This document shows positions 1 to 33,238 of a DNA stretch of 33,238 nucleotides, piece after piece (the first letter of the stretch is position 1; each line of letters starts with the position of its first letter). Source of the DNA: Myxococcota bacterium (GTDB taxonomy: Bacteria; Myxococcota_A; Polyangia; Palsa-1104; JAEUJZ01); assembly GCA_025057315.1 (NCBI GenBank), contig JANWXW010000113.1, positions 1-33,238 on the forward strand, given 5' to 3'. Below the pieces are notes generated by a model. It searched no databases and was not told where the DNA came from. It worked only from the letters and a program-made list of their open reading frames with translations. The translations under genes and the position numbers were made by a program.

Positions 1-138
1 CGCGGCGCGCAGGCAGGCGTCTCCACGCCGCTCAACTCGGCCCTGGTGGAGCTGGTACACGCCATCGCGGCACAGCGGCAGCGTTCCGGTCTGGACACGC
101 TGCGCGCCTTCTACGAGCACCACGTGGCCAGCGCCTGA
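1..138 (+). CDS. C-terminal fragment of a protein entering from upstream (function unknown)
   Basis: Frame 1 is open from the window edge to TGA at 136-138 (…LNSALVELVHAIAAQRQRSGLDTLRAFYEHHVASA*). GC3-rich codons. Convergent with lon. Confidence 0.35.
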   Translation, partial: RGAQAGVSTPLNSALVELVHAIAAQRQRSGLDTLRAFYEHHVASA

Positions 139-351
139 CCGGCCCCCGCGCACAGCCCTTCCCCGGGCCGGTCTCGCGGTTCCTGGCGCCGCGCCTCCCC
201 ATGGGTGGGGTAGATGACCCCGGACATAGCCCTCCCCCTGCGCCGGTCCGCGGAGGGTCCGCGCATCGGGCGGCAGGCAGTGGAGCATCTTGTTGATAGA
301 TGGGGGAGGGGGCCTATCTTCCTGCGGGTCCGCGCCTGGGGCGGGGGCCTG

Positions 352-2799
<2,448 letters not shown>

Positions 2800-2892
2800 T
2801 GCAGTGGCTCCTTCAGACCCTAGGTGTGCAGGCCAGACAGAGACGGGGGGCCGCAGCCCCGCCCTGAGCTGTTTTGCTAAAGCTTATCATAC

Positions 2893-3105
2893 TTACTGCG
2901 TGCGCGTCGGCAACCCATGGTCAGGCACCGGCGCGCACGGGGCGGCGCTGTTCCAGCCACAGCGCCGGGAGGCGAACTCGATGTCCAGCTCATCGGCGAA
3001 CATCTCGTCTAGCAGCCCGTCGACATCCAGGTCCAGACCAACACCGCTCAGCTCGGCGCGCTCCAGCTCTTCAAAGGTTCGGAATACTCGGGGCAAGCTG
3101 CGCAT
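2893..3105 (-). CDS. small acidic hypothetical protein (70 aa) directly upstream of lon
   Basis: ATG at 3105 preceded by AGGAGG with a 6-nt spacer. GC3-rich codons. MRSLPRVFRTFEELERAELSGVGLDLDVDGLLDEMFADELDIEFA… No homology recognised. Confidence 0.45.
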   Translation of the reverse strand: MRSLPRVFRTFEELERAELSGVGLDLDVDGLLDEMFADELDIEFASRRCGWNSAAPCAPVPDHGLPTRTQ

Positions 3106-3142
3106 CGGCGACCTCCTGTGTGTCAGGAAGAGTAGTTCAATA

Positions 3143-3156
3143 TCCTACATGTAGGA
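3143..3156. promoter_or_regulatory. perfect 14-bp palindrome TCCTACATGTAGGA in the lon/parAB divergent intergenic region
   Basis: Read directly from the sequence; the sequence equals its reverse complement. Overlaps an AGGAGGA+ATG(3164) mini-ORF of 24 codons. Confidence 0.5.
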
Positions 3157-3273
3157 GGAGTAGATGCCGGTCTGGGGGGTAGGTCAACTTTTTCCGCCAC
3201 TTTTTTTGGGGCCGTGCCGTTTCCGTCGCTATGTTTAGCCAGTCCTGGTAGCCGCCGCGTTCTCAGGGAGAAA

Positions 3274-4086
3274 ATGAGCCGTATCATTGCCATTGCGAAC
3301 CAGAAAGGAGGCGTGGGCAAGACCACCACCGCGGTGAACCTTGCAGCCGCGCTGGCCCACGAAGGGCACAAGGTACTGGTCGTGGATGCCGATCCACAGG
3401 GCAACGCCACCTCGGGGCTGGGCTTCCCCAAGGGCAGCGTGGAACAAGGGTTGTACCAGGCCCTGATCGATCGGGTGTCGCTGCGCGAGCTGACGCAGCT
3501 TACGCTCCTGCCGACGCTGTGGCTGGTGCCAGCCACAGCGGACCTGGCCGGTGCCGAGATCGAGTTGGTGGGGGAGGAGCGCAGGGAGTGGCGCCTGCAC
3601 GACGCACTGGAGCCGGTGCGCGAGCGCTATGACTACGTGATGATCGACTGCCCGCCGTCGCTGGGGCTGCTCACGCTGAACGCCCTGGTGGCGGCCGATC
3701 GGGTGGTCATCCCCATGCAGTGCGAATACTATGCCCTGGAGGGGTTGTCCCACCTGTGCAGCACCATCGAGCGCGTCCGCGCCGTCTGGAAGCCCCAGCT
3801 CGAAATCGAAGGGATCCTGCTAACCATGGTGGATGGACGGACCAACCTGAGCCAGCAGGTGGAAGGGGAGGTGCGGAGCCACTTTGCCAAGCGCGTCTAC
3901 ACCACCGTCATCCCGCGCAACGTCCGCCTGTCGGAGGCCCCCTCCCATGGCATGCCCATCATCCTGTACGATGCCTCCTCCCGCGGCTCGCAGAGCTACC
4001 AGCAGCTGGCGCGCGAGTTCCTCCAGCGGCAGATCCCGCAGAGCGCCAGCACGCCGACGCGGCGCTTCCCGGCAAGGCTGGTGTAG
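3274..4086 (+). CDS. parA: chromosome partitioning ATPase ParA (Soj)
   Basis: MSRIIAIANQKGGVGKTTTAVNLAAALA deviant Walker A; start at 3274 after AGGGAG (the ORF track's 3214 start adds 20 non-conserved residues). Followed 3 nt later by parB. Confidence 0.9.
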   Translation: MSRIIAIANQKGGVGKTTTAVNLAAALAHEGHKVLVVDADPQGNATSGLGFPKGSVEQGLYQALIDRVSLRELTQLTLLPTLWLVPATADLAGAEIELVGEERREWRLHDALEPVRERYDYVMIDCPPSLGLLTLNALVAADRVVIPMQCEYYALEGLSHLCSTIERVRAVWKPQLEIEGILLTMVDGRTNLSQQVEGEVRSHFAKRVYTTVIPRNVRLSEAPSHGMPIILYDASSRGSQSYQQLAREFLQRQIPQSASTPTRRFPARLV

Positions 4087-4089
4087 CTC

Positions 4090-5013
4090 ATGGACAAGCG
4101 CAAGGCGCTCGGACGCGGGCTAGGGGCGCTCATCCCGACCCTGCCCAGGCCAGAACACACATCGCCGCCAGAAGACGGCCCTGCGCCACCGGGTCGGCGA
4201 GAGTACTTTTTGTGCCCCATTGAGGAAATCGTGCCCTCGGAGCACAACCCGCGGCACCGCCACGACGAGCAGCGGCTGGAGGAGCTGGCGGCCTCGATTC
4301 GCAGCCAGGGCCTGGTGCAGCCCCTGGTGGTGCGGTTGCGCACCCCGGCCGAGCAGAGTGACGGTCGCGGGGCGAGCTTTGCCCTCATTGCGGGGGAGCG
4401 GCGCTGGCGGGCAGCGCAGCGCGCAGGGCTGCGGGAGGTGCCGGTGGTGGTCAAGGAGGTCAGTGCGGCCCGTGCATTTGAGCTGGCGCTCGTCGAGAAC
4501 TTGCAGCGCGAGGACCTCAACGTCATCGAGGAGGCAGAGGCCTATCGGCGGCTGTCGGAGGAGTTCGGCTACACCCAGGAGGAACTGGCGCAGCGGGTGG
4601 GGCGGGCCCGCGAGACGGTGGCCAACGTGCTGCGGTTGTTGCGCCTGCCAGAGCAGGTGCGACAGATGGTGGCCCGAGACGAGCTGTCCATGGGCCACGC
4701 GCGGGCATTGCTCGGGCTGGAGGACGAGGAGGCCATCATCCGCACGGCGCTGCAGGTGACCGCGCGACGCCTGTCGGTGCGGCAGACAGAGCTGCTGGTT
4801 CGTCGAGAGAAGTCCCCACCAGCCGAGGAGCCGCAGCGGGCACCGGACAAGTCGCCCGCCGTGCGCGATGTGGAGGAGCGACTGCAGAAGGCTCTCGGGA
4901 CGCGGGTGACTTTGCTCATGAAGGACGGCCGCAGCGGACGCATCGAGATTCACTTCCACAGCCTCGATGAGCTGGATGGGCTCATCGCGCGGCTGGGCGC
5001 CGCCCCTACTTGA
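4090..5013 (+). CDS. parB: chromosome partitioning protein ParB (Spo0J)
   Basis: ParB box GERRWRAA, HTH region ELAQRVGRARETVANVLRLL, C-terminal dimerisation region. Immediately downstream of parA. Confidence 0.9.
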   Translation: MDKRKALGRGLGALIPTLPRPEHTSPPEDGPAPPGRREYFLCPIEEIVPSEHNPRHRHDEQRLEELAASIRSQGLVQPLVVRLRTPAEQSDGRGASFALIAGERRWRAAQRAGLREVPVVVKEVSAARAFELALVENLQREDLNVIEEAEAYRRLSEEFGYTQEELAQRVGRARETVANVLRLLRLPEQVRQMVARDELSMGHARALLGLEDEEAIIRTALQVTARRLSVRQTELLVRREKSPPAEEPQRAPDKSPAVRDVEERLQKALGTRVTLLMKDGRSGRIEIHFHSLDELDGLIARLGAAPT

Positions 5014-5224
5014 GGCGCAGCAGCGGCTGGCCCTCGGTCACCGCCTGGCCCTCCTGCACCAGGATCTCATCTACCTCGCCCGCTTCCTCCACCTCCACGG
5101 GCATCTCCATCTTCATCGACTCTAAAATCACGGCCACTGTGCCCGGCTCGACCCGGTCGCCGGGGCGGACCTGGATCTTCCACACGGTGCCCGTGATGTG
5201 GGCAGCAACGACCTTGGCCATCAT
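5006..5224 (-). CDS. biotin/lipoyl attachment domain protein (BCCP-like, 72 aa)
   Basis: Canonical biotinyl domain with E(S)MKM motif (…GTVAVILESMKMEMPVEV…). ATGATG start with AGAGGA Shine-Dalgarno. Its 3' end overlaps the parB 3' end by 8 nt (convergent). Confidence 0.8.
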   Translation of the reverse strand: MMAKVVAAHITGTVWKIQVRPGDRVEPGTVAVILESMKMEMPVEVEEAGEVDEILVQEGQAVTEGQPLLRLK

Positions 5225-5333
5225 ACCGTTCCGTTCCTCTTTTTGGTTTTGGTTGGTTTTTTGGTTGGTGGTACGCGTCTGTGTCTGCGCTTGACGTGGT
5301 GAGCGTTTCTCTCTCTAAAGATAAAGACACGAC

Positions 5334-6791
5334 CTACATACGACGCAGTGTGTCAATAAGGGCACCTAGGCGCGCTGGCACGGCGCGGAAGCGCAGGGCC
5401 GCCGAGATGCCATCGACAAACCGGTAGTTGCCCTGCGCATCCTGGGCGAAGACACACCGCCGCATGGGGTCTGCGTTGGGATGGCTCGTATCGCCGTTGC
5501 GGATGATGGTCCCATCTCCGTCGCGGCACGTGTCCACCACCAGCGGCCTCTGGTTGGGATTGGCGACCCAGAAGGTCTCCAGGCCATCGCGATCCACGTC
5601 CATGTCCGGCAGCAGGTGCCCCTGCTCATCCATCTTGAGCATGAGCAAGGTTCCCACCGCTCCGCCGGCCCAGATGACGTCAAAGAGCGACTGGGGAGGG
5701 GTGATGAGGCCCTTCACTTCAATCCGGTCCAGCCGCGCCAGGCTCACGGCCTGCAACACCCCACCTAGCAGCCCCTCCTCCAGGTAGGTGCGGTCGCCCA
5801 CCGTCCGCAGGATCCCGCGCACGCGGGCGCCAGACAGCTCCAGCTCCAGGGGCAGATTCTGCACGAGCTCAAGAGAGATGCGGAACAGGTCGGGCCCGGC
5901 CTCTAGCAGGCCGTTGCGGACCACGCCACTGCGGAACACCAGCAGCGGCCGCCCCATGGCATCCAGAGAAACACGCTGGACGTCGAGTGCAACGTTGGCA
6001 TCGCCGAACGGATCGCAGGCTGGCGCGTTGTCGGGGATGCCATCGCAATCATAGTCTATGCCATCGCAGCGCTCGACGCCCGCGGGCAGGCCCCGACCCA
6101 CCACCTGGGGGTGGCGCAAGCGGGCCAGCGGCACAGGGCCCGCCTCGGTCATGACCGGTTCGGAGGTGGGCCGGTCGTCGCAGTCACCCTCGGCGAGGCT
6201 GACGCCGTCGCCGTCGAGATCCCTCGGGTCGGCAGCGGGCTCGCGGGGCCTGGCGTTGTCCGCATAGCCGTCGCAGTTGTCATCCAAGCGGTTGTCGGGC
6301 ACCTCCTGCCGACCGGGGCGTACCTCCGGGTCGTGATCGTTGCAGTCGCCCTTGGCGCCGTGTTTGTCAAAGCTCCAGTTGGTATCTTTGCCGTCCCCGT
6401 CGCGGTCCTTGTTGAACTGGCCGAGATAGAAGGCGATCTTGGTGCAGGATGAATTCTCGCCAGCCAGGCCGAACAGTTCGAGGGGGATGACCACATCATG
6501 GCGCCGGCGGAACGACTCCTCCAGCGGCTCCGCAGCGAGCGAGTGCACCACGCCAAGCTTGTTGTCAATGGCTCCGTCGCGGTCTAGGTCAAAGCCCTGA
6601 TTCGGGCCGGCGACCTGCAGCTCGGCAATGACCAGCGTGCGGTCCCCCTTGCCATAGGCCACCGTCGGTCCGTTGCACTCCGGAGCCGGGGCGAAGGGGT
6701 TGTCAGCCGCTGGGTCTGTGCACCCGGCGACCCAGAGAAGCGCCGGCAGCGACCGCAGGAGGCGAACGAGATTGGGAAATTTCTTGCGCAT
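5334..6791 (-). CDS. secreted lipoprotein with MopE-type Cys/Asp-rich putative metal-binding repeats and Ca-binding-like D-x-D-x-D-G motifs
   Basis: Start at internal ATG 6791 (MRKKFPNLVRLLRSLPALLWVAGC = signal peptide plus lipobox); the ORF track's 6830 start would add 13 residues. Repeats GDCNDHDPEVRPG…DDNCDGYADN and GDCDD…CDGIDYDCDGIPDN match the pattern DCDDxDxxxxPGxxExCDGxDNDCDG. Confidence 0.75.
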   Translation of the reverse strand: MRKKFPNLVRLLRSLPALLWVAGCTDPAADNPFAPAPECNGPTVAYGKGDRTLVIAELQVAGPNQGFDLDRDGAIDNKLGVVHSLAAEPLEESFRRRHDVVIPLELFGLAGENSSCTKIAFYLGQFNKDRDGDGKDTNWSFDKHGAKGDCNDHDPEVRPGRQEVPDNRLDDNCDGYADNARPREPAADPRDLDGDGVSLAEGDCDDRPTSEPVMTEAGPVPLARLRHPQVVGRGLPAGVERCDGIDYDCDGIPDNAPACDPFGDANVALDVQRVSLDAMGRPLLVFRSGVVRNGLLEAGPDLFRISLELVQNLPLELELSGARVRGILRTVGDRTYLEEGLLGGVLQAVSLARLDRIEVKGLITPPQSLFDVIWAGGAVGTLLMLKMDEQGHLLPDMDVDRDGLETFWVANPNQRPLVVDTCRDGDGTIIRNGDTSHPNADPMRRCVFAQDAQGNYRFVDGISAALRFRAVPARLGALIDTLRRM

Positions 6792-6876
6792 GTGGCCTCT
6801 GCACCAGGATCCGGCCCCGCATCGTGGCAACTCGGCCCCTGTCCGTCAAGGCCCTGCAGTGGTAAGGTGGCGATGC

Positions 6877-7389
6877 ATGCCACCGCGCAGCCATGGCACA
6901 GGGCAGTTTACTCGCAGCCAGCTGGGGCGTTGCCCGGACTCGGTCGTCATCGAGGAGGGTGTGCTCATCTTCCATCCGGAGAACGTGTTCCTCGACGAGG
7001 AGGTCTACATCGGGCATAGGGCCATTCTCAAAGGCTATTATCGGAACCAGCTCCACATCGGACGGGGGAGCTGGATCGGCCAGATGTGCTTCCTGCACGC
7101 CGCCGGCGGCATCGAGATTGGCCAGGAGGTAGGTGTCGGACCGCAGGTGTCGGTGCTGACCAGCACCCATGGGGAACCGGCCCCGGGGGAGCCCATCATG
7201 AGGGGGGCCCTGCAGTTTGCCCCGGTCCGCCTGTGCGATGGGTGCGACATTGGCATTGGAGCCATCATCTTGCCCGGCGTCACCGTCGGAGAAGGGGCCC
7301 AGGTCGGCGCCGGAGCGGTGGTCACCCGGGACGTGCCCGCCCGCGCGGTGGTTGCCGGCAATCCGGCCCGGGTGCTGCGTCAGCGATGA
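6877..7389 (+). CDS. left-handed beta-helix (hexapeptide-repeat) acetyltransferase
   Basis: Hexapeptide repeats (IGHRAILKG…IGRGSWIGQ…IEIGQEVGVG…IGIGAIILPGVTVGEGAQVGAGAVV). Start placed at ATG 6877 (AAGGTGG upstream) because the longer ORF overlaps the convergent lipoprotein gene. Stop overlaps the next start (ATGA). Confidence 0.65.
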   Translation: MPPRSHGTGQFTRSQLGRCPDSVVIEEGVLIFHPENVFLDEEVYIGHRAILKGYYRNQLHIGRGSWIGQMCFLHAAGGIEIGQEVGVGPQVSVLTSTHGEPAPGEPIMRGALQFAPVRLCDGCDIGIGAIILPGVTVGEGAQVGAGAVVTRDVPARAVVAGNPARVLRQR

Positions 7390-7694
7390 GCCAGGACCTG
7401 CGGCCCCAGCAGGGCGTTCGCTTCGAGCTCGAATGGCTCGGCATGGAACAGCAGAGCGTCCGCTACCGCGCCTGTCTACACTTGCCACAGGCGCGGCATG
7501 AGTACACCTTGCGCATCGTCCTGCCCGGCGGGACCTGTACCCTGGCCGAAGTGGGCCATGACCCACCCGGAGCACCTGCGCCGTCCGCGTCGGTGCTGGA
7601 GCACTTGCTCCGCTTGGGGCGGCAGCTGTATCGCGATGCGCAGCGCGACGGAACCTGGAAGCGGCGCGTGCTGCGCTGGCGGGACCTGGAGTGA
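7386..7694 (+). CDS. hypothetical protein (102 aa), start overlaps acetyltransferase stop (ATGA)
   Basis: MSQDLRPQQGVRFELEWLG… in frame 0. GC3-rich codons. No homology recognised. Confidence 0.4.
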   Translation: MSQDLRPQQGVRFELEWLGMEQQSVRYRACLHLPQARHEYTLRIVLPGGTCTLAEVGHDPPGAPAPSASVLEHLLRLGRQLYRDAQRDGTWKRRVLRWRDLE

Positions 7695-7746
7695 CCAAGA
7701 TCCGCCTTGCTCGCTGGGGCGGAGTGCGCTACCGAAAAGAAGTATC

Positions 7747-8082
7747 ATGTCGAAGCCCCCCACAAAGTGGTCATTTCCACGCCGTTCCTCGTCGCCGAGC
7801 GTGTTCGAGCGGTTCATCGGGCAGGAGGTGAACGTCTTTGGCCCGCGATCGTGCGAGGAGCACGAGAACTGCCTGGGCGGGGGGTATCTGCTCGGTGTGG
7901 AAGACGGTTTCCTGCTGCTGGCGGAGCGCAATGGGGAAGCACCTGACCTGGCCGTGTCGCTCAACGACGTCGTCGTGATCGCGGTGGTCAAGGACCGGCC
8001 GGAGCTTACCGCCGTCGATGGTGGCAAGGTCCATCGCCTCCGTCGCCCCGAGGCACACGAGGACGAGCCGGGCGACAACTGA
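7747..8082 (+). CDS. hypothetical small beta-rich protein (111 aa), possibly Sm-like fold
   Basis: ATG at 7747; MSKPPTKWS…FIGQEVNVFGPR…GYLLGVEDGFLLLAERNGE…VSLNDVVVIAVVKD resembles Hfq/Sm-type strand patterns only loosely. Confidence 0.45.
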   Translation: MSKPPTKWSFPRRSSSPSVFERFIGQEVNVFGPRSCEEHENCLGGGYLLGVEDGFLLLAERNGEAPDLAVSLNDVVVIAVVKDRPELTAVDGGKVHRLRRPEAHEDEPGDN

Positions 8083-8575
8083 GTGGGGCAGGTGGCCCAC
8101 GGCCGACAATCGGCCAGCCGAGCTCTGTCGGCATCGGCCGCCTCCGGCTCGGGCACGGGGCAGAGCGCGCGCAGCCTCTGCACCGCGCGCCTCCATTGGC
8201 ATAACGTCATCGGGCGCGTAGGTCAGCGGCCGGCCGAGCAGCCGACGCACCGCTCCCAGGGCGTCGGGGACCTGCGCCCCGTGCGGGGTCGCGAGCAGGG
8301 CCGGCCGGCTGGTGTGGAGGCGGCGTAGCGCTCGATGAGCTCGGCTGCTGCTCGTCGCACGTCAACATTGCCTTCGACGAGTGCGCGCTTCACCGGGGGG
8401 GCAGGTCTCCATCTGCCTCCCAACGTGCGGTACGCGTCGCAGGCGGGCGCTGCCAGGCACCCAGCCAAAGGAGCAGAGCGCGGCGCGTGGGTCGATCTAG
8501 CCCGCGACGGGGGCGCTGCCGCTCATGGAGGCTGCTCCTTGACCATAATGGACCTGCTTGAGTACTGTTAACTTT

Positions 8576-9481
8576 ATGACACGTCTCTATATTCGCGCGG
8601 TGCTCTACCCCATCGTCCTCGTTGGCATGGGCGGGCTCGGGCTGGGGGGGTGCCCGAAACCTGCCCCCCCTCCACAGCCAGTGGTCCAACCGCCGCCCCC
8701 CCCGCCTAGGGGAGACCTGTTCCGCTTCTCCCAGCAGGCCGGCACATCAGGCCAGGGCAGGGTCAGCATCCGCATCGAGAACGAGCCCCTCAACCCCAAG
8801 CCCGGTCGCAAGGGGGCGTCCAGCGGGCGGCTCATGCGCGCCTACACGCTCACCGAGGAGCACCTCATCGTCTCCGTCGATGCCGATGGGACCCAGCACA
8901 TCACCGGCAAGCTCATCGACGTCGAGGGCAAGACGGACAATCCCAAGGAGCAGCGGGAGGCCGATGCGCTCGCCCGGGCGCTCTCCGAAATCAAGATCAG
9001 CTTTGACCGCACCGCTCGCGGCGAGGTGATCCCAGCGAAGCTGGAGATTACCGATGTGAACCGGCCGCTGGATCCGCGCACCGCGCGGATTGTGGCCGGA
9101 TCGATCTATGGAGCCGGCCGCGGCCCGATCTTCCCGGAAGAGCACGTGGAGGTGGGCCGCACCTGGACGATTCGCTCGGAGGTCCCCATCCCCGGCGGCA
9201 ACATTACCTGGGAGATCGAGTACAAGTACGAGAGACGAGAGGGGAACATCGCGGTCATCAGCTTTTCTGGCAAGTCCAGCGGAGAGAGCCAGGGAGCGCA
9301 GCTGACCGGGGATGCCAAGGGTGAGCTGCGCTTCGATCTGCAAAAGGGCGCCCTGGCGGCCATGACGGTGGACACCAAGAACGCCAGCGATCCGGGGCCC
9401 CAGGCGAGCACTCCGGGGACCATCCTGCGGGTACACGTGGAGTGGGAGGCGGTCGCCCCCCAGCAGGAGGCAGCCCAGTAG
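8576..9481 (+). CDS. hypothetical lipoprotein with proline-rich linker
   Basis: MTRLYIRAVLYPIVLVGMGGLGLGGC (signal peptide plus lipobox) then PKPAPPPQPVVQPPPPPP. ORF track starts at TTG 8558; first ATG is at 8576. Confidence 0.65.
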   Translation: MTRLYIRAVLYPIVLVGMGGLGLGGCPKPAPPPQPVVQPPPPPPRGDLFRFSQQAGTSGQGRVSIRIENEPLNPKPGRKGASSGRLMRAYTLTEEHLIVSVDADGTQHITGKLIDVEGKTDNPKEQREADALARALSEIKISFDRTARGEVIPAKLEITDVNRPLDPRTARIVAGSIYGAGRGPIFPEEHVEVGRTWTIRSEVPIPGGNITWEIEYKYERREGNIAVISFSGKSSGESQGAQLTGDAKGELRFDLQKGALAAMTVDTKNASDPGPQASTPGTILRVHVEWEAVAPQQEAAQ

Positions 9482-9532
9482 GTCCCTTTGTCCCGCCTGC
9501 CCTTCCCTGCGTCCTTCGCGTACGCTCCATCC

Positions 9533-10585
9533 ATGCGTGCCATCTTGGTTGACAACGAGGGCGAGCTTGTGCTCGGCGAGGTGCCTGACCCGGTCTGCGG
9601 CGACGACGAGCTCCGCATCGAGGTCAGGGCCACCGCGGTCAACCGCGCCGACCTGCTCCAGCGCCGCGGGCTCTATCCGCCTCCCGAGGGGGCCTCGCCC
9701 ATTTTGGGGCTTGAGGCCGCAGGGCGGGTCCTGGAAGCAGGACCGGCTGCCCGGGCCGCAGGGTTTGCCGTCGGACAGCGGGTCATGGCGCTGCTGGCCG
9801 GCGGCGGCTATGCCGAGCAGGTGACGATGCCCTTCTGCCAGGCGATGCCTGTGCCGGCCCGGCTTAGCGATGAGGAGGCAGCCGCGGTGCCGGAGGCGTT
9901 TCTGACGGCGTTTTTGAACCTGTTTCTCCTGGGCGGCCTACCCTGGCGGGGTGAGGGGAAGGGGGAGACGCCCCCGCCCACCGTGCTCATCCACGGCGGC
10001 GCCTCGGGCGTGGGCACCGCCGCGCTGCAGCTGTGCCGGGCCAGCGGTGTGACGGCCCTGTGCACCGTCGGCAGCCAGGAACGCGGGGTGCGCTGCCAGG
10101 CGTTGGGCGCTGCCTTCTTTTGGGACTACCACCGCGGCGACTTTGCCCCCGCGGTGCTGGCCTACACCGAGGGGCGAGGTGTGGACCTGGTGCTCGACTG
10201 TATCGGCGGTCCCTACTTGGAGCAGAACCTGCGCGTGCTCAGGCCCGAGGGACGGCTGGTCTGCATCGGCCTCCAGGGCGGCTCCCGGGGGGAACTGGAC
10301 CTGGCGTTGCTGCTGCGCCGCCGCCTGACCGTGCGCGGCTCCACGCTGCGGGCCCTGCCAGTGGCACGCAAGGGGGCCCTGGTGCAGCGCTTTTCACAGA
10401 CCGTACTGCCCCTGCTGGCCACCGGGGAGGTGGTCCCGGTCATCGACCGCGTGCTGCCGCTGACCCAGGCGGCTGCGGCCCACCAGGCCCTGCAAGGCCC
10501 CCATGTGGGCAAGATCGTGCTCCGCGTGCACCCCGAAGACTTCCCCCCTGGCCCGCTGGCCCAACCCCTCCGGTCGGAGGGCTAG
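9533..10585 (+). CDS. qor: NAD(P)H:quinone oxidoreductase (MDR superfamily, Qor/PIG3-like, zinc-independent)
   Basis: MRAILVDNEGELVLGEVPDP…, Rossmann motif GGASGVGTAALQL, characteristic MDR architecture. Start at ATG 9533. Confidence 0.85.
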   Translation: MRAILVDNEGELVLGEVPDPVCGDDELRIEVRATAVNRADLLQRRGLYPPPEGASPILGLEAAGRVLEAGPAARAAGFAVGQRVMALLAGGGYAEQVTMPFCQAMPVPARLSDEEAAAVPEAFLTAFLNLFLLGGLPWRGEGKGETPPPTVLIHGGASGVGTAALQLCRASGVTALCTVGSQERGVRCQALGAAFFWDYHRGDFAPAVLAYTEGRGVDLVLDCIGGPYLEQNLRVLRPEGRLVCIGLQGGSRGELDLALLLRRRLTVRGSTLRALPVARKGALVQRFSQTVLPLLATGEVVPVIDRVLPLTQAAAAHQALQGPHVGKIVLRVHPEDFPPGPLAQPLRSEG

Positions 10586-10652
10586 GGGGGCGGCCAGCTC
10601 CGCAATTTTTTCCATCTGGGCATTTTGTTCTGTCATATCAGCTGGTTCGGTG

Positions 10653-10692
10653 TGTAAAAAAATTGCGCAATCTGTAAAAAAATTGCGCAATA
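10653..10692. promoter_or_regulatory. two tandem 20-bp repeats (TGTAAAAAAATTGCGCAATc/a), each with a perfect 10-bp palindrome ATTGCGCAAT; candidate enhancer-binding-protein upstream activating site
   Basis: 19/20 identity. Palindrome centres are exactly 20 bp apart. AT-rich island in a ~70% GC genome. An inverted partial copy (CGCAATTTTTT) lies at 10601-10611. Located ~190 bp upstream of the pilin gene. Confidence 0.5.
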
Positions 10693-10773
10693 AAAGCCGT
10701 GTTGGGCAGATCGGCTCCCCATCTGGACCGACGGCGGCGACGTAAGGCACATCCGAGCCCGCTGCCAGGCTGC

Positions 10774-10789
10774 CGGCACGGAAGCTGCT
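10774..10789 (+). promoter_or_regulatory. candidate sigma54 (-24/-12) promoter for the pilin gene
   Basis: cGGCACG-gaag-cTGCt; GG and GC are 12 bp apart as in the TGGCACG-N4-TTGC consensus. ~90 bp upstream of ATG 10878 and ~100 bp downstream of the tandem palindromes. Confidence 0.35.
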
Positions 10790-10877
10790 CTTCGCCGGGT
10801 GCAGAGCGGCCGGACCCCCGGGTCATCTCCCCGGCCGCGTCCCAGCAGCCCCCAGGCAGGGGCGACGAGGTCATGCG

Positions 10878-19387: not shown

Positions 19388-19657
19388 ATGAAGCCCCAGC
19401 CCACAGATACCGCCGCAGTCCTTTATGACATCTACTTGCGCGCCTTTGTGCTCGCCAAATTAGGCAGAGAACTCCCCAATACTGCATTTCTTTACCGCCA
19501 GGATGTGCCCCTGTCGCAGGCCGAGTTGCTGGCCGTGGCCCTCGGCGCAGATGATGCCAGCACGTCGGGCAGCTTGCTCGGGCGGGAGGCCCTGCTGGCT
19601 CGCATCGAGGCCCTGCTCGGTGCCCCCGCCGGGGAACCGATGGCCCTGGTCGCATGA
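19388..19657 (+). CDS. hypothetical small protein (89 aa) possibly translationally coupled to the downstream surface-protein gene
   Basis: ATG 19388 after GAAGGAAG. Plausible codon usage. Stop TGA overlaps ATG 19654 (ATGA). Preceded by palindromes CGCATGCATGCG and CACGTG/GTGCAC. Confidence 0.35.
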   Translation: MKPQPTDTAAVLYDIYLRAFVLAKLGRELPNTAFLYRQDVPLSQAELLAVALGADDASTSGSLLGREALLARIEALLGAPAGEPMALVA

Positions 19658-19833
19658 TGGGCCCGTACCAGAGCCCCTGGGGGCCTCCCGCCGCGCTCAT
19701 CCCGCAGGGGAGCGGTGTGCCAGAGGGTCCTGCTCAGGCCCAGCCCGCTGAACCGGCTGACCCCACAGGGCCCGGAATGACCAAACGGTGCGGCGGGCCC
19801 TGCCGGGCCCGACCCTTGCTATCCTGTGCCCCT

Positions 19834-21153
19834 ATGTGCCGTGTTTCCGTGACCGTTCCGGCCGCTCTGGCCGTTCTGCTAGTTGCTTTGCCCTTGCGGG
19901 CCCAGATGTCCACCCCGATGGATGGGAGCGCCGGCACCTGCAGCGGCAGCGTCGGCGGAGCCCCTCTGTCCGGGCAGGTGTTCCTCAACGTCAACGGCAT
20001 CCGGGTCAGCACCGCGGGTGGGGCCGCCGGCGGGGTCTTCAGCCTGTCGGAGTGCGAGTGCAGCACGTCGGACATCTTTTTGGAGTTCATCCTCCAACAG
20101 GCCATTCCCAATGCGCTGGGCGACCTGGGCGCCGCCATGTACATCGGCATCGGCACGGATTGCACGGATCCCACTACGCGCTCGACGAGTTGTAAGGAGA
20201 TCACCCGCGCCGACTACCCTGATGGAAGCGAGTTTAACCTCTCGTTTTCGCTGTTCAAGACCCAGGGACGGGCCTTCTACATCCCCCTGCCGGCCGCGGT
20301 GGTAACCTCGCCGAAGATCGGCGTCAACCCGCCTCCCTTCACCTGCCAGGGCGTGACCTCCTCACGCTCTCTGACCATCTTTCTGGGCGACATTGCGGCC
20401 AGCCCGGCCACCTGCAAGATCCCGCTCCCGGTGCGCACCCTCCTCCCACCCCCGCCTACCGGCGTCACCACCCGCCCGGGCAACCGGGCCGTGTCCGTGC
20501 TCTGGAGCGTGCCCCAGGTCAACGAGGGCGTAGAGCGGTACCAGATCCTATGCCGCGATCGCGCCCGGCCCGATGTGCCCCTTAAGCCAGAGCTGCAGGC
20601 GCGACAGCTTTTTTACTCCACCTGCATCGACCCGGCCGCGCGCCGCCACATTCGGCGGACGAACATCCCTGGCACGGGCGCAACCCTGCCCATCCCTGAC
20701 ATGGCCCGGAGCACCCTGTCGAGCGCGGCACCGTCGCAGCGCGAGCCGCTGGAAACCATGGACATGGGGAGCGCCGACCTGAGCGCCGCGACCGACCCGC
20801 CCGGCTCCGGCGATGCGTTCCGGCGCCTCGACCCGAGGTTCCTCTGCTCGGGCGAGGTGCGCGCAGCCAGCGGGGCCACCCTGGAGTATCGCGTGGACGG
20901 CCTGGACAATGGCCGGCAGTACGAGTTTGTCGTCGTGGCCATCGACTCTTATGGCAACGCCACCCCGTCGCAGCCCGTGCTGGCCAGCCCGCAGCAGACG
21001 CAGAACCTGCTGGAGGCCCTGCACCGCAGCGGCAACTACGCCGGCGGCTTTGGCTGCTCCGCCACCGGGGGCACGGAAGGCCATCTGCCCGGTGCCCTGG
21101 CTGCCCTGTTGTGGTTTGCCTGGACCCGGCGCCGACGGGGGCCAGCCTCATGA
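19834..21153 (+). CDS. cell-surface protein with fibronectin type III-like domain and MYXO-CTERM-type C-terminal sorting signal
   Basis: Sec signal MCRVSVTVPAALAVLLVALPLRAQ from ATG 19834 (alternative in-frame starts 19777 and 19654). FN3-like segment (…YEFVVVAIDSYGNATPSQP…). C-terminus GGFGCSATGG…LPGALAALLWFAWTRRRRG resembles MYXO-CTERM (Cys motif, hydrophobic helix, Arg cluster). Confidence 0.65.
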   Translation: MCRVSVTVPAALAVLLVALPLRAQMSTPMDGSAGTCSGSVGGAPLSGQVFLNVNGIRVSTAGGAAGGVFSLSECECSTSDIFLEFILQQAIPNALGDLGAAMYIGIGTDCTDPTTRSTSCKEITRADYPDGSEFNLSFSLFKTQGRAFYIPLPAAVVTSPKIGVNPPPFTCQGVTSSRSLTIFLGDIAASPATCKIPLPVRTLLPPPPTGVTTRPGNRAVSVLWSVPQVNEGVERYQILCRDRARPDVPLKPELQARQLFYSTCIDPAARRHIRRTNIPGTGATLPIPDMARSTLSSAAPSQREPLETMDMGSADLSAATDPPGSGDAFRRLDPRFLCSGEVRAASGATLEYRVDGLDNGRQYEFVVVAIDSYGNATPSQPVLASPQQTQNLLEALHRSGNYAGGFGCSATGGTEGHLPGALAALLWFAWTRRRRGPAS

Positions 21154-22061
21154 CAATGAGAGTGGGATTTGTATTGAGCATGATGGCGGTCCTGACAGCG
21201 GCCCCGGCGCGGGCCGAGTCACCGCAGCGCTTCGCCCTGGAGGTCAAGTTCGGTCCCTACCGTCCCGACATGGACGCCTCGCCGGGCCTGAGCCGGCCGG
21301 TGTTCTCGGATCTGCTCAACCCGCCCGATGCCGCTCGTGGCGATCGCCTCTACCCTGGGCTGCTCACGCAGGTGGAGCTGGACTATCAATTTCTCCATCG
21401 TGTTGGCATCTTGGGCGTCGGCCTGAGCGTCGGCTACCACCGGCGCTCGGCCCCGCAGCTGCGCTACTTTCCCGGAGCAATGCTGGCCACCTGCGACATC
21501 CAGGACGAGGTCCTCACAGCCTCCGACGGCGTCAGGCGGCCCTATAAGAAGTATGTGCTGCCGGACGGCAGCGTGGACCGCCAGGGCGCCTGCTTTTCCA
21601 ACGACGAGCACGTGGTCAACGTGCTGCCCCTGTCCGTGCTGCTCGTGTATCGCTTCGACTGGCTGGACAAGCGCTTTGGCGTGCCCCTCATCCCCTACAT
21701 GAAGGCCGGTCTGGCCTACTATCTGTGGTGGTTTGGCAGCAGCAGCGAGTTTGTCGTCCGCAAGGAGGTGGATGAGTCCGGGCAGCTGGTCGAAGATGGC
21801 CCCACCGCCTCGGGTGGCACCTTCGGCTTCGTGCTCCAGCCGGGGCTGGCCATCGATCTGGGCGCCATCGACCGGGCGGCAGCCCGCGTCATGGACAAGG
21901 AGATCGGCCTGAACCGCGTCAGCGCTTTCGTCGAGCTGCACTACGCCCAGATCGACAACTTTGGTCACCCCGCCGAGCGGGACGTGGGCGGCCAGCGCGG
22001 ACCCACCACCCTCAACCTGTCTGACACCACGCTCAGTGCCGGCCTGGCATTTGAGTTTTAG
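21150..22061 (+). CDS. putative outer-membrane beta-barrel protein
   Basis: ATG 21150 overlaps the preceding stop (ATGA). Signal peptide MTMRVGFVLSMMAVLTAAPARA. Alternating amphipathic beta-strand pattern. C-terminal …LSAGLAFEF ending in Phe (OMP signature). Confidence 0.6.
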   Translation: MTMRVGFVLSMMAVLTAAPARAESPQRFALEVKFGPYRPDMDASPGLSRPVFSDLLNPPDAARGDRLYPGLLTQVELDYQFLHRVGILGVGLSVGYHRRSAPQLRYFPGAMLATCDIQDEVLTASDGVRRPYKKYVLPDGSVDRQGACFSNDEHVVNVLPLSVLLVYRFDWLDKRFGVPLIPYMKAGLAYYLWWFGSSSEFVVRKEVDESGQLVEDGPTASGGTFGFVLQPGLAIDLGAIDRAAARVMDKEIGLNRVSAFVELHYAQIDNFGHPAERDVGGQRGPTTLNLSDTTLSAGLAFEF

Positions 22062-22066
22062 CGCCC

Positions 22067-23686
22067 ATGCCAGGCCCGCTTCACGTCGAGCTCCGCCTGG
22101 TCGACTGGGCCATTCTGGGCATCTACTTTGCCTTCGTCCTGGGCATTGGCTGGCGGCTCAAGCGCCACATGCGCACGGCGGAGGAATTTCTCCTGTCAGG
22201 CCGGTCCATCCCGTCGTGGATCACGGGCCTGGCTTTTCTGTCAGCCAACCTGGGCGCGCTGGAGGTCATGGGCATGGCCGGCAACGGCTACAAGTATGGC
22301 CTCATGACCGCCCACTTCTACTGGGTCGGTGCCATCCCGGCCATGGTCTTTGTCGGCCTCTTTATGATGCCCTTTTATTACGGCTCGCGCGCCCGCTCGG
22401 TGCCCGAATATCTGCGCCTGCGCTTCGACGAGAAGACCCGCGGCCTGAACGCGCTGAGCTTCGCCGTGCTCACGGTGCTCATGTCCGGCATCAACATGTA
22501 TGCCATGGCCATCGTCTTCGAGGTCATGCTCGGCTGGTCGATCCACACCTCGATCCTGATGAGCGCCGCGGTGGTGCTGGCCTATACCTACCTGGGCGGG
22601 CTGACCTCGTCTATCTACAACGAGGTACTGCAGTTCTTCCTTATCGTGTTTGGCTTTGCACCGCTGGCCATCGTCGGTGTAGAGGCCGCCGGCGGCTGGT
22701 CTGGCATTGAGCAGAGGCTGGCCCATACGCCGGGCATGACGGCCATCTGGTCCAGCGCCATGCGCACCACCGACAACCCGATGGGCATCGAGCTGTTTGG
22801 CCTGCTGATGGGCCTGGGCTTCGTGCTCAGCTTTGGCTACTGGTGCACGGACTTCCTCGTGATCCAGCGCGCCATGGCCTCGCGCGACATACCGAGCGCC
22901 CAGCGCACGCCGCTCATCGCCGCCCTGCCCAAGGCCCTGTTTCCGTTCGTGGTGGTGGTGCCAGGGCTGGTGGCCGCTGCGCTCGCCATCGAGCTGCCAG
23001 GCAATCGATACGACTACACCCTGCCGCTGCTGCTCAAGCGGTTTTACCCCACAGGCATGCTCGGCCTGGGTCTGGCGGCGCTGCTGGCCTCGTTCATGAG
23101 CGGCATGGCCGGCAACGTGACGGCCTTTAACACGGTCTGGACCTACGACATTTACCAAGCCTACATCCACCGTGGTGCCAGCGACCAGGCGCTGCTGCGC
23201 ACCGGCCGGCTGGCGACGCTGTGGGGCGTGGTCGCTTCCATTGGTACGGCCTACCTGGTGCTGCGCTTCGACTCGCTGATGGACTACATGCAGCTGCTGT
23301 TTGGCTTCTTCAACGCGCCCATCTTTGCTACTTTTCTTCTGGGCATGTTCTGCAAGCGCACCACGGCCAACGGGGCCTTTTACGGTCTGCTGTGTGGCAT
23401 CTCGGCGGGCATTCTGCACCACGTCGTTCGCTCCGTCGGGTTCATCCGTTACCCGAGCGACATGGCGGCGGCCTTCTACGGCGCCATCGTGGCCTTTGTG
23501 ACCTGCTTTGTTGTCACCGTGCTTGTCTCGCTGGCAGGCCGGGCGCCAGCCGAGGAGGCCCTGCGTGGGTTGGTCTACTCGCTGACGCCGCGGCAGCAGC
23601 TGAGGCTGCCCTGGCACCTGCGCCCCGGAACAGCCGCTGTGGCCGTGCTGGTCGTGGTGGTGCTGCTCAACTGGCGATTTTTCTAG
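22067..23686 (+). CDS. sodium:solute symporter family (SSF) transporter
   Basis: 539 aa, ~13 predicted TM helices, SSF signature regions (GRSIPSWITGLAFLSANLGALEVMGMAGNGYKYG…). 5 nt after the OMP gene. Confidence 0.85.
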   Translation: MPGPLHVELRLVDWAILGIYFAFVLGIGWRLKRHMRTAEEFLLSGRSIPSWITGLAFLSANLGALEVMGMAGNGYKYGLMTAHFYWVGAIPAMVFVGLFMMPFYYGSRARSVPEYLRLRFDEKTRGLNALSFAVLTVLMSGINMYAMAIVFEVMLGWSIHTSILMSAAVVLAYTYLGGLTSSIYNEVLQFFLIVFGFAPLAIVGVEAAGGWSGIEQRLAHTPGMTAIWSSAMRTTDNPMGIELFGLLMGLGFVLSFGYWCTDFLVIQRAMASRDIPSAQRTPLIAALPKALFPFVVVVPGLVAAALAIELPGNRYDYTLPLLLKRFYPTGMLGLGLAALLASFMSGMAGNVTAFNTVWTYDIYQAYIHRGASDQALLRTGRLATLWGVVASIGTAYLVLRFDSLMDYMQLLFGFFNAPIFATFLLGMFCKRTTANGAFYGLLCGISAGILHHVVRSVGFIRYPSDMAAAFYGAIVAFVTCFVVTVLVSLAGRAPAEEALRGLVYSLTPRQQLRLPWHLRPGTAAVAVLVVVVLLNWRFF

Positions 23687-23694
23687 GAGGCTGG

Positions 23695-23943
23695 ATGGGG
23701 CTCGACATCCGCTTGCCCATCGGCCTGATGTTTTGTCTTATGGGGCCGTTGCTGCTCGGGACCGGCCTGGCAGAAGGCAGCCCGCTCAGCGCGCGCACCG
23801 GGGGCGCCATGCTGCTCTTTGGGGGGGTGATGCTGGCGCTGGGGCTGCGCGCTCAGCTTAGCGCCTCCTCATCGGAGGCCTCGTCCTCGTCGGACGCTTC
23901 CGCCTCGTCCTCTTCATCCTCCTCTTCAAACGAGATCACATAG
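23695..23943 (+). CDS. possible small two-TM membrane protein following the symporter (uncertain)
   Basis: TAGGAGG 4 nt before ATG 23695. Two hydrophobic helices. The Ser-rich tail is antisense to the acidic tail of the convergent FHA gene (91-nt overlap), so the 3' part may be non-coding. Confidence 0.3.
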   Translation: MGLDIRLPIGLMFCLMGPLLLGTGLAEGSPLSARTGGAMLLFGGVMLALGLRAQLSASSSEASSSSDASASSSSSSSSNEIT

Positions 23944-24209
23944 TCGCCAATGTAGAGCTTGTCGTCCACGTCCAGCGGCCGCGGCTCCTCGACGCGAAAG
24001 CCGTTGACGAAGGTGCCACAGGTGCTCTTAAGGTCTTCGATCCAGTACTGTTCGTCTTTGACAAACAGGCGCGCGTGCCGCTTGGACACGATGCCGTCGG
24101 GCAGCACGATGTCGTTGGCGCTGCTCAGGCGGCCAATGTTGATCTCGTCCTTTTCGATCTCCAGGCGCCGCTGCTTGCCTTCCTTATGGACGATCCGGAA
24201 GACGGGCAC
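23853..24209 (-). CDS. FHA (forkhead-associated) domain protein with acidic C-terminal tail
   Basis: FHA core (…INIGRLSSANDIVLPDGIVSKRHARLFVKDEQYWIEDLKSTCGTFVNG…). Start reassigned to GTG 24209, which has AGGAGG plus a 6-nt spacer; the ATG at 24236 lacks a Shine-Dalgarno site. C-terminal EEDEEDEAEASDEDEASDEE. Confidence 0.75.
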   Translation of the reverse strand: MPVFRIVHKEGKQRRLEIEKDEINIGRLSSANDIVLPDGIVSKRHARLFVKDEQYWIEDLKSTCGTFVNGFRVEEPRPLDVDDKLYIGDYVISFEEEDEEDEAEASDEDEASDEEALS

Positions 24210-24341
24210 GATAGACCTCCTGCCGCATCGTACCATGGCCTGCCCGAGCCTTCACAGAGGGGGCGTGAAGCGGGATTCACAGGGAGCCCCCGCGCTCAGG
24301 CGACGGTTTCGTTGGCATGCGGGCTGCAATATCCGCCTGCC

Positions 24342-25187
24342 ATGAGAAGCCCGCTGCTTGCCATGGTGATTGCAACGCTGTCCTACATTGCCTCTGGAGC
24401 GGAAGGGGGGCTGCCGCTGGCCCGGGCCAGCGATGCCGCGACCCAGCTTCCCCGGCACCGTCTGGTGGGCGTGATCCTGTCCACCTCGCAGGTCCTGCTC
24501 TGGGACGAGGAAACCGGCGAGTACCAGCTGCGCCGCGTGGGCGATGAGATCATGGGCGGGCGCATCGTGGCCCTGGAGGAGGACATGATCCTGCTGGAGC
24601 GGGGCGAGGAGCGGGAGGAGATCGGCATCATGCCGCCGCCCCAGCGGCGGATCGCAGCGCGGAGGTCGCGGCGTCTGCCGCCGATGATCGTCCAGGTGGC
24701 CCCGGTGGACCAGGAGCCGTCTGCCGCGACGCTGGCGCCGCAGGCGCCGGCCCAGCCAGTGCCCGGCCCGATGCCGCTGCCGGCCCAGCCAGTGCCCGGC
24801 CCGATGCCGCTGCCGATCCAGCCGCAGAGCCCACCCCCCGTGCCCCCTGCGCCACCGGCTGCGGCACCCCAGCTGGGCCCCGTGCAGGCCCTGTCGCGGG
24901 CCCAGCTGGAGCGGACCCTGGAGGCCCTCGGCGGATCGGAGCCACCGGTGGCGCTGGCCCCCCATCCCAGCGGGGGCTACCGCATCCTGGCGGTGCAGGC
25001 CGGCAGCCTGGCCGAGGGGATGGGCCTGCGCCCGGGCGACATCGTGCTGCGCATCGACGGCCGGCCCATCCACTCCGTCGGCGACGCCGTTTCCGCCTAC
25101 GCCTGGCTGCGGCTGACCGACCAGTTCACCATGGACGTGCTCCGCGACGGCCGCTTGCTGACTCTTCGCTACGTGTTCCAGCCGTAG
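24342..25187 (+). CDS. PDZ-domain protein with N-terminal signal/anchor and proline-rich linker (GspC/PilP-like architecture)
   Basis: MRSPLLAMVIATLSYIASGA hydrophobic N-terminus. Pro-rich repeats (QPVPGPMPLP x2). C-terminal PDZ (…GYRILAVQAGSLAEGMGLRPGDIVLRIDGRPIHSVGDA…). Divergent from the FHA gene. Confidence 0.65.
   Translation: MRSPLLAMVIATLSYIASGAEGGLPLARASDAATQLPRHRLVGVILSTSQVLLWDEETGEYQLRRVGDEIMGGRIVALEEDMILLERGEEREEIGIMPPPQRRIAARRSRRLPPMIVQVAPVDQEPSAATLAPQAPAQPVPGPMPLPAQPVPGPMPLPIQPQSPPPVPPAPPAAAPQLGPVQALSRAQLERTLEALGGSEPPVALAPHPSGGYRILAVQAGSLAEGMGLRPGDIVLRIDGRPIHSVGDAVSAYAWLRLTDQFTMDVLRDGRLLTLRYVFQP
24749..24814. repeat. perfect 33-bp tandem duplication (GGCCCAGCCAGTGCCCGGCCCGATGCCGCTGCC x2) inside the PDZ-protein gene
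   Basis: Read directly from the sequence; encodes AQPVPGPMPLP twice. Confidence 0.9.
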
Positions 25188-25540
25188 CAGAAGGGCCGAG
25201 CCCAGGGGCACGAGGAACGGCCGGCGATCCGGTCGGCCGCAACAGGCCCGCGGGGGTGCAAGCTCACCTCCGGCACGGTGTCCTACGAGGTGGCAGAGGG
25301 TGCAGGAGCACGCCCAGCGAGCTGTCCTGTCTGCCCCCCTGGGGTGGGGGAACACCCTGCAGAGGGTGGTCGCACCTGCGGTGCGCAACGGCCATCGGCC
25401 TTTACAGCCCCCGGGACCGGACCAGACAGCCCCGCTCGCTGTGCTCCGCCCTGCGCCGGCGGCCGCAGAGGCAGCCCCCTGGAAGACCCACCTGCCTCCA
25501 AGCGGTCGCGACAGGAGGCCGGGAGAGAAACGCCGCGCCC

Positions 25541-25573
25541 TGATCGACCCTGATCGATCGTGATCGATCGTGA
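25541..25573. repeat. three tandem 10-bp repeats TGATCGA(C/T)CG containing GATC/CGATCG palindromes in a 600-bp convergent intergenic region
   Basis: Read directly from the sequence: tgatcgaccc-tgatcgatcg-tgatcgatcg-tga. Confidence 0.8.
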
Positions 25574-25708
25574 AGGCCCGGCTGGACCCAGGAGTCGGGG
25601 GGGCACGCTCTGGCCTCGAACCCCGGACGGAAGGAGGCCACCTGGGTCCGGTGCCAGCCGGGGGCGGACCGCAGGGGCACGGGGTCGGCGCGCCGGTCTG
25701 TCGTGATC

Positions 25709-25838
25709 ACTCCCGTGCGGCGCCCTGGTGCAGCCGGTCAGTTGCGCCGGTACATCGTGACCACGCAGGTGCGGACCCCGTGCGGCGCCCTGGTGCAGCC
25801 AATCAGTCGCGCCGGTACATCGTGACCACGCAGGCCCC
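25709..25838. repeat. ~65-bp tandem duplication covering the last ~30 nt of the thiolase gene plus ~33 nt of downstream sequence
   Basis: CCCGTGCGGCGCCCTGGTGCAGCC occurs at 25712-25735 and 25777-25800. (G/A)TCAGT(T/C)GCGCCGGTACATCGTGACCACGCAGG occurs at 25736-25769 and 25801-25834. The distal copy encodes …VVTMYRRN* versus the genuine …VVTMYRRD*. Confidence 0.85.
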
Positions 25839-26981
25839 GCCCAGGCCGAGGTTGTGCTGCAGCGCCACCCGGGCCCCCTCCACCTGCCGCTTGTCCGCGG
25901 TGCCACGGAGCTGCCACACCAGCTCGGCGCACTGGGCCAGCCCGGTTGCGCCCAGCGGGTGACCCTTGGACAGCAGACCCCCGGACGGGTTGATCACGTA
26001 CTTGCCGCCGTAGGTGTTGTCCCCGTCCCAGATGAACTTCTCGGCACCGCCCTCCGGGCACAACCCCAGGGCCTCGTAGCTGAGCAGCTCGTTGGTGGTG
26101 AAGCAGTCGTGCAGCTCGACCACATCCACGTCCTCGGGCCCCAGGCCGGCGCGCTCGTAGACCTGCCGGGCGGCGCTCTTGGCCATGTCGTAGCCGACCA
26201 TCTTGATCATGCTTTTTTCTTGGAAGCTGGACGGAGAGTCGGTGGTCATGACCTGCGCCGCGATGTAGATGGGTGCAGACAGGCCGCGCCGGTTGGCAAA
26301 GTCGCTGGAGCACAGCACGGCCGCCGCCGCGCCGCAGGTGGGCGGGCAGCACTGGTAGCGCGTCAGCGGGTCGAAGACTTCGTCGGAGGCCAGTATCTCC
26401 TCGACGGTCAGCGGCTGGTTGAAGAGAGCATAGGGATTGTTGGCCGCATGGCGGCGGGCCTTCTCGGCAATCTTGGCGAAGGTCTCGCGTCGCGTGCCGT
26501 AGCGCCAGCGGTACTCGCGGCCGGCGCCACCGAACATCTGTGCCGTCGGCGGGGCCTGGGTGAAACCCTGCACCTCGTTCATGAGGTTGGCGTGCCACTC
26601 GACCGGGCTGGCGCGATCGGTCCACTTGGAGCCGAGCGCGCCCTTTTCCATCTTCTCGAAGCCCAGGGCGAGCACGCACTCGGCACCGCTCTCGATGGCC
26701 TGACGGGCGAGCATGAGCGCAGTGGAGCCAGTGGCGCAGTTGTTGTTGACGTTGAAGATCGGGATGCCGCGCAGGCCAAGCTCGTAGACTGCGCGCTGTC
26801 CGCAGGTGCTGTCACCGAAGACGTAGCCGGCATAGACCTGCTCTACGTCCTCGAACCCTACGCCAGCATCGCTCAGGGCCGCGCGGGCGGCCTGGCTGGC
26901 CATGATGTGATAGTCATCGCTCTGGCCCGGCTTCTGGAACTTGGTCATGCCGACGCCAATGACATGGGTCCGTCGTGCCAT
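25803..26981 (-). CDS. SCPx-type thiolase (nonspecific lipid-transfer protein thiolase domain; 3-ketoacyl-CoA thiolase)
   Basis: Very close collinear similarity to the thiolase domain of eukaryotic SCPx/SCP2: [138 protein letters not shown] Shine-Dalgarno. 21 nt downstream of the MFE-2 gene. Confidence 0.9.
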
Positions 26982-27002
26982 CGTGCACCTCTTGCGGGCA
27001 GC

Positions 27003-29984
27003 TTAGCCGAGGTTTTTGAGGAATCCCAGCCGGTGCGCCAGCAGGACATCACCGTCGACGCGCAGGCGACCACGCTGGAACAGGTCACGCGCAACCTGGG
27101 GGTCCCGCACAAGCTGCGCCAGGTCCGCATCGGCCAGGGTGAAGACCGCTGCAGCCTGCGGGTCTCGCCCGGGTCGGACGCCGACCGAACCAGGCCGCAG
27201 GTCCACGAGGTAGCTGGCCTCTGGGCTCTGGATGTGGAACTGCAACAACGCCCCGACCTCGGCGGCAAGCTGCGGGTTGCTGGCCAGCCGCTCGGAGAGC
27301 GCGCGAAAGATCGCCGGGGCGCACCCCTGGGCTGGCTGTCCCGCGGGCGGCGCCTGGACCGAGCCCTGCGCCGCTCCGCTTCCCTGCTCCGCCTGCAGCG
27401 CCCGGGCTGCGGCCTCGCGATCGATGTGCTTGAGGAAGTCCAGCTTCTGCGCGGCCAGCAGGTTGCCCGTGATCTTGAGCCGGCCGGAAAAGTACAGCTT
27501 CTGCGGGTCGGCCTGCCCGGTGGCCATGGCGATGAAGTCCGCCTCGCTCAGCGTGAGCGTCACATCGGGCGCCTCGGCCGTGCCCGGGGCGCAGCGGCCG
27601 GTTCCGTGCTTCACATCGAGTACCCAGGCGCTGTCTGGCTCGGTCAGCTTCCACTGGAACACGGTCTGGATGCGGGCCGGCAGCTCGGGGTGAGCCTGAA
27701 GGTAGTGGGCGATGGCCCGGAAGATCGCCTCGCTGCGCAGCCCGGATGCCGGGGGTGAGGCTGTCGCAGGCCCTGTGCCGCGCCGAGCCTGGATGACGCG
27801 CAGAGCTGCCTGGGGGTCGATCTTTTTGAGGAACTCCAGCTTCTGCGCAGCCAGCAGGTTGCCGGTGATTTTCAGCTTGCCGCCAAAGTAGAGCTTCTGC
27901 GGGTCGGCCTGTCCGGTGGTCATGGCGATGAAGTCCGCCTCGCTCAGCGTGAGCGTCACGTCCGGGGCGGCGGCCGCGCCCGGCGTGACCGAGCCGCTGC
28001 CGTTTTTCAGATCCAGGGTCCAGGTGCTGTCCGGATCCTTGATTTGCCACTGGAATACCGCCTGCACCTTGCTCACCAGATCGGGGTTGCGCTGCAAGTG
28101 ATCGGCGATGACGGCGAAGACGTCAGCGCTCTGCAGCTCGGTGGGAGCAGACGGGGCCGGCCCTGGGGCCTCCTCCTTGGGCGGCTCGCGGTGCAGCTCC
28201 ACCACGGCATTGCTCAGCACGACCCGGTCGCGCTCTTTGACCTTGCAGCGCAACAGGATGCGCCCTGGCTCCTCCTGCCACATCTCGGTAACGAGCGTCT
28301 CGCCCGGGAATACGCTGTCGGCAAACCGGACCCTGATGCTTCTGAGCAGACGCGGGTCGCCGCCGGCGAAGCTGCGCAGCACGTGCCGGGTGACAAAGCC
28401 AAAGGTGCACAGCCCGTGTAGGATGGGCCGCTCGAAGCCGAAGCCGCGGGCAAAGGCAGGGTCGGCGTGTAGCGGGTTCCAGTCGCCCGAGAGGCGGTAG
28501 AGCAGCGCCTGGTCGGGCCGCGTCTTCTCCTCGACGATGGCATCGGGCGGCCGGGAGGGCAGGGGAACCTCCACCGACGGACCTCGCTCTCCACCCCAGC
28601 CGCCGGCCCCGCGCACAACGGTGGTCACTTCATTGTAGCAGAGCTCGCGGCCGCTCTCGTCGGTGGTGGTGATGGCCGTGACCACCAGGGCGTTTTTGCC
28701 CTTGTCGAAGATGTCCTTGATCTTCATGCGGTGCACGAGCTTTGCCTGCGTCGGCAGCGGTCGCCGGATCTCGGTGTACTGTTCACCGTGGAGCACGCGG
28801 TCTAGCCCATAGTGCAGGCCGGGCGCCTGCTTGCCCTGCTGCGCGGCGCGCACCAGAGCACCCACGGCCTGCGCAGCCATGAAGCTGGGCAGGGGATAGA
28901 AGCCGCTGGCGTTTAGCTCATACACCAGACGCAGGTCCTTCTCGTCGAGCGGATCGGCACCGGCACCGACCCCAAGAGCGTACAGCGCCAGGTCGCGTTC
29001 GGTGTAGCTGGACTCCAGCGGGGGGAACTCGTAGCCGAGCGCCTCGTCGACGTCAATGAACTCGTTGCCCACCTTGCCGCGGGCAGAGGCGAGGTTGTCG
29101 AGCACCGGCTGCATCGAGGCCGTGATGTCCGACGGGTGGGTGGTGCGATCAAAGCTGGTGATGACGGCGAAGCGATCGCGCACCCCCTCGGGCGTAATGG
29201 GACGGGACAGCTTGAAGGTGTAGCCTGCCGTGCGCTCCCAGCGCAGCTTGCTGAAGAAGCCACCGCCGACTTCGAACAGACCGCCCGTTTCGGTGCACGA
29301 CTCGTGGCACAGCCAGACCACCAGGGGCGAGACATACTCTGGCTTCAGGGCCTCGACGAGGTCTTTGGGTAGGACCGTTTCGGTCAGGCGCGAACCGGCA
29401 ATGGGCGCGATGGTATTGACCAGGATGCCACGCTTGCGGCCCTCTATGGCCAGGGTATTGGCCAGGCCGACGAGGCCCATCTTGGCGGCGCTGTAGTTGG
29501 CCTGGCCGAAGTTACCATACAGGCCCGCTGCCGAGGTGGTAAAGAGGATGCGACCATAGCCTGCCTCGCGCATCGGGTTCCAGGCAGCGGCCGTGACGCG
29601 GTAGGAGCCGAGCAGGTGCACGCGGTAGATGAGATCCCAGTCCTGCTCGGTCATCTTCTGGAAAGAGGTGTCGCGCAGGATGCCGGCATTGTTGATGACG
29701 ATGTCGATGCGGCCAAAGTGGTCCAGCGCGCACTGGACAATCTTGGCCCCATCCTCGACGGAGTCATAGTTGGGCACGGCCTCACCACCCAAGGCCTTGA
29801 TCTCGGCGACGACGCGGTCGGCGGCTGCAGTGGACTGGCCCTCGCCATGGCGAGAGCCACCCAAGTCGTTGACCACCACGCGGGCGCCGCGGGCACCCAG
29901 CAGCAGCGCGTGGGCGCGGCCTAGGCCGCCGCCCGCCCCGGTGACGATGGCGACGCGTCCGTCGAAACGAAGTTCGTTGGCCAT
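27003..29984 (-). CDS. peroxisomal-type multifunctional enzyme 2 (MFE-2/HSD17B4-like): SDR (3R)-hydroxyacyl-CoA dehydrogenase + hydratase-2 (MaoC hot-dog) + three tandem SCP2 sterol-carrier domains
   Basis: Start at ATG 29984 (AAGGAAGGA Shine-Dalgarno). N-terminus MANELRFDGRVAIVTGAGGGLGRAHALLLGARGARVVVNDLGG matches human MFE-2 ([29 protein letters not shown]…VVVNDLGG). Hydratase-2 motif YRLSGDWNPLHADPAFA. SCP2 domains 1 and 2 are near-identical (…PDVTLTLSEADFIAM(T/A)TGQADPQKLYF(G/S)G(K/R)LKITGNLLAAQKL(E/D)FLK…); a third, diverged SCP2 lies at the C-terminus. The ORF track's 30140 start adds 52 unsupported residues. Confidence 0.9.
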   Translation of the reverse strand: MANELRFDGRVAIVTGAGGGLGRAHALLLGARGARVVVNDLGGSRHGEGQSTAAADRVVAEIKALGGEAVPNYDSVEDGAKIVQCALDHFGRIDIVINNAGILRDTSFQKMTEQDWDLIYRVHLLGSYRVTAAAWNPMREAGYGRILFTTSAAGLYGNFGQANYSAAKMGLVGLANTLAIEGRKRGILVNTIAPIAGSRLTETVLPKDLVEALKPEYVSPLVVWLCHESCTETGGLFEVGGGFFSKLRWERTAGYTFKLSRPITPEGVRDRFAVITSFDRTTHPSDITASMQPVLDNLASARGKVGNEFIDVDEALGYEFPPLESSYTERDLALYALGVGAGADPLDEKDLRLVYELNASGFYPLPSFMAAQAVGALVRAAQQGKQAPGLHYGLDRVLHGEQYTEIRRPLPTQAKLVHRMKIKDIFDKGKNALVVTAITTTDESGRELCYNEVTTVVRGAGGWGGERGPSVEVPLPSRPPDAIVEEKTRPDQALLYRLSGDWNPLHADPAFARGFGFERPILHGLCTFGFVTRHVLRSFAGGDPRLLRSIRVRFADSVFPGETLVTEMWQEEPGRILLRCKVKERDRVVLSNAVVELHREPPKEEAPGPAPSAPTELQSADVFAVIADHLQRNPDLVSKVQAVFQWQIKDPDSTWTLDLKNGSGSVTPGAAAAPDVTLTLSEADFIAMTTGQADPQKLYFGGKLKITGNLLAAQKLEFLKKIDPQAALRVIQARRGTGPATASPPASGLRSEAIFRAIAHYLQAHPELPARIQTVFQWKLTEPDSAWVLDVKHGTGRCAPGTAEAPDVTLTLSEADFIAMATGQADPQKLYFSGRLKITGNLLAAQKLDFLKHIDREAAARALQAEQGSGAAQGSVQAPPAGQPAQGCAPAIFRALSERLASNPQLAAEVGALLQFHIQSPEASYLVDLRPGSVGVRPGRDPQAAAVFTLADADLAQLVRDPQVARDLFQRGRLRVDGDVLLAHRLGFLKNLG
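27380..28120. repeat. intragenic ~400-bp tandem duplication (two SCP2-domain-encoding segments, ~90% nt identity) within the MFE-2 gene
   Basis: e.g. 27420-27570 vs 27820-27970 share long identical runs (gaagtccgcctcgctcagcgtgagcgtcac…). Produces near-identical shadow ORFs on the + strand. Confidence 0.8.
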
Positions 29985-30155
29985 GGAAATCCTTCCTTGT
30001 TCCTTGAGGAGTCTGGCTGGATGAGGCCGTGCGGCGCACCAGCCCGCACGAGGGGCCGAGTATGAGGGCAGGCCCCATGGGCCGTCAAGGGCAGGGGATG
30101 CGATTCGGTGGGCGGCTGCTACTATTAGAAGGTCCGCCACTTCGCTGGAGGATCC

Positions 30156-30737
30156 ATGACGCTCCGAGTTCGCTTCGTCCTAGCTTGCACCCTGCTGGCG
30201 CAGGTGCTGCTCAAAAGCCCGTCGCTGGAGGCATCGGTGCTCCTGCCACTGAGCACGGCCCAGTTGGTCGCCCGAGCCGAGCGGATTGTGGTGGGCACGG
30301 TGGTGGGCCAGGAGAGTCACTGGGTGGATGGCGGGTCGGCCATTGTCACAGATGTGCGCATCCGCGTCACCCGCGCAGTCCTGGGGGCGCAAGAAGGGGA
30401 GATCATCACCGTGCGGCGTCTGGGTGGCACAGTGGGTGAGATCGGCATGCGCGTCTTTGGCGAGGCCAGCTTCCGGGACGGCGAGGAGGTGCTGCTGTTT
30501 GCCGAGCGCCGCGGCGGCGCCTACTACAGCGTGGGCATGACGCAGGGGACGCTGCACATCACGCAGCAGGGGGGACGGCGCATGGCCCAGATGGCCTTGG
30601 GCGGCGCCGAGATCGTGGGGCGGAGTGGGGTGGCGCCGGTTGTCCGTCCGCTGGAGGAGGTCCTCGATGAGGTGCGCCGTGCCCTGGCAGCGCGCCGTCC
30701 GGAGCCGGCGCAGGGCCGGTCGGAGCAGACGCGATGA
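30156..30737 (+). CDS. secreted hypothetical protein co-transcribed with the metalloprotease (possible partner/propeptide-like factor)
   Basis: GGAGG before ATG 30156. Signal peptide MTLRVRFVLACTLLAQVLLKSPSLEA. Stop overlaps the next start (ATGA at 30734). Confidence 0.6.
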   Translation: MTLRVRFVLACTLLAQVLLKSPSLEASVLLPLSTAQLVARAERIVVGTVVGQESHWVDGGSAIVTDVRIRVTRAVLGAQEGEIITVRRLGGTVGEIGMRVFGEASFRDGEEVLLFAERRGGAYYSVGMTQGTLHITQQGGRRMAQMALGGAEIVGRSGVAPVVRPLEEVLDEVRRALAARRPEPAQGRSEQTR

Positions 30738-31708
30738 GGCCGCTGCAGAGCTTCTCTGGGCTGCTGGCCCTGGTGGGCCTGATTGCGCATGGGGGAGCGG
30801 CACAGGCCTGGGTGCGCTCGCGGACCAACGGCTGCCACCCGGTCTACTGGTCGCAGAGCTGCATCTACCTCCAGCCCGACGGCGAGCTGACCAAGGACCT
30901 GCCCGCCGACCAGGTGCAGCGCATCATCCAGAGATCCATAGCCCAGTGGCAGGACCGCATCGGCGGCAGCTTTCTCCGCCTCATCTACGTCCCGCCGGAC
31001 GGGCCGCGTGAGGCGCGATTTGACCGCCAGCCGACCATCAAGTTCCGCACCGGACGCTGGTGCCGCCCTGGCGACTGCCAAGGCGACCGAGAAAGCTGCT
31101 ATGACGCCAGCGCCGCAGCGATCACGACCGTGTTCTTCGTCAACAAGCCCGACAATGAGCAGGAGGATGGCCTCATCCTCGATGCGGACATCGAGCTGAA
31201 CAGCGTCCACAACCAGTTCTATGATGCCGACCAGCTTCCTCCCCGGGGGGACGGGCGCACCCTGACCGATCTAGAAAACACGCTGGTGCATGAGCTGGGG
31301 CATCTGATGGGCTTGGAGCACACCTGCCGGTCGGCGGGAGACGGCATGCCGGACTGCACGGTCGACCACCTAGGCCAGCGACCGCCGTTGTGCAGCACGG
31401 TGCTAGCCGGCATGGATCGGGACCCGCGCCTGCGCGAGATTGCCGAGACCACGATGTTTGCCACGGCCCAGCCGCGTGAGACCAAGAAGCGCACCCCCGA
31501 GGCCGACGACGTCGCGGCCATTGTGGCCATCTACCCGGCAGCGCGCGATCCGCGCTCCTGCGAACGGCCCCGTCCAAGAGATCAATGTGGCGGCGGTGGC
31601 TGCGCGCTGGCACCGCATGGGCGCACGGCGGCCGCGGCTCCCCTGCTGCTGCTCGGGGCGATCCTGCTGTGCATGCGCCAGCGGCGCTGGAGCGGCCGCA
31701 CATGCTAG
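30734..31708 (+). CDS. secreted metzincin-type zinc metalloprotease (matrixin-like HExxHxxGxxH) with MYXO-CTERM-like tail
   Basis: Signal peptide MRPLQSFSGLLALVGLIAHGGAAQA. Zinc motif HELGHLMGLEHT. C-terminus …CGGGGCALAPHG…APLLLLGAILLCMRQRRW (Cys-Gly motif, hydrophobic helix, basic cluster). Confidence 0.8.
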   Translation: MRPLQSFSGLLALVGLIAHGGAAQAWVRSRTNGCHPVYWSQSCIYLQPDGELTKDLPADQVQRIIQRSIAQWQDRIGGSFLRLIYVPPDGPREARFDRQPTIKFRTGRWCRPGDCQGDRESCYDASAAAITTVFFVNKPDNEQEDGLILDADIELNSVHNQFYDADQLPPRGDGRTLTDLENTLVHELGHLMGLEHTCRSAGDGMPDCTVDHLGQRPPLCSTVLAGMDRDPRLREIAETTMFATAQPRETKKRTPEADDVAAIVAIYPAARDPRSCERPRPRDQCGGGGCALAPHGRTAAAAPLLLLGAILLCMRQRRWSGRTC

Positions 31709-31728
31709 AAGCAGCTCAGGAGAAGTCC

Positions 31729-32934
31729 ATGCCCTTCCTGTCCCGTAGGGCCCAACTCGCCCCGGCGAGCCCCATCCGCAAGCTTGAGCCTCTGGCACGC
31801 CAGGCAGCGGAGCGAGGATTGCATATTTATCACCTCAATATTGGCCAGCCCGATGTGCCCACACCAGCGGCCTTCCTGCGCGCGGCGACGCTGCCAGAGG
31901 GACAGGTGCTAGCCTACAGTCCCTCGGTGGGGCTGTATGGCTTTCGGCGCGCTCTGGCTGCGCATTACAGTGGTTCCCTGGGCCTGCCGGTGACCGAGGA
32001 GGATGTGCTGGTGACCACCGGAGGCTCCGAGGCGCTGCTGTTTGCCATCCTGTCCATCTGTGACCCCGGAGATGAGATCATCACGCCGGAGCCCTTTTAT
32101 CCAAACTACCGCATGTTCGCCGTGATGGCTGGGGCCGAAGTGCGGCCGCTGCGCACCCGCATCGAGGAGGGCTTTCGGCTGCCGCCGCCGGCCGTGTTTG
32201 CGGAGGCGGTGACGCCACGGACCCGGGCGGTGCTGCTGTGCAACCCCAGCAACCCCACCGGCGCGGTGTATGACCCCGAGGCGCTGCGCGCGGTGGTCGA
32301 TCTGTGCCGCCAGCGGGGCCTATACCTCATCGCGGATGAGGTCTACCGCGAGTTCATTTATGGGGGCCTGCGTCCGCAGAGCATTCTGGCCATTCCCGGC
32401 GCTACAGACGTTGCCATCGTGGTCGATTCGCTGTCAAAGCGCTTTTCCGCTTGCGGCGCGCGGGTAGGTTGCCTGGTGAGCCGGCTGCGGCCAGTCCTGG
32501 AGGCGGCCACCCGATTCGCCATGAGCCGCCTGTCTCCCCCCACGCTGGGCCAGCTGGGCGGCATGGCCGTGCTCCAGGAGGCAGAAGCCTTCATCGAGCC
32601 GATGATTGCCGACTTCGAGCGGCGGCGGAATGTCCTCCTGGAGGAGCTGCGGCGGCTGCCCGGAGTGCTTTGCCCGGAGCCTCAAGGCGCCTTCTACCTG
32701 ATGGCCCGGCTGCCGGTGGACTCCAGCGAGCGCTTCTGCCAGTGGCTGCTGACGGACTTCTCTCTGGATGGCGAGACGGTCATGCTTGCGCCGGGCCCGG
32801 GCTTCTACGCCACGGCAGGAGCCGGACACGACGAGGTGCGCATCGCGTACGTGCTGGCCGAGGCCCCGCTACGGCGCGCGATGCATTTGCTGGGCCATGC
32901 CCTGGGCACCTACCCCGGCGGGACACGGGGTTAG
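31729..32934 (+). CDS. pyridoxal-phosphate-dependent aminotransferase (class I/II, aspartate aminotransferase fold)
   Basis: Start ATG 31729 after AGGAGA. PLP-lysine context VVDSLSKRFSACGARVG. Typical fold regions (LLCNPSNPTGAVY). The longer ORF from 31585 overlaps the protease gene. Confidence 0.85.
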   Translation: MPFLSRRAQLAPASPIRKLEPLARQAAERGLHIYHLNIGQPDVPTPAAFLRAATLPEGQVLAYSPSVGLYGFRRALAAHYSGSLGLPVTEEDVLVTTGGSEALLFAILSICDPGDEIITPEPFYPNYRMFAVMAGAEVRPLRTRIEEGFRLPPPAVFAEAVTPRTRAVLLCNPSNPTGAVYDPEALRAVVDLCRQRGLYLIADEVYREFIYGGLRPQSILAIPGATDVAIVVDSLSKRFSACGARVGCLVSRLRPVLEAATRFAMSRLSPPTLGQLGGMAVLQEAEAFIEPMIADFERRRNVLLEELRRLPGVLCPEPQGAFYLMARLPVDSSERFCQWLLTDFSLDGETVMLAPGPGFYATAGAGHDEVRIAYVLAEAPLRRAMHLLGHALGTYPGGTRG

Positions 32935-33099
32935 ACAGACCTTGTAGGGACAGGTGTCCTCGGCAAGGGGGTCGGCTCTTCCCGCCTCCGCAGGGAGGCG
33001 AGCATGCCGCAGCCCACATTAGCCTACATTCGGAAATGAGGGGGGAGCGGCCCGATGGGGGAGCTGGGGGTGCCCTGGGGGGGTGTGGGGCGTAGGGAC

Positions 33100-33238
33100 T
33101 AGATGAGGACGGGGACCTGGACGGCGGGGAAGGGCTTGCCGGGGTAGAAGTCGCTGATGCGGCGCACATCGCCGCGGCTGACGGCATACAGGATGGCCGC
33201 CATGGCGGTCTCGCCCCGCTCCATCATGGTCACGCGGC
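33100..33238 (-). CDS. C-terminal fragment of a protein continuing beyond the window end (function unknown)
   Basis: Minus-strand frame open from the window edge to TAG at 33100-33102 (…RVTMMERGETAMAAILYAVSRGDVRRISDFYPGKPFPAVQVPVLI*). GC3-rich. Confidence 0.35.

Follow-up and report, generated by a model that had tools for sequence, protein, structure and literature searches.

An MFE-2-like gene with three SCP2 domains

The window (the whole stretch of 33,238 nt that was analysed) encodes on its minus strand a 993-aa protein that is predicted to be an MFE-2-like beta-oxidation enzyme; catalysis on (3R)-hydroxyacyl-CoA / 2-enoyl-CoA is likewise a prediction. The Pfam matches run in the order SDR dehydrogenase, hydratase-2 and three SCP2 domains (adh_short, MFE-2_hydrat-2_N, MaoC_dehydratas, SCP2), which bears out the original prediction of an MFE-2 gene with three SCP2 domains. 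An SCPx-type thiolase gene follows (Table 1), and the same arrangement was found in the source contig and in all eight relatives that were looked up by protein. The 993-aa form is identical to the database protein P0001 and begins at the same residue as its homologues. The mechanical open reading frame of the gene reaches further upstream, to a GTG at 30140. Two long ORFs on the plus strand, 25854-27758 and 27232-27693, overlap the repeat region and were rejected as antisense ORFs typical of GC-rich DNA; the homology is all on the minus strand.

Table 1. Features of the MFE-2-like gene and its neighbor (all coordinates are those of the window)
Feature	Position	Strand	Length	Basis and remarks
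MFE-2-like gene	27003..29984	minus	993 aa	ORF list, Pfam; start MANELRF
SDR ((3R)-hydroxyacyl-CoA dehydrogenase-type) domain	29403..29957	minus		Pfam adh_short E 4e-37, ORF residues 62-246
Hydratase-2 region (MFE-2_hydrat-2_N + MaoC hot-dog domains)	28266..29009	minus		PF22622 E 5e-34, PF01575 E 4e-28
SCP2-1, first internal SCP2	27801..28136	minus	112 aa	Pfam; limits from profile of three copies
Core of SCP2-1	27816..27986	minus		Domain residues 51-107 (final strands plus C-terminal helices); putative conversion tract
Linker SCP2-1/SCP2-2, Ala/Pro/Gly-rich	27744..27773	minus		RRGTGPATASPPASG; pLDDT <50, model residues 143-152
SCP2-2, second internal SCP2	27405..27740	minus	112 aa	In frame, 396 nt downstream of SCP2-1
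Core of SCP2-2	27420..27590	minus		Partner of the SCP2-1 core tract
Linker SCP2-2/SCP2-3, predicted disordered	27333..27377	minus		pLDDT <50, model residues 275-289
SCP2-3, terminal SCP2	27006..27326	minus		Pfam SCP2; separate older type
SCPx-type thiolase gene	25803..26981	minus		Starts 21 nt downstream of the MFE-2-like gene; Pfam Thiolase_N, Thiolase_C_1

The enzymatic part is close to the eukaryotic enzymes. The best solved relative of the protein is Drosophila MFE-2 (3oml, E 6e-159, residues 4-599). The SDR domain has the Gly-rich NAD motif (TGAGGGLG), NNAG and the catalytic YxxxK (as YSAAK), and it matches the dehydrogenase domains of rat and human HSD17B4 (1gz6, E 8e-125; 1zbq, E 8e-122). 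The hydratase-2 region contains the motif YRLSGDWNPLHADPAFA and has the double hot-dog build of the MFE-2 hydratase-2; among solved structures it matches 1s9c (E 3e-70). The animal type has a single C-terminal SCP-2-like domain and a PTS1, whereas the protein in the window has three SCP2 domains, and inspection of its translation found no peroxisomal tripeptide of the AKL/SKL type at the C-terminus (...FLKNLG). Judged by its sequence, the protein is a bacterial variant of the MFE-2 layout and not the animal architecture.

The SCP2 family (PF02036) scores 201.6 bits over three stretches, against a cut-off of 21.3. In an AlphaFold model of the tail (pTM 0.41), the three domains are folded, each with pLDDT >90, and the linkers are disordered. 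All three thus combine the Pfam score with the alpha/beta SCP2 fold, the fold being that of the model. Foldseek matches the domains to 1ikt, 6z1w and 1c44 (E ~1e-9, target TM 0.79-0.85), the best structural match of SCP2-1 being the SCP-2L domain of human MFE-2 (1ikt, 44% identity, rmsd 1.6 A). The terminal domain stands apart, as had been claimed: SCP2-3 shares 48-49% of nucleotides and 28-29% of residues with SCP2-1 and SCP2-2. Across homologues, the terminal domains are 51% alike mutually and 31-33% like the internal ones.

The internal repeat and its age

SCP2-1 and SCP2-2 constitute a direct repeat, in frame and ungapped, with a period of 396 nt. The original prediction had placed a duplicate of ~400 bp at 27380-28120, with ~90% identity and long perfect runs. 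The repeat is real and its position is right: a dot-plot of 27000-28200 against itself has a single diagonal, at an offset of 396 only. The identity, however, is lower. A repeat finder pairs 27352-27651 with 27748-28047 at 74% over 300 nt, and the 372 alignable nt (28136-27765 vs. 27740-27369) are 72.3% identical in nucleotides and 64.5% in protein, third codon positions of the two domains being 60% identical. Identity of ~86% is confined to a core of ~170 nt, within which 60-nt bins range from 0.78 to 0.88 and the best sliding 60-nt window reaches 0.97. The perfect runs are 39, 20, 14 and 14 nt long. In the N-terminal half the values are 0.63 for nucleotides and 0.46 for protein, whereas in the core both are 0.86. 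The repeat is far above chance, since in-frame comparison of SCP2-1 with unrelated parts of its own gene gives 0.31 +/- 0.02 and at most 0.39. Tandem Repeats Finder, applied to 26000-29500, missed the 396-nt unit, whose copies are too dissimilar for it.

The three-SCP2 layout is old: of the 120 best homologues, 110 show it, and they extend across Polyangia. Seven of the rest carry four SCP2 domains and three carry two, a variation in copy number that had been anticipated. The duplicate internal domain is found in 117 of the 120. The layout is common to homologues that are only ~60% identical overall, among them Minicystis, Polyangium, Chondromyces and Sandaracinaceae, and Desulfobacterales homologues have one SCP2 per protein. 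An internal pair more similar than that of the window occurs in 71 of the 110 three-SCP2 homologues; the pair studied here is among the more diverged of the family.

Few full-length loci were usable from a scan of genome contigs (at least nine, the matches listed being mostly SDR-domain-only proteins), and the DNA of chosen homologues was therefore obtained through exact-protein look-up. The quartet of internal domains from the window and its nearest relative (L083) is a comparison with one relative with DNA, only 75% identical in the enzymatic part, and has in the N-terminal half 13 orthologous, 3 concerted and 5 crossed sites. Since orthologous sites outnumber concerted ones in these halves, both copies predate the split of the two lineages. 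Synonymous divergence (NG86 dS) between SCP2-1 and SCP2-2 amounts to 0.75 for the N-terminal half and 0.39 for the core; a dS of 0.53-0.58 separates the window genome from the nearest relative.

These data bear directly on the claim that the duplication arose recently and in situ, in the genome of the window or its immediate ancestors. SCP2-1 and SCP2-2 are much closer to each other than to the third SCP2, a perfect run of 39 nt lies inside the core, and the protein identity of the window's internal pair (0.66) is higher than every one of the four cross values in 92 of 109 comparisons with other proteins, all of which a young duplication would explain. Yet a young pair should have near-identical synonymous sites and be absent from relatives, and neither was found: overall nucleotide identity is only 72-74%, dS is 0.39-0.75, and the layout extends to proteins of ~57% overall identity. 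The copy-for-copy match of the N-terminal halves with the nearest relative and the conserved layout already contradict a recent origin, which we regard as very improbable. That the repeat was mis-joined, expanded or collapsed during assembly is more improbable still and hardly deserves credence. The source is a contig of a metagenome-assembled genome, and tandem repeats can be mis-assembled, but an assembler would not confuse copies that differ at 28% of positions. The reading frame is also intact, the three domains fold with high confidence, an identical protein is on record from two contigs, and the 110 homologues with an equal copy number include the complete genome of Chondromyces crocatus (CP012159). 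The risk of collapse at this repeat, which the original prediction had raised as a hazard, is low because of the 28% nucleotide differences and the shortness of the longest exact run.

Concerted evolution and the mosaic core

In the family as a whole, concerted evolution of the internal SCP2 domains is evident. Mean protein identity is 0.735 between the internal domains of one protein (d1-d2), and between proteins it is 0.60 (d1-d1), 0.63 (d2-d2) and 0.60 (d1-d2). In 2898 of the 5995 pairs of proteins compared, the two internal domains of each protein are more alike than in any of the four combinations across the pair, and copy-for-copy correspondence is seen at the protein level among close relatives only. 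At the DNA level, the internal copies of C. crocatus and C. apiculatus are 0.973 and 0.985 identical within the genome and 0.906-0.917 across species, and the quartet sites are 22 concerted, none orthologous and none crossed. In some genomes the internal copies are 94-100% nucleotide-identical, in keeping with the supposition that the repeats are recombination-prone. Within-genome paralogues often look young because they are repeatedly homogenised. A nearest-neighbor analysis of the window's domains at the protein level was uninformative, the best cross-species identity (0.68-0.71) being about the same as that within the protein (0.66).

In the window, the excess of within-genome over between-genome likeness at the DNA level holds in the core only. 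There the quartet with L083 has 18 concerted, no orthologous and 3 crossed sites, a pattern different from that of the N-terminal half (Fisher p = 6e-7). Some synonymous codons are shared within each genome and differ between genomes (Ser AGC/AGC vs. TCG/TCG, Phe TTT/TTT vs. TTC/TTC). The mosaic probably reflects a later, short conversion tract, and we infer that conversion at the DNA level, rather than parallel selection, lies behind it.

Selection could in principle do much of this work without any recombination since the ancient duplication: purifying selection and GC3-biased codons would keep the copies alike, and the genome-specific residues shared by both cores would be parallel adaptations, for example to a lineage-specific ligand. 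The core is indeed the most conserved part of the SCP2 domain across the family, in column conservation too: distant proteins are identical to 0.68 there and to 0.51 in the N-terminal half. Part of its identity is therefore due to purifying selection. Under the gene's own codon usage, 13 consecutive identical codons have a probability of ~0.001, but codon identity across species is similarly high. At shared residues, codon identity is 0.78 within the window and 0.6-0.83 against other species, the latter being high because a strong GC3 bias is common to all these genomes; this measure was rejected as a sign of recent conversion, as it is confounded by that bias. Strictly synonymous concerted codons in the core number 5 against 2.2 expected (P = 0.07, not significant on its own). 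Selection alone, however, does not predict a core that is wholly concerted or crossed beside an N-terminal half that is mainly orthologous, nor a paralogue dS in the core that is lower than the cross-species dS. Moreover, homogenisation of DNA is unmistakable elsewhere in the family, as in Chondromyces. Selection without recombination thus appears unlikely, though less so than a recent duplication.

A proposed history and known systems

We consider it likely that the window holds an old, Polyangia-wide internal SCP2 duplicate subject to family-wide homogenisation, whose core was re-homogenised, probably by a short conversion tract. The internal pair would have arisen by an ancient tandem duplication and been conserved in Polyangia-type myxobacteria. 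Homologous recombination between the ~400-nt units would then have repeatedly homogenised the internal copies across the family, by gene conversion and by unequal exchange, the exchange also yielding the 2- and 4-copy forms. In the lineage of the window, the last full-length homogenisation would precede the split from the nearest sampled relative. After the split, the N-terminal halves of SCP2-1 and SCP2-2 may have diverged to saturation, and the ~170-nt core would have been homogenised once more; it may keep enough identity to recombine because it is under the strongest protein constraint.

What the repeat in the window offers is chiefly a correction: it is an old one of about 73% identity, sufficiently stable for assembly and set in a conserved layout. 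More widely, and of modest value, a bacterial enzyme that closely resembles the peroxisomal MFE-2 of eukaryotes ends in 2-4 SCP2 domains, the internal ones evolving in concert. The family provides a natural series of internal copies, from 100% down to 54% identical, in which one can follow the escape of domain repeats within a gene from conversion. What several SCP2 domains contribute to a beta-oxidation enzyme is a further question, and one that can be tested. The repeated domains would be equivalent arms that bind lipid or acyl-CoA for the enzyme and its partner thiolase. A broader proposal is possible, although we think it less likely than not. The Polyangia-type enzyme might comprise one to three interchangeable internal SCP2 domains and a distinct terminal one, with recurrent recombination and selection for several equivalent lipid-binding arms keeping the internal copies alike and varying how many there are. 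Such a dosage-type design would be comparable to the tandem ACPs of PUFA synthases or the lipoyl domains of PDH E2, and the window would represent a lineage decaying towards two specialised domains. Our literature search found no specific description of tandem SCP2 in bacterial or myxobacterial MFE-2, nor of a dosage-type multi-SCP2 design for SCP2 or any MFE-2.

The closest known system is the eukaryotic peroxisomal MFE-2 (HSD17B4, DBP; structures 3oml, 1gz6, 1s9c and 1ikt), which has the same order of SDR dehydrogenase, hydratase-2 and SCP2. The likeness extends to the pathway: directly after the gene in the window comes that of an SCPx-type thiolase, which acts next in the peroxisomal pathway. 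Unlike its eukaryotic counterpart, the protein is bacterial, has three SCP2 domains instead of one, is predicted to have disordered linkers between them, and lacks the peroxisomal tripeptide.

The pyruvate dehydrogenase E2 of E. coli has three lipoyl domains. These domains and tandem ACPs resemble the SCP2 tail in being small domains that carry or bind a ligand, set in tandem with Ala/Pro-rich linkers, in copy number that varies (2-4 SCP2 here), and in copies that are often nearly identical; near-identical carrier domains are described for the tandem ACPs of PUFA synthases (PMC5067506). SCP2 differs from both in binding lipids non-covalently, without a prosthetic group, and a dosage effect of SCP2 copy number is an analogy only with them.

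Tandem paralogues that evolve in concert by gene conversion and diverge in a mosaic fashion are described as a general phenomenon (PMC2720389, PMC3924837, bioRxiv 10.1101/2025.10.29.685298). The SCP2 repeats share its hallmarks, in that paralogous copies from one genome resemble each other more than orthologues from different genomes do and homogenised tracts lie beside diverged flanks. They differ in that the units are domains within one bacterial gene, not separate genes, and in that the process has, in the window, largely stopped outside the ~170-nt core.

The gene and its SCP2 domains

The repeat lies in an MFE-2-like gene and consists of two internal SCP2 domains, SCP2-1 and SCP2-2, ahead of a terminal one, SCP2-3. 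The true start of the gene is likely the ATG at 29984 (MANELRF...), because the 993-aa product is then identical to the database copy of the protein (P0001) and the homologues begin at the same residue. Pfam matches comprise an SDR dehydrogenase, the MFE-2 hydratase-2 N-terminal domain, a MaoC hot-dog and three SCP2 stretches. The closest solved structure is that of Drosophila MFE-2 (3oml, E 6e-159, residues 4-599), and the SCP2 domains match the SCP-2L domain of human MFE-2 in Foldseek (1ikt; 44% identity, rmsd 1.6 A). The enzyme of the gene pair (25803-29984, minus strand) bears a striking resemblance to MFE-2 of animal peroxisomes, and this may be relevant to a common ancestry of beta-oxidation genes in bacteria and eukaryotes. 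The pairing with an SCPx-type thiolase gene is found in the source contig and in each of the eight relatives examined through their protein sequences. In the AlphaFold model of the tail, three folded alpha/beta domains (pLDDT >90) are separated by two disordered linkers; the pTM is low (0.41), and the model therefore predicts no fixed arrangement among the SCP2 domains.

Features of the window, in window coordinates
Feature	Position	Strand	Remark
MFE-2-like ORF	27003-30140	minus	contains the repeat region
SCP2-1	27801-28136	minus	
SCP2-2	27405-27740	minus	
SCP2-3	27006-27326	minus	terminal domain
Core in SCP2-1	27816-27986		
Core in SCP2-2	27420-27590		
SCPx-type thiolase gene	25803-26981	minus	21 nt downstream of the MFE-2-like gene
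65-nt tandem direct repeat	25712-25834		1.9 copies, 94% match; across the thiolase stop codon
PDZ-domain protein ORF	24075-25187	plus	
33-nt in-frame tandem repeat	24746-24823		2.4 copies, 95% match; inside the PDZ-domain protein ORF; encodes Pro-rich PAQPVPGPMPL motif
Small FHA-domain protein gene	23853-24236		acidic Asp/Glu-rich tail
ORF	12705-13976	minus	
27-nt tandem repeat	13636-13730		3.5 copies, 82% match; within ORF 12705-13976
20-nt AT-rich direct repeat	10653-10691		perfect, two copies of TGTAAAAAAATTGCGCAATC
Matrixin-like (M10) metallopeptidase gene	30734-31708		HELGH motif

The window also carries other repeats. The 65-nt unit is made of the last nine thiolase codons (CVVTMYRRD*) and about 35 nt downstream; the next copy reads CVVTMYRRN* and has the same tail. 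The AT-rich repeat, in a setting where the MFE-2 and thiolase genes have 67% G+C, might be a candidate regulatory or binding site.

Extent and integrity of the repeat

A self dot-plot of 27000-28200 gives a single diagonal at an offset of 396: the direct repeat is real, ungapped and in frame, with a period of 396 nt, and the annotation of tandem SCP2 domains is right. Over 372 alignable nt the two copies are 72.3% identical in nucleotides (75%, 81% and 60% at codon positions 1, 2 and 3) and 64.5% in protein; in-frame segments within the gene are identical by chance at 31 +/- 2%. Identity varies along the repeat: each domain opens with 150 nt at about 60-65%, after which identity reaches 85-97% in a core of about 170 nt (domain residues 51-107) and drops back to about 60% toward the linker. 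The longest shared exact runs are 39, 20, 14 and 14 nt. The original prediction of about 90% identity over about 400 bp is therefore true of the core only. Assembly collapse or expansion of the repeat is unlikely because the copies differ by 28% and share no exact run longer than 39 nt. The reading frame is intact across the repeat, the copy number equals that of most homologues (one complete genome among them), and database records place this exact protein on two contigs.

Age of the duplication and exchange across the family

A recent duplication in situ had been proposed, which is wrong for the window: three SCP2 domains are present in 110 of the 120 best homologues (57-68% identity with the query, its own database copy aside), four in seven and two in three. 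These homologues are mostly from Polyangia and include Minicystis, Polyangium, Chondromyces and Sandaracinaceae. We are nearly certain that the duplication is old. In every case the final domain belongs to a distinct type, the terminal domains being 51% identical among themselves vs. 31-33% to internal ones. The more distant homologues of Desulfobacterales have one SCP2 per protein.

Internal domains (d1, d2) of the same protein have a mean protein identity of 73.5% (range 54-100%), and the d1-d1, d2-d2 and d1-d2 identities between proteins are each about 60%. Copy-for-copy resemblance (d1-d1 above d1-d2) is seen only where the enzymatic parts are >80% identical. At the DNA level, internal copies are 100% identical in the homologous locus L085, 99% in Chondromyces apiculatus, 97% in C. 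crocatus, 96% in Polyangium sp. 6x1 and 94% in L088, a locus encoding a four-SCP2 protein. The four cross comparisons between C. crocatus and C. apiculatus each give about 91% nucleotide identity, and the informative quartet sites are 22 concerted (grouped by genome), 0 orthologous (copy-for-copy) and 0 crossed. Taken together, the concerted identities and the two- and four-copy variants show that homologous exchange between SCP2 units recurs across the family. The proposed recent duplication fits the genomes with near-identical copies (Chondromyces, Polyangium, L085, L088), not the window, where the two copies have diverged more than in most homologues (a more similar pair occurs in 71 of 110 proteins).

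In L085 (2951-3661 of contig CAZICM010000048.1, GCA_964537685.1), the identity of the two internal SCP2 domains holds over the whole 112-aa domain in both protein and nucleotides, and GC3 of the gene is unusually low at 0.66; the identity reflects either homogenisation in the very recent past or an effect of MAG assembly. In the four-SCP2 homologues P0078, P0079, P0058 and P0005, the added internal domain is always near one particular other copy (P0078: d1-d3 0.97, d2 at 0.78; P0058: d2-d3 0.89; P0005: all three 0.92-0.96), a pattern suggesting that separate lineages each gained a unit recently and independently.

The window feature is of a known kind, concerted evolution of intragenic tandem domains, here in a conserved bacterial MFE-2-like gene. 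Since our literature searches found no account of a tail with several SCP2 domains or of concerted evolution within it, the family-level pattern, although unsurprising in kind, is perhaps worth a short note.

A probable mosaic history and a possible function of the SCP2 domains

The nearest relative with DNA, L083 (protein P0002), has an enzymatic part 75% identical to that of the window. Quartet sites with it are 13 orthologous, 3 concerted and 5 crossed in the N-terminal half of the domain (residues 1-50), and 0, 18 and 3, respectively, in the core (Fisher's exact test, orthologous vs. concerted, p = 6e-7, with this single and fairly distant relative). The NG86 dS values agree: 0.75 between the N-terminal halves of the two copies, 0.53-0.58 between genomes and 0.39 between cores. 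Concerted core sites include synonymous codons on which the two copies of each genome agree: Ser AGC/AGC vs. TCG/TCG, Phe TTT/TTT vs. TTC/TTC and Leu CTG/CTG vs. CTT/CTT. The simplest reading of these sequences is that both copies predate the split of the two lineages, with N-terminal halves already different, and that the core was homogenised later, independently in each lineage, through a short conversion tract.

As a caveat, conservation within the domain is highest in the core family-wide, too. A strong GC3 bias is common to all of these genomes, so that codon identity at shared residues is 0.6-0.83 even between species, vs. 0.78 within the window. Concerted sites in the core that are strictly synonymous exceed expectation by too little to be significant on their own (5 observed, 2.2 expected, P = 0.07); P is ~0.001 for a run of 13 identical codons given the codon usage of the gene. 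On balance, we prefer the view that gene conversion homogenised the core and consider it probable.

Gene conversion has been described as a route to mosaic divergence among tandem paralogues (PMC2720389, PMC3924837, bioRxiv 10.1101/2025.10.29.685298). Tandem units of about 400 nt would recombine so long as they are similar, and a segment drifting under the identity threshold for homologous pairing would escape exchange. The core, under strong constraint, would retain enough identity for continued conversion, leaving a mosaic. The SCP2 domains are putative lipid or acyl-CoA binding modules, which flexible linkers would tether to a dehydrogenase-hydratase that presumably works with the adjacent thiolase. 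Several similar SCP2 domains may raise local substrate capture, which would make them analogous to the lipoyl domains of PDH E2. Another parallel would be the ACPs that PUFA synthases carry in tandem (PMC5067506).
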